Notes under the pieces: generated by a model
Database searches by the model: none
Told to the model about the DNA's origin: nothing
Seen by the model: the letters and a program-made list of their open reading frames with translations, nothing else
Made by a program: the position numbers and the translations under genes
NCBI GenBank assembly: GCA_963823505.1
Contig: CAWGLY010000008.1
Span: forward strand, 440,574 to 504,573
Length of the DNA: 64,000 nt
From: an uncultured Acidimicrobiia bacterium
Lineage (GTDB): Bacteria > Actinomycetota > Acidimicrobiia > Spongiisociales > UBA5794
Reading direction: 5' to 3'
Shown: positions 1-64,000 of the stretch, piece after piece
Position numbering within the stretch: position 1 is the stretch's first letter
Layout: every line of letters starts with the position of its first letter

Positions 1-219
1 CTTGGCCAGATGATGCGGGTGCTCGGCTACGCCCAGGCGCCCCTCGCCCTCGGCATCATTCCCTTCCTCTCCTTCATCGGTGTGGTGTGGGCGCTGGTGG
101 CGGCCGTCGTCGCCATCCGTGAAGGCCAGGACTTCACCACGGGCAAGGCCATCGGCACCGTCATCATCGGCTGGATCGCCTACGCCGTAGCGATGAGCAT
201 CGTCTACGCCATCTTCTGA
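1..219 (+). CDS. YIP1-family membrane protein, C-terminal part (5' end probably outside window)
   Basis: Hydrophobic helices 'RVLGYAQAPLALGIIP...LVAAVVAIRE...TTGKAIGTVIIGW' typical of bacterial Yip1 domains; frame open to window start. Confidence 0.65.
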   Translation, partial: LGQMMRVLGYAQAPLALGIIPFLSFIGVVWALVAAVVAIREGQDFTTGKAIGTVIIGWIAYAVAMSIVYAIF

Positions 220-247
220 TCCGCCGCGCCACGTCGAGCGGAACTCG

Positions 248-1699
248 TCACCGCATCGTCCATTCGTCGGTCCAGAGAGCGAGACTGCGGTTGGTGACGG
301 CTGGGCCCCACGTCCCGGCCGCGTACGGATGGATGGGGACGTCGGTCATGTGCAGGATGGGATCCCAGAGCCTCCAGCTCGCTTCTACCTCGTCGCTTCG
401 GACGAACAGCGTCTGGTCGCCGGTCATGACGTCGTAGATGAGCGTCTGATACGCATGAGGGATGCGGACGAACTCCTTCTCGTAGTCGAAGTACATCTCC
501 TTGGAGACCACGTCGGTAACGCCTGGTGACTTGACCTCAAAACGGATCTCAAACCCCTCGTCCGGCTGAAGGGTGAGCACGATGACGTTGGGTTGGATCG
601 TGCACTCGTCGGCTTCGCCGTGGAAGAGGCACAGCGGTGGCGGTTTGTAGGTCACCGCTATCTGCGTCGTCCTCGCCGGGAGTCGTTTGCCGGTGCGGAG
701 ATAGAAGGGCACCCCCTGCCATCGCCAGCTGTGGATGGCAACCTTCACGCCGGCAAACGTTGGAGTCGTCGAATCGGGCGCCACGCCTTCTTCTTCGAGG
801 TATCCAGGCACCGGGTCGCCATCAATGGTGCCCGCGGTGTACCGCCCGTACACGACGTACTCAGGGTCGATGCGGTGAATCGACTCCAACACCTGCACCT
901 TCTCGTTGCGGATCGCATCGGCGGAGAATCGGCTCGGCGCCTCCATCGCCACCAGCGTCATGAGCTGGGTCAGGTGGTTCTGCACCATGTCGCGGAGCAC
1001 CCCCGCAGACTCGTAGTACCCGGCCCGCGAGCCGACCCCGAGATCCTCCGCCACTGTGATCTCGACGGCCTCGAGCCGGTCGCGGTTCCAGGTGGTCTCG
1101 AACAGCGGGTTGGCGAAGCGGAAGGTGAGGAGATTCTGGACCGTTTCCTTCCCCAGGTAGTGGTCGATCCGATACACCTGGGATTCATCGAAATGGCGAT
1201 GAACGAGGTAGTTCAGTTCCCTGGCCGAGGCGAGGTCCTTGCCAAACGGCTTTTCGATCACCAACCGGGTCCAGCCGCTGGATGTGTTCAGGTCGGCGCG
1301 TCCGAGGTTGTCGATCACACCTGGGAAGGCCGCAGGCGGGAGCGCCAGGTAGAACGCCCGGTTGCCCGGCAGACCCAGATCCGATTCGATCCCGGCGATC
1401 CGAGCCCTGAGCGCGGAGTAGTCGTTCTCGTCTCTTGCCAACGGTTCGTAGAAGATGCGTTCGCGGCACCACGCTCGGGCATCACGATCGTCCAGCCCAG
1501 CGGCGTCGAGCGACTCCTCCGCCAACGTGCGGAACTCATCGTCGCTCATCTCAGTCGGCGACACGCCGAGGATCGCCGCACGGTCTGCAACCCCGTTCTC
1601 GGTGACGATGCGGTACAGGGAGGGCAGCAGCTTGCGGTAGGTGAGATCTCCGGTGGCGCCGAAGATGATGAAGACGTGGCGATCGCAGAGTTCGGTCAC
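248..1699 (-). CDS. zwf: Glucose-6-phosphate 1-dehydrogenase
   Basis: GATGDL Rossmann motif, 'IEKPFG', 'YRIDHYLGKE', 'LRDMVQNHL', 'WQGVPFYLRTGK'. Confidence 0.97.
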   Translation of the reverse strand: MTELCDRHVFIIFGATGDLTYRKLLPSLYRIVTENGVADRAAILGVSPTEMSDDEFRTLAEESLDAAGLDDRDARAWCRERIFYEPLARDENDYSALRARIAGIESDLGLPGNRAFYLALPPAAFPGVIDNLGRADLNTSSGWTRLVIEKPFGKDLASARELNYLVHRHFDESQVYRIDHYLGKETVQNLLTFRFANPLFETTWNRDRLEAVEITVAEDLGVGSRAGYYESAGVLRDMVQNHLTQLMTLVAMEAPSRFSADAIRNEKVQVLESIHRIDPEYVVYGRYTAGTIDGDPVPGYLEEEGVAPDSTTPTFAGVKVAIHSWRWQGVPFYLRTGKRLPARTTQIAVTYKPPPLCLFHGEADECTIQPNVIVLTLQPDEGFEIRFEVKSPGVTDVVSKEMYFDYEKEFVRIPHAYQTLIYDVMTGDQTLFVRSDEVEASWRLWDPILHMTDVPIHPYAAGTWGPAVTNRSLALWTDEWTMR

Positions 1700-1702
1700 C
1701 GC

Positions 1703-2611
1703 TCAGTCCTCTTGTTTGACGGCGTGGCCGCCAAATTGGTTGCGCATCGCGGAAAGCAGCCTGTCGGAGTATTCGAGCTCGTCTCGCGAACCGATGCGGC
1801 GCATCAACGAAAGCCCGATGATGGGGGTCGAGACGTTGAGGTCGATGGCTTCGAACACCGTCCACCGGCCTTCGCCGGAGTCCGGCACGTACGGGGCGAT
1901 GCCATCCATCGCGGGATTCTCCGAGAGGGCGTCAACGGTCAGATCCAGCAGCCACGATCGCACAACGCTGCCGTGCTGCCAGATCCGGGCAACCTGCTCG
2001 AGGTCGAGACCAAAATCGTCCTTCTTCTCGAGGATGGCGAATCCTTCTGCGTACGCCTGCATCAGCCCGTACTCGATACCGTTGTGAATCATCTTCGTGA
2101 AGTGGCCCGAACCTGCCGGTCCGACGCGACCCCAGCCGCGGTCGGGGGCCGGTGCCAACGCCTCGAAGATGGGGCGGAGTCGCTCGATCGGTTCCTCATC
2201 GCCGCCGACCATCATGGAGTAGCCCTCGGTGATTCCCCATATCCCACCGCTCGTTCCCACATCGATGAAGTGGTGGCCGTCTGCCCGGCAGTGGCGGTAG
2301 CGGCGGATCGTGTCTTTGTACAGCGAATTGCCGCCGTCGATCATGATGTCGCCTTCGACCATGTGGGGGTTCAGCGCCGTGATGGTGGCGTCCACCGGGG
2401 CACCGTGGGGCACCATGATCCACACCGCTTTGCGGCCGTCGAGCTTGGAGGCGAGGTCATCGACCGACGCTGCGCCGGTCCCGCCGGTGGCGACGAGGTC
2501 GGCTACCGCCGCCGGGTCGAGGTCGAAGCCGACGACGTCGTGGCCGGCCTTGATGAGGCGCTCGCTCATGTTGGCGCCCATGCGGCCGAGACCGATCATT
2601 CCGAGTTGCAT
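1703..2611 (-). CDS. gnd: 6-phosphogluconate dehydrogenase, decarboxylating (short YqeC-like form)
   Basis: 'GMIGLGRMG', 'IDGGNS', 'DVGTSGG', 'KMIHNGIEYG', 'DSGEGRW', 'MRNQFGGH'; ends 3 bp upstream of zwf. Confidence 0.95.
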   Translation of the reverse strand: MQLGMIGLGRMGANMSERLIKAGHDVVGFDLDPAAVADLVATGGTGAASVDDLASKLDGRKAVWIMVPHGAPVDATITALNPHMVEGDIMIDGGNSLYKDTIRRYRHCRADGHHFIDVGTSGGIWGITEGYSMMVGGDEEPIERLRPIFEALAPAPDRGWGRVGPAGSGHFTKMIHNGIEYGLMQAYAEGFAILEKKDDFGLDLEQVARIWQHGSVVRSWLLDLTVDALSENPAMDGIAPYVPDSGEGRWTVFEAIDLNVSTPIIGLSLMRRIGSRDELEYSDRLLSAMRNQFGGHAVKQED

Positions 2612-2826
2612 GTCATCTCCTCGAGGGGTCGGGCGAGGGAGCCCAACCTACTGGACCGGAGTCGCCGGCCGGGGCAACGGGCGTGGCTCCAATCTCGAAG
2701 CGGGACCGTCGTGGTGGCAACGGTCGGCAGGTGCGGCAAAAGGACGTCCTGCTCTATCGAGATGCTGCCGGCTTCTGTAGGCCGTTGGGTAGGCAACCGC
2801 TGTCAGGGTCCAGTAAGGGGGAGAAC

Positions 2827-4665
2827 ATGCAGGTTCTCGAACGCGCTGGGCGGCGAAGCTACGGAGTGCGTATAGCGGAGCGCTCGCTGGTTGCCATCGT
2901 TGTGGTGTGCGTGCTGGCTGCTTCAGCCCTGCTGGTGGATCATGACTCACCCGCAAGAGCGGCCGCGGCCGAGCCGGCGGTCCTGGTCCATCCTGAGGGA
3001 GCTGCGGGGGACTCGTTTGGGTGGGACGTCGACACGGATGGGAGCAGAGTGGTGGTCGGAGCGCCGTACCACGACGAGTTGTCGCCGTACGTATTCAAAG
3101 ACATCGGATCCATGAGCGCGTACTCGGGCGCATCGTGGGATCACGAGACCACGGTCTCCTGCACGAACACAAATCCGCTGGGCGAGATGTATGCACGCTG
3201 GTTCTGCGGCTACTCCGTTGCGGTCGAGGGCGACACCACGTTGATGGGTGCACCTCAGATGCCCAACGACCCGCTTGGAGAGTTGAAGGTCTACGGCGGC
3301 GTGGTGGAAACAGACTGGTCCGGCGCTGATCTGGTTCATCAGTTCACGTACGGCTACCAATCGACCAGCTTCTACGGCGCTGCAGTGGATATTGCGCAGG
3401 GCCAGCGGCTCCTGGGTGCGCCGTGGACGCGCTACTGGGTCGATGACGAACCCGTCGAGATGGTCGGCGAAGCGCGGATAGTCGGCTCCGACTGGCTCGA
3501 AGCACCGGCTCCAACGGAGGGGCTCGAGTTCGGCTGGTCGGTCGGCATCGACGACGACCTGGCCGTGGTGGCATCGAAGGGTGCCGTTTACGTCTTCCGC
3601 GACGCTGGTGGCTGGGTCGTGGTCCAGGAGCTTCCGCACCCAACCGACGAGTGGCTTGCGGTGGCGCTCGATGATGGCGTCCTCGTGGTCGGGAGCAGGC
3701 TCGAGTCGAGTCCCCGCGGCGGGACCGGCATCGCCGTCGTCTACGAGTGGGATGGATCAGCCTTCGCCGAGGTGCAGACCCTATGGGCGGACGATGGAGC
3801 CGAAGGGGATTGGTTCGGGCGCGCCGTGGCGATCGACGGGGAGCGGATCGCCGTCGGGGCTCCGGACCATGGCGCAGGTGCCGCGTATGTGTATGCGTCC
3901 GATGGTGCCTCGTGGCAGCTCGAGGAGAAGCTGACCGCACCGATTGGTGAGGCCGGCGATTGGTTCGGCTGGAGCGTGGCCGTCCACGGAACGGTCATCG
4001 CCGTCGGCGCTCCCCATGACGACAACGCCGCGGGCAACGATGCGGGAGCGGCCTACGTCTTCGACCTCGACGCGGCCTCCCCGCCGCCGCCGACAACGAC
4101 AACCCTCCCACCGGGAGATCACGACGGGACCTTCATCGATGACGACGATTCGATCTTCGAAGCCGACATCGAGTGGCTGGCGGCGTCGGGAATCACGAAA
4201 GGGTGCAATCCTCCCGAAAACACGATGTACTGCCCGGATCGTGCGGTGACGCGGGGTCAGATGGCAGCGTTCTTGGTGCGAGCGATGGGGTATCTGGACG
4301 ACGGTGGTGGTGGCTTGTTCGTGGACACGGTCGGTTCGGTGTTTGCGGCTGATATCGACAAGCTGGCGACGGCTGGGGTCACCAAGGGCTGCAACCCTCC
4401 GGCGAATGATCGCTATTGCCCGGATCGTGCGGTGACGCGGGGTCAGATGGCAGCGTTCTTGGTGCGGGCGATGGGGTATCTGGACGACGGTGGTGGTGGC
4501 TTGTTCGTGGACACGGTCGGTTCGGTGTTTGTGGCTGATATCGACAAGCTGGCGACGGCTGGGGTCACCAAGGGCTGCAACCCTCCGGCGAATGATCGCT
4601 ATTGCCCGGATCGTGCGGTGACGCGGGGCCAGATGGCAGCGTTCTTGCACCGTGCGATGGGCTGA
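2827..4665 (+). CDS. Secreted FG-GAP-repeat (beta-propeller) protein with C-terminal S-layer homology repeats
   Basis: N-terminal hydrophobic signal, repeated 'FGxSVAxDG...VGAP' FG-GAP units, PT linker, three SLH-like units; ATG at 2827 follows a GGGGAG RBS. Confidence 0.85.
   Translation: MQVLERAGRRSYGVRIAERSLVAIVVVCVLAASALLVDHDSPARAAAAEPAVLVHPEGAAGDSFGWDVDTDGSRVVVGAPYHDELSPYVFKDIGSMSAYSGASWDHETTVSCTNTNPLGEMYARWFCGYSVAVEGDTTLMGAPQMPNDPLGELKVYGGVVETDWSGADLVHQFTYGYQSTSFYGAAVDIAQGQRLLGAPWTRYWVDDEPVEMVGEARIVGSDWLEAPAPTEGLEFGWSVGIDDDLAVVASKGAVYVFRDAGGWVVVQELPHPTDEWLAVALDDGVLVVGSRLESSPRGGTGIAVVYEWDGSAFAEVQTLWADDGAEGDWFGRAVAIDGERIAVGAPDHGAGAAYVYASDGASWQLEEKLTAPIGEAGDWFGWSVAVHGTVIAVGAPHDDNAAGNDAGAAYVFDLDAASPPPPTTTTLPPGDHDGTFIDDDDSIFEADIEWLAASGITKGCNPPENTMYCPDRAVTRGQMAAFLVRAMGYLDDGGGGLFVDTVGSVFAADIDKLATAGVTKGCNPPANDRYCPDRAVTRGQMAAFLVRAMGYLDDGGGGLFVDTVGSVFVADIDKLATAGVTKGCNPPANDRYCPDRAVTRGQMAAFLHRAMG
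4231..4650 (+). repeat. 186-bp (62-aa) near-identical tandem repeat encoding SLH-like units
   Basis: tgcccggatcgtgcggtgacgcgggg... recurs at 4231, 4417 and 4603. Confidence 0.9.
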
Positions 4666-4730
4666 CGGTCAGGCGAACCGGCACCGGCGGCCGATCATGG
4701 TCAGATTCGGGCGAGGGCGCAGAGAGCGGG

Positions 4731-5501
4731 TTAGCGGGCCCTGGCGATATGCGCGGTGGCAGCGACCATGAGCTCGCGAACCGCATCTTTGTCGTGGCCA
4801 TTGTGCGAGCGACCGTATTGGGCGGCAAGGGCGGCCTTGACCAGTTCGTCGTAGCCGATGCGGCCCAACGCCCAGTCACCACCTGCGAGCTTTGATCCCA
4901 ACTCACCCTCGTCGGCAAACATCCACGCCCGGCACGCATTGAGCACCGGGCTGCGGAAGCCCGCTTCGGCGTCATGGATGAGCCACCACTCCAACTCGTC
5001 GGAGCAGGCATTGAGGATCATCTCCCGCGAGATGGGCCCGAACATGAATTGTGGCGCAGGTCCTGCAATGTAGGTCTCGGTCTGGCGGACAACCGCCGCA
5101 GCCAGGCGAGGTGTCGGAGCTCCCACCTCGTCGAAGGCCACCTGCGGTTCCCAGCGACGAGTGGCGTACAGCCCGACGGTCAGCAGCGAGCGTGGCAAGT
5201 CGGGAGGGTTCTTGGCGTCGTGACTGGTCACGAGGACCAAGTCGAGCCCACGGCCGGGCAGCCCGATGGACTCCCGCGGCTTGAGGCGCGTCACGATCTC
5301 CTGGCAATCGGAGCGCGAGAGTTTCTCGCTGACGACAGCGATCAAATCCACATCGCTCACTCCCGCGACATAGTCCCCAAATGCCAATGACCCGAACGGA
5401 TAGATGCCCACCAGGCGGCCTCGGACGACATCCGACAGCGTCCGTCGCACCAAATCCACCACGTGGGCAACGCCCGGGTCCCTCCTTTGTGGAAAGCCCA
5501 T
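4731..5501 (-). CDS. Aminoglycoside adenylyltransferase-like nucleotidyltransferase (NTase + DUF4111-like domain)
   Basis: 'GIYPFGSLAFGDYVAGVSDVDL' GS..DxD motif and C-terminal 'VLNACR...SKLAGGDWAL'; ATG 5501 lies 6 nt after a CATACT -10-like hexamer. Confidence 0.75.
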   Translation of the reverse strand: MGFPQRRDPGVAHVVDLVRRTLSDVVRGRLVGIYPFGSLAFGDYVAGVSDVDLIAVVSEKLSRSDCQEIVTRLKPRESIGLPGRGLDLVLVTSHDAKNPPDLPRSLLTVGLYATRRWEPQVAFDEVGAPTPRLAAAVVRQTETYIAGPAPQFMFGPISREMILNACSDELEWWLIHDAEAGFRSPVLNACRAWMFADEGELGSKLAGGDWALGRIGYDELVKAALAAQYGRSHNGHDKDAVRELMVAATAHIARAR

Positions 5502-5606
5502 ACCGGGAGTATGACGGATGGGGGCCGAAATGTAGACGGTCGATCGACTCATTCTGTCGACGTCCGTCCTTGTCTGGCGATGTATGGCGTTACAGAGCGG
5601 TTGTGC

Positions 5607-6089
5607 CTACAGCGGATGCCGACGTCGCGACGAAATCACGCCCGTGTCGAACCCCCCGAGGTGCAGCTTGCCGCTGAATCGGGCGTGCTCGATCTTCAGG
5701 CAGCGGTCCTGCACCACTTCGAGCCCGGCGTTGCGGGCACGTTGTGCCGCTTCGTCGTGGCGAAGACCGAGTTGGAACCACACGACCCTGGCGCCGACCT
5801 CGATGGCTTCTTCGACCACGGCCGGTATGGCGTCCTCCCGCCGGAAGATATCCACGATGTCGGGGACCTCCGGCAGATCGTGCAGTGCGGGATAGCAGCG
5901 GAGACCAAGCACCTCGCCGTATGCCGGGTTCACGGGGTAGGTCGCAAGCGGCGTCCTGACGAGGTACGTCGCAACGAAGTTGGACGAACGGATCGGGTTT
6001 GCCGACACGCCAACAAGGGCCACCGAACGTGCCTCCCGGATGATTCTGAGCCGCTCCCGGGCGGTTGCGTCTGGGAAGGTGCTCGTCAT
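5607..6089 (-). CDS. CoA-binding protein (YccU family)
   Basis: 'VALVGVSANPIRSSNFVATYL', 'YPVNP', 'VDIFRR', 'VVWFQLG', 'VVQDRCLKIEH'; directly downstream of metY. Confidence 0.9.
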   Translation of the reverse strand: MTSTFPDATARERLRIIREARSVALVGVSANPIRSSNFVATYLVRTPLATYPVNPAYGEVLGLRCYPALHDLPEVPDIVDIFRREDAIPAVVEEAIEVGARVVWFQLGLRHDEAAQRARNAGLEVVQDRCLKIEHARFSGKLHLGGFDTGVISSRRRHPL

Positions 6090-6108
6090 CACGTTCCTTC
6101 CAGGGCGC

Positions 6109-7401
6109 TCACTGAGAACCGCCTGCCAGGGCATTGCCCAGGTCCCACAGGATGTCATCGACGTCTTCGAGCCCGACGGAGATCCGGATCATGTCGTCGC
6201 CGACCCCCGAGGCGCGCCGTTCTGCAACGGGTACCTGCTGGTGGGTGGTCGACGCAGGGTGGATGACGAGAGTCTTGGCATCACCGACATTGGCGAGATG
6301 GGACGCGAGTTCGACGTTCTCGATGAACCGGACCCCGGCATCGAACCCGCCCTTCAGGCCGAAGGTGAACACCGCGCCCGGCCCTCCAGGCACGTACTTG
6401 TGTGCAAGCGGTGTCCACGGGTTGTCGTCGAAGATCGGGAAGTTGACCCAGGCCACGGCTGGGTGGTCGCGAAGGAACGAAGCCACCTGCCTGGCGTTGT
6501 CGGCGTGGCGTTGCATCCGCAGCGGCAGTGTCTCGAGACCGATCAGCAGGAGAAACGAGTTGAAGGGTGACAGCGCCGCCCCGACATCTCGCAGCAGCTC
6601 GACGCGGGCGCGAGTCAGGTATCCGTACTCCCGGAAGTTCTCCCAGAACTGGAGGTCGTGGTACGCGGGAGAAGGCTCGACCAGCAGCGGGAACCTGCCG
6701 TTGTCGTAGGGGAACGTCCCCGCCTCGACGATGACACCTGCGATCACGACGCCGTGCCCGCCGATGAACTTGGTGGCCGAGTGCACGACGATGTCGGCGC
6801 CGTGTTCGATCGGCCGGCACAGGTACGGCGTAGCGAAGGTGTTGTCCACCACCAGGGGGATGCCGTGCTCGTGGGCGAGGGCGGCGTAGATCTCGATGTC
6901 GAGGATGTCGGCTTTGGGGTTGCCGATGGTCTCGCCGTAGAGCAGCTTGGTCCGGTCGGTGATCGCCGCAGCGACGGCGTGTGGGTCGGCGAAGTCCACG
7001 AACGTCACGTCGATGCCCATGCGGCGCAACGTGACGTCGAACTGGGTGTACGTCCCGCCGTACAGCGAGGTCGACGCCACCACCTCGTCGCCTTGCTGGG
7101 CGATCGTCAGCACGGCGATGAGCTGGGCGGCTTGCCCCGAAGCCGTGGCGACGGCGCCCAGGCCGCCCTCGAGCGACGCCATCCGCTCCTCGAACGCGGC
7201 CGTGGTCGGGTTTCCGATCCGGGTGTAGATGTTCCCGTACGTCTGAAGTGCGAACAGGTCGGCAGCCTGCTGCGCATCCTCGAACACAAACGACGTGGTG
7301 GCGTAGATCGGCATCGCCCGCGCTCCGGTCTCTGGGTCGGGGCGCTGCCCCGCATGTATCGAGCGGGTGGTGAAGCCGAACCGGTGGGCTTCATCGGTCA
7401 T
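6109..7401 (-). CDS. metY: O-acetylhomoserine aminocarboxypropyltransferase/sulfhydrylase (MetY family)
   Basis: 'IYTRIGNPT', 'ASGQAA', 'VDNTFATP', PLP lysine motif '[11 protein letters not shown]', '[22 protein letters not shown]'. Confidence 0.93.
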
Positions 7402-7454
7402 GTCATGCTCCGGTCTGCATCGGGTCGGTTCCATGATGGTCGCGCATGCGGTGG

Positions 7455-7515
7455 CGGTGCGCTGCGGTCCCCTCTTGCCTGGCGCACGGGCAAGCAGGAG
7501 GGGACCGCCGCACCG
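7455..7515. terminator. Strong GC hairpin between the osmC-like gene and metY (terminator/attenuator or stabiliser)
   Basis: gcggtcccctc (7464-7474) pairs with gaggggaccgc (7498-7508), extended by cggtgcg/cgcaccg. Confidence 0.5.
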
Positions 7516-7518
7516 GTC

Positions 7519-8040
7519 CTATGCCAGCTCGATGGAGACCGGCACCGCCGCCTGGAGGGTGTGCCCAACGGGCGAGGTGCCCACCACTGCAGAGTGCAGC
7601 TCCGCGATCTCCGCAGCCGTCGCATCCGCATCCAGGTGCACCTTGACCGTCACCGCGTCGTAGCCCGCATGACCGGGGCGCAGCCCGAGGAACGTGTGCA
7701 GGTCGAGATCGCCCTCCAACTCGATACGCAGGTCGTTGATCTCGATGCCGCGGCCCGATGCGTTGGCGGCGTAGCCGACGGCGAGGCAGTTGCCCAAGGC
7801 TCCGAGCAGTTGCTCAACCGGGTTGGGTGCGGTGTCGCTGCCACCGAGTGCGGCAGGCTCGTCCGACTGGACGGGAGCGAAGTCCCGGATCTGGACCTCG
7901 GACTGGAACGCACCCTTCCAGGTGACGGCCGCCCTCCAGACGGTGGCGCCCTTCTCGGGCTCGGCGTTGATGGCTTCGGCCAGGCCTGCGACGGTGCGCA
8001 GGTCCACGTCGTTGAGTGGCTTGGTTGCTTCGAGCGTCAT
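7519..8040 (-). CDS. OsmC-family protein
   Basis: 'DEPAALGGSDTAPNPVEQLLGALGNCLAVGY', 'LEGDLDL', 'SPVGHTL'; GAGAGGA RBS. Confidence 0.9.
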   Translation of the reverse strand: MTLEATKPLNDVDLRTVAGLAEAINAEPEKGATVWRAAVTWKGAFQSEVQIRDFAPVQSDEPAALGGSDTAPNPVEQLLGALGNCLAVGYAANASGRGIEINDLRIELEGDLDLHTFLGLRPGHAGYDAVTVKVHLDADATAAEIAELHSAVVGTSPVGHTLQAAVPVSIELA

Positions 8041-8133
8041 GGGATGTGTCCTCTCGCGTTGGCGCTGGACGCGCCGTGTTGGATGTGATGGGCAAGAACG
8101 CCGCAGTGGATGCTCTCGGGTGGTGGCGTTCGC

Positions 8134-8235
8134 TCAGCGCAGAGTTGCTGCGCCCGGGCGGAACACCCGAGAGCGCAGACACATCTTCATGGACGGTGCT
8201 GCATGCACCGGAGATCGGGTAGCGGAAAGCTCCAT
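8134..8235 (-). CDS. Putative 33-aa leader peptide (MELSATRSPVHAAPSMKMCLRSRVFRPGAATLR)
   Basis: GAGAGGAG 8 nt before ATG 8235; TGA at 8134-8136; lies between the riboswitch and osmC; below the ORF-track cutoff. Confidence 0.25.
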   Translation of the reverse strand: MELSATRSPVHAAPSMKMCLRSRVFRPGAATLR

Positions 8236-8309
8236 CGACGCGGCTCCTCTCAATCGCTTGCTCTGTCGCGCTCTACGAGCGCCGCAAGCGGGGAACCCGC
8301 TGTCGGCAT

Positions 8310-8387
8310 CTCATCGATCAGGCATTGGCACCCGTCTTCGGGTTGCCGCGGCTTCGCAGGGCCTGTCCCTCCACCGCTCTAGATGAG
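8310..8387 (-). promoter_or_regulatory. SAM-I (S-box) riboswitch, compact variant
   Basis: Minus strand reads CTCATC-TAGAG-CGGTGGAGGGACAGGCCCTGCGAAGCCGC-GGCAACCCGAAGACGGGTGCC-AATGCC-TGATC-GATGAG, matching the S-box consensus; upstream of a methionine-synthesis operon. Confidence 0.9.
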
Positions 8388-8516
8388 CGCGTTGTTGGTG
8401 CGGGAGTAGAGCACGGCACGGGGGACACGTCAAGGGTCATGTCGGGTGCCCGGCTATCGGCAGCTGATCGGCGGTGGCTGCAGAATTGGTCGTTCACCGG
8501 CGGTACCCTCACGGAC

Positions 8517-10475
8517 ATGACACTCAAGCCCATTGACCTCGCCAACTTCGACACGTCCGTTGCATCCGTCTGACGACTTCTACCGCTACACCAACGGCGG
8601 ATGGATGGACGCCAACCCCGTGCCCCCCGAGTACTCCCGGTGGGGCTCCTTCAACGAGGTGACCGAGCGCAACGAGCAGCTCCTCAAAAGCCTCATGGAG
8701 GCAGCAGCAGACGCCAAGCACGCACCCGGGACACCGGAGCAGATGGTTGGCGACTTCTACGCCAGCGGTATGGACGAGGAGCAGATCGCGACGCTGGTAT
8801 CACGCCGCTGCAACCGTGGCTGGAGCGCATCGAGACTGCCGAATCCATCGCTGACCTTCGCGAGCTGGCCGCGATGTTCCATCCGAGCGGGATACGCTTC
8901 GTGTTCGGGATCGGTGTCTCGCCCGACTTCGACGACCCGGACAGCTATCTGCTGTACGTGGGCCAGGGTGGGCTCGGGCTCCCCGAGCGTGATTACTACC
9001 TCAGGGATGACGAGCGGTCGGTCACACTGCGCACGCAGTACGAGACCCATGTGGCCGCTCAGCTCCGCAATCTGGGGCAGAGCGACGCGTCGGCAGCAGC
9101 CGATGCGGCGGCGATCCTTGCGTTCGAGACCGCCCTCGCTGAGCCTTCGTACACCGCCGAACAGCAGCGAGACATCGACCTCATCGTCAACCGCCACGAG
9201 GTGACGCAGCTCCCGGACGTGATGCCAGGCTTCGACCTCACCGCGTACCTCGACACCGTCGGCGCCGGCTCGGTGACGGAACTGAACATCGACAACCCAG
9301 GATTCTTCAAGGCTGCAGCCGAGCTCCTCGAGCAGACGCCGATCGAGACGCTCCGCGCCTATGCACGGTGGCACCTCGTGCGATCGGTGGCATCGTCGCT
9401 GACGCCCGTCTTCGCCGACGAGTCGTTCGATTTCTACGGTCGCAAGCTGGGTGGTCAGCAGGAGCAGAAGCCCCGGTGGAAGCGGGTGCTGGCGATGGCG
9501 ACCGGCGATATCGGCGAACAGGTCGCTCAGCTCTACGTCGCCGAGGCGTTCCCTCCTGAAGCGAAGGCGCGGGCCGAGGAGCTCGTCGACAATCTCCTGG
9601 AGGCGATGACGGAGTCGCTGCACCAGCGGGACTGGATGGGCGAGGAGACCCGTCGGGAGGCACTCGCCAAGGTCGCCGGGTTCACCTACAAGATCGGATA
9701 TCCCGACGAGTGGCGCGACTACACAGGGCTCATCATCGATCGGGGCCCTCTGGTCGAGAACCGGTTGCGTGCCGCCGCCTTCGAATTCGAGCGGGATCTC
9801 GGCCGGCTGGGCAAACCGGTAGACCCTCACGAGTGGGAGATGCCGCCCCATGTCGTCAACGCGTACTACCACCCGTTGCGCAACGAGATCGTCTTCCCCG
9901 CCGGGATCCTCCAGCCTCCGTTCTTCTACGCCGATGCCGACGATGCCGTCAATTACGGCGGCATCGGCACCGTCATCGGCCACGAGATAACTCATGGTTT
10001 CGACGATATGGGCAGTCGGTTTGACGCCACCGGCCAGCTCAGGGACTGGTGGAGCGAGGCGGATCGTGCCGAGTTCATGCGCCGTGCCGAAGTGGTGGTC
10101 GAGCAGTACAACGCCTATCAGGTGTTCGCCGACCTCAACGTCAACGGCAAGCTGACGCTGGGTGAGAACATTGCCGACCTCGGTGGCGTGACCCTGGCGT
10201 ATGCCGCTTTGCTGCGCGCCCTTCCAGGACCTGACGTCGAGGAGATCGACGGCTTCACCCCCGCCCAGCGGTTCTTCCTGTCGTGGGGCACCATCTGGCG
10301 GCAAACCACCACAGACGAATGGCTCCGTCTCATCGTCCAGACGGATCCTCATTCACCGGGACACTTCCGTTGCAACGGGCCGCTGTCGAACTTCCCGCCC
10401 TTCGCCGCGGCCTTCGGCATCCCAGGAGATGCCCCCATGATGCGCGGTGCAGAAGCCCGAATAGAGATCTGGTAA
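8517..10475 (+). CDS. M13-family metalloendopeptidase (PepO/neprilysin-like), with two compensating frameshifts near the 5' end
   Basis: 'IDLANFDTSV', 'DDFYRYTNGGW', 'VNAYY', 'GHEITHGFDD' (HExxH), 'GENIADLGG'; reading moves between frames at ~8565 and ~8790. Confidence 0.9.
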
Positions 10476-10502
10476 CCCCGCCACGGGCACGCTTTCCGCT
10501 CC

Positions 10503-10568
10503 CCCTCTTCTTTCCCTGATTGGGAAGGGAGGATGACACCGGGTCCAGCCGCCAGGCCGGGGGGCGGG
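10503..10568. repeat. Palindrome plus 28-bp direct repeat, left flank of DUF559 gene
   Basis: ttccc-tgatt-gggaa hairpin, then gggtccagccgccaggccggggggcggg (10541-10568). Confidence 0.75.
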
Positions 10569-10600
10569 TCTCAGGTTCCGCCGTCGGGTGGTTGGGCTTG

Positions 10601-11001
10601 TCACCCCGCCGCATCGCGATCGCGGGGAATTCGTGTACGGCCGCTGGAACTTGCATACGAAGGTCGCGCCTCCAGCTCTTCGAGGATCAGACCGAGTATG
10701 TCTTCCAGCCGCTCGTACACGTCTTCGTTGCCGATCCGTACGACTTTGATCCCTGCGGAGTTGAGCAGTCGGTCGCGCCTGGCGTCTCTGCCTGGAGAGT
10801 GGGTCGGTCCGTCGATCTCGAGCGCCAGTCGTTTTTCGGCGCAGTAGAAGTCGAGGATGAACCGCCCCACGGGATGCTGGCGCCGGAACTTGTATCCGAA
10901 GAGGCGTCGTGCGCGCAAGGAACTCCACATCAGACCTCCGCATCTACGAGGTTGCGGCGGAAGTGCTGGGATCGAAGGAGGAGCCAATCGTGTTCGACCA
11001 T
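10601..11001 (-). CDS. DUF559 / Vsr-like endonuclease-domain protein (frameshift at ~10935)
   Basis: 'LMWSSLRARRLFGYKFRRQHPVGRFILDFYCAEKRLALEIDGPTH...DARRDRLLNSAGIKVVRIGNEDV'; the N-terminal 'RSQHFRRNLVDAE' is in another frame from ATG 11001. Confidence 0.85.
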
Positions 11002-11084
11002 AGGTTCCACGATGGCGCCTGGGTGTGACAGGTCTGCGGTGAGCTGAGGCCGAGACCCTCCCCGCCTCCGCCAAGCTCCGGCGT

Positions 11085-11190
11085 CCCTCCCGTGCTTCCC
11101 CTCCCTCGTAGGGAGGGGTCCGGCATCCCTACCCTCCCGTGCTTCCCCTCCCTCGTAGGGAGGGGTCCGGCCGCCAGGCCGGGGGGAGGG
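11085..11190. repeat. Two 40-bp direct repeats with 8-bp palindromes plus 28-bp direct repeat, right flank of DUF559 gene
   Basis: ccctcccgtgcttcccctccctcgtagggaggggtccggc at 11085 and 11132; gggtccggccgccaggccggggggaggg at 11163-11190. Confidence 0.85.
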
Positions 11191-11256
11191 TTTCGAGCCT
11201 GTGAACCACTCGACGGTGGTGGGTCGCTCTACGCGCTCGAGCAGCCGGAAGGTGCG

Positions 11257-12589
11257 CTACGACCCGGCTTCGGTCATGTAGGCGGCGATTGTGGGGAGGC
11301 CGGTGAGTTTGTCGTAGAAGAAGTCGTTGACGATGCGCGTCAGGTCGGCCCTGGCGGCTTCGGCGGCGACCGTTTGCGTGTCGGCATTTTCGCCCTCGGC
11401 GCCGTCTGTGATGGTGGCGCGGAGCCCGAGGAGATTGCGCACGATCTCGAGCTCGGCCTCCCCGTCGAGGGTCGCCACCACGGACAGGATGAGACCGTCC
11501 AGCTGAGCCAGCAGAGTCTCCTTCGTGATGGCGGTGCCGGGCTGCGAGGCCTCGTCGAGGGTTCGCACGACTGCCCCCACTTGATACAGCACGGCGGTCG
11601 GCTCGTCGAACAGCTCGCGGAGGTAGGCCGCTTCCTCGTAACTGCCGTTGAGCCGGAAGATGTTGTACATCCGCTTGGCGGCCTTGCCGTAGTTCTTGGG
11701 GTCCTTGGCGACGTACTTGTGGACTTCTTTTTCGAGCGCAGCGACGTATCCGTCGAGGGCGTCGCTCGACAGGTTGCTGACGAGCTTGGTGAACAGCGGT
11801 ACCGCATCCGCTTCGAGGTAGACCTCCTGGAAGTAGGGGTCGAGGTAGCCGTCGAGGGGCACGATGGATCCGTCCGGCGCTTCCCACGTGACATCGAGCA
11901 TGTTGCTGGCGTTGGCGACCTGGCCGCGCACGGGGTCGGCAACAACCCAGTCGAGCTTGCACCAACCCGGGTCGTCACAGGCCGCCTCCCACGAGATTTC
12001 GACGGTGTCGCCGTCGGGGGAGACCGCAAAGAAGCGCTGATTCTCGATGTCGCCAGGTGTCCAAGCGATAGGCGTGCCCTTGCGACAAAGGCGTTCGTTG
12101 CGCGTCACATCGGCGGGGTAGTTGCCGAACTTCACTTCGATGAGCCTGTAGGTGTCGCCCTCCATCTTTGCGAGCGCCTTGTTCCTGACCACTTGACCGA
12201 GCCGGCGGCAGGCCGCCTCCCTGGTGTCGGCTTTGATGTTGACCCGCTCGAAGTAGTCACAGTCGCCTGGGTACGTCTGCACCTTCGATTGCGCTGCAGA
12301 GCCGGATAGCGCCAATGCGGTTTCGACGTCTTCGGTGTTGTCCAGCCCGACCAACTCACCGACCTTGCGGAAGTAGCCGAGGTCTTCGGCGCTGAAGTCG
12401 AGCATCGTGACACGATGGCCGAACACGCCGGAATCGATGTCGACCACGACATCCGCGCTCTCCTTGGCGAGCGCCACTGCAGTGAGCCATTGCAGCGCTT
12501 CCACTTCGTTCAGCTCGACTCCGAGCCGCTGTGCCGACGAAGACGATGCGGTCCAGATCGGACTGTGCCCCTGCGCTGTCGTTCATCAC
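11257..12589 (-). CDS. Uncharacterised protein with Pol-beta-superfamily nucleotidyltransferase motif (frameshift at ~12530)
   Basis: 'LSGSAAQSKVQTYPGDCDYFE' fits hG[GS]x9-13Dh[DE]h; 'WCKLDWVV' could supply a third carboxylate; 5' part 'MNDSAGAQSDLDRIVF' follows an AAGGGGTGG RBS. Confidence 0.65.
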
Positions 12590-12611
12590 ACCACCCCTTG
12601 TGGAGGCGAAC

Positions 12612-13169
12612 CTACTCGGTCACGGTGTGGTTGCGCTCGTCGAGCTCGGTGAGGATTGCACGAAAGACCTCCGCCTGGAGGACGGCATCGTGGAGCGCAT
12701 GGTGCGGGAGGTCCGCCTCGAGGCCGTATCGCGCCGCCATGTCACGCATCGAGGTCCGTGCCCATGACGACCCTGCGACGCCCATGAAGAGCGCCTTCAT
12801 GTCGAGGGCGCTGTGTCCGAAAGGGTTGCTGCCGACGAATCGATACAGGTAGTCGGTGACGAACATCCAATCGAACGGGGCGTTGAGGGCAACGAAGGTC
12901 GGTCGTTCCCCAGCCCCACACTCCTCGGCCCACCCGGCAAAGCGTGCCATCGCATCTGCCGGCGGCTGGCCCTCGCGGGCGAGCCTGGTGAGCGAGAGGC
13001 CGCTGACGGCGAGTGCCTCTCCGTCGACGCGGTCGGTGAGGGGTTTCAACTCGACGTAGAACGTGCGTTCCGGGTTCTCGACCAGACACGCACCGATGGC
13101 GAGAAGCGAGTAGTCATGGGGTGAAGGCCCCGCCGTTTCGACATCCACCGATATGTACCGCTGCTGCAC
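12612..13169 (-). CDS. DEDDh 3'-5' exonuclease / exoribonuclease
   Basis: Exo I 'SVDVET', Exo II 'NAPFDW', Exo III 'HHALHDA'; TAGGTT -10-like hexamer 6 nt before GTG. Confidence 0.9.
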   Translation of the reverse strand: MQQRYISVDVETAGPSPHDYSLLAIGACLVENPERTFYVELKPLTDRVDGEALAVSGLSLTRLAREGQPPADAMARFAGWAEECGAGERPTFVALNAPFDWMFVTDYLYRFVGSNPFGHSALDMKALFMGVAGSSWARTSMRDMAARYGLEADLPHHALHDAVLQAEVFRAILTELDERNHTVTE

Positions 13170-13293
13170 GGCATCAACCTAGATGGAGCACGCGACACAA
13201 GCAGATCGCGACGTGTCGATGCGGCGTCGGACGATGCCTGGGAGACGCAGCATCGGGGGCTACTCTGACCGGCTCAGAGAACGAGGAGGACCG

Positions 13294-14572
13294 ATGACCG
13301 ACGATCGAACACCTGACGACCCAGCGGATATGCCGGATGGGGCCGATGCCGGTGCGCGATGCCGGTGCTGGCGATGCCGGTGCTGGCGATGCCGGTGCTG
13401 GCGATGCCGGTGCGGGCGACGCAGCTCCACCTCCGCCTCCGCCTCCGCCTCCGCCCCCACCTCCGCCTCCGGGAGCGGCCGCAGCAGGTGCGGGTGCCGC
13501 TCCTGCCGCCAAGGGTACGAGCGGCTGGCTCATCGCCGGTTGGGTCGCCGCCGGTCTTGCCGCCATCGCCCTCGTCGTGGTGTTGATCAACAACAACGGC
13601 GACGACGAGACGGTGGCCGTGGACACCACCACGTCATCCTCAGTTGCCGAGACGACGACAACGGCTGGAGAGACGACGACGACCGCGGCCGGAGAGACCA
13701 CGACCACGGGCGCCGAGACCACCACCACGGTGGCTGAGACCACGACCACGGTGGCTGAGACCACGACCACAGCCGCTGGGGGTATTGGCGGCGAATGTGC
13801 GATCGAGAACCTCAACCTCCTCCAGGCAGGGGTGTTGACGGTGGCAACCGGTGATCCGGCCTTCCCGCCGTGGGTTGGTGACGATGACAACTTCGATGAT
13901 CCCGAGTCCAAGACCGGGTTCGAGGCGGCGCTCGTGTATGAGCTCGCCGCCACTCTCGGTTTCGAAGACGGCGACGTCACCTGGGTCCGTACCGGGTTCG
14001 ACGAGGCCATTGCGCCGGGTCCGAAGAACTTCGACTTCAACCTGCAGCAGTACTCGATCGATGAGACCCGCGACCAGGTGGTCGACTTCTCGGACCCGTA
14101 TTACGTCACGAGGCAGTCGCTGATCGCCCTCGCCGGGTCTCCGGTCATCGGCGCCACCACGCTGGCTGATCTCGTCGACGCCAACCTGGGCGCCCAGATC
14201 GGCACGACGAGCCTCAACTACATCGAGGATGTGATCCAGCCCAACAACCAGGCGTCCGTGTACGACACCAACGTCGATGCGATTTCGGCATTGATCGCGG
14301 GACAGATCGACGGCATCGTGGTTGATCTACCCACCGCGTACTTCATGACGGCGGTACAGATTCCCGAGCAAGGTGCCGAGGGGATCATCGTTGCGCAGTT
14401 TGCGACGCCGGCCCAGGAACCCGACGAGTTCGGGCTGCTGTTTGCGGACGGCAATCCGCTGGTCGACTGCATCAACCAGGCCCTGACCATCCTCCGGGAC
14501 GACGGGGTGCTGGATGCGCTCGAGGCGCAGTGGCTCGCCCAAGGCGGCAACATCCCCACCATCACCGAGTAA
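13294..14572 (+). CDS. Polar amino-acid ABC transporter substrate-binding protein with long low-complexity N-terminus (frameshift in repeat at ~13357)
   Basis: GAGGAGGA RBS + ATG 13294; TM helix, ETTTT linker, 'LTVATGDPAFPPW', 'GFEAAL', 'FDFNLQQYSI', 'VDFSDPYY', 'GAQIGTT'. Confidence 0.88.
13345..13471 (+). repeat. 15-bp tandem repeat (DAGAG x5) followed by CCTCCG poly-proline repeat
   Basis: gatgccggtgc(t/g)ggc at 13345 (13-nt copy), 13358, 13373, 13388, 13403; cctccg run 13427-13471. Confidence 0.85.
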
Positions 14573-14593
14573 GGGACGGGCGGGTCACCGCAC

Positions 14594-15466
14594 GTGAGCG
14601 ACTCACCAATCGATCAGGTGGAGCGCCGGGGACCACAGTCATTGTGGCCCCGGCGCCCGCGACGGACGCAAGAAGAGGGCGCCCGCAGCGCACTGATCGC
14701 CGCGGCGTCGACCGTGATCGTCTTCAGCCTGATCCTCTGGGTGGTGCTGACGTCGGAAGCCTGGCCCGCCGTGCAACGCCAGTTCTTCAGCTGGTTCCAC
14801 TTCACCGAGAGCTTCCCGGCGGTCCTCGCGGGCTTCTGGCTCGACATCCAGATGTTTCTCGTAGCCGAGGTGTTGATCCTCGTATTCGGTCTCATCGTGG
14901 CGATGATCCGGGCGCTGCGAGGACCTGCGTTCTTGCCGCTGCGTGCGATCGTCGTTGCCTACATCGACCTGATCCGCGGCGTGCCGGTGCTGCTGCTGAT
15001 CCTGCTCATGGGTTTTGGTGTCCCGGCGCTGCAGCTTGGTGGGGTGCCCAACAGCCGTCTGTTTTGGGGCATCGCCGCCCTGGTCATCAGCTATTCGGCA
15101 TACACCGCCGAGGTCTACAGGGCGGGAATCGAGTCGGTGCACGAGAGTCAGCGGATGTCGGCGCGGTCGATCGGCCTCACCCAAGGCCAGGCGCTGCGGT
15201 TCGTGCTCGTCCCGCAGGCGGTCCGCAACGTGATCCCTGCGCTCCTGAATGGGTTCATCAGCTTGCAGAAGGACGTTGCCCTGGTGTTCGTGCTCGGCGT
15301 GCGGGAGGCATTACGAGAGGCAGACATCTACAACGCACGTACGTTCAACTACACGAGCTACATCGCCGCTGCGATCCTGTTCCTTGCGGTGAGTGTGCCG
15401 GTCGCCCGTTTCACCGACTGGTACACGGAACGCGACCGGCGACGCAAGCAGGCGATGAGTTCATGA
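14594..15466 (+). CDS. Polar amino-acid ABC transporter permease
   Basis: 'YIDLIRGVP', 'YSAYTAEVYRAGIESV...Q...ARSIGL', 'LVPQAVRNVIP'. Confidence 0.93.
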   Translation: MSDSPIDQVERRGPQSLWPRRPRRTQEEGARSALIAAASTVIVFSLILWVVLTSEAWPAVQRQFFSWFHFTESFPAVLAGFWLDIQMFLVAEVLILVFGLIVAMIRALRGPAFLPLRAIVVAYIDLIRGVPVLLLILLMGFGVPALQLGGVPNSRLFWGIAALVISYSAYTAEVYRAGIESVHESQRMSARSIGLTQGQALRFVLVPQAVRNVIPALLNGFISLQKDVALVFVLGVREALREADIYNARTFNYTSYIAAAILFLAVSVPVARFTDWYTERDRRRKQAMSS

Positions 15467-16218
15467 CGGACCGCCCGATCAAGCTTTCGATCCGCAACGT
15501 TCAGAAGGCGTTCGAGGAAAAGGTGGTGCTGCGCGACGTCGATCTCGATGTCGGTGTCCACGAAGTGGTGTGTCTGATTGGCTCCTCAGGGTCGGGTAAG
15601 TCGACGCTGCTCAAGTGCATCAACCTGCTGGTCCCCATCGACGAGGGCCAGATCTACCTCGACGGCGTCGACATCACGTCCTCGGCGGTGAACCCCAATA
15701 CGGTGCGGCAAACCATGGGCATTGTGTTCCAGGCCTTCAACCTCTTTCCCCACATGCGCGTGATCGACAACGTCACGCTCGGCCCCCGCAAGGTGCACGG
15801 CGTCGGTCGCGTGGAGGCGGAGGCCAGAGCGCGCGACCTTCTCGACCGGTTTGGCCTCTTGGAGAAGGCCGAGGAGTATCCGGACCGCCTCTCCGGAGGC
15901 CAGCAGCAACGGGTGGCGATCGTGCGGTCGCTCGCCGCCGACCCGGAGCTCATGCTCCTGGACGAGGTGACGTCGGCCCTCGACCCCGAGCTGGTCGCCG
16001 AGGTGCTCAACGTGATCCGCGGGCTCAAGAATGAAGGAATGACGATGGTGATCGCCACGCACGAGATGGGGTTCGCTCGGGACGTCGCCGACACCGTGTG
16101 CTTCCTCGACGATGGCGTGATCCTGGAGAAGGGCAATCCCCAGCAGCTCTTTGGCGCCCCCCAACAACCCCGCACGGCCCAGTTCCTCCAACGTATCGTC
16201 GAAGCCGGCCGGTTGTAG
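15463..16218 (+). CDS. Polar amino-acid ABC transporter ATP-binding protein (GlnQ-like)
   Basis: Walker A GSSGSGKS, 'LSGGQQQRVAI', 'LLDEVTSALDPE', 'ATHEMGF'; ATGA overlap with permease. Confidence 0.95.
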   Translation: MTDRPIKLSIRNVQKAFEEKVVLRDVDLDVGVHEVVCLIGSSGSGKSTLLKCINLLVPIDEGQIYLDGVDITSSAVNPNTVRQTMGIVFQAFNLFPHMRVIDNVTLGPRKVHGVGRVEAEARARDLLDRFGLLEKAEEYPDRLSGGQQQRVAIVRSLAADPELMLLDEVTSALDPELVAEVLNVIRGLKNEGMTMVIATHEMGFARDVADTVCFLDDGVILEKGNPQQLFGAPQQPRTAQFLQRIVEAGRL

Positions 16219-16470
16219 CCGGGCAGGGCGTAGGACCTTTGCCCCTAGCGATCGCAACGAACGTCTGTTCTCGTGGGGACACTAGGGGGTGTTGGTGGGC
16301 GAAACGCCACGCCAGGAAAGCGGTTCGACTGATCGGGTCGGGTTTGCGGCGTTTGCTCCTACCCCCTGTTCTCACTTGTCGGGTGGGATGTGCGCGCGCA
16401 AGGACGACGCAGTTGCAATGAGACGTCCTCGCGGTGTGGTCCGTGCCCGTGATCACCCGGAGGGACCCGC

Positions 16471-19400
16471 ATGGCCACGTCCACACGTTCACGTTACTTC
16501 ACGATCCTCTCGGCGGTAGCACTTCTCTTCACCATGCTGACGCCGCTGGCGGCGGTGGCCCAGGACCCGCCGGAGGGGAGCTGGGACTTCGTGACCTCGG
16601 TACCCGGCTCCGACGAAGGGCGGATTGCCACGAGCGTATGGACGGGCGAGCACGACGTCGTCTACGCACTGACGCGAACGGGCGCAACCCCGTACGACAT
16701 GCAGGTGCAGCGGTTCGATCACGGAAGCTGGCACCTCGAGCTCGATATGCCGGGCTACTGGGGACCTTCCTCTTCGGCACCGCGCCGGACGACATCTACG
16801 TCTCCGGCTACACCTGTCTCCAGCCGGACGACTCGTGGACGTGCCCGAGCGGCGGCGCCGACGACGTCGCCGTCTACCACTACGACGGCGTCGACTGGAC
16901 GCTGCAGTCCGCTCCCCGCCGAGGTCGACGGCCTGATCGTCCGATCCATCGCCGGAGTCCCGGCGAGGTGCAGATCGGCGTCAACCCCTACGTCGTTCGC
17001 GACCCGGGCACCGGGTGGGCGATCGTCTACGACGCCGGCACCGGCATCTCCGTCGGGCCGAGCGACATGACTTTGTGGCTCCCGACGAGGGCTACATGGC
17101 GAGCTGCTGGGGTCATGCTGGTGGGATGGCGTGACGTGGACCAAGAAGGTCGAGTTCGACTTCTGCGACCTCGCCGACAGTGGGGCGCCCGCTCCGACGG
17201 AGGCGACCTGAATCTCTGGGTGACGGGCAACAACAACTTCCAGAACGGCTCGGGATCTGGGGCTACGACGAGGCAGCGCAGAGCTTCGGCGCCAAGTACT
17301 CACCCGAGTTCGCCGACCCGGCGCCGCTGGACCACGGCCCAGACGGTCGGTTCGGGCAGCGGGCTGTGGGGAGCGGAGCCGACGACGTGCAGGGTCAGCA
17401 ATGGGGCATCGGCATCGGCGTCTCGGTAGAAATCGATGATCCCACCAATGGGGTCGGAGTCGACTGGAGTGATAGTGGGACCACCGTCCCGACCCCGTGG
17501 AACCCGAAGACAGGATTCGTCGAGTTCGATCCTGGTGCGTACGACTTCGACGTTGCTACCGGCCACGAGATCACCATGACCGACGGGCTGACCACGAAGG
17601 TGCACATCGTGGCTCCGCTGCAGGTCACAGAGGTCGACGTCGATGCCGACCGTCTCCACGGGACCGCCTCTGGCGATGCAATGCTGAATGTCTGGGTCAA
17701 CATCCCCGACGGCTCCAACCGTGTCGTCACGGCTGCTCCTGATGGCACGTGGACCGCGGACTTCTCTGTGGCGTGGGAGGGTTGGGACCCGTTCGACATC
17801 GGACTCGGCGACGCCGTTGATGTAATCGAGTGCGACGACGACGGGGACACGACCCGGGCGTAGGCTCGGGTCCGCAACCCACAGTTCTCGGTGGAGACCC
17901 CAAATCAGATCTGGTCGCACGGGGACGGGTGGATCGCCGGTCGCACCGTGACCATCACGGTCAACGACGGCGTTTCCGACGTCTACTCGACGACCGCCCC
18001 GGTCGTGGCCTGGGGGCCAAGCCCGTGGGAGGTCGGCTGGAACGTCGACACCGGCGGCTTCGAGATCCTGCCGGGTCACGTCGTCACGGTCGACGACGGA
18101 GACGACATCGTGCGGACGCTCGATGTCGTGGCCCTCGAGGTGACCGACGTCGACGAGGACACCGACACGATCACCGGGATGGCACCGGCCAACGCATGGG
18201 TCAACGGCAACGCCGGCAACGAGTTCGAGAACGCCAACCGGAACGTGTTCAGACCGACGCCGGTGGCAACTTCTCCATCGACTTCGGCACCCCGGGCGTC
18301 GAGGACTGGGAGCAGGACACGATCGACCTTCGGCCCGGCATCGGCGGCTCGGTGCAGGTCTTCGAGGACGACGGCGACTCCACCCATCGCGGCTGGCGCG
18401 TCGCCGATCCACACTTCGGCGTGGACGTGGTCCACGAGGAGCTGTGGGCCAACGACTGGCCGATTGGAGCAACGCTGAACTTCCAGGTGTTCGAGCCCGA
18501 CGACCTGGTCAACCCGGTGTGGGACGACTCGATGACGGTTGTCGACACCACTTGGGGACAAACAGAAGCCGGCTACCGGTTCTGGGGCGACTTCGACGTC
18601 CACGGCGGGCAGCTCATCACGATCACCGACGGCTCGCTCACGAGGGAGCTGATCGTCAGCACGCTCGTGGTGACCAACGTCGATCCGGACACGGAGACCT
18701 ATACAGGAACGGTCGAGGACGTCGACTACGACAAGACCCACGAGGTGTGCGCCTGGGCGCGCGACCTGATCGACGGCCAGCAGGGCGTCGAGCTGTGCAC
18801 AATCCCGGATGGCGACCGCAATTGGACCATCGACTTCACCGGCGTGGGCGAGATCATCCCCGGCGATCACACCGGGGCCTATCAGAACGATCCCGATGGC
18901 GATCAGACGAGCTATGCCTGGTTCGTACCTCCGTGGATCTACGTGGAGATCGGTGACGACACCAACCCCGACTTCCCGGACCGGATCCACCTGGATCAAT
19001 GGGACTTCCCGGTTGAAGTCACCAACGGCACGGACACGATCACTGCGACGGATACCGACAACGACGGCTGGGACGTCGTGGAGTTCGACGTCACGCCTGG
19101 TGAGACGATCACCGCCACCGGCAACGACGGTCGGGTCAAGAATGTCTACCTCGAAGAGCTCTCCGTCGACACGGTGACCTTGTGGAACGAGGATCCCCCG
19201 AGCACGGTCTACGGCAGCACGACCGCCACCTACGACGGCAACGTCCAGGTGACGGCATCTGCGGACTACGGCTGGTGGACTGAGCGCTGGGTCGATGCGA
19301 ACGCCGGTGCCTACGAAGCCGACTTCGCCAATCCGGGCAACGGATGGCGGGAACAGGAGCTTGGCTACTTCGGGCAGGGCGGCGCCGACGACGTTTACAG

Positions 19401-22400
19401 CGGTGGTGAGATCCGTTCGCACATCTGGGACGCGGACAACGACCAGGTCCAGGCGGTCTGGCACGCCACCAACCCGCGCATCATCATCGTTCGGGGCAAC
19501 GACCGCATCGAAGCGATCGACTTCCCGAAGGATGAGCCGCTGACGATCGAGCTGGACGATCCTGCCTTTGAGGGGATCGAGTTCAGCGAGACCGGAATTC
19601 CAGCGGCCAATCCCGACAAGCCATGGGAGACCCTGCTCGTCTTCGAGTTGGGCGACTACACGGTGCCGGACGTGGCGACGGTGACGGCAAGCGACTCGAC
19701 CGGGACGCCGTTGGTCACCACCGAGGTGATCCCGTTCTCGATCGACTTCGTCGATCCCGACAACGACACGATCACCGGCACGGCGGCCGAGGGCTCCGAA
19801 GTCCTCGTGCAGGCCGACGGCAACTGGCGCTACCCGATCGCCGATGCGACGGACACGTGGGTCGCCGATTTCTCGCAGCCGGGCACCCAGCCCGGCGAGG
19901 AGAACCCGGTCGACATCGGACCCGGCAGCTCCGGCGGGGCGACGCTGATCGCCGAAGGCGGTAGCGCCACGACCGTGCTGTGGTCGCTCTCCAACGCCGC
20001 GTTCTCTGTCGATCCCGACGGAGAGCACGTCTGGGGTTGGGAGTTTGCGTCCGACGCATCCGTCACGATCACGATCGACGGCACCGGGCACGGGCCGTTC
20101 GGCACGGACGGGGGTGGCAGCTTCGACGTCTACTTCGATCCGGCAACGGTCGACGTCGCCGAAGGCACTGAGGTCGTCGTCTCGGATGGCGAGACCGACA
20201 AGCTTCATGTCGTGACAGCACTGGGCATCACCGGCGTCGACGAAGCGCTGGATCAGGTGTCCGGCACCGCCGAGGCGGGCACGGATGTGCACGTCTGGGT
20301 GAACGAGACCGGCGCGAATCTGGACGTCACGGCAACCGACGGCACTTGGCTCGCCGACTTCGGCGGCCAGGCGGATCTCGGCCCCGGAAGCAACGGCGGC
20401 GCCCAGCAGAGTGACGACGACGGCGACTCCACTCACCTCGGGTGGCTGATCTTCAACCCGACCGTGAACGTCGATCCGAGCGGTGACGGCGTGTGGGGCG
20501 AGCAGTGGCTGCCCAACGACGTCGTGACGATATTCGTCAACGACGGCGAGCACTCGACGCTTTCGACCGACGATGGCGGCAACTTCGGCGAAGGTTGGGA
20601 TCCGCAGGGTCTCGACATCGTCGCCGGTGACAAGGTCGAAGCCGTCCAAGGGGGCGTGACGAAGACCCACTTCGTCACCACCCTGGCGATCACCGGGATC
20701 GACATCGACACCGAGATCATGACCGGTACCGCCGCCGGTCCCTTCGACATTTGGGTGCATGACACCAAGCGATGGTGCAGTGACGATCTTCATCAACGAT
20801 GTGGAGCACTCGACGCTGTCCACCGACGAGTGGGGCAACTTCGGTGAGGGTTGGGACCCGCAGGGTCTCGACATCGTCGCTGGTGACAAGGTCGATGTCA
20901 CCCAAGGCGACGTCACCAAGACCCACTACGTCACCAGCCTGGCGATCACGGGGACCGACGTCGACACCGAGATCATGACCGGTACCGCCGACGGACCCTT
21001 CGACATCGACATCGACACCGAGATCATGACCGGTACCGCCGCCGGTCCCTTCGACATTTGGGTGCATGACACCGACGCGTGGCGCCACGTCGACCACGAT
21101 GGTGTGGGTGAGTGGTCGGTGAACTGGAGCATGCCGGGCCCAAACGAGGGCGAGGAAGGCACCGCCGACCTCGAACCCGGTGTCAACGGAAACTCCAACG
21201 AATGTGACCTCGACGGCGACTGCACCTGGGCAGACTGGAACGTCGCCAACCCGTCGTTCTCGGTAGAAGCGCCGCATCAGGTGTGGTCACATGGTGACGG
21301 TTGGGTCGAGGGTCGCACGGTGACCTTGGTCGTCGACGACGACGTAGACGATCTCAATGGCATCCTCTATACCGATACCGTGCTGGTCGAGCGGTGGGGG
21401 CCGGAGCCGTGGGAGGTCGGCTGGGGCTTCGACCTGTCCGATGTCTTCGAGATCGAACCCGCCCACTATGTGACAGTCGATGACGGTGTCGAGATCGAGA
21501 AGTCCCTCTCCGTCGAGGACGTGACAATCACGTCGATCGACGAGGACAACGACACGGTCACAGGCACGGCGCCGCCGCTGAGCCGGGTCGAGGTGAATGC
21601 CGAGACCGACGGCTACGGGGCGCAGCGTTCGGTGGAAGCGGACGTAGGTGGCGACTGGAGCGCAGACTTCAGCGTTGCCGGCGACGAGGGCCACGAGCAG
21701 GATCTCTTCGACATCGGCCTCGGTACGTGGGGTTCCGCGCAAGTGTTCGATGAGGACGGCGACTCCACGCACCGCGGGTGGAACATCGAAGAGCCGCCTG
21801 TTCCTGCGTTCTCAGTCGAGACACCGTGGTACGTCTGGTCCAATGGCGAGGGGTGGGTCGAGGGCCGCACCATCGCGCTGATGGTCGACGACAACGACGA
21901 TCCGACCGACGGGATTCTCTACAACGACTCGACGCTCGTGGAGCGGTGGGGTCCGGAGCCCTGGGAGGTTGGCTGGAGCTTCGCGCTCGAAGACGTCTTC
22001 GAGATCCTGCCTGGCCACTACGTGTCGGTCTACGACGGTGTCGAGGTCGACAAGACGCTGTTGGTCGAAGATTTGGAGATCACGGGCATCGATGAAGACG
22101 CCGACACGATCACGGGCATTGCTCCGGCGATGGCCCGGATCCTCCTGAACGCCGGCAACGACGAATACCAGGTCTACCGGACGGTCGAGGCCGACGAGAA
22201 CGGCGACTGGTTCGTCGACTTCAGCGTCCCCGGCGACGCTGAGGGCGAACAGGACGTCTTCGACATCACCGTCAACACCGGTGGGTCGGCTGAGGTCCCC
22301 GACGAAGACGGCGATTCGACCCATCGCGGCTGGTATGTCGAAGCGCCGCCGCAACCGAACTTCTTCGTGCGGCCGAACGGCGACGAGATCTGGGGCAGCG

Positions 22401-24192
22401 AGTGGTTTGGCGGTCCTGAGGTGACGGTCACCATCGACGATGATGACGACCCGGCCGAGGTGCTCTTCGAGGTCGTTCTCGAAACCGGAGACGGCGAGTT
22501 CTACGAGGGCATCGCATACGACATCGTGCCCGGCCACTACGTGGTCGTGACCGACGGCGTGTTCGCGAAATCGCACTGGGTGACCCCGCTCACCGTGACA
22601 GGCGTCGACGCCGACGCGGACATGGTGCACGGCACGACTGGGGCCGGAGCCGAGGTGTTCGTTGGTTCGGACAACGGCTCGTATCGGGTCGTCACCGCCG
22701 ACGAGAACGGCAACTGGACGGCTGACTTCTCCGTGCCGTGGGAGGACCAGGGCGTCCTCGATATCGTCTACGGCACCGGCGGATACGCCGAAGAGAGCGA
22801 CGACGACGGCGACGCCACGCATGCCGGATGGCAGGCGACAGCAAGCTCGGCAACCGTCGAGGGTCACGTCTATCTGGACGGGGCTCCGCTGCCCGACGTC
22901 GAGGTGTGGAGCTCATCCGACGAGGTCTTCACCTGCACCGACGCCGAGGGCTACTTCGTGTTCGAAGATCTCTCACCGGTCGGCGACGTGCTCGTCGCCA
23001 CCGGACCGTCCTACAGCGACGCCGGCTGCGCCAACACGGCGTTCGTCGATCCCGACGGCATGCCGTTGTTGGTCGCCGGAGAAGGTGGACTCGACCTCAC
23101 GGACGGCTACGAGTACCTCGAATTCAACGTCGAGTACGCCGCAGCCATCCAGTACGTGAGGGTCGAGGACATCACCGGCGGCAGCGCCACACCGGTCAAC
23201 GACGTCGTGATCCATGCGTTCGACCGCAACGACGAGGAGTTCATCGCCGTGTTCGGACACGATCCCGACCCGGCCGACTACCAGGCGATTCTCGACACCG
23301 GCATCGGTGAGATCCCGTGGATCGACTGGACGGGAGCGGCCCTCGACCACGAGGACGGCCTTGCCGAGGTGAGGTATCGGTACATCACCGACGTGCTCAT
23401 CTTGGCGGAGCTGGATCCGATCCAGGGCGCCACAGAGCAATGCCGACGAGTTCGTCGAGAACAACGACGGCATCGTGGAGGGACCCGAGGTGGTCTTCCA
23501 GATCGGCGAAGCCGGACCCGTCGTCACAGTCGACAGCCTCGTGCTGAACGAGGGCGATGGGGCAAGCCGTGTGCTGATCACGTTCCGGCTGAGCGAGCCG
23601 GTCTCTGAGCGGGTCACGGTCGAGTGGACGACGGCAGACGGCAGCGCGCTTGCGGGCGAGGACTACCTCGCCGCATCCGGCGTCGTCACGTTCCGGCCGG
23701 GCAGAACGGAGGTGTGGCGGAGGATTCAAGTACTCGGTGATACGGATCTCGAAGACGACGAGTCGTTCCAGATCGTGCTGCTGAGTGCCGACGGCGCCGC
23801 AGCAGGCGATCCGGGGACGATCACCCTCATCAACGACGACGAGCCGGCGCCGCCGGGGCCGGAGCTCTCGGTGGCCGACACCGAAGTCCTCGAAGGTGAT
23901 CGAGGGGCCACGCGAGTCGCCGTCACCTTCACGTTGACGGATCCGGCGCCGAGCCTCGTGTCGTTCACGGCAACGACGGTGGGCGACACGGCAATGGCCG
24001 GTGATCGACTACAGCGAGGTCGTGCGGACCGTGCGCATCAGGGCCGGGAACACCTCGGCGACGATGTACGTCAAGGTGATCGGCGACACGATTCCCGAAG
24101 CCGACGAGACCTTCACGGTGGAGATCTCGGACGTCACAGGAGCGGAAGTCGCCGACGCTTCCGGGACGGTGACGATCCTCAACGACGACTGA
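16471..24192 (+). pseudogene. Giant (~2,570 aa) secreted repeat protein with two C-terminal Calx-beta domains, broken by ~8-10 frameshifts and one in-frame TAG
   Basis: Signal peptide at 16471. Fragments continue through ORFs 16434, 17180, 17891, 17830, 20759, 23475 and 24001. An acidic module ('VTxLxITxVDxDxDTITGTA...GxWxADFS...DIxPG..G.A...DDDGDxT') recurs; Calx-beta 'EGD...TADGSALAGEDY...TF.PG...GDT..E.DE.F' at the C-terminus. The breaks may be sequencing errors. Confidence 0.75.
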
Positions 24193-24246
24193 ACACCCAG
24201 GGGGCGGGTCCCACCGATCCGCCCCCGCCGGCCGCTTCCCTCTAGC

Positions 24247-24302
24247 CCAAGTGCCGGGTACCAAGTACCAGGTACCAGGCACGAAGTACCAAGTACCAAG
24301 TA
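24247..24302. repeat. Heptamer tandem array, 8 x CCA(A/G)GTA
   Basis: ccaagtg ccgggta ccaagta ccaggta ccaggca cgaagta ccaagta ccaagta. Confidence 0.85.
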
Positions 24303-24310
24303 CGCGACGC

Positions 24311-25874
24311 TCAGCTGTCGTCGGTGGGCGGACGTTCGTCTGGGGGGATTCCGTCGTCCGGCGGTGCGAGGAGCAGCTCAACGACCGAATCTCTGAGGAC
24401 CTCCGTGCCGGCTGGCGGGCTTGTACGCGCGACGGCTCCGGCCGGCGTGTCGCCTGCCTCACCCCGTTCGAGGAATTCGCCACGGAACGCGAGCCCAGCA
24501 TCCTGAAGAACGGCGCCGGCGTCGTCTTCGGCAAGCCCCACGACGTTGGGGACGGTGACGGAGCCAGGCGGGGTGTCCCACAACCCTGCCGCGGCAAACG
24601 ATGCGACGACGACGGCGAGGGTGGCAATCGCCGCCCCGATGACGAGCGGCAGCCGGGACTTCAACGAAGGGGCAGGCGTGCGATGGGCCGCCCGTTGCGG
24701 TAGCGGAACGGGCTCCGCTGCCGCCGCCGGCCGCAGTTCGTGGGTGGGTTCGGCGGTCGGTGGTCGATCCTCGATGGCTACATCAAAAACTCGGCCATCG
24801 GCGGAACGGGAGTACAGGACAGGGATGCCCCACTCGATGTCGTTGTCGGCGCCGAAGATCACCTTGCGAGCCCGCGCCAGTGATTCGTCGACCGGCGTTC
24901 CCGCGGCGACCGCCGAGTAGAACGTGCTGGCAAATTGGATCGCAGCACGGTCCGTGATGACGAATTGCATCGCGACGACGGCAGGGATGCCCTGGCGCAC
25001 GAGAGATTGCGCTATGCCGGCGAACGGGTCCTCCGCAGAGGTGCGGGCCCCTTCGCACGCATTGATTGTCACCAGCCGCATTGTGTGGTGATCGTGGAGA
25101 AGTGTTCCCAGATACTCGCCGGACACTGGATGCGCAGAGCCGTCGGCTTTCTCGAAGAGCAGCCGCCCGTCGCGGGTCGCATCGTCGAAGGTCCCGTGCC
25201 CCAGGAAGTGGAGGACATTGAAGTCGGACTCCCACAGCGTCCGCTGCAAGGCCTGGATCGTCGGCTCATGGAGCAAGCGCAACTCGAGGAGCCCGGATCG
25301 TTCGACCCCACCCAACGCCGACTGCAAACGTGCCCATTCACCCTCGAGGTCGAGGGCCGGCAGCTCTCGCGGGCTCGCCACGACGACCAGAAGGCGCAGC
25401 GGAGGTGTCATCATCAGGGTCGCCGGCCGATGGGTCAGGTCGATGTACCGCACCACCGGCGTGTCCGTCGACAACACGAGGAATCGTCCAAGGCCGGCGC
25501 TGTAGAGGTACTCCCACGGCAGGTTGTCGAGTCGCCCGCCGTGGCCCAAGTGGACCCGAATCCTGAGACCGCTGTTTGGTCATTGCGGCGGCGTCGAGAC
25601 TGCGCCGGAAGCATGTCCGTACGTCGCCGGCGAACACCGCATCGTAGAGCCGCTGTCCATAGGCTTTGATGGCGTCGAGCTGCGGCGAGCTGCGACTCGG
25701 CCAGGCGGCGGAGGCCGCCCGGGCGCGCAAAACGACATTCTCGAATTCCAGGTGGGTGAAGGGCAGCTCGAACGTCGCGCTGGCCTCACCCGAGGGCGAG
25801 TTGGTGACCATCGCCCGATACTGTCCATCGGCTTCTTCGACACGAAGATCAAAATCGAGATACCCGGTCGGCAT
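24311..25874 (-). CDS. CHAT-domain (caspase-like) protease with TM helix and C-terminal PASTA domain (frameshift at ~25580)
   Basis: 'LDFDLRV', 'LPWEYLY', 'HFLGHG' (His), 'INACEG' (Cys), 'GIPAVVAMQF', 'WGIPVLY'; TM 'LPLVIGAAIATLAVVV'; PASTA 'VTVPNVVGLAEDDA...L..AGL...G.V..TSPPAG'. Confidence 0.85.
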
Positions 25875-25952
25875 CGCGCCTCCGCAGCGGCGTCACCTCA
25901 ATGATGCGACAACCCCGAGCCGGCAAGTAGAGCCGCTCGTCCCGCTCGATGG

Positions 25953-26792
25953 TCAGCCGTCGGTCGCTGGGCTTTCGGCGGGGGGCTTCACCGCAGCACG
26001 GATCCGCGCCACCAAGGCGTCGAGGCGGTCCATGTCCTGGGTCATCTCATCGACCGCACCCGCCGCAGGCTCCTGATCGACCCTGCGGCGGACTCTGTCG
26101 AACAGCCCGGAGGCTTCCCGATACGTCGCAGTCACATCCCGATCGCCCAACAAGTCGACGGGAGTCGACAGGTCGAGAATGGGATCGGCGAGCCCGTCGG
26201 CTCGGGTCTTGAGTGCCTCCCACTCGCGTGCCAGCGCCTTTTGTTTGCGTTCGCTCGACGAGCGACGCTCGACCATGCGGCCTACAACACCCACCACCAC
26301 GAGGATCAGCAGGCCGGCGCCGATCAGCAGGGGCCAGTTGGTCGACGATTCCTCGGCAGGCTCGACGGTGATGGCACCCACGAATGCCGCCACACCGGCC
26401 GTCACGTCGAGTCCCGACAAATCGTCGCTCGCAGCGTCGATGGCGTCGTCCAGCTGTCCTTGTGACAACTCGCTGCTCGATATGCCGTACTGGGCGGGCG
26501 TGAAGACCATCACGGTCCCGGTGCGGACGGCGCCGAGTTCGTTGGCAAAACCGACCGCATCCACTGTGTCGTCGCTGAGGACGACGACGCTCAGCTCCAC
26601 TCCATTGGTCCGTGCTTCAACGACCTGCTGGCGCAGCGCAATGGCGTCGGCGGTGGCCCCGGCTTCCACGTAGACCCCTTCTACAAGCGCATCTGCGGCC
26701 TCGTCGGGGGTCGCCGCATTGGCCGGAGACGCGATGAGCAGGACGACGAAAGCCGCCCCCAAGACGGGCAGCCAGCTTCGGGTGGTGCTCAT
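25953..26792 (-). CDS. Hypothetical membrane protein (signal peptide, small extracellular domain, TM, helical C-terminus)
   Basis: 'MSTTRSWLPVLGAAFVVLLIASPANA' signal; TM 'WPLLIGAGLLILVVVGVVG'. Confidence 0.7.
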   Translation of the reverse strand: MSTTRSWLPVLGAAFVVLLIASPANAATPDEAADALVEGVYVEAGATADAIALRQQVVEARTNGVELSVVVLSDDTVDAVGFANELGAVRTGTVMVFTPAQYGISSSELSQGQLDDAIDAASDDLSGLDVTAGVAAFVGAITVEPAEESSTNWPLLIGAGLLILVVVGVVGRMVERRSSSERKQKALAREWEALKTRADGLADPILDLSTPVDLLGDRDVTATYREASGLFDRVRRRVDQEPAAGAVDEMTQDMDRLDALVARIRAAVKPPAESPATDG

Positions 26793-26854
26793 GCCGACCT
26801 TTCTTCGCTCCGTCGGCGATGCTACAACGGTCACGACCCTGAGAGGGGAGACAG

Positions 26855-27634
26855 GTGCACAAGCGAAGGGTTGCGGCGCCCGATGGCGTGAAATGGATCG
26901 TGGGTAGACGGTGGCTGCTCGATCGGCCGCGCTATATCGGCTTCCGTTTCGGCCGGCCGAAGGAGGAACCGCCGTTCGAGGCGGCAGAAGCGGCTTCACC
27001 GGCGCCACGCCTCGTCGAGCGCAAACCGGCCCCTACCCAGCAGCCGACCCCGCCGCCGGTCCGCTACCGGAACAGGACCCCGTCTGGGGTCGGTTTCCCT
27101 CGCGTGGTCTACGGCGGGTCCGGCTCACGATCGCGCACCCGTGGATCCGGCGGTCTCGGCGGGCTCCTTCGATCGTCTGGTGGCGGGAGCCGGAGCCGAT
27201 CGTCTGGTGGCGGCGGCCGCAGCCGATCGTCGGGAGGTGGGCGGCGTGGCGGTGGCGGTGGCGCGGGTGCGGCCGGAGGCATCCTCGCCGCACTGGTGCA
27301 GTTCCTGAAGTACGTCCTGGTCGCGGCGGCCATCGTGGTGGCGGCACTCATCGTGGTGTTTGTGCTGCTGCCGAGCCTGCTCTTCCTCGCCCACTACGCC
27401 GCCTTCTGGCTCATCGTTGGTGGAACCATTGTGTATAGGGCCATGACGGGCCGCCCCTGGATCGTTGAGATGGAAGAAGCGGATGGATTCCGGGTGCGGG
27501 CGTGGCGGGTGGTCGGCTGGCGGCAGTCGAAGCGAGTCATCGATCAGGTGGCCGACGCGTTGTTGCGCGGGGTCGAGCCCGTGGCCGACGGAGCTGAGGA
27601 CGTTGAGATTGTCAACCTTGCCGAAGCGAGCTGA
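26855..27634 (+). CDS. Hypothetical membrane protein with G/S/R-rich linker
   Basis: 'APDGVKWIVGRRWL' N-terminus, two TM segments, 'RPWIVE...WRVVGWRQS'. Confidence 0.6.
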   Translation: MHKRRVAAPDGVKWIVGRRWLLDRPRYIGFRFGRPKEEPPFEAAEAASPAPRLVERKPAPTQQPTPPPVRYRNRTPSGVGFPRVVYGGSGSRSRTRGSGGLGGLLRSSGGGSRSRSSGGGGRSRSSGGGRRGGGGGAGAAGGILAALVQFLKYVLVAAAIVVAALIVVFVLLPSLLFLAHYAAFWLIVGGTIVYRAMTGRPWIVEMEEADGFRVRAWRVVGWRQSKRVIDQVADALLRGVEPVADGAEDVEIVNLAEAS

Positions 27635-27688
27635 TGGGCAAGGCGCGCGATGCTTCTAGATTCGGTGCCCCTGTGACGAGGAGTAGGC

Positions 27689-28519
27689 ATGGAACTCCAA
27701 ATTGACTCCACGGTTCAACTCAACGACGGTGTCGAGATACCGCGGCTCGGGCTCGGCGTGTTCAAGAGTGAACCCGGCCGGGAGACCGAGGATGCGGTGC
27801 GTTGGGCGATCCAGGCCGGCTACCGGCACATTGACACGGCTGCGCTGTACGCCAACGAGGCGAGCGTGGGGGCAGGGATGCGGTCCAGCGGTGTCGACCG
27901 CTCCGAAGTGTTTGTCACGACGAAGGTCTGGAACACAGATCACGGCTACGACAAGACCTTGCGTGCCTTCGACGCCAGCCTGAGTGAGCTCGGGTTCGAT
28001 TACGTCGACCTCTACTTGGTGCATTGGCCGGTGCCGGCCGGTGGCCTCGCCGCCGACACGTGGCGGGCCCTCGAGACCATGCGCGCCGAGGGGCGGAGCC
28101 GCTCCATCGGGGTCAGCAACTTCGAGCCGCACCATCTCGACCAGCTCGCCGAGACCTCCGATGTCGTGCCGTCCGTCAACCAGGTCGAGCTCCATCCCTA
28201 TCTCCAGCAGAAGGACCTCCAGGCCTACTGCCGGGATCACGGCATTCGCCTCGAGGCATGGAGCCCGCTGGCAAAAGGAGAGGTCGTCAAGGATCCGGTG
28301 CTGAGAGCCATCGGTGATCGTTACGGCAAAGATCCTGTGCAGGTGACGGTCCGCTGGATGTTGCAGAAGGGCATCGTCACCATCCCGAAGTCCGTACGGC
28401 AGCACCGGATCGTCTCCAATGCCGAGGTGTACGACTTCGCACTGGACGAGGCCGAGATGGCTCGCATAGAGACCCTCGACCGCAACCGCCGCACCGGACC
28501 GCACCCCGATCGGTTCTGA
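27689..28519 (+). CDS. Aldo/keto reductase (2,5-diketo-D-gluconate reductase-like)
   Basis: 'IPRLGLGVF', 'YRHIDTAALY', 'FVTTKVW', 'DLYLVHWP', 'IGVSNF', 'IPKS'. Confidence 0.95.
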   Translation: MELQIDSTVQLNDGVEIPRLGLGVFKSEPGRETEDAVRWAIQAGYRHIDTAALYANEASVGAGMRSSGVDRSEVFVTTKVWNTDHGYDKTLRAFDASLSELGFDYVDLYLVHWPVPAGGLAADTWRALETMRAEGRSRSIGVSNFEPHHLDQLAETSDVVPSVNQVELHPYLQQKDLQAYCRDHGIRLEAWSPLAKGEVVKDPVLRAIGDRYGKDPVQVTVRWMLQKGIVTIPKSVRQHRIVSNAEVYDFALDEAEMARIETLDRNRRTGPHPDRF

Positions 28520-28537
28520 GCGCCGGGTCAGGGTGTG

Positions 28538-28576
28538 TTTCATCCCTCTCTCAGTTGCCGTTCAGGTTGCCCTCAG
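28538..28576 (+). promoter_or_regulatory. 11-bp-phased TCTCAG-like boxes (putative MprA/OmpR-type site)
   Basis: tttcat 28538, tctcag 28549, gttcag 28560, cctcag 28571. Confidence 0.55.
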
Positions 28577-28639
28577 ACCGTGACGCAATGCTGTCTAGCG
28601 ACCGGCTCGAAATATCGTGTGTCCTCGGAGGTCCCCAGC

Positions 28640-29281
28640 ATGAACCGAACTGCCGCCCTGCTCGTCGCCCTGGCGCTCGTCTTCGCTGCCTGCGGCGGAT
28701 CGGATGAAGCGACGTCCGAGGTGGCAAGCCTGAGCGATGCGAGCACGACCGCCGCACCCGACAGCGCCGATGCGGGACCTGTCGATCAGGAGGCGGCCGC
28801 GATCGCGCTCACCGAGTGTCTGCGCGAGCAGGGGCTCGACATCGGCGACCCGACCGTCGACGCCGATGGGAACGTTCAGCTGGGCCGGCCGGACGACCTC
28901 GCCGAAGCTGAAGGGGTTCGCGGCCAGTTCCGCGCCGCGTTCGAGCAATGCCAGGACGCCCTGGGAGGGCTCACGTTGGGTTTCGGCCGCAGCGATCGGA
29001 CGGAAATCGAAGACACCCTGATCGAGTATGCCGCATGCATGCGGGAGAACGGGTACGACATGCCCGACCCGGACTTCTCGAACCTCGGTGCCGACGGCGA
29101 GGATGGCGAGGGCGACGGGGGCGGTCCCGGTGCGGGTGGTGGTCCTCTCGGCGCCATCGACCAGGATGACCCCGAGTTCGTTGCAGCGCAGGAGGTCTGT
29201 GGAGAGCTGCTCGCCGGATTCGGTCCCGGTCGTGGCCCCGGCTTGGGCGGCGGTCCCGGCGGCGGGGGCAACGATGGCTGA
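28640..29281 (+). CDS. Lipoprotein with two 'CxRxxG.D..DP' repeats
   Basis: Lipobox 'VFAAC' after 'MNRTAALLVALAL'; 'CLREQGLDIGDP' and 'CMRENGYDMPDP'. Confidence 0.8.
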   Translation: MNRTAALLVALALVFAACGGSDEATSEVASLSDASTTAAPDSADAGPVDQEAAAIALTECLREQGLDIGDPTVDADGNVQLGRPDDLAEAEGVRGQFRAAFEQCQDALGGLTLGFGRSDRTEIEDTLIEYAACMRENGYDMPDPDFSNLGADGEDGEGDGGGPGAGGGPLGAIDQDDPEFVAAQEVCGELLAGFGPGRGPGLGGGPGGGGNDG

Positions 29282-30839
29282 GCGCGCGATCATTGCAGGG
29301 ACAGAGGAGGCACCCGTGGTCGTTGAAGACACAACCGGCACCGTCGTGGTTGCACCGCGCCGGCGGCGGCGCTGGCCTTGGGTGCTTGGTCTTGTTCTGG
29401 CTGCGGGGTTGATCGCCGGATGGGCTCTCAGCCGCGACGACGCGCCCGCGGAAGACGCCGAGCCCGTTGCCCAGGTGAACACGGGTGAGGTCGTGCAGAC
29501 CGATCTCGTGGAGCTCACGACCTACCCGGGCACCCTCGGTCGGGTGGCCGGTGATCCGGTGACGTCGGCATTTGCCGGCACGGTGACGAGTGCGAGCGCA
29601 GCGGGCCAGACGGTGGGTCAGGGTGGCGTGCTGTTCCGCATCGACGGCGACCCTGTCGTGTTGATGCTGGGGGCAACCCCGGCGTATCGCTCCATTGCCT
29701 CCAGCGCAGGGACGGTGTCCGTCTTCAGCACGACGAGCGGCACGATCACGTCGATCGTGGAAGACGGCGACACCTTGGAGCTCGGCGACGTGGTCTACAC
29801 CATCGGAGATCAGCCCGCGTTCGTCCTGTACGGCGAGGTCCCTGTATGGCGGACGCTCCGTGACGGCATCGACGACGGTCCCGATGTGCAACAGCTCGAA
29901 CAGTCCCTGGTCGATCTGGGCTACGACCCGGACGGTGATGCGACGGTCGACGAGGAGTTCACGGCCAACACCACAGCAATGGTCGAGCGCTGGCAGGAGG
30001 ACGTCGGCATCGAGGAAGATGGAGATGTTGATCTTGGCGAAGTCGTGTTCCTGCAGGGACCGAGCGAGGTGGTGGCCGTTCCTGCCCTGGTTGGGCAACC
30101 GATCGGCGTTGGTCAGGCGATCCTCGAAGTCGGTGACGGTGTGCCGCCGACAGGTGACGACGTCGCCCAGCTCGAGCAGAACCTGACCGATCTCGGCTTC
30201 GACCCGGGAGCCGTTGACGGGACCTACACGAACGAGACGCGGCAAGCGGTCATTGCCTGGCAGGCGTCGATCGGCGCTGATGAGGATGGCATCGTCGACC
30301 TCGGCGAGGTGGTATTCCTGCCGTCCGCGATTCGCATCAGCGATCAGCTCGCCACGGTCGGCTCTGCAGTGGGCCCGGGTACGCCGGTGCTAGCGGCAAC
30401 GGGCAGCGACATCAAGGTGACGGTCGACCTTCCTGCCGCGGACCAAGGCCTGATCGCCGAAGGAGACACCGTCACCATCGAGCTACCAGACAATTCTCGC
30501 ACAGAGGGCACGGTGGAGTTCGTCGACACCGTGGCCACGGTGAGTCAGGCGGGTGAGGCGGTCTTCGAAGTGACCATCGTCCTCGTCGATCCCGCCGCCG
30601 CCAACGGACTCGACGAAGCACCCGTGGACGTCGACGTGATCACCGACCGCGTCGACGGTGCGCTCGCCGTGCCAGTGACCGCACTGGTTGCTCTGGCGGA
30701 GGGTGGGTATGCGGTTGAGGTGGTCGAGGTGTCCGGCACTACCCGCTTGGTGTCGGTCGACCCCGGCTTCTACGCCGATGGATTGGTTGAGATCACAGGG
30801 GCATCGCTGTCTGTGGGTGATGCGGTCGTGCTGCCGTGA
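29274..30839 (+). CDS. Efflux/membrane-fusion-like adaptor with two peptidoglycan-binding domains
   Basis: N-terminal TM; 'GPDVQQLEQSLVDLGY' and 'GDDVAQLEQNLTDLGF'; C-terminal 'LAVPVTALVALAEGGYAVEV...GFYADGLVEITG'. Confidence 0.85.
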   Translation: MAERAIIAGTEEAPVVVEDTTGTVVVAPRRRRRWPWVLGLVLAAGLIAGWALSRDDAPAEDAEPVAQVNTGEVVQTDLVELTTYPGTLGRVAGDPVTSAFAGTVTSASAAGQTVGQGGVLFRIDGDPVVLMLGATPAYRSIASSAGTVSVFSTTSGTITSIVEDGDTLELGDVVYTIGDQPAFVLYGEVPVWRTLRDGIDDGPDVQQLEQSLVDLGYDPDGDATVDEEFTANTTAMVERWQEDVGIEEDGDVDLGEVVFLQGPSEVVAVPALVGQPIGVGQAILEVGDGVPPTGDDVAQLEQNLTDLGFDPGAVDGTYTNETRQAVIAWQASIGADEDGIVDLGEVVFLPSAIRISDQLATVGSAVGPGTPVLAATGSDIKVTVDLPAADQGLIAEGDTVTIELPDNSRTEGTVEFVDTVATVSQAGEAVFEVTIVLVDPAAANGLDEAPVDVDVITDRVDGALAVPVTALVALAEGGYAVEVVEVSGTTRLVSVDPGFYADGLVEITGASLSVGDAVVLP

Positions 30840-31561
30840 CGGCAACGCTCACCGAGTCGGTGGCGGACCTCGGCGGTGGCGATGTCGTTCTCTCCATGCG
30901 CGACGTCGTCAAGGAGTACCCGACGACACCGCCGGTGAGGGCCCTCGCCGGTGTCAGCTTCACGGTCAACCGCGGCGAGCTGGTGTCGGTGGTAGGACCC
31001 TCCGGATCGGGCAAGTCGACCCTCCTCCACATCATGGGAACCCTCGACCTGCCCACGTCTGGAGAAGTCAGCGTCGCCGGGTACCGAGTGTCCGATCTGG
31101 GCGACCGCGATCTGTCGGCGCTGCGAGCCCACCACATTGGGTTCGTGTTTCAGCAGTTCTATCTCCTGAGCGGCTACACCGCGCTCGACAACGTCGCCGA
31201 CGGCCTGCTCTACACCGGATTGTCCCTGAGCGATCGCCGGTCCTTGGCGTATACCGCACTCGACCGGGTCGGTCTCGGCCACCGCCTCGACCATGTCGCC
31301 ACCAAGCTCTCGGGCGGGGAGCGGCAACGGGTAGCGATCGCCAGGGCCCTCGTCGGCGAGCCGGACATCGTGCTCGCCGACGAGCCCACCGGCAACCTCG
31401 ACTCCAAGACCAGCGACTCGATCGTCGAGCTCATCGAAGAGCTCAGCGAGGATGGCGCCACCATCGTGGTGATCACCCACAACCATGAGATCGCTGCCCA
31501 TTTCCCGAGGACGATCTCGATCCGCGACGGGCTGATCGAGAGCGACCACACCCGCTCATGA
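30836..31561 (+). CDS. MacB/LolD-like ABC ATP-binding protein
   Basis: GPSGSGKS, 'IGFVFQQFYL', 'LSGGERQRVAIARAL', 'ADEPTGNLD'. Confidence 0.93.
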   Translation: MTATLTESVADLGGGDVVLSMRDVVKEYPTTPPVRALAGVSFTVNRGELVSVVGPSGSGKSTLLHIMGTLDLPTSGEVSVAGYRVSDLGDRDLSALRAHHIGFVFQQFYLLSGYTALDNVADGLLYTGLSLSDRRSLAYTALDRVGLGHRLDHVATKLSGGERQRVAIARALVGEPDIVLADEPTGNLDSKTSDSIVELIEELSEDGATIVVITHNHEIAAHFPRTISIRDGLIESDHTRS

Positions 31562-32766
31562 CCACCCGAACGAAGCTGCAGCGTTCAGCACTCCATCCCG
31601 CCGACATCGCACGGGTCGCCAGCGTCGGCCTGCGCACTCGCAAGCTCCGCGCCGCGCTCTCGGCGTTGGGCATCATGATCGGTATCGCCGCCATGGTGGG
31701 CGTGCTTGGACTGTCCGAGTCCTCGAAATCCGACCTCCTGGCGCAACTCGATCGCTTGGGCACCAACCTTGTCACTGTGCAGGCGGGACAGGGTTTTGGC
31801 CGCGGCAGCGGCGAGCTGCCGGAAGAGGCTACGGCGATGATCGCCCGGATCGGCCCTGTGGAGACGACCAGCGCGGTGAGCACCGTCGACGGTGCCAACG
31901 TCTATCGAACCGATCTGGTCCCCGATTCGCAGTCAGGGGGAATCACGGTCCAAGCCGTCGACCTCAACCTCTTGGAGACGCTGAGTGGATCGGTAGCAGA
32001 CGGCCGTTTTCTGGACGAGGCGAGTGCAGTCTTCCCTACCGCCGTGCTCGGATCCGTGGCAGCCGAGAGGCTCGGCATATCCGACGTGACCGGTGATCAG
32101 CTCGTCTGGTTGGGCGGCCAGTGGTTCACCGTCGTCGGAGTGCTCGATGAGTTCGAGTTGAGCCCCGACCTCGACAGGGCTGCCCTCGTCGGCATGGCTG
32201 CTGCTGAGACCTTTCTCGACGACGACAACGTTCCGACGTCGATCTACGTCAGAACCGACCCCGATCAGGTGGACGATGTCATGAACGTCATGGCGGCAAC
32301 CGCCAACCCGGAGACGCCGGAAGAGGTCGAGGTCGAGCGGCCCTCCGACGCGCTCGAGGCCCGCGAGGCCGCAGATGATGCCTTCACTGCGTTGTTCCTC
32401 GGCCTCGGTGCGGTTGCGCTGTTGGTGGGCGGCGTCGGTATCGCCAACGTCATGGTCATCTCCGTGTTGGAGCGGCGCTCGGAGATCGGTCTGCGCCGAG
32501 CGCTCGGTGCAACCAAACGTCATGTCGCTCTTCAGTTCCTCGGGGAAGCGTTGCTGCTCGCTGCGATTGGCGGCGTGGGCGGGGTCGCTCTCGGCGCCGC
32601 GGTGACGAGCGGGTATGCGAGGTTCAAGGGTTGGGACACGCTCATTCCCCCCATCGCCATGATCGGCGGGCTGGTGGCCGCTCTGGTGATCGGTGCGATC
32701 GCCGGCCTGTATCCCGCGATCCGCGCCGCCCGCATGTCACCAACGGACGCACTGCGCACTGGGTAG
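31558..32766 (+). CDS. MacB/FtsX-like ABC permease
   Basis: 'LRAALSALGIMIGIAAMV', 'VGGVGIANVMVISVLERRSEIGLRRALGA', 'AGLYPAIRAARM'. Confidence 0.93.
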   Translation: MTTRTKLQRSALHPADIARVASVGLRTRKLRAALSALGIMIGIAAMVGVLGLSESSKSDLLAQLDRLGTNLVTVQAGQGFGRGSGELPEEATAMIARIGPVETTSAVSTVDGANVYRTDLVPDSQSGGITVQAVDLNLLETLSGSVADGRFLDEASAVFPTAVLGSVAAERLGISDVTGDQLVWLGGQWFTVVGVLDEFELSPDLDRAALVGMAAAETFLDDDNVPTSIYVRTDPDQVDDVMNVMAATANPETPEEVEVERPSDALEAREAADDAFTALFLGLGAVALLVGGVGIANVMVISVLERRSEIGLRRALGATKRHVALQFLGEALLLAAIGGVGGVALGAAVTSGYARFKGWDTLIPPIAMIGGLVAALVIGAIAGLYPAIRAARMSPTDALRTG

Positions 32767-32804
32767 AGGCGAGGTCACGCGATCCCTTGTGTGGCAACGG
32801 TTTC

Positions 32805-32826
32805 TGTCACACCCGGGATGTACGTT
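32805..32826 (+). promoter_or_regulatory. PafBC/RecA-NDp-like DNA-damage promoter
   Basis: TGTCAC-N10-TACGTT, 6 nt before in-frame ATG 32833; consensus TGTCGG-N10-TA-N3-T. Confidence 0.55.
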
Positions 32827-32832
32827 GTCGTC

Positions 32833-33957
32833 ATGTTGTCCATCGACGAATCCGTGTCGATAGATCGTCTGGAGCAGGAGAGCATTGCCTGTGAACGGCT
32901 GATCGGCCGGCTCCGCGCCCACCAACTCGGGTTGCTGCGCCGTCTCGACGAAGCCCAGGTCATGCAGCTGGACGGCTCCAGGTCGATGGTCGACTGGACT
33001 GCCGCCCGCCTCGACGTGAGCCGGGACACGGCTCGAACGCTCATCCAAGCAGTGAAGCTCACAGCCGAGTGCCCAGAGGATCTGGAACAGCTCTCGGTGG
33101 GAGATGTGTCATTCGATCGTGCGATCGCTACTGCCCGCCTGCGTACCACGGGTGCGGACGCCATGACGATCGACGACAGCTCCGGTTTTGACGTTGCAGG
33201 TGTCCATCGACTGGCCGCGCGGCGCCGGCGCCTCTCTCCGACCGACGAAAAAGCAGCGTTCCTCGACCGGCATCTGGTGACCCAGACCTCGCTCGATGGT
33301 CGGGAGGGCCGGGGCTGGTTCCGGCTGCCCGGCTTCGAGCTCAGCATCCTGGAGAAGGCCATCGACGAACGTGCCGACCAGTTCCGCGACCTTCCCGGCC
33401 CGTCGTCTCCGGCGCAAGCCAGGCGGGCGGATGCATTGGTATCGATCGCCCAGGACACGCTCGACCCGGCCCACAGTGGACAGACCCGGCACAACTCGCG
33501 GGATCCGCTGGTCACCGTTCTTGTTGATGCCACGCTCGCCGCAGACACGCGCGGCGAGGCAGGGTCAGAGGTGGAGTTTGGACCGAAGGTTGGCCCTGCC
33601 ACGTTGGAACGCATTCTCTGCGGCGGGCGGGTGCAACTCGTGGGTATCGACAGGGGCCGCCCGGTGGTGACGTCGGATGCGACGCACGGGATTCCCCCTG
33701 CCGTCCGCCGCTACGTCATCTGGCGCGATGGCGCTTGCACGATCGACGGCTGTTCCAGCCGGTACCGGCTAGAGCCGCATCATGTGCGGCGCCGCCACCA
33801 CGGCGGTGACCATGATCAGGACAACCTGGCGACCCTCTGCTGGTACCACCACCACGTCAAGATCCACGGTGAGGGCTACACCCTCGACCCGGCCACGCCG
33901 CCACAACGACGCCGGCTCCGCCCACCACCTCGCGGCGCCGATCCGCCGCTTCGCTGA
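32833..33957 (+). CDS. DUF222/13E12-family HNH endonuclease
   Basis: 'QARRADALV' and C-terminal 'RDGACTIDGC...EPHHV...GGDHDQDNLATLCWYHH'. Confidence 0.88.
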   Translation: MLSIDESVSIDRLEQESIACERLIGRLRAHQLGLLRRLDEAQVMQLDGSRSMVDWTAARLDVSRDTARTLIQAVKLTAECPEDLEQLSVGDVSFDRAIATARLRTTGADAMTIDDSSGFDVAGVHRLAARRRRLSPTDEKAAFLDRHLVTQTSLDGREGRGWFRLPGFELSILEKAIDERADQFRDLPGPSSPAQARRADALVSIAQDTLDPAHSGQTRHNSRDPLVTVLVDATLAADTRGEAGSEVEFGPKVGPATLERILCGGRVQLVGIDRGRPVVTSDATHGIPPAVRRYVIWRDGACTIDGCSSRYRLEPHHVRRRHHGGDHDQDNLATLCWYHHHVKIHGEGYTLDPATPPQRRRLRPPPRGADPPLR

Positions 33958-34076
33958 CCCTGGCCCATCCCGCACACGAACAGCCGACGACAATCTCACC
34001 GGCTGCCGGCTCCAATTGCCGGCTGCCGACTGCCGCCCGCCTGGCGCGTCCGCAGAGCCACAAGTCCGGGTGAGGA

Positions 34077-34964
34077 ATGACCGGGATAGACTTCACGCCC
34101 GTGACGTGGGCCATTGAAGGCAAAGAGGTGCTCATCACCGGTGGGAACTCCGGGATCGGCAAGGCAACCGCCACCGAGCTTGCGCGTCGCGGAGCCCATG
34201 TGATGATCACGGCTCGAGACCCTGCCAAAGGTGCGTCCGCGGCCGCCGAGATACGGGGCGCCGCCGGAGCAGAGGTCGCCGTGGGCGACCTCGACTTGTC
34301 CCGACTCGACTCTGTGAGGGCATTCGCCGACGACTACCTCGACACCCACGACCGGCTCGATGTGCTGATCAACAACGCAGGCGTGATGGCCGGGAAACGT
34401 CAGGAGACCCCCGACGGGTTCGAGTGGACGTTCGGCGTCAATCACCTCGGGCCCTTTCTCCTCACCAATCTCTTGACCGACCTCCTCGTGGCCAGCGCCC
34501 CATCCCGGATCATCACCGTCAGCTCTGAGATCCACCGCAGACACGACGACGGCTTGGACTTCCCCGACCTCCAGATGACGAATGGCTACTCGTCGTCCAA
34601 CGCGTACGGCGCGTCCAAGCTGGCGAACGTGCTCTTCACCGTGGAACTGGATCGCAGGCTTCGGGACACTGGCGTGACTGCCAGGGCGCTGCACCCTGGC
34701 GTCGTCGCAACCTCGTTCGGGAAGAGCCAGGAAAGCCGGTGGTCGATGGGGCTTCTCATGACGGTGCTGAAACCTGTGCTGCAAAAACCCGACAAGGGAG
34801 CGCGTACCTCGGTGTTTCTCGCCACCGCGGACGACACCGTGCTCGGGACAAGCCTCTATTGGTCCGATGAGAGGCCCAAGGAACTGATTCCGGCTGCGGT
34901 CGATCCCGATGCCGCTGCACGTCTGTGGGACGAGAGCGCACGCCTCGTCGGGCTGACGCAGTAG
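34077..34964 (+). CDS. SDR-family oxidoreductase (retinol dehydrogenase-like)
   Basis: 'ITGGNSGIG', 'LINNAG', 'FGVNHLGPF', catalytic 'YGASK', 'LHPGVV'. Confidence 0.93.
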   Translation: MTGIDFTPVTWAIEGKEVLITGGNSGIGKATATELARRGAHVMITARDPAKGASAAAEIRGAAGAEVAVGDLDLSRLDSVRAFADDYLDTHDRLDVLINNAGVMAGKRQETPDGFEWTFGVNHLGPFLLTNLLTDLLVASAPSRIITVSSEIHRRHDDGLDFPDLQMTNGYSSSNAYGASKLANVLFTVELDRRLRDTGVTARALHPGVVATSFGKSQESRWSMGLLMTVLKPVLQKPDKGARTSVFLATADDTVLGTSLYWSDERPKELIPAAVDPDAAARLWDESARLVGLTQ

Positions 34965-35083
34965 CAGAGCCCGACGCAGCGGCCGTTAGCCGGCAGGCAG
35001 GGCCAAATGCACCTGCCGCTCACCCGCACCGAGTCGGACGATGGATGGAGGTCCCCACCGGTTCAGAGGGGAGGCGGCAGTCC

Positions 35084-35614
35084 ATGACCGCGCACTTGGG
35101 CCCATCGCTCCACGACAGAGCGGCTCTGAGCACATCGCCGTTCTGGTCGAGACGCCGCGGGGTAGCGGCGCTCCTTGCCCTTGGCGGATGTTTCATGCTG
35201 GGGCGAACGGTCATGTTGATCGCTGGCGGCGCATTGACCACATACCAGCCGTGGGCTGCCGCCTTGTTGACGCTGGAGTTCCTGGTGGACGGCGTCGCCG
35301 TCGCGCTCTTGGTGCGTTGGCTTGTCACGGGTGATGAGCAGCACCAGGCACCGGCGCTGCGTGGCGTTGCCGCCGTGATCTTGGTCCACGCGGTCCGCGT
35401 GCTCGTGTTCGTGCTCGGCCGCACCGGGCCGTGGGTTGATTTCGACGTGCGACCAGGCCACCGCATCAGTCATGGCGAGACGTGGAGCTGGGCGGGTGTG
35501 TGGTTCGCCGGCATCATGGCGCTCTCAAGCGTCGTCGTTCTCGTCATCGTGGCGCGACACCGTCGGCGTTCGCTGCGGAGCAACGCCAGCCAGGTTCAAC
35601 CACGACGGCTCTGA
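35084..35614 (+). CDS. Hypothetical integral membrane protein (~4 TM)
   Basis: GGAGG RBS and four hydrophobic segments. Confidence 0.6.
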   Translation: MTAHLGPSLHDRAALSTSPFWSRRRGVAALLALGGCFMLGRTVMLIAGGALTTYQPWAAALLTLEFLVDGVAVALLVRWLVTGDEQHQAPALRGVAAVILVHAVRVLVFVLGRTGPWVDFDVRPGHRISHGETWSWAGVWFAGIMALSSVVVLVIVARHRRRSLRSNASQVQPRRL

Positions 35615-35736
35615 TTCGGATCCACCGATCCTCGGAAGCGGTCGCCCGGTGGCGGCTCCGGGCACATGCTCAGCTCCGGTTCCGCACGACCCCCACACCC
35701 CTTGAACCTCCGTGGGAGCCTCCATAGGGTGACGAA

Positions 35737-37158
35737 ATGGGTCTCTGCCGCGTCGATACCGACCGGCTACGGGCACTCGCTTCTCGGCTCGGAGCACAGG
35801 CGGTGGCGCTGCATGGTGCGGTGCCCGCAGTCGGTGTCCTCACCCAGCACGGCTATCGGGACGCGTCCTCAGATGTCGCCCAGCGAATGGTGGGCGCGGA
35901 CGGCTGGATCGAAATCTGGCGCAAGAGCCTGCTGGAACGGGCGGACCTCATCGACACCGACCGCCGGTTCTTCACGACCCCCTCGGTCACCACGACTGAG
36001 CACCTGCGACGCACGACGAGCGGTGCGGCCCTCGCCGCCCACCTTGGGGCGCCGGCGATCATTGCCCCCACGCTGGCAGGCGAAGTAGATGGTGCCGCGA
36101 TGGCCCTGCTACGTCTGGTCAACCGCGACGCCGGGCCGGAAGAGATCGAGGCGTTCTTCCTCGCCATGCCGCAGCCGACGGCGATCCGCCTTGCGGCCGA
36201 GCACGCAGATCTCGTCGGCAATCTCGGCGGGGCGCCGCTCTCGCTACGCATCCTCGCCAATGGGCTGCGCCTCACCAGAACGCTGGCAACGGCACAACGA
36301 CCGGACGAAGTCGATGCGCTGCGGCAACTCGCCGAGCTGCAGCCGAAGCTCATCGTGTTCGATTGGCCTGCAGGGAGAATCGCCGAGTGGATCGGGCCCG
36401 TCGGGGCACAGCATGTTGCGGTCCTCGTGCCGGGCACAGGCGCAAGCGTGTGGTCCTATGGCGACCTGCATACGCAGGCGCGTCGCATGGTCGAAGCTGA
36501 TCCCACCGATGGCGACCTGGCCCTCATTGCTGCGCTGGTGCACACGTCGCCGCCGACGCTCGCCCACGCCGCATTGGGAGGATACGCGGATCGAGGCGGC
36601 GGAGACGTGGAACGGTTCCTCGCAGGGCTGGACCTCAGTGACCGCCACGTCACGTTGATCGGCCATTCCTACGGATCGACGGTTCTCGGTGCTGCCCTTC
36701 ACGCCGGAGTCGTCGCTGCGCTCCCCAAGGATGCCGATGTGGTCTTCCTGGGATCTCCTGGGGTGCGATACGACCGGGTGAGCGACGTTCCCGTGCCCGC
36801 GGATCACGTGTGGGTTGGTCTCATTCCCGGCGACGAGATCGTGCTCGCCGTCCACCCCCGTGCGCTTCCAGAGGTCGCCCGCTGCAACGCCGGAATCGCC
36901 TTGCCGATGCAGGCGTGTGACGTGGATGAATGGCTCATCCACGGGCGGAACCCGGCGCATCCGGCCTTCGGTGCCCAGGTGTTCGCTGCCGATCCGGCCG
37001 GCGGCACGCGGATCGAGCACACCGCGTACTTCTCCCTCGACGCTCAGGGACCGAGCGTGGTGCTCGCCAACATCCTCAGGATCGCCACCGGCAGCTACGG
37101 TGACGTGGATTTGACGCGGCGCCATGGCCCCGTCGAGCGCCTCTCACCAAATCCTTAG
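35737..37158 (+). CDS. Alpha/beta hydrolase (Abhydrolase_8/DUF1023-like) with helical WXG100-like N-terminus
   Basis: 'HVAVLVPGT', nucleophile 'IGHSYGS', 'VVFLGSPG', 'HTAYF'; TAGGGT -10 6 nt before ATG. Confidence 0.75.
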   Translation: MGLCRVDTDRLRALASRLGAQAVALHGAVPAVGVLTQHGYRDASSDVAQRMVGADGWIEIWRKSLLERADLIDTDRRFFTTPSVTTTEHLRRTTSGAALAAHLGAPAIIAPTLAGEVDGAAMALLRLVNRDAGPEEIEAFFLAMPQPTAIRLAAEHADLVGNLGGAPLSLRILANGLRLTRTLATAQRPDEVDALRQLAELQPKLIVFDWPAGRIAEWIGPVGAQHVAVLVPGTGASVWSYGDLHTQARRMVEADPTDGDLALIAALVHTSPPTLAHAALGGYADRGGGDVERFLAGLDLSDRHVTLIGHSYGSTVLGAALHAGVVAALPKDADVVFLGSPGVRYDRVSDVPVPADHVWVGLIPGDEIVLAVHPRALPEVARCNAGIALPMQACDVDEWLIHGRNPAHPAFGAQVFAADPAGGTRIEHTAYFSLDAQGPSVVLANILRIATGSYGDVDLTRRHGPVERLSPNP

Positions 37159-37169
37159 AGTGATCTCAG
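37142..37169 (+). promoter_or_regulatory. 11-bp-phased TCTCAG-like boxes upstream of the response regulator
   Basis: tctcac 37142, ccttag 37153, tctcag 37164. Confidence 0.55.
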
Positions 37170-37206
37170 CTCAATCCGAGGGGCAGGGCCGATCATCGAC
37201 TTCGAG

Positions 37207-37911
37207 ATGGAAACCAACCTCATGACCCAAGTCGAAACCTCACGAGTCCTCCTGGTCGAGGACGACCGCAGCGTCCGCGAGGCCGTGGAGCGCGCCCTTC
37301 GGTTTGAGGGCTACGAGGTGGTGACGGCGCGCGACGGTTCGGAAGCACTCTCGGCCGTGATGAACGACAGACCGGACGTCATCATCCTGGATGTGATGAT
37401 GCCCCACATCGACGGTCTGGAAGCGTGTCGCCGGATCAGAGCGCGGGGCGACAGCACGCCCATCCTCATGTTGACGGCCCGCGAGTCGGTCTCCGATCGG
37501 GTCGCAGGACTCGACGCCGGCGCCGACGACTACCTCGTCAAGCCGTTTGCCCTCGAGGAGCTGTTGGCCCGGCTACGGGCGTTGCTTCGCAGAGCGCACG
37601 GCGCAAGCACGGAGACGTACGTGGTCGGCGATCTGGTCATGAACGCTGCGACCCGTGAGGTGCGGCGCGGAGGCCAGCCCATCGATCTCACCAAGACGGA
37701 GTTCGATCTTCTCGAGCTGCTCATGCAGAACCCAGGCATCGTGCTCAACCGTTCGGTGATCTACGAGCGGATCTGGGGCTACGACTTCGAGACATCGTCG
37801 AATTCCCTCGATGTCTACATCGGCTACCTGCGTCGGAAGACCGAGCCGGGCAGCATGCCTCGCGTCATCCACACCATCCGCGGTGTGGGATACGTCATCC
37901 GAGAGCCCTGA
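37207..37911 (+). CDS. mprA: OmpR-family response regulator, MprA-like
   Basis: 'LLVEDD', 'ILDVMMP', '[14 protein letters not shown]', '[24 protein letters not shown]', 'IHTIRGVGY' closely resemble MprA. Confidence 0.85.
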
Positions 37912-37936
37912 GCCGGTTGAGCCGAGGAGGCACGGC

Positions 37937-39331
37937 GTGAGACTCCGCACCCGCATGGCGTTGATCTCGGCAACGGCAGTCGCCGTCGTCGTCATCGTCG
38001 CCGTGGTGCTCGCCCAGCAAGTAGCACGCAGGGAGCTGATGGGCGAGATCGACCAAAGCCTCGTCGATCGTGTCGACGCCATCGGCAGCGCATTGGGTCA
38101 AGGCCAGGACGCCGACGATTTCGGCGAAGCAGTGGCCGGGCGGGCGGGTCGCTTCCGCCGCGTCGGACCGGAGGACATCTTTGGTCGCGGAGGTAGCGGC
38201 TTTGACGCCGTGTTCTATCAGGTGGTCTTCGCAGACGGGCGTGTTCGGGCACCGACGGACCAGCCGGTCGAGCTTCCGGTCGAACCCATCGACCTCGCCC
38301 TCGCCGGACAGCCCAGCGCATCGATCATCAGGACGGTGGGGGATGGAGACGATCGTGTCCGCATGATCACCGCATCGGTCCCAGGCGCGGCGATTCAGTT
38401 CGGGCGCTCGCTGCAGGAGGTCGACGAAACACTTGCCGGCGTGACTGGGACGCTCACGCTCGCCGGCCTTGTCGGCGTGGCGCTTGCGGGCCTCCTTGGG
38501 CTTGTCGTCGCCCGCAGCGCATTGCGCCCAGTCGACGACCTGACCAAGACCGTCGAGCACGTGGCCAAGACCCGCGAGTTGGCGGCGCGCATCGATGTCG
38601 AGCGAGATGACGAGATCGGTCGCCTCGCTCGGAGTTTCAACGGCATGCTGGAGGCCCTCGAGGAGTCTCAGGTCCAACAGCAGCAACTGGTCCGCGACGC
38701 CGGTCATGAGCTGCGCACGCCGCTGACAGCATTGCGCACGAACATCGAGCTGCTGGCCAGGGCCGAGACCCTGGATGATCACGAGCGCCGCGAGGTCCTC
38801 GATGCCGCGGCGTTCGAGTTGCGGGAGCTGTCTGACCTGTCGGCCGAGCTCGTCGACCTCGCGGCCGACCCGACCGTCGTCACCGAGCCTCGGCAGACGG
38901 AGCGCATCGACGATCTGATCGACCGGGTCGCCGAGCGTTTTCGGTGGCGCACCGGACGGCCCATCAACGTCCAGGCGGAACCCTTCAGCGCCGAGGTCGG
39001 CATCACCGCTCTAGAACGGGCCGTGTCGAACCTCGTCGACAACGCCCACAAGTGGAGCCCCGAAGGAGCACCGATCACCATCGAGGCGAGGGTGGACCGA
39101 ATAGCCGTCACCGATCAGGGCTCCGGCATCCGCGAAGAGGACAAGAAGCGCATCTTCGACCGCTTCTATCGCGCAGACACTGCACGGACCACTCCGGGGT
39201 CGGGGCTTGGCCTCGCCATCGTGAAGAAGGTGGTCGAAGAGTTGGGTGGTGACGTCTTCGTCGAGTCGAGTGACGGCATGGGCGCTACCGTCGGCTTCAC
39301 CTTGCCGGCAGAGATCATTCGAGAAGCCTGA
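37937..39331 (+). CDS. mprB: HAMP sensor histidine kinase, MprB-like
   Basis: GAGGAGG RBS + GTG; two TMs, HAMP 'DEIGRLARSFN', H-box 'DAGHELRTPLT', N-box 'NLVDNAHKW', 'GSGLGLAIV'. Confidence 0.85.
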   Translation: MRLRTRMALISATAVAVVVIVAVVLAQQVARRELMGEIDQSLVDRVDAIGSALGQGQDADDFGEAVAGRAGRFRRVGPEDIFGRGGSGFDAVFYQVVFADGRVRAPTDQPVELPVEPIDLALAGQPSASIIRTVGDGDDRVRMITASVPGAAIQFGRSLQEVDETLAGVTGTLTLAGLVGVALAGLLGLVVARSALRPVDDLTKTVEHVAKTRELAARIDVERDDEIGRLARSFNGMLEALEESQVQQQQLVRDAGHELRTPLTALRTNIELLARAETLDDHERREVLDAAAFELRELSDLSAELVDLAADPTVVTEPRQTERIDDLIDRVAERFRWRTGRPINVQAEPFSAEVGITALERAVSNLVDNAHKWSPEGAPITIEARVDRIAVTDQGSGIREEDKKRIFDRFYRADTARTTPGSGLGLAIVKKVVEELGGDVFVESSDGMGATVGFTLPAEIIREA

Positions 39332-39346
39332 GCAGCCGCCTGCAGT

Positions 39347-39385
39347 TCTCAGCCGATTCTCAGATTCAGCTCACGCATCTCTCAC
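39347..39385 (+). promoter_or_regulatory. Four 11-bp-phased TCTCAG-like boxes
   Basis: tctcag 39347, tctcag 39358, gctcac 39369, tctcac 39380. Confidence 0.7.
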
Positions 39386-39442
39386 CGGCCCGACTCAAGA
39401 TGAGGGCCGGAATGAACAGGTTGCGGGAAAAGGGGTCAACCG

Positions 39443-40045
39443 ATGGGAAAGCTACTTGCAGTGCTCGTTGGGATGACGATGCTGATCGGCGGCGCCGTTG
39501 CACTGGCGCTGATCACGGCGTCGGATACCGCGGTTGCAGAGGACGCCCCGGTTGCCACTGCGGCCACCACCGAATTTGGTGCCAGCGTCGATGACGCCGC
39601 AGAAGTCGATGATGAGGCCGTCGAAGAAGTGCAAGTCGATCGGGCTGACCGAGCCCGCCCCAGCCGCGGCGACGTCCTCGGTGGTGTTCTTGATGACCTC
39701 GTGGCCGACGGCACGATCACACAGGACCAGGCCGATCAGATTGCCGCAACGGTCGCCGAGCGCGCCACAGCACTACGTGAAGAGCTCCGGGCACAGCGCG
39801 GCGAGGGAGCGGCTGACTCCCGTGGGCTGCGTTTCCTCGGCGGAGCTGCCGATCTCCTCGATGATGGCGTGATCGACGCCGACGAACTGGCGTCGCTCGG
39901 TGTAGACCATCCGCTCAATGATCCCGAGGGCCCTGCTGCTCAGTATCTCGACGACGGGCAACTCACCGCGGACGAACTCACTGAGTTGGCTGCCGAACTG
40001 CGCGGCAACTTCGGAGACGGCTCCCGCACCGCCCCCGGCAACTGA
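39443..40045 (+). CDS. Secreted/anchored acidic protein
   Basis: Signal-like N-terminus; 'LDDLVADGTITQDQADQI' and EF-hand-like 'DDGVIDADEL', 'DDGQLTADEL'. Confidence 0.75.
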   Translation: MGKLLAVLVGMTMLIGGAVALALITASDTAVAEDAPVATAATTEFGASVDDAAEVDDEAVEEVQVDRADRARPSRGDVLGGVLDDLVADGTITQDQADQIAATVAERATALREELRAQRGEGAADSRGLRFLGGAADLLDDGVIDADELASLGVDHPLNDPEGPAAQYLDDGQLTADELTELAAELRGNFGDGSRTAPGN

Positions 40046-40150
40046 TCACGCCCGCGACCTCGTGGATCATCCTGTGCGGCTCGCCTTCTGCTTGGAGTAG
40101 CCCTCGGTCGGTGCGCACCCATGACGGCGGACCGATCCGTGATGCAGCTA

Positions 40151-41227
40151 CTACTCGAGTTCGTAATCGATCTGGAGTTCCTTCTTTCGGTAGGTGATGG
40201 CATCGATTCCGCGTGCCCCGAGCGACACGCCGTGCTGGATCAACAGCCATGCCGACGCGCTGCCGTTCGGGCTTCCGAGCAGGGCCCAGAAGTCTTCATC
40301 TCCCTCACGAACCGTAAACGCGCCGCCATCGAGCATCGCCTGGTCGCCTTGGTCGCACCAGAAGATCGTGTCGTTTGTCCGCTTGTTGATGATGGTCGTG
40401 CGGGCGATCCGCGCGAGGTTGCCCCGCTTGTCGGCCTTTTGCATGCCCGCTTCAGCAAGTGCCTGTTTGTACTGGAACCAGATGATCTCGGAGTTCTGCA
40501 GTGCAGGCGTCGGAACGTGCGTCTGGGCAGGCTGGCCGGCAATGAACGCGCCGCTTGGGCCCCATCGAGAGGGAACCCCGGGCCGGTCGGAGATGGTGCG
40601 ATTGCGATCGTCATCCCGCATGTTGTACCCCGCCTCGAACGTCCTTGTCGTCGGGTCGTAGTAGTTGGAGTAGTCCGCGGGATACGGGTCTCCGAAAGTG
40701 GCGTCGGTGGGTTTGCCCGCGCCACGACCAGTGGCGATTTTCACTCGCCGGTCCGCAAGCTGGGCCTTTCTCGTTCGATATTCGCCCGCGGCAATGCTCG
40801 CACCAGTGCCCTTGTCGTCCTGCCGTGTCTCGGCGACGACGGCAACCCTCCACATCTCATAGGCGTTCTTGATCTTCTCGCCGCTGGCGCGGCTTTGCTC
40901 GTAGTGCGTCTCGGTCTCCTGCAGATCGGCCCCGGTGCTTGTTTCCTGGAGGTATTGGCCGATACGCCCGGCGTTGGCGCGTTTGCGTTGCACACGCTCG
41001 GCGATGCGACTGAGTCGCCTGTTTCCTGCACCCGCATGCCGATCGGTGAACTCGAGCGGTACCGGGCGCGGGTTGGGCGAGCGGAGACGGGTGGGGCTCT
41101 CGCGCGGCCGTGGTTCGGCTTGCGACCTGTGTCTCACCCGACCCTCCTCGGTGCCGGCGTCTTGGGGCCCTCCTCGAATGTATGGGCCGAGTGCGTGTGG
41201 TTCAAGCTTGGCGAGCCGACTGCACAA
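40151..41227 (-). CDS. Orphan protein, possible toxin/effector; start uncertain
   Basis: 358-aa ORF with helical N-half and C-terminal 'SEIIWFQY...LARIARTTIIN..T...FWALLGSPNGSASAWLLIQHGVSLG'; ends with double TAG. Confidence 0.55.
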   Translation of the reverse strand: MCSRLAKLEPHALGPYIRGGPQDAGTEEGRVRHRSQAEPRPRESPTRLRSPNPRPVPLEFTDRHAGAGNRRLSRIAERVQRKRANAGRIGQYLQETSTGADLQETETHYEQSRASGEKIKNAYEMWRVAVVAETRQDDKGTGASIAAGEYRTRKAQLADRRVKIATGRGAGKPTDATFGDPYPADYSNYYDPTTRTFEAGYNMRDDDRNRTISDRPGVPSRWGPSGAFIAGQPAQTHVPTPALQNSEIIWFQYKQALAEAGMQKADKRGNLARIARTTIINKRTNDTIFWCDQGDQAMLDGGAFTVREGDEDFWALLGSPNGSASAWLLIQHGVSLGARGIDAITYRKKELQIDYELE

Positions 41228-41261
41228 TGGTCTGCCCTTTCAGGCACGACCCGGTGCTCGC

Positions 41262-42761
41262 TCACATACTCGACAGCGCGTGCATCGTGGGTCGTAGGAT
41301 TGCGTAGAGGTTGCGATAGAGGTCGTGCATCGTGTCGTATGTCGCCACGGCGGGGCCTGGGGTCGTCGTGTCGACTACCTCGACCCATTCTGCGGCAGCC
41401 TCGGCAGCGTCCGGGCGGATCCCTGCGCCTACCGCGGCCAGGATGGCGGCTCCGTAGGCTGCCCCTTCTGTGGTGTTGACGGTCGCCACGTCGGCGGCCA
41501 GCACGTCCGCCACGATCTGGCGCCACACCGGGCTCTGGGCACCGCCTCCACTGATGCGGATCTGGGTCGGGCGGGGCACTCCCGCGTTTTCCATGACGTC
41601 GACGACGTCGCGAAGGCTGAACGCCACGCCTTCCATGACGGCGCGAACCAGATGTGCCAAGCGATGTCGGACCGTGAGACCCACGAATGCACCTCGCGCC
41701 AGCGGGTCCGGGTGCGGCGTGCGTTCCCCCGACAGGTAGGGGAGGAACAACAGGCCGTCGCTGCCCGCGGGGACACCGGCAGCACCCACCGAGAGCTCGG
41801 CGAAGCCCGTATCGGGGGCGGCGGTCTCCCTGAGCCAGGCGAGGGAGCCGGCTGCAGCGAGGGTGACACCCATCAGATGCCACCGTCCCGGCACCGCATG
41901 CGGGAACGCGTGCACCGCCCCTGCGGCGTCGATGGCGGGGCGGTCGGTCGCCGCAAACACCACCCCTGACGTGCCCAGCGACGCGGTGACGACACCGGGT
42001 TCGACGGCGCCGGTCCCGACCGCATTGGCGGCCTGGTCGCCTCCACCGGCGACCACCGGGGTCCCGGCCGTCAGACCGGTGAGGGCGGCTGCCGCCTCGG
42101 TGACGCGGCCTGTGATGGCGGGCCCTTCGAACGTGGGCGGCAGCCATTCGGGCGGGATGTCCAGCAACTCGAGGATCTCCGGCGACCAGGTACGGGCCGC
42201 AAGGTCAAACAGGATCGTGCCGCCACCCCCGGCTTTGTCCATCGCATATTCATCGGTGAGCCGCAGCCGGACGTAGTCCTTCGGCAACAACACGTGGGCA
42301 ACCCGCGCAAGGACCTCAGGCTCGTGGTTGGCAACCCACAGGATCTTCGGAGCGGTGAACCCGGTGAGGGCATCGTTACCGGTGATGGAGATCAACCGCT
42401 CGCGGCCGACACGCTCGCGAATCTCGTCGCATTCCGCGCCCGTGCGCTGGTCGTTCCACAGGATGGCTTGGCGGAGGGGCATGCCGGATTCATCGAGGAG
42501 CACCAGGCCGTGCATTTGTCCGGTGAGCCCAACAGCGACGACCTCGGGACCGGTCACCCCGCTGCCGGTGAGCACCTCCCGAATCGCTTGCTGGGTGGCG
42601 GTCCACCACAGGTCCGGGTCTTGCTCGCTCCACAGCGGGTGCGGCGCCTCGGCGTCGTATGTGGAGCTGGCGACGCCCACAACCGTGCCGTCGTCGCGAA
42701 CGAGCACCGCCTTGGTTGCCGTTGTCGAGCTGTCGATGCCAATGACGTAAGCAGTGGTCAT
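41262..42761 (-). CDS. xylB: Xylulokinase
   Basis: 'IGIDSSTTATK', 'GLTGQMHG', 'AILWNDQR', 'GGGDQAANAVG', 'LPYLSGERTP', 'SGGGAQS'. Confidence 0.93.
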   Translation of the reverse strand: MTTAYVIGIDSSTTATKAVLVRDDGTVVGVASSTYDAEAPHPLWSEQDPDLWWTATQQAIREVLTGSGVTGPEVVAVGLTGQMHGLVLLDESGMPLRQAILWNDQRTGAECDEIRERVGRERLISITGNDALTGFTAPKILWVANHEPEVLARVAHVLLPKDYVRLRLTDEYAMDKAGGGGTILFDLAARTWSPEILELLDIPPEWLPPTFEGPAITGRVTEAAAALTGLTAGTPVVAGGGDQAANAVGTGAVEPGVVTASLGTSGVVFAATDRPAIDAAGAVHAFPHAVPGRWHLMGVTLAAAGSLAWLRETAAPDTGFAELSVGAAGVPAGSDGLLFLPYLSGERTPHPDPLARGAFVGLTVRHRLAHLVRAVMEGVAFSLRDVVDVMENAGVPRPTQIRISGGGAQSPVWRQIVADVLAADVATVNTTEGAAYGAAILAAVGAGIRPDAAEAAAEWVEVVDTTTPGPAVATYDTMHDLYRNLYAILRPTMHALSSM

Positions 42762-43639
42762 TTCTCCTCCAAAGGCGACGACTCCAAAAGGGATGAGGGA
42801 GCGTCGAGGTTGAGGTCGCCTGCGATCACCGCGAGGGGAATGTCGGCCGGGACCGAGTGGATCTCCCAGACCTCACGGTGCCGGACGATTGCTCCCGGCG
42901 CAAGGTGAGCCAGGGCGCCAAGCGTCTCCAACTCCAGGAATGCGTCGTTGCAGTAGCACTGACCGGAGGCTCCCAGATCGGTGAGGATGGCGCCGGCTGG
43001 GTGTACGGCGCGCTTGACGAAGAGTTGGTCGGCGAGGCGATAGGCCAGCCAGCCGCGACGAAGTGCGGTGCCGATCTTCAGCGGGTCGGAGCGGGTTGCG
43101 ACAACCTCGATGTGCCTATCGGCGATCGATAGCAGCGGGTCATCCCAGCGTGTGTACGGCCACACGACGAGCGAGCGATCCGGCTGAAACTCATCGGAAT
43201 CGCGGCTGCCCAGCGGGATCATCGCCACACCCCCGACTGCGAGCTGCGTGATGGCCCATGGTGCGGCTTCGTGGACGGCGCCGCTGGTGTTGCGCAACAG
43301 GTGATCGACGATCACGCCGTCCTCGACAACCTGCAACATGATCGATTTCTCCCACCCGGCGGTGTCTGCAGGTGCCACGATCTGCGCGGTGCCTGCGACG
43401 TCATCGACGTCGATCGAGACCGGGTCATCGTCGGCGGCGTACGTCACGGCAGGCACTTCGGGGGCAACCCACAGCCGGTGACCGCCATAGAAGTTGAAGG
43501 CCGGCCCGCCGTCCACCACAAGGGTCAGCGCCGGTAGCGAAGCGAAGAGCTGGAGCCCGTCGACCTTGCGGAAGCCCAGGATGCGAGGGCCGGCCGACAG
43601 CGCCACCACCAACTCAAAGCCGTTGTGGACGATCTGCAT
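42758..43639 (-). CDS. DUF4380-like protein (possible aldose-epimerase fold)
   Basis: 'GPRIL', 'YGGHRLWVAPE', 'APWAITQ', 'ELETLG'; overlaps xylB start. Confidence 0.65.
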   Translation of the reverse strand: MQIVHNGFELVVALSAGPRILGFRKVDGLQLFASLPALTLVVDGGPAFNFYGGHRLWVAPEVPAVTYAADDDPVSIDVDDVAGTAQIVAPADTAGWEKSIMLQVVEDGVIVDHLLRNTSGAVHEAAPWAITQLAVGGVAMIPLGSRDSDEFQPDRSLVVWPYTRWDDPLLSIADRHIEVVATRSDPLKIGTALRRGWLAYRLADQLFVKRAVHPAGAILTDLGASGQCYCNDAFLELETLGALAHLAPGAIVRHREVWEIHSVPADIPLAVIAGDLNLDAPSSLLESSPLEEK

Positions 43640-43765
43640 GGCGTCGACGCCGTTGTGGGTGATCGGACGGTGCTGCACGGGCGGTGGCGCTCCAGAGGGC
43701 TCGTGGCGACGATAGAGCGGGAGGCCCCGAGGCGGCGAGCCGGTGGTTGGGATACCGTGCGTCCG

Positions 43766-44974
43766 ATGGAGATGCGCACCGCGATGGAAGAGGCGTTCTG
43801 TGCCGGAGTGCGCGCCATCGATCCGCGGCGGGCGACCGCAGCGGCGGCTCGTGCGCTGGCGCTCGATCGACGACCGGTGACGGTGCTGGCGCTCGGCAAA
43901 GCTGCGGTGGGCATGGCATGGGGCCTCGCCGATACCGTCACCGGCCCACTGACGGGAGTTGTGGTGGCGCCAGAAGCGAGTGAAGTCCCGCATGGTCTGA
44001 GCCTGGTGGTGGGTGAGCACCCGATCCCTGGCCCAGGAAGCATCGCCGCCGGGGCGGCACTGCTTGATGCGGCGTCCGCCGCACCGAAGGGTGGAATCGT
44101 CGTCGCCCTCATCTCAGGGGGTGGGTCGGCGCTGGCCGAAGTACCCCGCGCCGGGGTCACTCTCGAGGATCTGCAGTCGACCACGGATCTCCTGTTGCGG
44201 TCGGGTGCGCCGATCGGCGACCTCAATGCCGTGCGCGTCGCGTTGTCGCAGCTCAAAGGTGGCGGTCTCGCCGCGGCAACGCCCGGTCCGGTCGTGACGT
44301 TCGCCATTTCGGACGTGGTGGGTGATGTCCCGGCCATCATCGCCTCAGGCCCGACGGTTGCGGAACGACTCGACCCCGCACCCGAGGTGCTCACGCGCTG
44401 GGGCGTGTCGGACCTGGTACCGCGTTCTGTGCTCCAGGCGGTCGAGGGGCCCGACGATACGCCCCGCCGGTCGGGATCGACGTTCGCCGTGGTTGCATCG
44501 CGCCGGCAAGCCGCTGCGGCCGCAGCAACCTCTCTCACCGAGCGCGGGATCGACGCGGAGGTCCTTGACACCGAGGTCACCGGAGAAGCGGCGGCGGTGG
44601 CTCGCCGGCTTGTCGCCATGCAGAGACCGGCCGGGGTCAGGGTGTATGCGGGGGAGACCACTGTGACGGTTACAGGGACAGGCAGGGGTGGCAGGAACCA
44701 CGAAGCTGCGCTGGCCGCCGCCATCGCCCTCGAGGGCGACAGCCATGTCGTGTTCCTGGCAGCCGGTACCGACGGTGTCGACGGTATGGCGAACGGAGCC
44801 GGTGCGATCGTCGACGGCACGACGGCGGCAGCCGCACGAGGGGTGGGGCTCGATCCCTCCGACTATCTGGCGCGCAACGACTCTGGAAGGTTCTTCGACA
44901 TCGTGCCCGGCCGAATCGTGACCGGGCCCACCGGAACCAACGTCGGCGATCTGTGGATGGTGGGAAGGGTCTGA
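43766..44974 (+). CDS. Glycerate 2-kinase (DUF4147 + MOFRL)
   Basis: 'LALGKAA', 'HPIPG', 'LISGGGSAL', 'SDVVGD', 'SGPT', 'GETTV', 'GRGGRN', 'GTDGVDG', 'TGPTGTNVGD'. Confidence 0.93.
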   Translation: MEMRTAMEEAFCAGVRAIDPRRATAAAARALALDRRPVTVLALGKAAVGMAWGLADTVTGPLTGVVVAPEASEVPHGLSLVVGEHPIPGPGSIAAGAALLDAASAAPKGGIVVALISGGGSALAEVPRAGVTLEDLQSTTDLLLRSGAPIGDLNAVRVALSQLKGGGLAAATPGPVVTFAISDVVGDVPAIIASGPTVAERLDPAPEVLTRWGVSDLVPRSVLQAVEGPDDTPRRSGSTFAVVASRRQAAAAAATSLTERGIDAEVLDTEVTGEAAAVARRLVAMQRPAGVRVYAGETTVTVTGTGRGGRNHEAALAAAIALEGDSHVVFLAAGTDGVDGMANGAGAIVDGTTAAAARGVGLDPSDYLARNDSGRFFDIVPGRIVTGPTGTNVGDLWMVGRV

Positions 44975-44983
44975 GCACCATGC

Positions 44984-46177
44984 TCAGAGCTTGGCGGCCG
45001 CCATCCCTGCGATGTGCTCACCTATCGCCAGCGAGGCGGTTGCTGCGGGCGAAGGAGCGTTCAGCACGTGGACGGCGTGGGGTGTCTCCACGATCGCAAA
45101 ATCGTGAAGGAGCGAGCCGTCGGGGCGAATCGCCTGCGCTCGTATACCCGACCGGTAGGCGCCGAGGTCGTTCTTGCCGAGCGCAGGGATGAGCCGATTG
45201 GCGTCCTTGACGAATGCGCCCTTTGCGGCGGACCGCCACATCTCGGCTGCTCCAGTCTTCCAGTACTCCTTGGCCAGCTTGTGCAGACCGCGATAGCGCA
45301 GGGACTCGCCGAGGTCGTGGAGGTTCATGTCGGATCGGCGATATCCCTCCCGAGCCATCGCCAGCACGGCGTTGGGCCCCACCTCGACTCGGTCGTTCAC
45401 ATCCCGGGTGAAGTGCACACCGAGAAACGGGAATCGGGGGTCGGGGACCGGGTACACCAAGCCCCTCACGAGGTCGGAGCGGTCGGGGATCACCTCGAAG
45501 TACTCGCCGCGGAACGGCACGATGCGCAGCTCAGGGTCCAGACCCATCATCCGGGCGACCCGATCGACCTGCAGTCCTGCGCAGTTGACGACGACCCCGG
45601 CATCCAGCCAGCCCGCCGGAGACTCGATGCGATGCCGATCGTCGCGAACCCCGATGTGGGTCACCTCGAAGCCGGTGCGAACGTCGGCGCCGGCATCGGT
45701 CGCCAGCTGGGCGTAGGCGGCAGCGACGACCGAGAAGTCAACCACGGAGGTCTCCGGGACCCAGAGTCCCGCGACTCCCGCCACGTTCGGCTCCTTGGCG
45801 GCGATGCCGTCGGGGGAGAGGCGTTGGGTCGGGACGCCGTTGGCCGATGCTCGTCGCTCCAGTTCGGCCAGTGCATCGAGCTGGTCTTCGTCGGAAGCGA
45901 CGACGACCTTGCCGCAGCGCTTCAGGGGGATGCCGTAGCCCTGACAGAAGTCGACCAGCCGCCGCCCGCCTTGGACGCACAGCCGGGCCTTCAAGGACCC
46001 AGGTGTGTAGTAGAGCCCTGCGTGGATGACGCCGCTGTTGCGGCTGGTCTGGTGCGAGCCGAGGGCGGTCTCCTTCTCCAGCACCACCACAGAGCCGTCG
46101 GGGTGATCCCGGGTCAGGGCCAACGCCGTGGCGAGCCCCACGATGCCGCCGCCGATGATCGCGATGTCGTACTGCAT
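44984..46177 (-). CDS. lhgO: L-2-hydroxyglutarate oxidase
   Basis: 'IIGGGIVG', 'HQTSRNSGVIHAGLYY', 'PFRGEY', 'FPFLGVHFT', 'LNAPSPAATASL'. Confidence 0.92.
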   Translation of the reverse strand: MQYDIAIIGGGIVGLATALALTRDHPDGSVVVLEKETALGSHQTSRNSGVIHAGLYYTPGSLKARLCVQGGRRLVDFCQGYGIPLKRCGKVVVASDEDQLDALAELERRASANGVPTQRLSPDGIAAKEPNVAGVAGLWVPETSVVDFSVVAAAYAQLATDAGADVRTGFEVTHIGVRDDRHRIESPAGWLDAGVVVNCAGLQVDRVARMMGLDPELRIVPFRGEYFEVIPDRSDLVRGLVYPVPDPRFPFLGVHFTRDVNDRVEVGPNAVLAMAREGYRRSDMNLHDLGESLRYRGLHKLAKEYWKTGAAEMWRSAAKGAFVKDANRLIPALGKNDLGAYRSGIRAQAIRPDGSLLHDFAIVETPHAVHVLNAPSPAATASLAIGEHIAGMAAAKL

Positions 46178-46273
46178 CAGCCCATGATCGCCGTTCAGAA
46201 CGCCGTCGCGATCGTCGCTTTCAGATCGAGGTGCTCGGCGAGGCCGTGTGGTTCGGCTTTCAGGACGTGGCGG

Positions 46274-46963
46274 CTACTTGTTGGGCCCTCGGCCGTTGCC
46301 GTTGTTGCTGCCGCTCTTCTTGGGCTTCTTGTCCTTGTCGTTGTTGGCGTGGTCGGGCGGACCGTGGTCGCCGTCGTCGTCCCCGTCGAGGTCATCTGAG
46401 TTCTCGTTGTCCCCGTCGAGATCGTCGGACATGACGTCATCGTCCTCTTCACCATCGACATCGCCGACCCGGATGTGCTGGTCACCCTTGCCGAGGTCGG
46501 ATCCCGCCATCTGCTTGATCAGCTGGCCGAAGGGCACGCCGAGTTCTGACTTGTCGAAGGCTGTCTTCAATGCGTGCACGAAATTCGAGACGACCTGGCC
46601 GTGGTTCACCTGTCCGTTGGGTCCCGTGACGTCCACGAAGGTGCAGCGCTCCGGGGCCTCCCACGCTCCGTCGGAGGCAGTGACGACGAGATCGCCGGTA
46701 TCGGGATCGATGCTGGATCCGAGCGTCACACCATCTGGAGCCGCACAATCGATGGGCTCGGGGATGTCGGCGGCGCGGAGCGCAAACGCCAGCAATCGCG
46801 ACATCTCGTTGTAATCAAAATCGACGAAGACCTCTTGGCGCGTCTCCTCGAGAGCGCCGTCATCGCTGTCAGCATCGTCGAATGCAAGCGCTGCAGTCGG
46901 GACCACCGCCGTGGCGACGGCAACCAGCACTATGAGGGCGCGTCTACTGATGCGAACACCCAT
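46274..46963 (-). CDS. Secreted hypothetical protein with acidic / Lys-Asn-rich low-complexity tail
   Basis: Signal peptide 'MGVRISRRALIVLVAV...ALA'; 'NHGQVVSNFV'; D-rich and 'GPPDHANNDKDKK' tail. Confidence 0.65.
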   Translation of the reverse strand: MGVRISRRALIVLVAVATAVVPTAALAFDDADSDDGALEETRQEVFVDFDYNEMSRLLAFALRAADIPEPIDCAAPDGVTLGSSIDPDTGDLVVTASDGAWEAPERCTFVDVTGPNGQVNHGQVVSNFVHALKTAFDKSELGVPFGQLIKQMAGSDLGKGDQHIRVGDVDGEEDDDVMSDDLDGDNENSDDLDGDDDGDHGPPDHANNDKDKKPKKSGSNNGNGRGPNK

Positions 46964-47077
46964 GTCGATACCACTCCCCTTGTGAGCTCGTTGTGCGAGG
47001 CTAGCGCGGAACGAAGATCGCGCCACCGGGCGGGAGACCCATGGTCGGTCGAGTACGACGACGGGATGTGTAGGTGA

Positions 47078-47509
47078 TCATTCGGCGACGCCGAGCTCGC
47101 CGACCATGCGTGATGGTTTGATGCGAACGACCAGCTCGCCGGGGACGGCGTTCCGCCGCCCGAAGGAAGCGGCCAGGTCGTCGCCGACGTACCGGCGGCA
47201 GGTCTCCGTTGCCCAGTGCAGCAATTGATCGGGGTCTTCGTCGAAGGCGACGGTGCCGTCGATCCGTGCCCAGGCAAAGGGCATCGCCTCATCGTCGACG
47301 AGGAGTGATACCCGAGGGTCACGACGCATGTTGCGGGCTTTGAGCGAGCCCCCATCAGTCAGGAAGACCACGTCTCCGTCGGCGTCGAACGCAAACCAGA
47401 TCGGCACCACATGTGGGGAACCGTCGGCCCGCACCGTTGCGAGTTTCCCCGTTCGCGACCCGGTGCCCATGAAGGCGCGGATGTCGGCGGCGTCCATCTT
47501 GCGGCCCAT
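47078..47509 (-). CDS. PPOX-class F420-dependent oxidoreductase
   Basis: 'GKLATVRADGSPHVVPIWF', 'KARNMRRDPRVSLLVDD'; TGATG coupling to upstream GNAT. Confidence 0.9.
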   Translation of the reverse strand: MGRKMDAADIRAFMGTGSRTGKLATVRADGSPHVVPIWFAFDADGDVVFLTDGGSLKARNMRRDPRVSLLVDDEAMPFAWARIDGTVAFDEDPDQLLHWATETCRRYVGDDLAASFGRRNAVPGELVVRIKPSRMVGELGVAE

Positions 47510-48693
47510 CAGGGAAACACCCACGTCTGGATGTCCGCGGTGACCGGCGGGAAGAGGACCTCGATCAGGTCGCGCTGCTCACCGAGCAGGACGTCGCCGT
47601 GGAGCCCCGCCAGCGCAGATCCGCCGTGGGGGCCGAGCACCAGATCGGGGAACAGGTCCTGGGGCACTCCCGAAGCACCCGCACTCACCGGGTAGGGCAC
47701 AGCCCCGCCATCCTCGAACTCCGACGGGAGCCCGTTCTCGAACCCGCAGGTGACCGAGTTGCGGTATTGGGAAAGCGTCAGTCTGCCGGAGAAGCCGGCC
47801 AGCGACGAGCGGGCGAGTCGCGCCGCCAATTCCGGGCGGATACCATCGAGGAACGCCCGGATGCTGTCGATCCGCACGTAGTACCACCCGAGTTCGTCGT
47901 TGGGTGCTCCGATGGCGCTGAGCATCGATGTCAGCAGTGACGCTGGGCGGTGCATGACCGTCACTTCGGGCTGCGTCGCTCTGGCATGTGCGATGAGGGC
48001 ATGGAGCGCGCCCCTGGTCGGCGCCACGACGTCTCCGAGGTAGGCGGTATCGCCATCGTCGTAGATGCGGCCGACGGCGACCTGTCCCTTGTGGGTCCCG
48101 GTGACGACCTCGTAGTTGGGCGAGTCGATGAGCCATTGCCACAGTTGGGTGCTGTGGGTGAGGGCGACTGCCGCCTCATCTTGGATCGTGCGTTGTGCTG
48201 CCTCGATGGTCGGGATGTCGGTGCTGGATGCACTACGCATGTCCCACCCCGCCACCAGGCTGAGGGCGAAGTCGGCGGGAACCTCCTGGTAGGGCGGCTG
48301 CCGCACTGCATAGCTGTAGCCGAACTGCCGGTAGAAGTTGGGGATGCCGACGATGAACTGGGCCAGATGGCCTGCGGCTCCGCTCCGCCGGTGGGCCTCC
48401 GCCATCTGAGCGGCGATGAGGCCACGGCCCCGTGCCGCCTCTGATGTGGCTACGAACTCGATCTGACCCGCAGGGAGGATCGCCTCGCCGATGCGGAGGT
48501 CGCCGTCGAAGAGCGCAAGCGTCGACTCCACCTTGCCGTCGGCGACGCCGACCAGCCATCGATCCCCGTCGAAACGGTCGTCTTCGAGGACGAGGCGTGC
48601 CTCGGCGGCGTCCTCGGGGTCCAGCGCCTCGCCGATGATGTCGCAGATCCGATCGATGTCGTCGGCGTGGGCGCTGCGGACTTCTGTGGACAT
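47509..48693 (-). CDS. GNAT-family acetyltransferase (Eis-like size)
   Basis: 'GQIEFVAT...ARGRGLI...M', 'GIPNFYRQFGY'; tandem GNAT-like organisation. Confidence 0.8.
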   Translation of the reverse strand: MSTEVRSAHADDIDRICDIIGEALDPEDAAEARLVLEDDRFDGDRWLVGVADGKVESTLALFDGDLRIGEAILPAGQIEFVATSEAARGRGLIAAQMAEAHRRSGAAGHLAQFIVGIPNFYRQFGYSYAVRQPPYQEVPADFALSLVAGWDMRSASSTDIPTIEAAQRTIQDEAAVALTHSTQLWQWLIDSPNYEVVTGTHKGQVAVGRIYDDGDTAYLGDVVAPTRGALHALIAHARATQPEVTVMHRPASLLTSMLSAIGAPNDELGWYYVRIDSIRAFLDGIRPELAARLARSSLAGFSGRLTLSQYRNSVTCGFENGLPSEFEDGGAVPYPVSAGASGVPQDLFPDLVLGPHGGSALAGLHGDVLLGEQRDLIEVLFPPVTADIQTWVFP

Positions 48694-48751
48694 GGCAGGG
48701 AAGGCTACCTGCACCGTGGTTGGGCCCGGCCGCCGCGGTGGGGAAGGGCCG

Positions 48752-49534
48752 TCAGGCGGGATTGAGGAGCAGGCTCTGGACGGCGCGTCCGACCGGACCG
48801 GCACGGTCGAACAACTCGGCATCGGCGACGCCCGTGCCGTCGCCCTGCCAGTGCGACTCTGCTTTGGAGAGAAACCACTCGCCCTCCGGCTCCCGGTGCA
48901 GCGCGACGGTGAGGTCCGGATTGACGAAATCGATCTCGTCCAGGTAGGTGTTGTAGCTGATGCCATTCCCCGAGTCGGCCAGTGGGCAGATCCGTTGGAA
49001 GCCCGAACCCTCCTCGTCCGCCAGGATCGGGACCAACGACCTCAGCCACATCCAGGTGCGGCCTCCAGTGCCCAGCGAGTGGGTCGGGTCGTAGCGAACG
49101 TCGAACGACTCGCCGATCCACTGCTCATCATGCTTCGCCTGGTGAATCGGGAACCCGGCCGGAACGCTGTCGACGAAGTCCGGCACCGCGGCGGGAATCG
49201 TTGCTACTTCGATCGAGTCGAGGCGGCGGAGATGCATGGCGTAGGTGCGAGCAAGCACCCGATCGTTGTCGAAGATCTCCGCTTCGGACAGCGTGACCGA
49301 TCTCCCGGGTCGCCGCACTTCGGCTTGGACGCGAAAGCCGCTCATCGGGATGGGTCGCATGATCTCGACCGTGATGCGGGCGAGCCGTTGATGGGGAACC
49401 AGGCGCTCCAGCGCACGAACCAGCAACGCGGTCGGCGGTCCGGCATGGCATGCATGCACGTCCCACGGGCCTCTGCAGAACCCCGTGGGTTGGAACCAAG
49501 AGCCGTCTGGCGTCGTGAAATACGCATCGCTCAC
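48752..49534 (-). CDS. Thioesterase-family (double hotdog) protein
   Basis: 'GPWDVHACHAGPPTALL', 'RPGRSV', 'LADSGNG', 'FVNPDLTVALHREPEGEW'; exact start uncertain. Confidence 0.85.
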   Translation of the reverse strand: MSDAYFTTPDGSWFQPTGFCRGPWDVHACHAGPPTALLVRALERLVPHQRLARITVEIMRPIPMSGFRVQAEVRRPGRSVTLSEAEIFDNDRVLARTYAMHLRRLDSIEVATIPAAVPDFVDSVPAGFPIHQAKHDEQWIGESFDVRYDPTHSLGTGGRTWMWLRSLVPILADEEGSGFQRICPLADSGNGISYNTYLDEIDFVNPDLTVALHREPEGEWFLSKAESHWQGDGTGVADAELFDRAGPVGRAVQSLLLNPA

Positions 49535-49563
49535 GGGGGGGAGCTCTCCCTCTGCTCTGCCGA

Positions 49564-49791
49564 TCAGCCGCCGGTCAAGCGAGCCTTGATCTCCTTGCAC
49601 GTCGGACACACCGGGTAGCGGCTCGGATCCCGATTCGGAATCCACTTCTTGCCGCACAGAGCGACGACGGGCACCCCGTCCACGTTGCTGCGGACGATGT
49701 CCGCCTTCCGGACGTAGTGAGCAAATCGATCGTGGTCTCCATCATCGGTGAGCTGGCGTTTGGTCTCTTCCTTGGTGATCGTTTCTTTCAC
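49564..49791 (-). CDS. DUF3039 domain protein
   Basis: 'GDHDRFAHYVRK', 'VVALCGKKWIPNRDP...CPTCKEI'. Confidence 0.9.
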   Translation of the reverse strand: MKETITKEETKRQLTDDGDHDRFAHYVRKADIVRSNVDGVPVVALCGKKWIPNRDPSRYPVCPTCKEIKARLTGG

Positions 49792-49918
49792 GATGGGGAT
49801 TGTGCCACGGCGGGGCACGCCGGTCGCCGGGTTTCGTCAAGCGATGCTCCGGACCAAGCGTCGGCGTGCCACCCGCGCGAACGTTTCTGGTCACGGCACT
49901 AGGTGCCATGGCTCTGCT

Positions 49919-50110
49919 TCAGTCGATGTGCAACCCGCCGATGTACACGTCGGTTACCCCTGTCTCACCGAAGGGAATGCCGAAGCCGTCGCCTGAGCCG
50001 TGCAGATCAGCGTATTGGTCGGTGCTCCCAACGATTCTCCATCTGAAGTTGTCGCCCTTTTGATCGATCCGCACCTGCAAGCCCAGCGTCTGCCCGGTAT
50101 CCCCAATCTT
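49919..50110 (-). pseudogene. Fragment of a small beta-barrel protein (DUF3224/AOC-like)
   Basis: 'FRWRIVGSTDQYADLHGSG...VTDVYIGGL' resembles a 'W.I..GTG.Y..L.GSG' C-terminus; no convincing N-terminus. Confidence 0.35.
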
Positions 50111-50259
50111 GTTGATGCGTCTTGAGCAACGAACCGCGATACTGATGGTGGCGAGGTAGGACATCGCCGGGCCAGTGGGAATCTCGAGCTGTAGGTTGCG
50201 CAGGGGCGTGCTCCGTCACGGCTTTGCCGTGCTTGCCCGGCCGTACGTGAGGATGCGAC

Positions 50260-51456
50260 GTGGGCAGCTACAGAGACCGAGTGATCCCGGCGATCGTGGT
50301 GACGCTGTTCGTCGTCGGGATCGGATTCTTCTTGTCGCAGGGGATGAGAAACCTGGGCCAACAAGACGACCAGCCTGATACCGTTGCGGGCGACGCCGGG
50401 CGGGCCGAGGACGCGGTCCCACAGGCAGCGGACAGCGGCTCCGTCGCCGGTAGCGACGGGACCAAGCTCGGAGCCGCGCCGGAGCCTCGCGCCGCGGTGT
50501 CCGTCCTCGTAGCTGAGCTTGCCGATGGACAGTTCCATCTTTCGGGTGTCGTTCCGGACCAAGCGACAGCGGATCGGCTCGTTGCGGCGGCATTCGTTGC
50601 CTACGGTCCTGCGGTCACCACCGATCTTCGGGTGGCTGCCAACGTCGCCCCGGCGCCCTGGCTCGCGTCGGCTGATCAGGGTTTGACCTTGCTTCCCATG
50701 ATCACCGAGGGGAGCATTCGGGCCGAGGGCGAGCGAGTCGAAGTCACCGGCTTGTCACCCAACCAGCAGTATCTGACCGCCTTCGAGCAGGCTGTCGCGG
50801 CCACGTACGGTGTCGCCGAAGTCGCCTCAGCCGTCGAGATCACGAACCTGACGGCGCCCCGTTTCAACGCACGTCGCCAACATGGCACGCTCGTCCTGGC
50901 CGGTGAGCTGCCCAACGATCAGCTCCGCCAGTACATCGCAGGCGGTGCCGCCGCCGTGTACGGCGTGGAGGCTGTTGACGATCAGACCACGACCGGCGAT
51001 GGCCTGTATGTCTCCTATTGGATGTACACGATGCCGGGGGTGTTTGAGCTCCTCGCGGCATTCCCGGACTATGAGATCAACGTCGAGAACGGCATCACGA
51101 CGGGGTCGCTCAACGACGGTGCCAACTTCGCCACCGGCAGCGCCGAGCTCGATCAGCCAACGAAGGCTGTTCTTGACGTTGCCGTGGCCATCCTTGCCAG
51201 GGATCAGTCTCTGGGGATGTTGGTGGAGGGTCATACGGACTCGGTGGGGTCGCAGGCGATGAATCAGCGCCTCAGCGAGGCGAGGGCGGCGTCGGCCGTC
51301 GAGTATCTGGTGGCAGCGGGTGTCGATGCTGCCCGGCTGACGAGTGTCGGCTACGGCGAAGACCTCCCGATCGCCACGAACGACACGGCGGCAGGTCGGG
51401 CCTCCAATCGCCGGGTCGTCTTCGCCTTCGAGCAGAGGTCCCTTTTCGACGGCTGA
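50260..51456 (+). CDS. TM-anchored BON + OmpA-like peptidoglycan-binding protein
   Basis: N-terminal TM; 'LSGVVPDQAT', 'LAGELPN' BON-like units; OmpA 'VEGHTDSVGSQAMNQRLSEARA', 'GYGED.PIATN.T..GR..NRRV'. Confidence 0.88.
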   Translation: MGSYRDRVIPAIVVTLFVVGIGFFLSQGMRNLGQQDDQPDTVAGDAGRAEDAVPQAADSGSVAGSDGTKLGAAPEPRAAVSVLVAELADGQFHLSGVVPDQATADRLVAAAFVAYGPAVTTDLRVAANVAPAPWLASADQGLTLLPMITEGSIRAEGERVEVTGLSPNQQYLTAFEQAVAATYGVAEVASAVEITNLTAPRFNARRQHGTLVLAGELPNDQLRQYIAGGAAAVYGVEAVDDQTTTGDGLYVSYWMYTMPGVFELLAAFPDYEINVENGITTGSLNDGANFATGSAELDQPTKAVLDVAVAILARDQSLGMLVEGHTDSVGSQAMNQRLSEARAASAVEYLVAAGVDAARLTSVGYGEDLPIATNDTAAGRASNRRVVFAFEQRSLFDG

Positions 51457-51879
51457 CGGGGCATTCCGGCTCGATCTGCCCTCGCGTCGCGGCTGGTCGA
51501 AATCCGGTGCATCTCTGCCGCTCGACCGGCAGCCAGGAGTGGTCATCCGGCCCAGATGAATGCACAGGTGAGGGTTGTGGATCTGCAACCCTCGACCAGC
51601 GGTTGAGTGATCGTTCCCAAGGGGAGCCGGAAGCGAGGGTGAGAAGCCGGATGACGTCGTTTCCTGAGACCCTGCTGGCCCGACTGTGCGCGAGATGGCC
51701 TTCTTTTTTTGAGAGTTGATCTCCCGTTGATCGCTAGGTCGAGCGGCCTAGGTATATGGTCATGGGTGAATAGGTACTGGGCTCGGGTGGATACGACTCC
51801 GCGTCTCGGTATCGCCGCAATTGCGGCAGGGGAGTAAACGGGGGGCCAATTTCTTGGCCGGGAACGTAGGGAGCAAGTA

Positions 51880-54800
51880 ATGGGTAGTGGGATCCGTTCT
51901 TCGCGCGCGACAGTCGCAACCGCAAGACCTTGGCAGTGTTTGCAGCCTTCTCGCTGCTCATGACGATGCTGGTACAAGGCGGCTTCGGTGCCTCGCCACT
52001 CGCACCGGCTAATGCTGCCGGGGGCGCCTACACACTCAACTTCTCGGCCGCAGACCCCAGCATCTACCTGCCGCCCATTCCCTTTCCTGGCCTCGTAGCA
52101 CCAATCGGCAGCGGCGATGGTGACCCGATCATCCCCCTCGCGGAGTTCAACGACGGGGCGGTCGATGTCAAGGTGGAGAGCCTGGCCCCGCAAGACATGG
52201 CGCTGGGCCAGATCGTCCCCTTCGAAACCAAGATCTCTGTGTCGGGGGATACGACGCCGGAGAACGGCGTCATCACTTTCGTGAGCGGATGGAACACGCT
52301 CACCACCAACGGTGACGACTTCGGGTACGACGCCCGCGTCGACGATGTCGGTTACGGCGTCATCGCCGCGTTCATCGACACCGGTGACGGTGCGTATACC
52401 GACACCGGCACACCTGCCACGGTCGACGGCTTCACCTGGAGCCTCATCAACGACGAGATCGTCGGCATCTTCACGATCAGTGGTTTGGACGACGGGGACG
52501 AGGTCGTTCTCGAGACCTGGCTCGTGCTCGACGACACCATCCAGGCAGGCACCGGCGGCAACGTGCAGTCGCGCCTCATCGATGCGGCCACCGGTCCCGA
52601 CCAGTCGATCACGGTCGCCAACAGCGGTGCGATCACGCTCGACAACGGCGACTCGATCAGCACGGGCAACCAGACCGTGCCCCTTCTCAAGCCAAGTGAC
52701 TTCTTCACGGCCGACGTGGATCTCGCCATCGTCAAGAGCGACTCCCCGGATCCCATCGTTCAGGGAGATCAGCTCACCTACACGCTGACGGTCACGAACG
52801 CGCTCGGCTCGGCCGTGGCCAACTCGGTGGCGGTGACGGACACGCTCGACCCCAACACGACCTTCGTCTCCGCCACCTCTGCCGGAGCGACCTGCTCCGA
52901 GGCGGCCGGCGTGGTCACGTGCGACATCGGACCCATGGCGCCCGGCGACACGGTCGACATCACGATCGTCGTCGATGTGTCGGCAACGGCGCCCACTGCG
53001 GGCACCGTCCAGAGCGGGCTATGCGCTGTCGGCGACTCGGGCGTCGACCTGTGCAACGTGGCCAGCGTCAGCACGATCTCAGACGATACGAACCCAGCCA
53101 ACGACACCGCCACCGAGCCGACGGACGTGCTGCCGGCCAACGTGGCGCCCGACATCACGGTCGACAAGACTGCCAACCCGACGACGGTCGACGAGCCCGG
53201 TGGACTCGTCACGTTCACGGTGGTCGTCACCAACAACGCCGCTGCCGGTGTTGGCGATGCGACCCTCGACTCGCTCGTCGACGACATTCACGGCGACCTG
53301 AATGGTCAGGGTGACTGCTCCGTGCCTCAGCCGCTGGCTGGTGGCGGCGGCACATATACCTGCTCGTTCACCGCAACGGTGTCCGGCAACGCCGGAGACT
53401 CCGAGACCGACATCGTTACTGCCGTTGCGAGCAACGGTGGTGGGAGCGACACCGCATCAGACGACGCAATCGTCACCATCGTCGACGTGCCTTCGGCCAT
53501 CGAGGTCGTGAAGACGGCGACGCCCGACAATCTGGATGAGCCGGGTGGTTCGGTCACGTACGACTTCGTCGTCAACAACCTCAGCGCAGTCGACGATGTG
53601 ACGATCGACACGCTCGATGATTCGATTTATGGCGACCTGAATGGTCAGGGTGATTGTTCGGTGCCGCAGACGATCGCCGCCGGCGGCTCCTATTCGTGTT
53701 CGATCACCGTCAACGTGTCGGGCATGGCCGGCGACACCATCACCAACGTGGTGACCGCCTCGGGTATCGACGATGATGGCAACGCGGTCACCGACGACGA
53801 CGACGCCGTGGTGACCATCAACGATGTGCCTTCGGCCATCGAGGTCGTGAAGACGGCGACGCCGGACAATGTGGATGAGCCGGGTGGCTCGGTCACCTAC
53901 GACTTCGTTGTCAACAACACGTCTGCGGTCGACAGCGTCACGATCGACAGTCTGACCGATTCGATCTACGGCGATCTGAACGGTCAGGGTGACTGCTCGG
54001 TACCGCAGACGATCGCGGCCGGTGGGTCGTATTCGTGCTCGATCACGGTCGACGTGTCCGGCATGGCAGGTGATGTGATCAACAATGTGTTGACCGTGAC
54101 CGGTACCGACGATGACGGCAACCCGGTGGGTGGCACGGATGACGCCGACGTCACGATCAATGACGTCCCGTCATCCATCGAAGTGATCAAGACTGCCAAC
54201 CCGACCTCGGTGGATGAGCCCGGTGACGACGTGACGTTCACGTTCACAGTGAACAACACCTCTGCCACCGATTCGGTGACGATCGATTCGCTGATCGATT
54301 CGATCTATGGCGATCTGAGTGGTCTGGGTGACTGTTCGGTGCCGCAGACGATCGCGGCCGGTGGGTCGTACAGCTGCTCGATCACGCAGTTCGTCGCCGG
54401 CGACCCGGGCGACGTGATCACCAACGTGTTGACCGTGGCTGGGACCGACGACGACGGCAACCCGGCGGGCGGCACCGATGACGCCGACGTCACGATCACG
54501 GACGTGCCGTCGAGCATCGAGGTGATCAAGACGGCGAACCCGACGTCGGTTGCGGAGCCGGGTGGTGACGTGACCTACACGTTCACGGTGAACAACACCT
54601 CGGCGGTCGACGCGGTGACGATCAGCTCGCTGACGGACTCGATCTATGGGGATCTGAATGGTCAGGGTGACTGTTCGGTGCCGCAGACGATCGCGGCCGG
54701 TGGTTCCTATTCGTGTTCGATCACCAAGACGGTGTCGGGCAACGCAGACGATGTGATCACCAACGTGCTCACCGTGGCCGGTACCGATGATGACGGCAAC

Positions 54801-57800
54801 CCGGTGGGTGGCACCGATGACGCAACCGTCACGATCACGGACGTGCCGTCGAGCATCGAGGTGATCAAGACGGCGAACCCGACGTCGGTTGCGGAGCCGG
54901 GTGGTGACGTGACCTACACGTTCACGGTGAACAACACCTCGGCGGTCGACGCGGTGACGATCAGCTCGCTGACGGACTCGATCTATGGGGATCTGAATGG
55001 TCAGGGTGACTGTTCGGTGCCGCAGACGATCGCGGCCGGTGGTTCCTATTCGTGTTCGATCACCAAGACGGTGTCGGGCAACGCAGACGATGTGATCACC
55101 AACGTGCTCACCGTGGCCGGTACCGATGATGACGGCAACCCGGTGGGTGGCACCGATGACGCAACCGTCACGATCACGGACGTGCCGTCGAGCATTCTCC
55201 TCACGAAGACAGTCACTCCGGAAGTGGTCGACGAGCCGGGCGGTGCGGTGACCTACAGCATCGTCGTGCAGAACACGTCGCTCGTGGATACGGTGACGAT
55301 CAATACGATCAGTGACCCGACCCTCGGCGACATCACGGCGTTCTGCGACGACTTGCCAGCAGTGCTGCTGCCGGGGGAGACGGTGTCGTGCACCGTGCCG
55401 GACTTCGTGTCCGGCAACGCCGGTGATGTGGTGTCGAACACCGCCACTGCGAACGGCGTGGACGACGACGGCGATCCCGTTTCTGACGACGACGATGCGA
55501 CCGTGACGATCGACGACGTTCCGTCGAGCATCCTCACGACCAAGACGGCCAACCCGACGAGTGTGCCGGAGACGGGCGGTGATGTGACCTTCACGATCAC
55601 GGTGGAGAACACTTCCGCCGTCGACACCGTCACGATCAACTCCGTCGTGGACACCGTCTTCGGCGACGTGAGCGCCTCGTGTGTTCCTGCGTTGCCAGCG
55701 AATCTGGCTCCCGGAGAGTCAGTGACGTGCGCGTTCACCGAGTTCCTCTCGGGTGACGCTGGCGAGATTCACACGAACGTCGCTACAGCCTCGGGTGAAG
55801 ACGACGACGGAAACCCCGTCGAAGATGAGGACGACGAGGACGTGCCGTTCGAGGACGTCCTTCCCGATATCAGCATCGTGAAGTCGGCTGATCCGACGTC
55901 GGTGCCGGAGACGGGCGGGGACGTGACGTTCACGTTCTTGGTGACGAACAACTCTTTGGAAGACGCCACACTGGACTCGCTCGTGGACTCCGACTTCGGT
56001 GATCTGAACGGCCAGGGCGATTGTTCGGTGCCGCAGCCGCTGGCCGGCAGCGGTGGCACGTACACCTGCTCGATCACGGTGTTCTTGTCCGGCGATGCTT
56101 CGGGTCCGGCGCACAACAACGTGGTGACCGCCACGGCGTCTGACGACGACGGCAACACTGACGAGGCTACCGACGACGAGACCGTCCCGTTCGAGGACGT
56201 GTTGCCGGATATCAGCATCGTCAAGACGGCTGATCCGACGTCGGTGCCGGAGACGGGCGCCGATGTCGAGTTCACGATCGTGGTGACCAACAACTCGTTG
56301 GAGGACGCAACGATCGAGTCGCTGGTCGATAGTGACTTCGATCTGGCCGCCAATTGCGCTGATGCCGCTGGCACGGTGTTGGCGAGCGGAGCGACCTATA
56401 CGTGTGTGTTCACGGAGTTCATCTCGGGTGACTTCTCGGGTCCGGCTCACGAGAACACGGCAACGGTGGTTGCCAGCGACAACGACGGCAACACCGACAC
56501 CGAGTCCGACGACGAGACCGTCGTCTTCGAGGACGTGTTGCCCGACATCACTGTCGAGAAGACCGCCGATCCGACGACCGTGCCCGAAACCGGCGGCAAC
56601 GTGTTGTTCACCTTCCAGGTGACGAACAACAGCGCCGAGGACGCATCGCTCACCGGCATGGTGGACACGGTCTACGGCGACCTGGATGGACAAGGTGACT
56701 GCGTGTTCCCGCAGGCGCTGGCCGCCAACGGTGGATCCTTCACCTGTTCCTTCGTTGCCTTCGTGTCCGGTGATGCATCCGGGCCGGCGCACAACAACGT
56801 GGTGACGGCCACGGCCGAGGACGACGACGGCAACGTGGCAACCGACGACGACGACGCAACCGTCACGTTCGACGACGTGTTGCCGGATGTGTCGATCACG
56901 AAGACGGCGGATCCGACGAGCGTTCCGGAGACGGGCGCCGATGTCGAGTTCACGATCGTGGTGACCAACAACTCGTTGGAGGACGCAACGATCGACTCGC
57001 TGGTCGACTCGGACTTCGATCTGGCCGTGCATTGTGCGGATGCGGTCGGGACGGTGTTGGCGAGCGGAGCGACCTACACGTGTGTGTTCACGGAGTTCAT
57101 CTCGGGTGACTTCTCGGGTCCGGCTCACGAGAACACGGCAACGGTGGTTGCCAGCGACAACGACGGCAACACCGACACCGAGTCCGATGACGAGACCGTC
57201 ACGTTCGATGATGTGTTGCCGGATGTGTCGATCACGAAGACGGCGGATCCGACGAGCGTTCCGGAGACGGGCGCCGATGTCGAGTTCACGATCGTGGTGA
57301 CCAACAACTCGTTGGAGGATGCAACGATCGACTCGCTGGTCGACTCGGACTTCGATCTGGGCGCCAACTGCGCTGATGCCGTTGGCACGGTGTTGGCGAG
57401 CGGGGCGACCTATACGTGCGTGTTCACGGAGTCCATCTCGGGTGACTTCTCGGGTCCGGATCACGAGAACACGGCAACGGTGGTTGCTTCCGACAACGAT
57501 GGGAACAGCGACACCGAGTCCGACGACGAGACCGTCGTCTTCACGGACGTGCTGCCCGACGTGTCGATCACGAAGACGGCCGATCCGACCTCGGTCGACG
57601 AGCCGGGTGCCACGGTGACGTTCACCCTCGTGGTGACCAACAACTCGCTGGAGGAAGTCGACATCGACTCGCTGACCGACAGCGACTACAACGACGATCT
57701 GGCCGCCTCCTGCCCGGAGGCCACGGACATCAACCTGCAGTTCAACCAGAGCTACACGTGCGTGTTCACTGCCTTCGTTGCGGGCAATGCAGCCGATGGT

Positions 57801-60050
57801 GACCATGTCAACACGGCCACGGTGGTCGTGTCCGACAACGATGGCAATACCGCCAGCGATGATGACGACGAAACCGTGGTCATCGCCGATGTCGCTCCGG
57901 TGATCGACGTGTTCAAGACGCCGAACCAGGATCAGGTGTTCGCACCAGGCGAGGACGTGCTGTTCACGATTCGTGTCGAGAACAACAGCGTCTCGACAGA
58001 TCCGGTGACGATCACGAGTCTGGTCGACGACGTGTTCGGTGATGTGAGCGCCGAGTGCATCTTGCCCCAGACCATTGGGGCGGGCGGCGCATTCGAGTGC
58101 GACATCACGAGGACGATCGCCGCCGATCACACCAACACCGTCACGGCGACTGCGGTCGACGATGAGGGCACGGAGGTGACCGACTCGGCCAGCGCAAGCG
58201 TCGACGTGATCAACCCAGCCATCTCCATCGAGAAGAACACGGGTCCGGCCGACGCAGACTTGCCGCCGGGACCGGAGATTCTCGTTGGTGGGACCGTGAA
58301 CTGGTTCTACCAGGTGACGAACGTCGGCGACGTGCCGCTGTCCAACCTGGTCGTCACCGACGATCAAGGCGTAGTCGTCAACTGTGCTACCGACACTCTT
58401 CCCGCTGGGGCGAGCACGGTCTGTGAGGGCACAGGAACGTCCGTGGCCGGGCAGTACGCCAACATCGGTACGGCCACGGCGACTCACACGGACGTGGACG
58501 GCGATACGGCGACTCGTTCCGACGACGACCCGAGCCACTACTTCGGGGCCGCTCCGTCGGTGGACATCGTCAAGACGTTCACGGATGACAGCGTCATCGC
58601 CGGTGGTGCTGGGAGCTCGTTCACGCTCGTCGTGACGAACGACGGCAACGTCGATCTCGATGACGTGTCCGTGTTCGACGACGTCGATGACCGACTCACG
58701 GTCACGGGCGTCTCGGGCACGGCCGGAGCCGACGCCGACAGTGACATCGACGCACAGACCGTCGAATGGCTGATCTCCAGCCTCGGCGCTGGCGACTCCG
58801 TCACGATCACGGTGGACTTCACCGTGGCGTCGAATGTCGAAGAGGCGAACGGTGCCGGCGGGCTCAACGATGCGCCGGCCGTGAGCAACACCGGCGTCGT
58901 CTCCGACACCTACAACGACGATGTCGACAACTCGACGGACATCGGCGACGAGGACAGCGACACCATTGACATCCTGGTCGACATCAACCTGTCGATCGTC
59001 AAAACGTTCGATCCGACCAGCGTGCCGCAAGGTACCGCGCAGTCGTTCACCATCGAGGTGAGCAACGCAGGTCCGTCGGATGCGGTCGACGTGTCGGTGA
59101 CGGACAGCGTCAACACCTCGCTCGAAGTGACCGGTGTGAGCACGAGCAGCGGCGACTGCTCGGCGACCGTCGGCCAGGAACTGGACTGCACGGTCCAGAT
59201 CCCAGCGGGTCAGTCCGTCACGATCACGGTCGACTACCTGGTGGCGCCGTTCCTCGACGAGGATCCGCTGTTCGGTGGCGCCGGTGGAGACGAGTTCCGA
59301 TTCGTGTTCGTGAACGGGAGCATCCTCGAGGGCTCGACGGCAACCGGCGAGGTCTACCTCGACGGCGTCGACGTCTCGGACAATGCGACGTTCGTGAGCA
59401 GCGTCACGCGGAACGACATCTTCATCGATCCGGATGGGGACGGTCCCGATCCGGCCTTCGAGATGCACCTGTCGTGCTCAGATCCCTTCACGGGTGGTTG
59501 GGGTCAGTCGGCCGGTCCGGTCGAAGGCGTGGATGTCAACTGGCAGATCGCGTTCTTCTCGATCGCTCGGTACAACAACAACGGGTTCATCAAGAACTGC
59601 GGCAACGTGGTGAACCCGTTCGACGTGCCCAACACGGCGACGGCGACGGGCGAGGACTCGTTCGGGACCGAGACGGTGTCCGATGACGCCACCGTGACGA
59701 TCACGCCGGGGATCACCATCGACAAGCTGCAGACCAACGGGAAGCGGCTGACGGTGCGGCTCACGAACTTCACGGGTGAGGACAAGGTCATCGAGGACAT
59801 CTCGATCGAGTGGCCGGACAGCAACGGCAACCTGACCAAGATCCGTCTCGACGATGTGACGACGTGGACGGGCGCCGAGGCACCGCCGGACGCGTTGCTC
59901 GACGCAACCGATTCGGGCTGGAGCGGCGGCACCTTGATGACCGGCGAAGCGATCCTGCGGTTCGACTTCAAAAACAAGGTCGACAAGGACGGCCCGTACG
60001 TCATTCGGGTCAACTTCACTGACGGCACGTTCCTGGACATCAACATATAG
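51880..60050 (+). CDS. Giant (~2,710 aa) secreted Ig-like repeat protein (DUF11/DUF7507-type repeats)
   Basis: Intact 2706-aa ORF from TTG 51930 (ATG 51880 with AGGGAG RBS is one frameshift upstream); ~20 repeats 'IxVxKTAxPTSVxEPGGxVTFTxxVxN...TIxSLxD...C...TL..G..Y.C..T...N..T..G.DDDGN'. Confidence 0.9.
54489..55195 (+). repeat. Apparently exact 339-bp (113-aa) tandem duplication within the giant gene
   Basis: gtcacgatcacggacgtgccgtcgagcat at 54489, 54828 and 55167. Confidence 0.88.
56218..57555 (+). repeat. Three near-identical 336-bp (112-aa) modules
   Basis: 'KTADPTSVPETGADVEFTIVVTNNSLEDATI' at ~56218, ~56890 and ~57226; 336-bp period between the last two. Confidence 0.8.
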
Positions 60051-60058
60051 CCGGGATC

Positions 60059-60086
60059 AAGGGCCCGGACTTCGGTCCGGGCCCTT
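60059..60086 (+). terminator. Rho-independent terminator-like hairpin
   Basis: aagggcccggac-TTCG-gtccgggccctt, 9 nt after the stop, followed by ggggtttt. Confidence 0.75.
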
Positions 60087-60347
60087 GGGGTTTTGCGGCA
60101 CCGATCCTGCGTACCGGGATCGGGACCGGCACCCTCCAAGAAAAGCCATCGCCCCCCGATGAGCGGAGGGTGCGTTGAGGGGCTGGGCTTCGGCCCGGCC
60201 CCTCAACCATGCAACCCGGCCGCGAAACTGGGAGGCGCTCCTGTTGGTCGTAGCCACAAGTAGCCTGAACCGGCAGGAGCGAATCGCCAGGCCCGGTGAA
60301 GCCTCGAAGCTCCTTCGGGGCAATGCAGAACGAACGGTAGGTAGCGA

Positions 60348-61735
60348 GTGACCGACAACGCAGCAAAGCCAAGTGGGTCCGACGAAAGAGCCCCCGTAGA
60401 TCAACGCGGTCGTTCGACGGCTGCCCGATGGATCGCCCTCGGCATCGGCTTGTTGCTCGTCGTGCAGGTGGCGCTCTTGGTCACCCTTCTCCGCACCAAC
60501 TCGGCGGTCACGGCCCTCCGCGATGACGTGCCACGGCGTCTGAGATCGAGCAGGCCGGGTATGCGGCCTCGGATTGGGGTGGCGATTGTGCCGCCGATGG
60601 CTCGGTGACGTTGGCCGTGGGCGACGACAAGACGTGCACGATCACCAACGACGACATTGCGCCGAAGCTGACACTGGTCAAGATCGTCGACAACGGCGCC
60701 AACCCGGGTGGCACTGCGGTTCCGACCGACTGGACGCTGACGGCGACCGGACCGACCGGATTCTCCGGTCTGACCGGCGTCATGAGTGACGCCACCTTCG
60801 TGGCGGGCAGCTATGACCTGTCTGAGACGGGACCTGCCGGCTACGTCGCCAGCGACTGGGTGTGCGTAGGTGGCACCCAGAACGCTGACACCATCACCCT
60901 TGGCCTCGGCCAAGAGGCCACGTGCACCATCACCAATACGGCGAAGGGCATGGTCACGGTCATCAAGACGTCGTCTGGCGTGCCGGCTGCAGGCTTCACG
61001 TTTGAGATCCGCGAAGGCGCATCACCGACAGAAGAGGGCGTGGTGCTTGCGTCTGACACCACTGACGCGGATGGCATCGCTGATTTTGGTGGTCTCAAGC
61101 TCGAGGCAGGCACCTACCAGCTCTGCGAAACCGGGATGATGCCGGGGTGGTCGAACACCATCGACGGCTTCACTCCGGCCGGAGCCGTGCCTGAAGGCGG
61201 AGACAACAGCACCGAATGTGTCGAGTTCACGCTCGATATCGGCGAGACCGAGGTGTTCACGGTCGACAACGTGCCACCTCCGGGTGGCGACGCCCGGACC
61301 ATCGGTTTCTGGAAGAACTGGACGTCATGCGACGGCAACGGCAATCAGGATGCGGTGCTCGACGACAACCTCCCAGTGAGCGGCTATCTCGGCGGCATCG
61401 TTGGGACGAGTTGTGAAGTGGCCGTCGACTTGCTCGACAAGCGAGATATCGCCGACCCGGACGTGGTGAATGACGGCAAGAAGATGGCCGGCGACGCTGC
61501 CTACGGGTTGGCTGCTCAGCTCCTCGCTGCGCAGCTCAACGTGAATGCCGACGCCGGGACCTGCCAGGATGCCCTGGACGCCATCGCCGCAGGCGATGCG
61601 TTGCTCGAGCTCATCGACTTTGATGGCACGGGCGGCTATCTCAAGGGCGGCAAGAATGCCGCTCTCAGGGCTGAGGCGACTGAGCTGGCGGGCATCTTGG
61701 ACGATTACAACAACAACATGCTGTGCACCCCGTGA
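60348..61735 (+). pseudogene. TM hypothetical N-terminus joined out of frame to the C-terminal part of a prealbumin-fold/SpaA-like repeat surface protein
   Basis: Frame of 60605 reads back to a TGA at 60524 as 'SEIEQAGYAASDWGGDCAADGSVTLAVGDDKTCTITND', i.e. it starts mid-repeat; ends with 'RTIGFWKNW...LAAQLLAAQLN' module. Confidence 0.6.
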
Positions 61736-61754
61736 GGTGACATGGCGACTCGAC

Positions 61755-61787
61755 ACGAGGGCCTGGCCGGTATGGCCGGGCCCTCGT
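61755..61787. terminator. Hairpin downstream of 61735 stop
   Basis: acgagggcctggcc-ggtat-ggccgggccctcgt. Confidence 0.55.
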
Positions 61788-61857
61788 CGTATCGCCATCG
61801 GCACGATCTCCGTTCAGATCTAGGCGAGGTCGAGTTCGTGAACCACCGGGAGATTCG

Positions 61858-62526
61858 ATGAACCCAGGGACCAATGCCCGGCCGCACCTCCTGGTGATCT
61901 CGGCAATCACCGTCGCGATTCTCGCCTCGTGTGGGAACGGCAACGAGTCGGTAAGCGGGGCTTCCGTCGTTCCCTCAGCCACGGAAGCCGCTGCCACGTC
62001 GGACGCACCTGAGTCCACGATGACGGCGATCGCTGCAAGGCCATCGGACCCAGTCGTGGAGTACTACGCGGCGCTCAACGCCGAGGACGTGGATCGGATA
62101 GGCCATGTGTGGCCCACCGGGAACGACGAGTTCTTCGAGATGGTCACTGGAGCCTTCCACGGAAAGGTCTCTGCCACGTGCAGTCCCGGGCAAGCCGTCG
62201 ACACCGACGTGGAATGCATCGAGGAGTGGGGCCGTCACGACTTCTACACACCGGCGGGCATCACCCCCGAATTGACGGTCATCTTCACGATCCAGGGCGG
62301 ACACATCGTTGCCCGTGACGTTGTCGGCGTCCCGACGGCAGTCGATGATTACGAGGCGGCCGTCGGCGCGTGGCTCGAGACTTCGCACCCGGATGTCTTC
62401 GCAGGGTCCTACGCCGGAAGCAGCGAAGCGCCTTTCGGCACCACAGAGGATGCGCTGGCGGTGATCGCTCTGCTGCCTGAATTCTTCGCGCAGTCGGACA
62501 CGTACCCGCTGGATGGGTCGTCCTGA
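61858..62526 (+). CDS. Lipoprotein, possible SnoaL/NTF2-like fold
   Basis: Lipobox 'ILASC'; 'VVEYYAALNAEDVD'. Confidence 0.65.
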   Translation: MNPGTNARPHLLVISAITVAILASCGNGNESVSGASVVPSATEAAATSDAPESTMTAIAARPSDPVVEYYAALNAEDVDRIGHVWPTGNDEFFEMVTGAFHGKVSATCSPGQAVDTDVECIEEWGRHDFYTPAGITPELTVIFTIQGGHIVARDVVGVPTAVDDYEAAVGAWLETSHPDVFAGSYAGSSEAPFGTTEDALAVIALLPEFFAQSDTYPLDGSS

Positions 62527-62555
62527 ATCGCCCCCAGTTGTCTCTCTTCTAGAGG

Positions 62556-63269
62556 TTGTTGACACGGGGAGAGCCTCCCGGCCCGGCACTCCGGTACGCG
62601 GAGACGATGATCGAACCCACGATCCTGCTCTCGGCCGGACACTGCCCGAACGGGTTCCGCGACTTCGAGTTCTCCGGCATGAGATTCTTCTACGAGTCCG
62701 ACGTCGACAACGGCGACAACAACTATCCATTTGCAGGTCCGAACAGCATCGAGGCGCTCGACTGGGCGGCCCATCCCGACCACGAGACCGCACCGTTCTT
62801 CGTCAACGACGTCAACGACGTCGGCGTCGTCCAGCTTGCGTCCGCGGTACCGGGGGCTTCGGAAGATGACTTCGGTGTCCTTCCTGACGTCGATCAACTC
62901 GACGTCCTCACGACACGCCGCGGGCTCCAGGACAGGACCTTCATCGCCGTCCGCTACGGGCTGCAACACATCAATCCGGTATTCGTGCAGGCAGACCGGG
63001 TCCGCATGATCGCCCACCCCCGGTTGATTCAAATCAATACGCCGGGCTTCACGGGCGACTTCTCGCTCTTGTTGTCGAACAACCATTCGACCGGTGGCAC
63101 GTGCTTCGGTGATTCCGGAGGACCCAACTTCCTCGGCGACAGCCAGGTGATTGCACGAGTGACCTCCTTCGGACTCAACGGCAACTGCGCCGGCACGGGC
63201 GGAGTGTTCCGGATGGACCGTCAGAACGTCCTCGACTTCGTCAACGAATTCGTCGACACACACACCTAG
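62556..63269 (+). pseudogene. Trypsin-like (S1) serine protease lacking its N-terminus
   Basis: Triad motifs 'LSAGHC', 'DVGVVQL', 'GTCFGDSGGP'; no signal peptide and the first beta-strands are missing. Confidence 0.7.
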
Positions 63270-63326
63270 GCAAGAGTCGCACAAGATCGAGCGAGGGCCC
63301 GCTGCCGCAGCCGGCCCTCGCTCGCG

Positions 63327-64000
63327 TCAGGTGTCCAGGCGGTAGCCGCAACGGGGCACGGTCACGATCAAGGCCGGATTCTTAGGATCCGTTTCGACCT
63401 TCTTCCGCAATCTGTAGATGTGTTCGGTCACGGTCTTGACGCTTTGCCACCCTGGTTGTGATCCCCATACTGCGCCGAGCAACTGTTGGCTGGTGAACAC
63501 AACGCCGGGGGATGCCGCCATGTAGGACAGCAAGTCGAATTCGCGTCCGCGAAGTTCGACGATGCGGCCTTCGATCCGGACGGTCCGGTGGTCTGCGTCC
63601 AACTCGAGAACTCCGGTAGGCGACTTGTTGCGTCGCACCTGCGCACCTGCGCTGCGAAGCCGCACGCGGGCGATCAGCTCACGTTCGGAGGCGGGCCAAT
63701 TCATGCAATCGTCCGCACCGAGCTCCAGGCACGCTCCTGCAAGATCGGAGTCGCCGTCGGTGAGAAGGAGGACGGGGACGTCTGCATGGCGGCGGACGTG
63801 ACTCAGCGTGTCCATCGGTGTCGCCCGGTTGCTACGCACGTCCGCGATGACGAGGCTCACGGCTTCGCGCTTCACGACGCGTGCAGCGTCGATACCGCTG
63901 GATACCAAACGGACGAGGATGTCCTCCTCCTTGTGCAACGCCGCCATCAATCGAGCAGCAACCTCGGTGTCAGTTGAATACACCAACACGAAGTGTTCGC
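63327..64000 (-). CDS. OmpR-family response regulator with atypical receiver (may extend beyond window)
   Basis: Winged helix 'LRGREFDLL', 'VWG', 'TVTEHIYRLRKKVE', 'IVTVPRCGY'; receiver has 'DDCMNWP' where DDYxxKP is expected. Confidence 0.8.
   Translation of the reverse strand, partial: EHFVLVYSTDTEVAARLMAALHKEEDILVRLVSSGIDAARVVKREAVSLVIADVRSNRATPMDTLSHVRRHADVPVLLLTDGDSDLAGACLELGADDCMNWPASERELIARVRLRSAGAQVRRNKSPTGVLELDADHRTVRIEGRIVELRGREFDLLSYMAASPGVVFTSQQLLGAVWGSQPGWQSVKTVTEHIYRLRKKVETDPKNPALIVTVPRCGYRLDT

Follow-up and report, generated by a model that had tools for sequence, protein, structure and literature searches.

The small DUF559 nuclease gene of the analysed DNA (the window, a stretch of 64,000 nt from an uncultured Acidimicrobiia bacterium) was found between modules built of two hairpins each, and the association of DUF559 genes with such modules is non-random, a conclusion that is well supported and that we hold with high confidence. 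The same layout was present around homologues of the gene, two gene–repeat pairings were detected in one genome, and no RAYT transposase was found there; on these grounds the association is considered real. The locus is a member of a widespread kind of unit, in which a gene for a small Vsr-like PD-(D/E)xK nuclease is framed by hairpin modules. No description of hairpin-framed DUF559 genes was found in the literature searched, and the unit is apparently undescribed as far as that search reached.

The block measures about 690 bp, contains DUF559 as its sole ORF and lies between two convergent genes. The features of the locus, in window coordinates, are:

8533-10475, + strand: left neighbour pepO (M13 peptidase; Pfam Peptidase_M13_N and Peptidase_M13), convergent with the DUF559 gene
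10476-10510: spacer outside the element on the pepO side, containing GCTCCCCCTC (sequence reading)
10512-10526: degenerate hairpin 1' (ttccc-tgatt-gggaa) of the end module downstream of the gene
10541-10572, + strand: left 32-nt direct repeat, comprising hairpin 2 CCAGCC-GCCA-GGCCGG (10545-10560) and the G-box GGGGCGGGTCTC (10561-10572)
10601-10930, − strand: main DUF559 ORF, 109 aa (P0001), PF04480 match with E 1.5e-25
10930-11001, − strand: N-terminal 23 codons of DUF559 (MVEHDWLLLRSQHFRRNLVDAEV*), in another frame (sequence reading)
11052-11070, + strand: C-box GAGACCCTCCCC, then GCCTCCG; lies upstream of the gene and is the inverted counterpart of the G-box
11085-11171, + strand: two exact 40-nt units with a period of 47 (11085-11124 and 11132-11171)
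11098-11118 and 11145-11165, + strand: hairpin 1 CCCCTCCC-TCGTA-GGGAGGGG, one in each 40-nt unit
11163-11194, + strand: right 32-nt direct repeat, comprising hairpin 2 CCGGCC-GCCA-GGCCGG (11167-11182) and the G-box GGGGAGGGTTTC (11183-11194)
11198-11256: spacer between the element and the 415-aa gene (sequence reading)
11257-12504, − strand: right neighbour, a conserved hypothetical gene of 415 aa as listed and about 440 aa in homologues

The hairpins, the 28-nt direct repeat and the 40-bp unit with its 47-bp period had been noticed in an earlier sequence-only reading and were all recovered, together with the DUF559 ORF between the repeats and the convergent orientation of the flanking genes. 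No target-site duplication was present at the inspected ends of the block (10510/10511 and 11197/11198), and GCTCCCCCTC in the pepO-side spacer is possibly a degenerate C-box. An Rfam search of positions 10300-11400 yielded nothing near threshold, and the promoter and terminator scan called neither an intrinsic terminator nor a sigma-70 promoter. The 415-aa protein had 6290 homologues at E < 1e-30 and no Pfam match at E <= 0.01, leaving its earlier 'NTase' label without support. The region 3' of its gene differed between relatives.

The match of the window protein to PF04480 scored 89.6 bits against a curated cut-off of 20.6 (90.1 bits in the genome search). The only other Pfam match of the protein was PF18741, below its cut-off, and the Vsr family was not matched. 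The main ORF keeps the D, ExD, H and D residues as well as a subfamily-specific C-terminal tail; in an alignment of eight sequences including the window protein, D56 (in LDF), E67, D69, H73 and D78 (numbering of the intact homologue P0003) were invariant. The nearest solved structure by sequence was PDB 3hrl (E 1.2e-15 to P0003), an 'endonuclease-like protein' of Neisseria gonorrhoeae that is itself a DUF559 protein and comes from structural genomics, with no mechanism to be taken from the entry. DUF559 has been grouped with Vsr and I-Bth0305I (PMC3424549) and listed among the gene families enriched in predicted inversion targets (PMC9881135). The literature searched contained no activity, recognition site or cut site for any DUF559 protein.

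As assembled, the window gene has no uninterrupted full-length frame. The PF04480 match begins only at profile position 21, and the TGA that ends the N-terminal frame overlaps the ATG of the main ORF. Since P0003 reads ...LVDTEMIMWSELRARRL... across the frameshift point without interruption, one base is missing in the window gene; the homologue on metagenome contig L029 is likewise uninterrupted. The conserved pepO gene, 2 kb away, also carries an apparent 1-nt deletion (near 8790; its orthologue in the congener G001 is an intact 666-aa ORF), which makes an assembly error likely. The frameshift was accordingly attributed to recent decay or, more likely, to an indel error in the assembly. Comparison of the window ORF with its homologues yielded pN of 0.25-0.26 and pS of 0.70-0.77. 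As pN was well under pS, purifying selection has acted on the ORF during most of its history.

Read in the orientation of the gene, the upstream flank carries hairpin 1 (CCCCTCCC-TACGA-GGGAGGGG, in two copies owing to the 47-nt duplication), a weak hairpin 2 and the G-box GGGGAGGGTCTC. These are followed by 42 nt, the gene, 26 nt and the C-box GAGACCCGCCCC, beyond which lie hairpin 2' (CCGGCC-TGGC-GGCTGG) and the degenerate hairpin 1'. The true symmetry of the cassette is inverted, with the inverted match between its two ends comprising the 12-nt box only. The direct repeat GGGTCC(A/G)GCCGCCAGGCCGGGGGG(C/A)GGG, at 10541-10568 and 11163-11190, extends to 32 nt with 29 of 32 positions identical (91%). 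The 28-mer pattern matched twice in the 64-kb window and not once in 100 dinucleotide-preserving shuffles. A role of these 28-nt repeats as a target duplication was considered and rejected, as each is a copy of that section of the end module which comprises hairpin 2 and the G-box.

The best-preserved module is an additional one at the far right and consists of the right direct repeat together with 11132-11165. Folded as single-stranded DNA, positions 11132-11197 reached -24.4 kcal/mol (z -4.4), with a closing stem CCCTCCC/GGGAGGG that encloses both hairpins, and the whole right flank (11048-11197) reached -46.5 kcal/mol (z -4.7). The left end (10500-10578) folded no better than shuffled sequences (z +0.35). 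The claim of a palindrome in both flanks thus stood for the right side, and for the left side held only in the form of a present, weak hairpin.

The host genome (G000; 65.6% G+C, 4.1 Mb) was searched for further copies by fuzzy patterns and blastn-short. A search for solo copies had been proposed in the sequence-only reading, and it showed that the repeats are not confined to the window: about nine further loci of the family were detected, most of them without a gene. Matches were 17-39 nt long at 90-100% identity, all intergenic and mostly between convergent genes. The side with hairpin 2 and the G-box recurred at C5:1137, C6:348.0k, C8:148.5k and C4:78.1k, with near-identical gene-less copies of the left 32-nt repeat at C5:1137421, C6:348064 and C8:148541. 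The C-box side recurred at C5:1147, C5:1255, C9:21.3k and C6:348.0k, and weakly at C8:113.3k. The stretch C6:347940-348105 is a double-ended copy in which a 42-nt spacer takes the place of a gene. With nhmmer and the de-duplicated right-flank unit, few copies were found, owing to composition bias.

The C-box 17-mer GACCCTCCCCGCCTCCG occurred exactly at four sites of the genome, including the window, and at one more site with a single mismatch. These five matches compare with zero to two chance-like matches per genome in 40 relatives, which is near the control rate. The matches in relatives were rejected as true copies on inspection, being mostly chance matches in coding DNA. The motif of hairpin 2 and the G-box matched four times in the host genome and not at all in the 40 relatives. 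Hairpin 1 alone (CCTCCC-loop-GGGAGG) was not enriched genome-wide relative to arms of equal composition; the signal resides in the composite module and the long matches, not in this hairpin. Empty sites were compared in the congeners G001 and G002, where only C5:1137 and the locus of a second DUF559 gene were syntenic. The intergenic region at C5:1137, which holds modules of two repeat families, is about 500 nt long, whereas the congeners have 150-190 nt there. The sites C5:1147, C5:1255 and C4 have other neighbours there, and the genes at the C6 site are absent.

The second small DUF559 gene of the host genome (C5:1506377-1506730) showed the same kind of pairing. A C-box/hairpin module lies directly 3' of it, followed by a second repeat, here called family 2, with nine copies in the host genome at 90-100% identity and none in the 40 relatives. 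The gene sits in 730-750 nt that are missing from G001 and G002, so that its flanking genes are 264-278 nt apart in these congeners and about 1010 nt apart in the host genome. Its modules are downstream only. Each of the two small DUF559 genes thus adjoins a copy of its own module family (about ten and nine loci, respectively, mostly gene-less).

A survey of DUF559 flanks, likewise proposed in the sequence-only reading, revealed the hairpin architecture around homologues both in related genomes and in other phyla. The closest homologues were located on metagenome contigs L028 (67% identical) and L029 (64%). On both, hairpin 1, hairpin 2 and the G-box precede the gene, which is followed by the C-box, hairpin 2' and hairpin 1'. 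Hairpin 2 varies in sequence across this comparison, yet all versions pair (CCGCAGC/GCTGCGG, CCCGGCC/GGCCGGG, GCCGCCC/GGGCGGC, CCGAGCC/GGCTCGG). L029 also carries a gene-less double-ended copy, and elements pile up side by side downstream of the gene in L028 and L029, as they do in the right flank of the window.

Small DUF559 genes were patchily distributed over 41 genomes from the same order, with zero to two per genome: G001 and G003 had none, and the one in G002 belonged to another subfamily. Nearly all of those in the related genomes were flanked by C-run/G-run hairpins; a second hairpin and a GGAGGGG box frequently accompanied these, and tandem arrangements were common. A strict scan, with a module definition partly derived from three of the same loci, covered 63 kb from related genomes (21 DUF559 loci) and returned 20 modules, compared with ten in the whole 4.1-Mb host genome, two of which are at the window locus.

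The best homologues outside the lineage were about 50% identical and scattered over many phyla. Of 80 homologue loci drawn from many phyla, 69% had a perfect stem of at least 8 within 160 nt upstream and 46% had one within 160 nt downstream, as opposed to 4% and 2%, respectively, in control windows at a distance of 360-520 nt. The two flanks were linked by an exact inverted word of at least 12 nt in 32% of these loci and in 1.6% of mismatched locus pairs, and inverted words of 16-39 nt between the flanks were also observed. The typical end in other phyla reads CCCTCTCCCC-nnn-GGGGAGAGGG followed by TTGGGGTGAGGG.

A check for an empty junction in relatives had also been proposed in the sequence-only reading, and the block is indeed missing from both congeners: in G001 and G002, pepO and the 415-aa gene stand back to back, separated by 72 and 37 nt, respectively. 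A loose resemblance of these empty spacers (CCGGCGGGTCGAG in G001, GAGGCGGGCTGAA in G002) to a G-box-like target was considered and set aside as too weak. L028 represents the same locus in a more distant relative, with pepO 75% and the 415-aa gene 77% identical; DUF559 is convergent on pepO as in the window, and an extra luciferase-like gene is present. Distances for both flanking genes gave the unrooted split (G001,G002)|(G000,L028), from which it follows that a single change is sufficient for the presence and absence of the cassette. The flanking genes were almost saturated at synonymous sites (pS 0.48-0.61). Orthology of the cassette in G000 and L028 would make it old and retained, with hairpins that compensating changes have preserved; separate insertions into this site in the two lineages may also account for the pattern.

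The description 'minimal mobile cassette' is therefore doubtful for this copy, given the occupied site in L028, the saturated flanks and the single change required. The window copy has the appearance of a long-established resident and not of a recent insertion. The site itself is variable, as its content differs among further relatives: an AAA-ATPase gene is located there in L144, whose neighbouring gene is 85% identical, and L145-L148 contain arrays of other hairpin repeats, inside which the contigs end. L029 and L031 were tried as reciprocal filled and empty pairs with the host genome and rejected, only one flank being syntenic in each.

Taken as a whole, the locus is read here as a hairpin-framed DUF559 unit whose nuclease acts on the modules, in a partnership resembling that of REPIN and RAYT. 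This complete reading is tentative, a quite possible account that falls somewhat short of being probable. Action of DUF559 on the modules is, we infer, the most economical explanation of the observations. The nuclease would recognise the folded module, in the shape of a cruciform or, during replication, of single-stranded DNA, and would nick or cut at it. Host repair or replication might then copy, homogenise or spread the modules, and the gene would be mostly inherited vertically at the pepO site and occasionally lost cleanly. The sequence-only reading had suggested a dispersed palindrome family of REP/RAYT type served by a different enzyme. This proposal is partly supported, and none of the three conditions named in that reading as refuting it did so. 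The association fits it, and because the second DUF559 gene repeats the pattern with its family of nine copies, the term 'DUF559-associated palindrome family' fits what was observed; the further claim that DUF559 is the 'cognate nuclease' is one that we infer rather than observe.

Several observations were counted against the complete reading. The two families, with about ten and nine copies, are far below typical REPIN populations. The cassette ends share the 12-nt inverted box only, the left end is degenerate and the gene is frameshifted as assembled. A target-site duplication is absent, the modules of the second DUF559 gene are one-sided, and hairpin 1 alone is not enriched. Co-occurrence of gene and repeat inside a single lineage (two pairings in n=1 genome) would also result if both had arrived together as passengers of something else.

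Another explanation would reverse the relationship: the modules would be an independent repeat family, spread by other means, and DUF559 a free-standing selfish gene of the homing type that cuts the modules and inserts into or between them, so that they are its target and not its product. We regard this as unlikely, although several findings agree with it. The gene-less double-ended copies (the C6 locus and L029) resemble unoccupied targets, the pepO site is occupied in G000 and L028 and empty in G001 and G002, elements adjoin one another (in the right flank of the window and downstream in L028 and L029), hairpin arrays of other families occupy the same intergenic site in relatives, and Vsr-like nucleases such as I-Bth0305I do act as homing endonucleases (PMC3239194, PMC2677866). 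However, no other module-spreading enzyme was evident, a Y1 transposase included, and the tested motifs occurred only in the genome with the matching genes, apart from the chance-level C-box 17-mer matches. Repeated homing is also not required, since one change explains the pattern at the pepO site.

A host-serving gene, whose nuclease would act in repair or defence or be toxin-like and would be maintained by selection, is distinctly improbable. The hairpins would in that case be regulatory or protective (transcript ends, mRNA stabilisers or protein-binding sites) and would have been copied by ordinary recombination with no dedicated mobility. Such a role would agree with the purifying selection on what is apparently one locus across a divergence that saturates synonymous sites, with the intergenic position of the modules, mostly between convergent genes, and with hairpin 2, whose pairing is kept while its sequence changes. 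Yet hairpins lie upstream as well as downstream of DUF559 genes, no T-tract terminators were found, no relative contains the near-identical copies that stand at unrelated loci, and whole blocks of 0.6-0.75 kb differ in presence and absence. The distribution of DUF559 is also very patchy, with zero to two small genes per genome and the best outside homologues about 50% identical in many phyla. Accidental hairpins in G+C-rich low-complexity DNA, or a duplication arising in assembly, would be in keeping with the 65.6% G+C of the genome, the 1-nt indels in the assembly and a hairpin 1 that alone is no commoner than control arms of the same composition. Against this stand the 28-mer, which appeared in no shuffle, the exact 17-mer at four sites, the stretches of 29-44 nt at nine sites with 90-100% identity, reversed-pattern controls with zero or one match, and the same architecture in independent assemblies from many sources. 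Chance or artefact is effectively refuted by the copy counts and retains a negligible probability.

DUF559 is among the commonest bacterial domains without a function, and hairpins of the type that frames it are very common intergenic palindromes of no known origin. If nuclease and modules form a working pair, DUF559 would gain a function. A second enzyme class would then join the few systems that create and maintain bacterial repeat populations, and a nuclease specific for a sequence or structure, its substrate defined, would be available for testing. The window offers a suitable test case: one genome contains two gene–repeat pairings, each gene has known occupied and empty sites, both families are absent or at chance level in 40 relatives, and the intact P0003 has the same module. 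In its most general form, the proposal would be that bacteria possess a second partnership of repeat and enzyme, evolved independently, whose enzymes are the DUF559 proteins: a Vsr-fold nuclease, vertically inherited at one locus, would recognise a two-hairpin module and would maintain and spread a private, gene-less population of it. As a counterpart of REPIN/RAYT, such a partnership would account for the function of DUF559 and for the familiar intergenic palindromes of the form CCCTCTCCC...GGGAGAGGG plus GGGGTGAGGG in many phyla; this generalisation is conceivable and, on present evidence, rather unlikely.

Among known systems, the Vsr repair endonuclease shares a related fold and catalytic core with the window protein, and database pipelines name homologues of the latter 'very-short-patch-repair endonuclease'. 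In contrast to the Vsr repair system, no cytosine-5 methyltransferase is adjacent (the neighbours being pepO and the conserved hypothetical gene), and the Pfam match is to DUF559. To our knowledge, Vsr genes are not framed by repeat modules. The EDxHD/Vsr-like homing endonucleases, exemplified by I-Bth0305I (PMC3239194, PMC2677866), are comparable in being small, selfish, patchily distributed nuclease genes with occupied and empty versions of one site among relatives. While genes of the I-Bth0305I type reside in group I introns or inteins and have one coding target, the window gene is free-standing and intergenic, with hairpin inverted ends and gene-less copies at many sites. MITEs, Rickettsia palindromic elements and Correia elements resemble the modules as short, structured, non-coding intergenic copies with inverted ends, and further in the occurrence of double-ended gene-less derivatives beside a gene-carrying version; in the window cassette itself, the likeness of the ends is confined to the 12-nt inverted box. 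Unlike such elements, the window block has no transposase of a known family and no target-site duplication, and its partner gene encodes a nuclease not known for strand transfer.

In the REP/REPIN-RAYT systems of Proteobacteria, a single-copy enzyme gene is flanked by a palindromic repeat, and gene-less copies of the repeat are scattered intergenically, with REPIN populations typically reaching hundreds of copies. Where those systems use a Y1 HUH transposase, the present unit has a Vsr-like PD-(D/E)xK nuclease (PF04480); PF01797 (Y1/RAYT) had no match anywhere in the host genome, while control genomes did match, and the unit is therefore not a REPtron in the strict sense. The present pairing also differs in its copy number of about ten rather than hundreds and in its module, a two-hairpin unit closed by a C-box/G-box stem. 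The organisation is nevertheless alike. The window gene has modules on both sides and its paralogue a family 2 module directly downstream, and the same repeats are scattered without a gene, at about ten and nine loci, through the intergenic DNA of the same genome. As with REP and RAYT, the two genes here apparently pair with one repeat family each; the gene apparently stays at one locus by vertical inheritance, and the repeats form a lineage-specific population.

Outside the window, the same genome (G000) carried a further copy of the gene type, listed here with its repeats.

G000 contig C5, 1506377-1506905: another small DUF559 gene, intact at 117 aa, with downstream repeats

The 730-750 nt holding this gene were missing from both congeners (G001 and G002). 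Downstream of it, a C-box/hairpin module was observed, together with a second repeat family (GGAGTGGSCTCGGCSGCTTTGGGCCGAGG), for which 9 copies were counted in G000 and 0 copies among 40 relatives.

A genome-wide scan also revealed, on contig C7 of G000 (128164-128221), a two-hairpin module that has no gene and differs again in sequence type, with CTCCTCC...GGAGGAG, CTCGGCG-ctt-CGCCGAG and GGAGGGGG. In a class of longer proteins (about 310-490 aa), exemplified by G000 C5:1168170-1168361 and found in most relatives, the match to the DUF559 profile was limited to its C-terminal half, positions 46-108. This class is distinct from the small hairpin-framed DUF559 genes.

Within the window, pepO was split by an apparent 1-nt deletion at 8780-8800, reading atcgcgacgctggtatcacg versus the expected ...acg gct ggt..., while the counterpart in G001 was an intact 666-aa ORF. 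Since this deletion and the DUF559 frameshift are only 2 kb apart, single-base indel errors carried by the assembly are suggested.

The 415-aa neighbor (11257-12504, minus strand), labeled "NTase" in the sequence-only reading, proved to be a conserved hypothetical protein without a Pfam match. More than 6000 homologues were retrieved at E < 1e-30 from Acidimicrobiia, other Actinobacteria and Anaerolineae; because their length is about 440 aa, the gene probably starts further upstream than the listed GTG.

Low-complexity, strongly repetitive coding DNA was noted on both strands at 13174-14040 of the window, at the beginning of an ORF of solute-binding type (13337-14572), comprising GDAGAGDAGAG, a poly-proline run and ETTTT repeats.

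In four metagenome or MAG relatives, the contigs stopped 50-380 nt past the homologue of the 415-aa gene, within hairpin-repeat arrays, in the following stretches.

L145, 3827-4203: contig end with hairpin repeats
L146, 2862-2967: contig end with hairpin repeats
L147, 3824-3875: contig end with hairpin repeats
L148, 2160-2220: contig end with hairpin repeats

These arrays belonged to other sequence families, TCCCCCGC..GCGGGGGA and GCTCCCCC..GGGGGAGC, the latter similar to repeats adjoining the DUF559 gene of another relative, G005 (locus L034). In the closest relative found (L144, 85% identity in the neighbor gene), the same site (2569-3231) held an AAA/ORC-like ATPase gene preceded by low-GC DNA instead of pepO. 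The intergenic site beside the 415-aa gene is a variable spot.

Follow-up and report, generated by a model that had tools for sequence, protein, structure and literature searches.

A widespread nucleotidyltransferase family linked to a Cap18-type exonuclease in Acidimicrobiia and Chloroflexota points to a possible undescribed nucleotide-signal pathway

Two adjacent genes in a 64-kb stretch of DNA from an uncultured Acidimicrobiia bacterium (64,000 nt, the window of this study) raise the question of what a nucleotidyltransferase and an exonuclease, encoded side by side, might do together. An earlier note on this DNA had suggested a writer/eraser pair, serving either the tailing and repair of RNA 3′ ends or the synthesis and turnover of a nucleotide messenger. 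ORF calls within the window place both genes on the minus strand throughout, in the following arrangement.

12612-13169, minus strand: DEDDh exonuclease of the Cap18/Exo family, 185 aa, GTG start (ORF call with Pfam, PADLOC and PDB matches)
12590-12611, minus strand: 22-nt spacer GTTCGCCTCCACAAGGGGTGGT, from the exonuclease stop to the transferase start (direct sequence reading)
11257-12589, minus strand: whole transferase gene, approximately 443 aa once repaired (ORF call and alignments)
12538-12589, minus strand: 5′ segment of the transferase gene, starting with GTG at 12589 or ATG at 12586 and encoding MNDSAGAQSDLDRIV (three-frame translation, protein and DNA alignments, tblastn)
11257-12537, minus strand: remainder of the transferase gene, in which an ORF of 415 aa with a GTG start is called at 11257-12504

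The exonuclease ORF ends with a TAG stop codon, and direct reading of the spacer that follows reveals a purine-rich, ribosome-binding-like sequence, AAGGGGTGG. The gap of 22 bp after an intact exonuclease gene, and the separate ribosome-binding site, are thus as the earlier note had described them. In relatives, the spacing of the two genes ranges from an overlap of 4-8 nt (loci L005, L089 and L096) to a separation of up to approximately 220 nt. The pair is also carried by a cultured species, Bellilinea caldifistulae (locus L054).

The 185-aa exonuclease gives Pfam matches to RNase_T (2.4e-9) and to an Rv2179c-like family (3.1e-7). Over its full length it matches the PADLOC model for the CBASS 'Effector Exonuclease' with an E value of 1.5e-64, as compared with 4e-17 for the Cas-associated DEDDh model in the same collection. 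When PDB sequences were searched, the top match was 7T2S, the Cap18 protein of E. coli upec-117 (E value of 1.3e-40, 43% identity), with the second-ranked PDB family at 1e-4. Identity to exonucleases situated within type II/III CBASS operons was 47-53%. The DEDDh catalytic set consists of D9, E11, D100, H156 and D161, all of which are invariant in an alignment of 64 transferase-linked and four CBASS exonucleases; P15, V/I55 (V55 in the window protein), N96 and F117 are likewise common to those sequences. Mapped by residue number and motif, P15, V55, N96 and F117 correspond to the VcExo pocket residues P15, V55, N97 and F120 (stacking), and they are conserved across the aligned groups. The window exonuclease also has D49 and E51, which contact guanine in VcExo, but these two positions vary across the family. 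In a rough neighbour-joining tree, the CBASS exonucleases formed one subclade nested among the transferase-linked exonucleases. By these sequence comparisons, the 185-aa protein is a member of the Cap18/Exo family and stands nearer to the exonucleases of CBASS than to DEDDh enzymes of other kinds. The earlier note was right in naming a DEDDh enzyme, but the protein is not a generic one and belongs instead to the family found in CBASS.

That assignment bears on function. A 2026 preprint reports the Cap18/Exo family to be 2′-5′-specific phosphodiesterases, of which the members tested neither acted on nor bound to ordinary DNA or RNA (10.1101/2025.03.04.641389). In that work, Exo cleaved 2′-5′ dinucleotide intermediates as well as 2′-5′ oligoadenylate, and it limited cGAS-type synthesis (10.1101/2025.03.04.641389). 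Transferred by homology from that one preprint, at approximately 43-53% identity, the same 2′-5′ specificity would be expected of the window exonuclease.

It is apparent that the two genes belong together well beyond this genome. Of 80 informative loci from two phyla, 65 (81%) have the exonuclease gene directly upstream of the transferase gene and in the same orientation; even a subfamily with 41% transferase identity retains the link. In both of the loci sampled from the exonuclease side (2/2), the transferase gene was directly downstream. Linkage of the homologues to the exonuclease, to which the earlier note had attached importance, was therefore observed from either direction. At 15 loci with sufficient upstream sequence there was no adjacent exonuclease gene, and two subfamilies at 30-34% identity were also without one. 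Clustering of the neighbouring ORFs from 85 loci revealed no conserved effector or receptor gene, and the only recurrent third gene among them was that for DUF3786, at 19 Anaerolineae loci. Lineage-specific synteny was seen besides, for example with glyS. The neighbours are housekeeping genes that vary by lineage (thrS, fusA, parAB, dnaG-rpoD, glyQS and photolyase), and synteny over 11 kb is shared with a relative that is 79% identical. The two genes constitute a conserved two-gene unit in a stable chromosomal setting.

The transferase is 85% identical to a homologue of 444 aa (P0002). Its family, found mainly in Anaerolineae/Chloroflexota and Acidimicrobiia, comprises more than 6296 sequence clusters, and the Acidimicrobiia and Anaerolineae proteins are 60-64% identical to each other. 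Judged by its sequences, the family is large and strongly constrained. Conserved features were located as follows, with residues numbered according to the 415-aa ORF.

12247-12309, minus strand: Pol-beta-type motif LSGSAAQSKVQTYPGDCDYFE, residues 66-86 (direct reading and conservation)
11941-11964, minus strand: WCKLDWVV, containing D185 (direct reading)
11893-11895, minus strand: D204, candidate third metal-binding carboxylate, in strand 195-208 (invariant; placed from the secondary structure of the model)
11851-11853, minus strand: D218, invariant (alignments)
11650-11694, minus strand: helix NYGKAAKRMYNIFRL of the helical domain (model helix 272-286 and conservation)

The Pol-beta-type motif, the WCKLDWVV segment and the helical segment had all been pointed out in the earlier note. 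In the first of these, L-S-G68-S69 is followed by 11 residues and then by D81-C-D83-Y, which satisfies the hG[GS] and [DE]h[DE]h signature of the Pol-beta superfamily with its gap of 9-13 residues. In 47 sequences from the family, with identities as low as 29%, S69, D81 and D83 never vary and G68 hardly does, so that the motif is no chance occurrence. In the structural model described below, the motif falls between strands 60-67 and 81-91, with G68-S69 following strand 1 and D81-x-D83 opening strand 2. The aspartate of 'KLDW', D185, was considered as the third catalytic residue and ruled out, because G, S, A, N or E takes its place in several distant members. In the helix at residues 272-286, R278, Y280, N281 and R284 are invariant in the 47 sequences, and K274 is nearly so; by analogy with other two-domain Pol-beta nucleotidyltransferases, these five residues may form the face that binds the nucleotide triphosphate. 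The G-S and D-x-D residues, D204, D218 and the set K274/R278/Y280/N281/R284 are all kept down to approximately 30% identity.

An AlphaFold model of the window transferase has a pLDDT of 92.2 and a pTM of 0.89. It supersedes a first model, built on few aligned sequences, for which the pLDDT was 73.6 and the N-terminus was poor; the top structural matches were the same for both. The best solved match found by Foldseek is Mg662 of Megavirus chilensis, for which 4XUL, with GTP, gave TM scores of 0.55/0.61 and an E value of 3e-6; the Mg662 structures overall gave E values from 1.5e-6 to 6.9e-6 and TM scores of up to 0.61. The PDB entries 4AMQ, 4AMS and 4XUL (with GTP) are all of Mg662, described as 'a Megaviridae ORFan gene encodes a new nucleotidyl transferase'. 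When the model of the 85%-identical homologue was used, the Zamilon protein V6BPH6 was matched with an E value of 8e-15 and a TM score of 0.58, and 15 more giant-virus and virophage proteins were matched at E values below 1e-5. Mg662 and these viral proteins (Zamilon V6BPH6, Sputnik V21-like, mavirus and Yellowstone Lake virophage 5) are thus the top structural match, and the match extends across both domains. They differ from the bacterial proteins in several respects. Structural alignment gives only 9-15% identity, and single-sequence and profile searches detect nothing; the bacterial proteins are approximately 80 residues longer than Mg662; and the hosts of the viral proteins are eukaryotic viruses. 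To our knowledge, no exonuclease partner exists for any of them. Very weak structural matches were also obtained to the CD-NTases DwCdnB and CdnD (E values of 0.25-0.35, TM scores of 0.24 or less). The best reading of the model is that of an active two-domain nucleotidyltransferase with a predicted Pol-beta fold, in the structural lineage of Mg662 and the virophage proteins. The earlier note had suggested a likeness to uncharacterised giant-virus nucleotidyltransferase-like proteins, and the Foldseek matches bear out both that likeness and the fold it had proposed.

In searches by sequence, the transferase gave nothing meaningful against Pfam, NCBIfam, PADLOC or PHROGs; partial matches to a RecX-like model (E value of 0.016) and to phrog_14886 (0.0015) were dismissed as noise. 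No matches were found for 27 diverse family members in Pfam and PADLOC. When PDB sequences were searched with the transferase (phmmer) and with a 36-sequence profile (hmmsearch), only chance-level matches to CBM74, sestrin and FadR appeared, and 4AMQ, 4AMS and 4XUL were not recovered even at E values of up to 10. Comparison of the transferase profile, using hhalign, with the cyclases of two CBASS operons that include an exonuclease gene gave a probability of 0.2%, that is, no similarity. The impression recorded in the earlier note, that the protein is not a CCA-adding enzyme or poly(A) polymerase, a CD-NTase or a toxin nucleotidyltransferase, agrees with this lack of any sequence-model or profile match.

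Membership of the exonuclease in the Cap18/Exo family favours the second of the two options in the earlier note, messenger synthesis and turnover, over the tailing of RNA 3′ ends. We propose, with a confidence that falls somewhat short of even, that the transferase makes a short 2′-5′-linked nucleotide product and that the exonuclease keeps this product in check. A single operon would then encode both the maker and the breaker of the product. From NTPs, of which GTP may be one, the transferase would build a short oligonucleotide, linear or cyclic, that has one or more 2′-5′ phosphodiester bonds, and the exonuclease would hydrolyse either that product or its released linear intermediate. In so doing it would hold down the basal level of the product and impose a threshold, an effect that has been reported for relatives in CBASS. 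Since no effector gene adjoins the pair, the receptor, if there is one, would be encoded elsewhere.

Several known systems invite comparison with this proposal. The Cap18/Exo enzyme of CBASS (7T2S) has the same catalytic DEDDh residues, together with P15, V55, N96 and F117, and its gene likewise shares an operon with that of a nucleotidyltransferase. In CBASS, however, that partner is a CD-NTase, whereas the one described here is not, and HORMA/TRIP13, E1/E2/JAB and effector genes are absent from the pair. The CBASS operons reside on mobile elements of Proteobacteria, in contrast to the stable chromosomal setting in Chloroflexota and Acidimicrobiia, where the exonuclease gene is the first in the operon. 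The CD-NTases of CBASS (cGAS/DncV-like) and cGAS/OAS resemble the transferase in having a Pol-beta core with a helical domain and the G-S and D-x-D residues. CD-NTases also share a Cap18-type exonuclease partner and the proposed logic of a synthase combined with a threshold-setting 2′-5′ phosphodiesterase, but the transferase has no Pfam or PADLOC cyclase match and no adjacent effector (phospholipase, nuclease, TM, TIR, SAVED or the like). A functional parallel may also be drawn with the making and removal of 2-5A by eukaryotic OAS and 2′-5′ phosphodiesterases (PDE12 and the viral 2H phosphoesterases), where a Pol-beta synthase makes 2′-5′ links and a dedicated hydrolase removes them, although the folds of the hydrolases are unrelated and an RNase L-like receptor is not evident here.

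The alternative that survives best, while still unlikely, is that the two enzymes write and erase RNA 3′ ends, the transferase adding untemplated nucleotides to tRNA or another RNA (in tailing, repair or a toxin-like action, as with TENT5, CCA-adding enzymes and MenT) and the exonuclease trimming them. The idea derives from the FAM46/TENT5 poly(A) polymerases and the MenT/AbiEii toxins, which have a similar two-domain nucleotidyltransferase architecture, and the non-canonical poly(A) polymerase FAM46C/TENT5C is indeed the next-best solved structure after Mg662 (E value of 9e-3). That match is weak, however, with a TM score of only approximately 0.2, and FAM46/TENT5 gave no sequence-model matches here. 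Trimming of RNA 3′ ends is general for DEDDh enzymes, but this exonuclease belongs specifically to the Cap18/Exo family, whose tested members are reported to be inactive on ordinary RNA and DNA. Tight and often overlapping genes would suit an enzyme and its antidote; against this, the transferase occurs without an adjacent exonuclease at 15 loci, which would be unexpected of a toxin that needs an antidote. Models for AbiEii, MenT and other toxin nucleotidyltransferases in Pfam, NCBIfam and PADLOC do not match the transferase, and in known toxin-antitoxin systems of this type (AbiEii/MenT and MNT-HEPN) the partner is an antitoxin, whereas here it is an exonuclease and no known antitoxin.

A role in anti-phage defence, as a minimal CBASS-like abortive infection system with an unrelated transferase in place of the CD-NTase and an effector gene at some other site, must be considered quite improbable. 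It would fit the location of the exonuclease relatives outside the module (47-53% identical) in type II/III CBASS operons, and the nesting of the CBASS exonucleases as one subclade in the rough tree. Nevertheless, no effector, sensor or other defence gene adjoins the pair, PADLOC does not recognize the transferase in the 27 diverse members, and the pair lies among housekeeping genes in syntenic order, unlike a defence island. No member of the family turned up on plasmids, in phage genomes or in the IMG/VR viral contigs (pattern scan and tblastn), and identity of 60% across phyla is unlike that of fast-evolving defence genes.

It is more doubtful still that the transferase nucleotidylylates a small molecule, a sugar or a protein, in the manner of the aminoglycoside/lincosamide nucleotidyltransferases, GlnE or LicD/FKRP, with the exonuclease only loosely related to it in function. 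Such a role would leave unexplained a Cap18-type partner upstream in 81% of loci from two phyla. The structural match to the aminoglycoside adenylyltransferase AadA, which might be cited in its favour, is very weak (E value of 0.2). Distant members of the family provide the other argument for it. Some of them keep the catalytic motifs and yet have signal-peptide-like N-termini and carbohydrate-binding-type or lectin-like domains (AbfB and FBA), or else are encoded in a biosynthetic-looking cluster with a carbamoyltransferase, a glycosyltransferase, a P450 and an AMP-binding/PP-binding (carrier-protein) gene. A cytoplasmic NTP-signalling role fits those branches poorly because of these features, but the exonuclease-linked clade is without a signal peptide. 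Domain fusions, considered as pointers to function, were seen in two distant members (P0166 and P0225), on branches at approximately 32-34% identity, and they lead elsewhere, towards secreted, lectin-like or biosynthetic-cluster settings.

There remains the state of the gene in this genome. As the earlier note had read it, the transferase is a protein of some 440 aa with one frameshift near its 5′ end. In three-frame translation, MNDSAGAQSDLDRIV and SSAQRLGVELNEVEALQWL fall in two successive frames of the window, and homologues of approximately 440 aa have the N-terminus M..DLxRIVxSARRLGVELDE in protein alignments. DNA alignment with three loci (L006, L001 and L005) places one surplus base within 12538-12541 (ATCGTC-TTCG-TCGGCA as compared with ATCGTC-GGT-TCGGCA), outside any long homopolymer. 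At a distance of 2.7 kb, the gene for an M13 peptidase likewise changes frame near 8769-8787, and errors of sequencing or assembly are for that reason likelier than decay; the frameshift in the transferase gene is probably an assembly error. That the gene is a dead pseudogene and the pair inert here, as might be argued from the separation of the first 16-17 codons from the remainder and from the shortened 415-aa ORF that is the gene call in the source annotation, is the least probable of the alternatives, since the other 415 codons are open, 85% identical to those of the nearest homologue and retain every conserved residue, the segment before the shift still resembles the N-terminus of the family, a second gene less than 4 kb away has a like defect that suggests assembly indels, and the 415-aa product by itself has a confident fold in silico.

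Synthesis of a 2′-5′-linked product held in check by the exonuclease thus remains the preferred reading, and no description of a transferase-exonuclease pair was found in the papers searched. The transferase family is very widespread yet unstudied, and the pair points to an undescribed nucleotide-signal pathway. It is conceivable, although on balance doubtful, that the pair forms the core of a hitherto unrecognized second-messenger pathway in Chloroflexota and Acidimicrobiia, built on 2′-5′-linked nucleotides and passed on vertically. Its synthase would belong to a lineage that giant viruses and virophages also have, and not to that of cGAS and the CD-NTases, and a Cap18-type phosphodiesterase would hold the messenger below threshold. 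The known classes of nucleotide-messenger synthases are few, namely GGDEF, DAC, CD-NTase/cGAS-OAS and the Cas10 palm. If the transferase makes a 2′-5′ signal, it would represent a new class beside these, and thousands of environmental Chloroflexota and Actinomycetota would carry such a synthase, on the core chromosome rather than in defence islands. For the viral orphans Mg662 and the virophage V21-like proteins, the structures of which have been solved, a search of the literature on Mg662, the Megaviridae ORFan transferase, Sputnik V21 and mimivirus L544 returned nothing on function, and the pair would provide a first functional lead. Both proteins are small and soluble-looking, and their occurrence in the cultured Bellilinea caldifistulae makes the proposal directly testable. 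If it is correct, Cap18/Exo, lately reported to be 2′-5′-specific, would operate mostly outside CBASS, and the Cap18 of CBASS would be one branch of a larger and mainly non-CBASS family of exonucleases.

The two genes of the pair lie on the minus strand of the window, arranged as follows.

12612-13169, minus strand: exonuclease ORF, 185 aa, TAG stop
22 nt after the exonuclease TAG, minus strand: intergenic spacer, GTTCGCCTCCACAAGGGGTGGT
GTG 12589 and ATG 12586, minus strand: possible transferase starts, directly after the 22-nt spacer
11257-12504, minus strand: transferase ORF as called, 415 aa, internal GTG start

The 22-nt gap reported in an earlier note on this DNA was read in the sequence, from the exonuclease TAG to GTG 12589, and the three transferase strings quoted there are all present (12247-12309, 11941-11964 and 11650-11694).

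The exonuclease proved to be a conserved neighbour of the transferase. It was found by tblastn in 65 of 85 transferase loci, and in all 65 it is situated directly upstream, on the same strand. Five of the 20 loci without a match have less than 700 nt of upstream sequence; among the 80 informative loci the frequency is 81% (65/80), in a sample whose 80 genome loci were the best-scoring ones rather than random. In three of the 65 (L016, L055 and L067) the match is partial (39-108 aa), and these copies may be degraded, frameshifted or masked. Queried from the exonuclease side, the transferase was next in two of two loci. The pair is kept in a subfamily with 41% transferase and 46% exonuclease identity, where the genes overlap by 4 nt; two more distant transferase branches (32-34% identity) were without an adjacent exonuclease. 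Two pair-bearing loci belong to bins assigned to an archaeon (L050, a Methanosarcinales MAG) and a gammaproteobacterium (L073, a Steroidobacteraceae MAG). Because L050 has an Anaerolineae-type DUF3786 neighbour, mis-binning is a more probable explanation than wide transfer, for that contig at least.

Judged by its sequence, the window exonuclease is a member of the Cap18/Exo family rather than a DEDDh enzyme of generic type. Along its entire length it fits the PADLOC model for the CBASS 'Effector Exonuclease' (E 1.5e-64), and its closest solved relative is Cap18 of E. coli upec-117 (7T2S; E 1.3e-40, 43% identity), the next PDB family following at 1e-4. Residues D9, E11, P15, V/I55, N96, D100, F117, H156 and D161 are common to 64 transferase-linked and four CBASS exonucleases; the key residues reported for Vibrio Exo, to which the window protein was mapped by number and motif, are D9, E11, D101, H157, D162, F120, N97, P15 and V55 (10.1101/2025.03.04.641389). 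The same work, a single 2026 preprint, reports that Exo hydrolyses the 2'-5'-linked dinucleotides that arise as intermediates of cGAS, both bacterial and human, as well as 2'-5' oligoadenylate, and that this hydrolysis sets an activation threshold. It also reports that the family neither cuts nor binds ordinary DNA or RNA, and RNA 3'-end tailing by the transferase with trimming by the exonuclease, one of the functions proposed in the earlier note, appears unlikely. In the older paper that coined the name Cap18, a catalytic mutant left phage protection unchanged.

The transferase, by comparison with Pfam, NCBIfam, PADLOC, PHROGs and PDB sequences, gave noise at most, as did 27 diverse relatives against Pfam and PADLOC and a family profile against PDB sequences. 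Among 8000 candidates scored, the family accounts for over 6296 clusters at 90% identity, every one unnamed or 'hypothetical', and an exhaustive profile search gave 714 representatives at 50% identity. A one-genome-per-species collection yielded at least 545 matches; the best 80 of these loci are nearly all from Anaerolineae and other Chloroflexota, with eight from Acidimicrobiia and other Actinomycetota. Identity between the Chloroflexota and Actinomycetota members is unusually high (60-64%). In an alignment extending down to 29% identity (415-aa numbering), S69, D81, D83, G127, W148, D204, W207, D218, Y253, R278, Y280, N281, R284 and A292 are invariant, and G68, K274 and others nearly so. 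The Pol-beta motif noticed earlier, G-S followed 11 residues on by D-x-D, is thus kept, invariant or nearly so; with the carboxylate that follows later and the helix of basic and aromatic residues, it makes up the signature of an active transferase of the Pol-beta type.

Predicted structures were compared with the PDB using Foldseek. A first model, of a full-length homologue (85% identical, shallow alignment), had a pLDDT of 73.6, and a second, of the window's 415-aa product (47-sequence alignment), a pLDDT of 92.2 and a pTM of 0.89. For both, the best matches were three entries for Megavirus chilensis Mg662 (E 1.5e-6 to 6.9e-6, TM up to 0.55/0.61), titled 'a Megaviridae ORFan gene encodes a new nucleotidyl transferase', of which 4XUL is a GTP complex. 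FAM46C/TENT5C came next, far behind (E 9e-3), and below it AadA and the CD-NTases gave only chance-like values. Among predicted viral structures, the first model matched 16 giant-virus and virophage proteins at E <1e-5, headed by a Zamilon virophage protein (E 8e-15, TM 0.58) and including Sputnik V21-like, mavirus and Yellowstone Lake virophage proteins and a Pithovirus 'nucleotidyl transferase'. These matches bear out the giant-virus likeness proposed in the earlier note, a likeness that is structural only (9-15% identity). No paper on Mg662 function was found in the literature searched.

Apart from the exonuclease, the neighbours of the transferase are housekeeping genes that differ by lineage (thrS, HIT and fusA; photolyase; parA-parB; dnaG-rpoD and glyQS). 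Over 11 kb the window is syntenic with a relative that has 79% identity in the transferase. Clustering of all neighbouring ORFs at the transferase loci gave no third conserved gene except DUF3786 (Pfam 8e-40), found directly downstream of the transferase in 19 Anaerolineae-type loci, which could represent lineage synteny or a third partner. Examples, all on the transferase strand, are:

L067, 6334-7023: DUF3786 gene
L011, 6315-6998: DUF3786 gene
L050, 5945-6634: DUF3786 gene

Two further features of the window flank the pair. Between an M13 peptidase gene and the transferase, the minus strand carries a DUF559 gene (10601-11074; Pfam 1.5e-25) that the syntenic relative L001 lacks. Direct repeats of 32 nt (10541-10572 and 11163-11194, 91% identical) flank this gene, with two copies of a 40-nt unit nearby (11085-11124 and 11132-11171; palindromic core CCCCTCCCTCGTAGGGAGGGG), and 10541-11194 has the appearance of a small insertion that contains repeat or REP-like elements. 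On the other side, an SBP_bac_3-like solute-binding protein (13337-14572, plus strand) has a long low-complexity start rich in Ala, Gly, Asp, Pro and Thr (13337-13700), encoded by short tandem repeats (GATGCCGGTGCTGGC units) followed by a run of Pro and by ETTTT repeats; such a segment is typical of lipoprotein or secreted-protein linkers, but this one is unusually long.

The pair resembles CBASS in that it too combines a nucleotide synthase, by inferred function, with a dedicated phosphodiesterase. Tblastn of the exonuclease against plasmids gave 97 records (47-53% identity). Of three examined more closely, one is a type II CBASS (SAVED, nucleotidyltransferase, ThiF-like, JAB, exonuclease) and two are type III-like operons (phosphorylase, 'CBASS oligonucleotide cyclase', hypothetical protein, ATP-binding protein, exonuclease). 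In a rough neighbour-joining tree, midpoint-rooted without an outgroup, the four CBASS exonucleases group in a single subclade that falls within the transferase-linked ones, which is suggestive only. The pair differs from CBASS in its synthase and its genomic logic: the transferase is no CD-NTase, as had been judged earlier, whether by sequence models, profile comparison or structure. No transferase relatives were found on phages, plasmids or IMG/VR contigs. Defence of a CBASS-like kind, with the effector at a distance, is quite unlikely.

Nucleotidylylation of a non-nucleic-acid substrate is very unlikely for the window transferase, although it gains some weight from distant members (P0225, P0166, P0201 and P0227; about 32-34% identity) that retain the catalytic motifs, lectin-type domains being among their additions. 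P0201, P0227 and P0225 have signal-peptide-like N-termini, and P0225 (L094 693-4568) also bears AbfB, FBA and PLAT domains. P0166 (L095 5001-8204) contains a PQQ-type propeller, and its neighbourhood is a biosynthetic-looking cluster with AMP-binding/PP-binding, PLDc_2, carbamoyltransferase, GT25 and P450 genes. These branches possibly have a different role, extracytoplasmic or biosynthetic.

That the transferase gene is dead in this genome is highly improbable. The frameshift noted near its 5' end is real in the sequence: homologues are about 440 aa long with the N-terminus M..DLxRIVxSARRLGVELDE, the 5' end reads MNDSAGAQSDLDRIV in the 12589-start frame and SSAQRLGVELNEVEALQWL in the long-ORF frame, and DNA alignment with three relatives places one extra base within 12538-12541. 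The ORF is otherwise open, with 85% identity to the nearest relative. The M13 peptidase gene (8536-10475, plus strand) is also frameshifted, split at about 8769-8787, with frame 1 at 8536-8787 corresponding to aa 6-90 and frame 3 at 8769-10472 to aa 81-651 of the orthologue in the syntenic relative. Since this second indel lies within 4 kb of the first, both are probably assembly indels in the contig rather than gene decay.

The exonuclease belongs to a known family, and the transferase to a lineage solved structurally for which no functional description was found; nor was the pairing described in the papers searched, an incomplete set that included the Exo preprint. The pair is a conserved two-gene operon of an active-looking Pol-beta-fold transferase, of Mg662-like structural lineage, and a Cap18/Exo exonuclease, in a stable chromosomal setting without an effector gene alongside. 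Given that Exo enzymes reportedly specialise in short 2'-5'-linked nucleotides and act alongside synthases of nucleotide messengers, our favoured though tentative reading is that the transferase would make a short 2'-5'-linked nucleotide product, with GTP a candidate substrate since Mg662 was crystallised with it, and that the exonuclease would limit this product or its intermediate.

Follow-up and report, generated by a model that had tools for sequence, protein, structure and literature searches.

Organization of the locus

The window, that is, the whole stretch of 64,000 nucleotides that was analyzed, carries on its reverse strand, at 25874-24311 (-), a gene coding for an N-terminal domain, a CHAT domain with intact catalytic His and Cys, a Pro/Ala linker, a single transmembrane (TM) helix, and a single PASTA domain. 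The start codon, an ATG at 25874 (-), lies 5 nt downstream of a GGAGG motif and opens frame A, which encodes the "constant" N-terminal part, an alpha+beta domain ~98 residues long (25578..25874 (-)) that was delimited with a family profile. At 25571..25580 (-), a lesion equivalent to one extra base turns frame A into nonsense, and coding continues in frame B after a TGA with the CHAT caspase-like protease module (24779..25579 (-)), as delimited by Pfam and the family profile. Direct reading of the sequence places the catalytic His codon, within the motif HFLGHG, at 25198-25196 (-) and the catalytic Cys codon, within INACEG, at 25057-25055 (-). Downstream of the module, the translation shows a flexible Pro/Ala-rich linker ending in K/R residues (…APSLKSR; 24653..24778 (-); pLDDT <50), followed by the single TM helix LPLVIGAAIATLAVVVASFAAAGLW (~24590..24652 (-)), which was located by Kyte-Doolittle hydropathy and AlphaFold2. 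The one PASTA domain found by Pfam (24365..24559 (-)) is predicted to be extracytoplasmic, and the translation ends in a short acidic, Pro-rich tail with the stop codon (24311..24364 (-)) and no domain beyond it. The CHAT-linker-TM-PASTA architecture that had been proposed from the sequence alone was thus confirmed by Pfam matches to both CHAT and PASTA, by the motifs as read, and by the modeled helix.

The Pfam searches were run on the 412-aa ORF at 25549..24311 (-) and recovered CHAT (PF12770) with a score of 100.4 bits (cut-off 24; E 1.6e-28). Across a 48-sequence alignment, G127-H128-G129, N173, C175, and G177, which include the catalytic His and Cys, are invariant. The AlphaFold2 model has a pLDDT of >90 over the CHAT core, and its best Foldseek match is SAVED-CHAT 8TL0 (E 2e-11, 25% identity), followed by DdvA (E 7e-8 to 2e-7), MALT1, separase, and caspases, with a probability of 1.00. 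By sequence and model, the module is a caspase-like CHAT protease with an intact His-Cys pair. The N-terminal domain has no Pfam family even at E 10. It keeps the motifs YLDFDL, SPSGEA, LPF, and YGQRLYDAVF of its homologues and is missing a conserved basic loop; in a model of the intact relative P0088, the domain comprises three strands and three helices with a pLDDT of >90.

The PASTA domain matches Pfam PF03793 at 43.8 bits vs 23.2 (E 2.6e-11) over profile positions 1-63 of 64, and the Mycobacterium tuberculosis PknB PASTA structures 5E0Z and 2KUF match it at E 1e-5. Its nearest PASTA domains among 5.8 billion proteins belong to Ser/Thr kinases and multi-PASTA proteins. The low AlphaFold2 confidence over this part (pLDDT ~40-50) is due to the few PASTA rows in the alignment. 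A recent capture of the domain from a kinase of the same genome was considered and rejected, since the identity is only 39%. That the domain senses muropeptides or lipid II is pure conjecture; the presence of one PASTA is not proof of such binding, as certain single PASTA domains fail to bind muropeptides.

Pro and Ala abound in the linker, DRPPTAEPTHELRPAAAAEPVPLPQRAAHRTPAPS, and linkers at this place range from ~40 to ~290 residues across the family. The hydrophobic stretch that follows has a Kyte-Doolittle mean of 2.47 over 19 residues and is modeled by AlphaFold2 as a helix at residues 310-330 (pLDDT 84-88). Three K/R residues precede this helix and none follow it, and the protein has no N-terminal hydrophobic segment. 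The same asymmetry is seen family-wide, with 268 K+R before the helix vs 109 after it (p = 6e-15) and more K/R before the helix in 73 of the 80 informative members (73 vs 7); no N-terminal hydrophobic segment was seen among 120 relatives. The charge bias and the lack of a signal peptide thus predict a cytoplasmic CHAT domain and an extracytoplasmic PASTA domain.

A frameshift at the end of the N-terminal domain

The sequence-only reading had placed a probable frameshift in an A-run near 25580. The lesion is real in the assembly and behaves as one extra base; it is confined to 25571-25580, a range that takes in this short AAA run, by the frame-B stop TGA at 25582-25580 on one side and the conserved GLR from 25570 on the other. 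Against the profile of the family protease module, frame A aligns to positions 4-100 (E 5e-32) and the next frame to positions 100-366 (E 3.8e-123), so that 0 residues are lost. Homologues run uninterrupted across the site ('SLDxAxxxxxGLRxRL').

We consider the split at codon ~100 to be probably a local assembly error, in which case the gene would encode an intact protein of 520 residues. Within 2 kb, the adjacent adhesin gene contains a minimum of two further frameshifts (near 23480-23600 and 24000-24010), while in other parts of the genome 35 long genes (28 for AMP-binding proteins or aldehyde dehydrogenases and 7 other CHAT genes) are unbroken, and this combination favors such an error. The alternative, to which we give somewhat less than even odds, is that the frameshift is genuine and recent, that the locus lies in a decaying accessory region, and that no full-length protein is made. 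The lesion sits in a conserved strand region, ORF B is without a credible start of its own, and ORF B modeled alone has its first 50 residues poorly ordered, whereas the intact module is confident throughout. The frameshifts in the neighboring adhesin gene can also be read in this way, poor assembly throughout being no explanation for them in a genome that otherwise looks clean, as can the lack of an orthologue in sister genomes and the long terminal branch of the module of this protein (0.73-0.79 vs a median of 0.12-0.18). On the other hand, the lesion is single, no residues are lost, in-frame stops are lacking, and the catalytic residues are kept, as are the other invariant ones. Many single-base indels across unrelated neighbors that show no other decay look more like local errors of the consensus in a metagenome bin from long reads (here 4.1 Mb in 9 contigs), and a second family member from a similar assembly likewise appears split. 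The collection of 5.8 billion proteins holds no second assembly of the same gene; the best non-self match there is 57% identical.

No excess loss of conserved residues that would point to decay was seen, as the 8 substitutions seen here at ~84 highly conserved columns fall within the range of 5-11 found in intact relatives; judged by its sequence, the gene is well kept apart from the frameshift. Programmed frameshifting was set aside on sequence grounds, as neither a slippery motif nor a long repeat is present at the site. Further, compensating frameshifts within the N-terminal domain were also considered, as a stretch of the third frame, 'GGLRRLAES', resembles the basic loop; its profile score of -5.7 bits is not significant.

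The assembly-like problems of the region, together with a one-PASTA layout that is unique in the databases searched, could also be taken to mean that the CHAT-PASTA junction is itself an assembly chimera, with the PASTA end contributed by another gene, e.g., a PknB-type kinase. We regard this as highly improbable: the reading frame runs without a break from CHAT through to PASTA, both linker and helix are of the kind usual in the family, no other PASTA of this genome exceeds 39% identity to the one here, and independent CHAT-TM-PASTA proteins occur in other assemblies.

A constant protease module with exchangeable outside domains

Searches with the ~360-residue protease module recovered, at E <= 1e-30, no fewer than 5,764 clusters of proteins, a number that rises to 24,765 at E <= 1e-3; its start usually falls near residue 100 in the matches listed. 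The family includes actinobacterial and Chloroflexi-type members. Of 121 relatives, 98 have a membrane helix downstream of the module and lack one upstream, and most relatives examined carry, via one helix, an outside domain such as CBM9, a TolB-type propeller, TPR, FGE-sulfatase, PQQ, or SH3. For 72 labeled sequences, at least 21 changes of the named C-terminal domain were counted. The module is also found fused, without a membrane helix, to SIR2/ThsA-like, AAA, WD40, PLD, and PAS domains. From these sequences, the family emerges as a constant protease module whose outside domain has been swapped many times.

PASTA domains occur in 8 of the 247 module proteins examined, in three layouts that include four PASTA repeats as in PknB: five homologues combine PASTA with a TolB-type propeller, one has four PASTA domains, and one has four PASTA domains and hemopexin. 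The relatives with four repeats are P0194 and P0257. A single PASTA with nothing after it was found only in the present protein. On the tree, the distribution of PASTA needs 5 changes, at least 3 of which are forced by well-supported branches, and on this sequence-based tree PASTA has been gained or lost at least three times in the family. Both points on which the earlier reading had staked itself and that we examined came out in its favor, since CHAT and PASTA are predicted to lie on opposite sides of the membrane and PASTA-bearing homologues were found. Its view of the protein as one that replaces the kinase output of PknB, however, has to be corrected: the protein is not an isolated invention, since the huge family of CHAT proteases anchored in the membrane has dozens of ectodomain variants, of which this is one, and most members lack PASTA. 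The PASTA fusion is thus a rare variant of a very large and almost unstudied family.

Genomic distribution and neighborhood

Three genomes of the same genus lack the gene, and among 41 relatives a homologue of its module is present in only 8. Such a distribution is easier to reconcile with an accessory or conflict gene than with a core pathway of wall sensing. The genome has 8 CHAT paralogues, and an intact paralogue with CBM9 as its outside domain is present in the same genome. About 65 bp separate the stop codon from the end of the convergent adhesin gene, and the flanking Rv1476-like gene is 29-31% identical or absent in the same-genus genomes. A scan for promoters and terminators gave nothing informative.

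No conserved partner or substrate gene recurs at the ten loci inspected, which bears out the earlier remark that no substrate gene is evident nearby. Likewise, no gasdermin, effector, CRISPR, or CBASS gene is consistently adjacent in the loci inspected, and neither is an EACC1-like small membrane gene, TRADD-N, DUF1822, or ECF sigma gene at this and nine other loci, a small sample. No sigma gene lies near the CHAT gene, the nearest ECF-type sigma match on the contig being ~58 kb away. One family member adjoins a cluster of TCAD7-CHAT, Hcp-like, and DUF7379 genes. The clade that combines PASTA with a propeller has a conserved housekeeping neighborhood (serA, gatCAB, LytR-CpsA-Psr) on three contigs. 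A 297-aa gene that adjoins this clade, in the syntenic housekeeping block, resembles a di-iron enzyme, with ExxH motifs recognized by eye.

A proposed mechanism and its alternatives

We propose that the protein is a membrane protease of the HetF layout in which binding outside the cell switches on proteolysis inside, and we put the probability of this explanation as a whole at about 0.6. The architecture, topology, and family placement are together very likely to be correct; the mechanism that would convert an outside cue to proteolysis is more delicately poised, with the odds slightly against it. The locus encodes, or did so until recently, a single-pass membrane protease predicted to have its N-terminal and CHAT domains inside and PASTA on the outer face. 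The outside domain may bind an envelope component, which in the case of PASTA would be peptidoglycan-derived material or a site of wall synthesis. Such binding would concentrate or pair protease molecules, and the CHAT domains could be switched on by this clustering, in a manner comparable to the ligand-driven assembly of SAVED-CHAT and of initiator caspases. The active protease would then cleave either itself or targets in the cytoplasm, much as PatU3 is cleaved by HetF where the cell divides. An arrangement with a cell wall cue as input and proteolysis as output is plausible. To our knowledge, a ligand, substrate, or activity has been shown for no member of the family beyond the cyanobacterial HetF.

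Two other readings of the same architecture deserve consideration, and we think both unlikely. The protein could be a conflict or abortive-infection device, in which the outside domain would detect an invader or envelope damage and the caspase module would then fire, with self-cleavage or cutting of cell proteins releasing an effector or killing or arresting the cell. This matches the published prediction of Kaur et al. (PMC7159879, PMC8195603), and it would account for the patchy distribution of the module, the multiple CHAT paralogues in the genome, the very frequent swapping of the C-terminal domain, and the fusions to SIR2/ThsA-like and other domains that lack the membrane helix. The best PADLOC and PDB matches, both to SAVED-CHAT, and the member next to the TCAD7-CHAT cluster point the same way. 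However, none of the effector, gasdermin, CRISPR, CBASS, EACC1-like, TRADD-N, DUF1822, and ECF sigma genes is consistently adjacent at the loci inspected, the PASTA-propeller clade lies in its housekeeping neighborhood, and CBM9, PASTA, the TolB-like propeller, and PQQ typically bind the cell's own envelope or carbohydrate. Slightly less probable still is that the outside domain acts as an address label, merely tethering the protease to the wall or septum while regulation comes from inside. The use in the family of classic ligand-binding or propeller sensor domains speaks against this, as does an ectodomain repertoire that parallels that of receptor Ser/Thr kinases, even though many family ectodomains are carbohydrate- or wall-binding modules. 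In support of the tethering role, FtsI recruits HetF, whose CHAT domain by itself can complement when over-produced (PMC8406250, PMC9457339). While an outside domain that gates the protease is the reading that we prefer, the present observations fit sensing and tethering alike, and the domain might only anchor or localize the protein.

If outside domains do gate the protease, the sensor domains best known from PknB-type kinases would have a second, irreversible output. More tentatively, and with the balance of probability against it, the family could be viewed as "receptor caspases," a large class of single-pass receptors with outside domains like those of receptor Ser/Thr kinases (PASTA, propellers, FGE-sulfatase, TPR, and carbohydrate-binding modules) and with irreversible proteolysis as their output. 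The PASTA forms, including those with four PASTA domains, might then couple the state of peptidoglycan to a cut that controls division, dormancy, or death, and the class, if real, would be a bacterial counterpart of death-receptor signaling. Given such gating, the PASTA variants would offer a direct experimental handle both on how bacterial caspase-like proteases are switched on and on what PASTA domains report. Taken alone, the present copy is of limited value, given its frameshift and the lack of an orthologue in sister genomes, and unbroken relatives, e.g., P0194 or the PASTA-propeller clade, make better subjects.

Comparison with known systems

The PASTA kinases PknB and Stk1 share with this protein a cytoplasmic enzyme, a linker, a single helix, and extracellular PASTA, and the PASTA domain found here is most like those of kinases. 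They differ in output, which here would be that of a cysteine protease, and the present protein has only one PASTA. No Pkinase domain was found in it by Pfam, and the NCBIfam PknB model NF033483 reaches 32.7 bits against a cut-off of 450, matching only the helix and PASTA part (positions 318-426 of 563). For the protease core, the closest solved structure and sequence are those of SAVED-CHAT (8TL0), a CRISPR-linked defense protease; it is matched by phmmer at 9.5e-8 and by the PADLOC SAVED_CHAT profile at 9e-15 over positions 101-271 of 498. As the latter match covers only the CHAT part, it implies no SAVED domain in the present protein, and none was found by Pfam. SAVED-CHAT differs from our protein in having no membrane helix and in using the SAVED domain, rather than an outside domain, as its sensor, yet its activated form, a filament, offers a model for activation via sensor-driven assembly.

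DdvA of Myxococcus xanthus, the second-best structural match, is likewise a single-pass membrane protein with a CHAT domain. It is a transmembrane anti-sigma factor with a TPR-CHAT region, and proteolysis has been proposed as its route of signaling across the membrane (PMC11506125; PDB 8ROT, 8RW5). Its topology is the reverse of that predicted here, with a periplasmic CHAT and a cytoplasmic zinc anti-sigma domain that is bound to an ECF sigma factor; no anti-sigma domain was found by Pfam in the present protein. The EACC1/EACC2-caspase conflict systems, predicted by Kaur, Burroughs, Iyer, and Aravind, have a constant N-domain, a caspase, and a hypervariable C-terminus that is sometimes TM plus extracellular, a layout that these authors note as frequent among actinobacteria and further bacteria whose life styles are complex (PMC7159879, PMC8195603). 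A constant N-terminal alpha+beta domain, a caspase, and a hypervariable C-terminus are also seen here, whereas none of the defining neighbors (a small EACC1 membrane gene upstream, TRADD-N, or an ECF sigma with DUF1822) was consistently seen here and at the nine other loci inspected; PASTA has no occurrence in either of the two papers.

By layout, the closest studied relative is HetF of Anabaena sp. PCC 7120, a divisome component in which a membrane helix joins a CHAT domain in the cytoplasm to a TPR domain in the periplasm; HetF binds FtsI, is required for septal wall synthesis, and cleaves the cytoplasmic PatU3 (PMC8406250, PMC9457339), a pathway of the type that we propose here. The two proteins have the same order of parts and the same predicted topology, with CHAT inside, one helix, and an outer domain; they differ in that the outer domain is TPR in the cyanobacterial protein and PASTA here, and in that their similarity is limited to the CHAT core (65.6 bits to NCBIfam NF045509 against an equivalog cut-off of 1200). 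Their hosts differ as well, the present genome appearing actinobacterial from its Rv1476-family neighbor gene and from the taxa of the closest homologues. The general layout of the present protein is thus already known from HetF (PMC8406250, PMC9457339), which sets the precedent that one such protease controls cyanobacterial cell division.

Architecture and family of the window protein

The minus-strand CHAT gene at 25874-24311 comprises two overlapping ORFs: ORF A, which begins with an ATG at 25874 and runs for 178 codons that are protein-like only over the first ~98, and ORF B (25549-24311, minus strand, 412 codons), in which Pfam profiles detect CHAT at E = 1.6e-28 and PASTA at E = 2.6e-11. 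The CHAT domain displays the HFLGHG and INACEG motifs, whose catalytic His and Cys occupy positions that never vary across 48 aligned sequences. A linker rich in Pro and Ala leads from it to a markedly hydrophobic stretch of 19-25 residues, which AlphaFold2 models as a helix, and the PASTA domain follows at most 10 residues after that stretch. The profiles, motifs and model thus agree in every part with the sequence-only reading, which had described a CHAT domain with intact His and Cys joined by such a linker and a membrane helix to PASTA.

The read-through protein recovered hundreds of relatives from 5.8 billion proteins, which are 45-57% identical to it across the first ~360 residues (the N-terminal domain and the CHAT protease, hereafter the module) and entirely different beyond. 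When 1.84 billion cluster representatives were scanned with HMMER, 5,764 matched at E <= 1e-30 and 24,765 at E <= 1e-3; among the best 150 matches listed, the module usually starts near residue 100. The CHAT-PASTA architecture is real and was rightly described, but the protein is no isolated new invention, being a rare variant within this multitude. A membrane helix follows the module in 98 of 121 top sequences and precedes it in none. The parts beyond the helix include CBM9, TolB-type PD40 propellers, TPR/Sel1, FGE-sulfatase, PQQ and other propellers, SH3, RodZ_C and many regions without a Pfam name, and the C-terminal label switches at least 21 times on the module tree (72 labelled sequences). 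A helix-less minority instead carries SIR2, AAA, WD40, PLD or PAS domains, because of which part of the family looks, by domain content, like cytoplasmic effector-type proteins. Such fusions (homologs P0075, P0100, P0249, P0234 and P0027) join the module to TPR and SIR2, SH3 and PLD, PAS, or an AAA ATPase; the SIR2 fusion gives a ThsA-like STALD match, and PLD is a nuclease/phospholipase domain.

The same genome holds eight CHAT-domain genes in all. One is an intact paralog (C5:2133583-2135938, minus strand; module 49.6% identical), in which a long Pro/Ala linker and a single membrane helix lead to an outside domain of the CBM9 type. Elsewhere, a CBM9 family member lies directly after genes for an Hcp-like protein, a TCAD7-CHAT protein and two DUF7379 proteins on the same strand (L028:692-7376, the contig with P0098, GCA_047602545.1), a conflict-system-type cluster. 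At L030:5001-7563 (the P0074 contig), a separate 191-aa ORF that weakly matches CBM9 lies 47 bp after a family member of 646 aa; the pair is probably another frameshift-split member in a metagenome assembly.

Pairing of CHAT with PASTA

PASTA domains occur in 8 of the 247 module-bearing proteins collected: the window protein has one, five proteins combine PASTA with a PD40 propeller, P0194 has four, and P0257 has four plus hemopexin repeats. A single PASTA with nothing beyond it was seen in the window protein alone. The PASTA label changes five times on a 229-sequence tree, at least three of these changes being forced by well-supported branches; therefore, PASTA has been gained or lost repeatedly. 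Judged from these sequences, the combination is real and recurrent but rare. Searches that took the PASTA parts as queries added no CHAT-PASTA protein to these eight, and the literature searched yielded no paper joining the two domains. Ser/Thr kinases and structures of M. tuberculosis PknB provide the closest counterparts of the window PASTA; recent copying from its own genome's kinase is rejected, since the PASTA there is only 39% identical.

In three contigs, a conserved 297-aa protein without a Pfam match is encoded divergently from the PASTA-propeller CHAT gene (L021:6971-7864, L022:6924-7820, L023:6970-7863). It carries ExxH…ExxH motifs of the kind usual in di-iron enzymes (ferritin-like or desaturase-like). 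Because its gene sits in a syntenic serA/gatB block, the linkage may merely reflect the close kinship of the three organisms.

State of the window copy and its surroundings

A profile built from 115 relatives of the module was run against the three frames of the window gene. Frame A matches profile positions 4-100 (E = 5e-32) and frame B positions 100-366 (E = 3.8e-123), with a single clean switch and zero residues missing. The lesion, confined to 25571-25580 by a frame-B stop at 25582-25580 and a conserved GLR at 25570, acts like one added base, which bears out the frameshift previously called near ~25580. All relatives are uninterrupted at this position. ORF B itself lacks a credible start, and its first 50 residues are disordered when modeled alone, while the intact module of homolog P0088 is modeled confidently throughout (pLDDT 92.9); hence the two ORFs represent one gene.

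We put the probability that the added base is an assembly error at about 0.6. The convergent giant adhesin gene (plus strand), within 2 kb, is itself frameshifted at least twice near its end (regions 23475-24245 and 24001-24192): a 949-aa ORF and the next ORF overlap at 23475-23608, and a second Calx-beta domain is split at ~24005 ('TAMAGD/RLQ…' in one frame, '…DYSEVVRTVRI' in the next), the short ORF covering Pfam profile positions 55-119 of 119. Other decay is absent from the CHAT gene, which has 8 substitutions at ~84 highly conserved columns versus 5-11 in intact relatives. Single-base indels across unrelated adjoining genes without other damage look more like a local consensus problem. 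A real insertion, making the gene a recent pseudogene, is a somewhat less probable but serious alternative, favored by the cleanness of the rest of the genome (4.1 Mb in 9 contigs, 96.9% complete), where 20 of 20 full-length AMP-binding genes, 8 aldehyde dehydrogenase genes and the 7 other CHAT genes are single open frames. The protein collections searched held no second assembly of the gene. This copy may thus be broken, even if an assembly error is the reading we prefer.

In the N-terminal domain (25700-25740, minus strand), the family's conserved basic loop 'GRxRRGVRRleSPE' is replaced by 'RARAASAAWPSRSSPQ'; the third frame there reads 'GGLRRLAESQ' with a non-significant profile score, which could reflect a pair of compensating indels or chance. 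A degenerate run of GTACTTG/GTACCTG heptamers (24247-24302, minus strand) fills the ~65-bp gap between the CHAT stop and the adhesin gene end, and a GC-rich inverted repeat (~24200-24230) comes after it. On the other side, 79 bp upstream on the same strand, lies a gene for a 351-aa membrane protein of the Rv1476 family (25953-27008, minus strand; Pfam E = 2.6e-15). The two may be cotranscribed; no other family member inspected adjoins such a gene.

Topology and proposed function

Among 91 single-helix members, Lys and Arg total 268 in the 15 residues before the helix and 109 after it, with an excess before it in 73 proteins and after it in 7 (p = 6e-15); the window protein has 3 and 0, respectively. 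No relative checked has an N-terminal hydrophobic segment. This charge bias and the lack of such a segment together predict that CHAT lies inside and PASTA outside, placing the two on opposite sides of the membrane as a sensor-protease would need.

Building on the parts, catalytic residues, fold, predicted topology and ectodomain swapping documented here, we propose that the outside domain binds an envelope component, which would cluster or position the protein. Clustering could switch on the CHAT domains in the manner of SAVED-CHAT filaments and initiator caspases, and the active protease might then cleave itself or cytoplasmic targets, as HetF does PatU3. Some evidence favors a conflict or suicide response as the purpose, namely the patchy spread (present in 8 of 41 relatives but in no relative from the same genus) and the effector-type fusions in the family. 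Some also favors control of the wall or of division, namely ectodomains that bind the self envelope and the housekeeping context of the PASTA-propeller clade.

Comparison with known systems

SAVED-CHAT (8TL0; E = 2e-11, 25% identity) is the best structural match of the modeled CHAT core, ahead of DdvA, MALT1, separase, Csx29 and caspases. DdvA (PMC11506125) is oriented the other way in the membrane and pairs with an ECF sigma factor, whereas no sigma gene lies near the window gene. From genomics only, Kaur et al. predicted caspase proteins in which the N-terminal domain stays constant and the C-terminus, perhaps extracellular, is hypervariable; they interpret these as conflict systems (PMC7159879, PMC8195603). 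Their description suits the present family, although the defining neighbor genes did not turn up in the ten loci inspected. Among studied proteins, HetF of Anabaena has the most similar layout: its CHAT domain is cytoplasmic and is connected through a membrane helix to TPR in the periplasm. It acts in the divisome, binds FtsI, is required to synthesize the septal wall and degrades PatU3 (PMC8406250, PMC9457339). The window protein is not its ortholog (65.6 bits against a cut-off of 1200). The two share the order of protease, helix and outer domain and, by prediction, the cytoplasmic placement of the protease, the outer domain being TPR in HetF and PASTA here. Within a very large family of membrane CHAT proteases resembling HetF, the window protein is, then, one of the rare members with PASTA.
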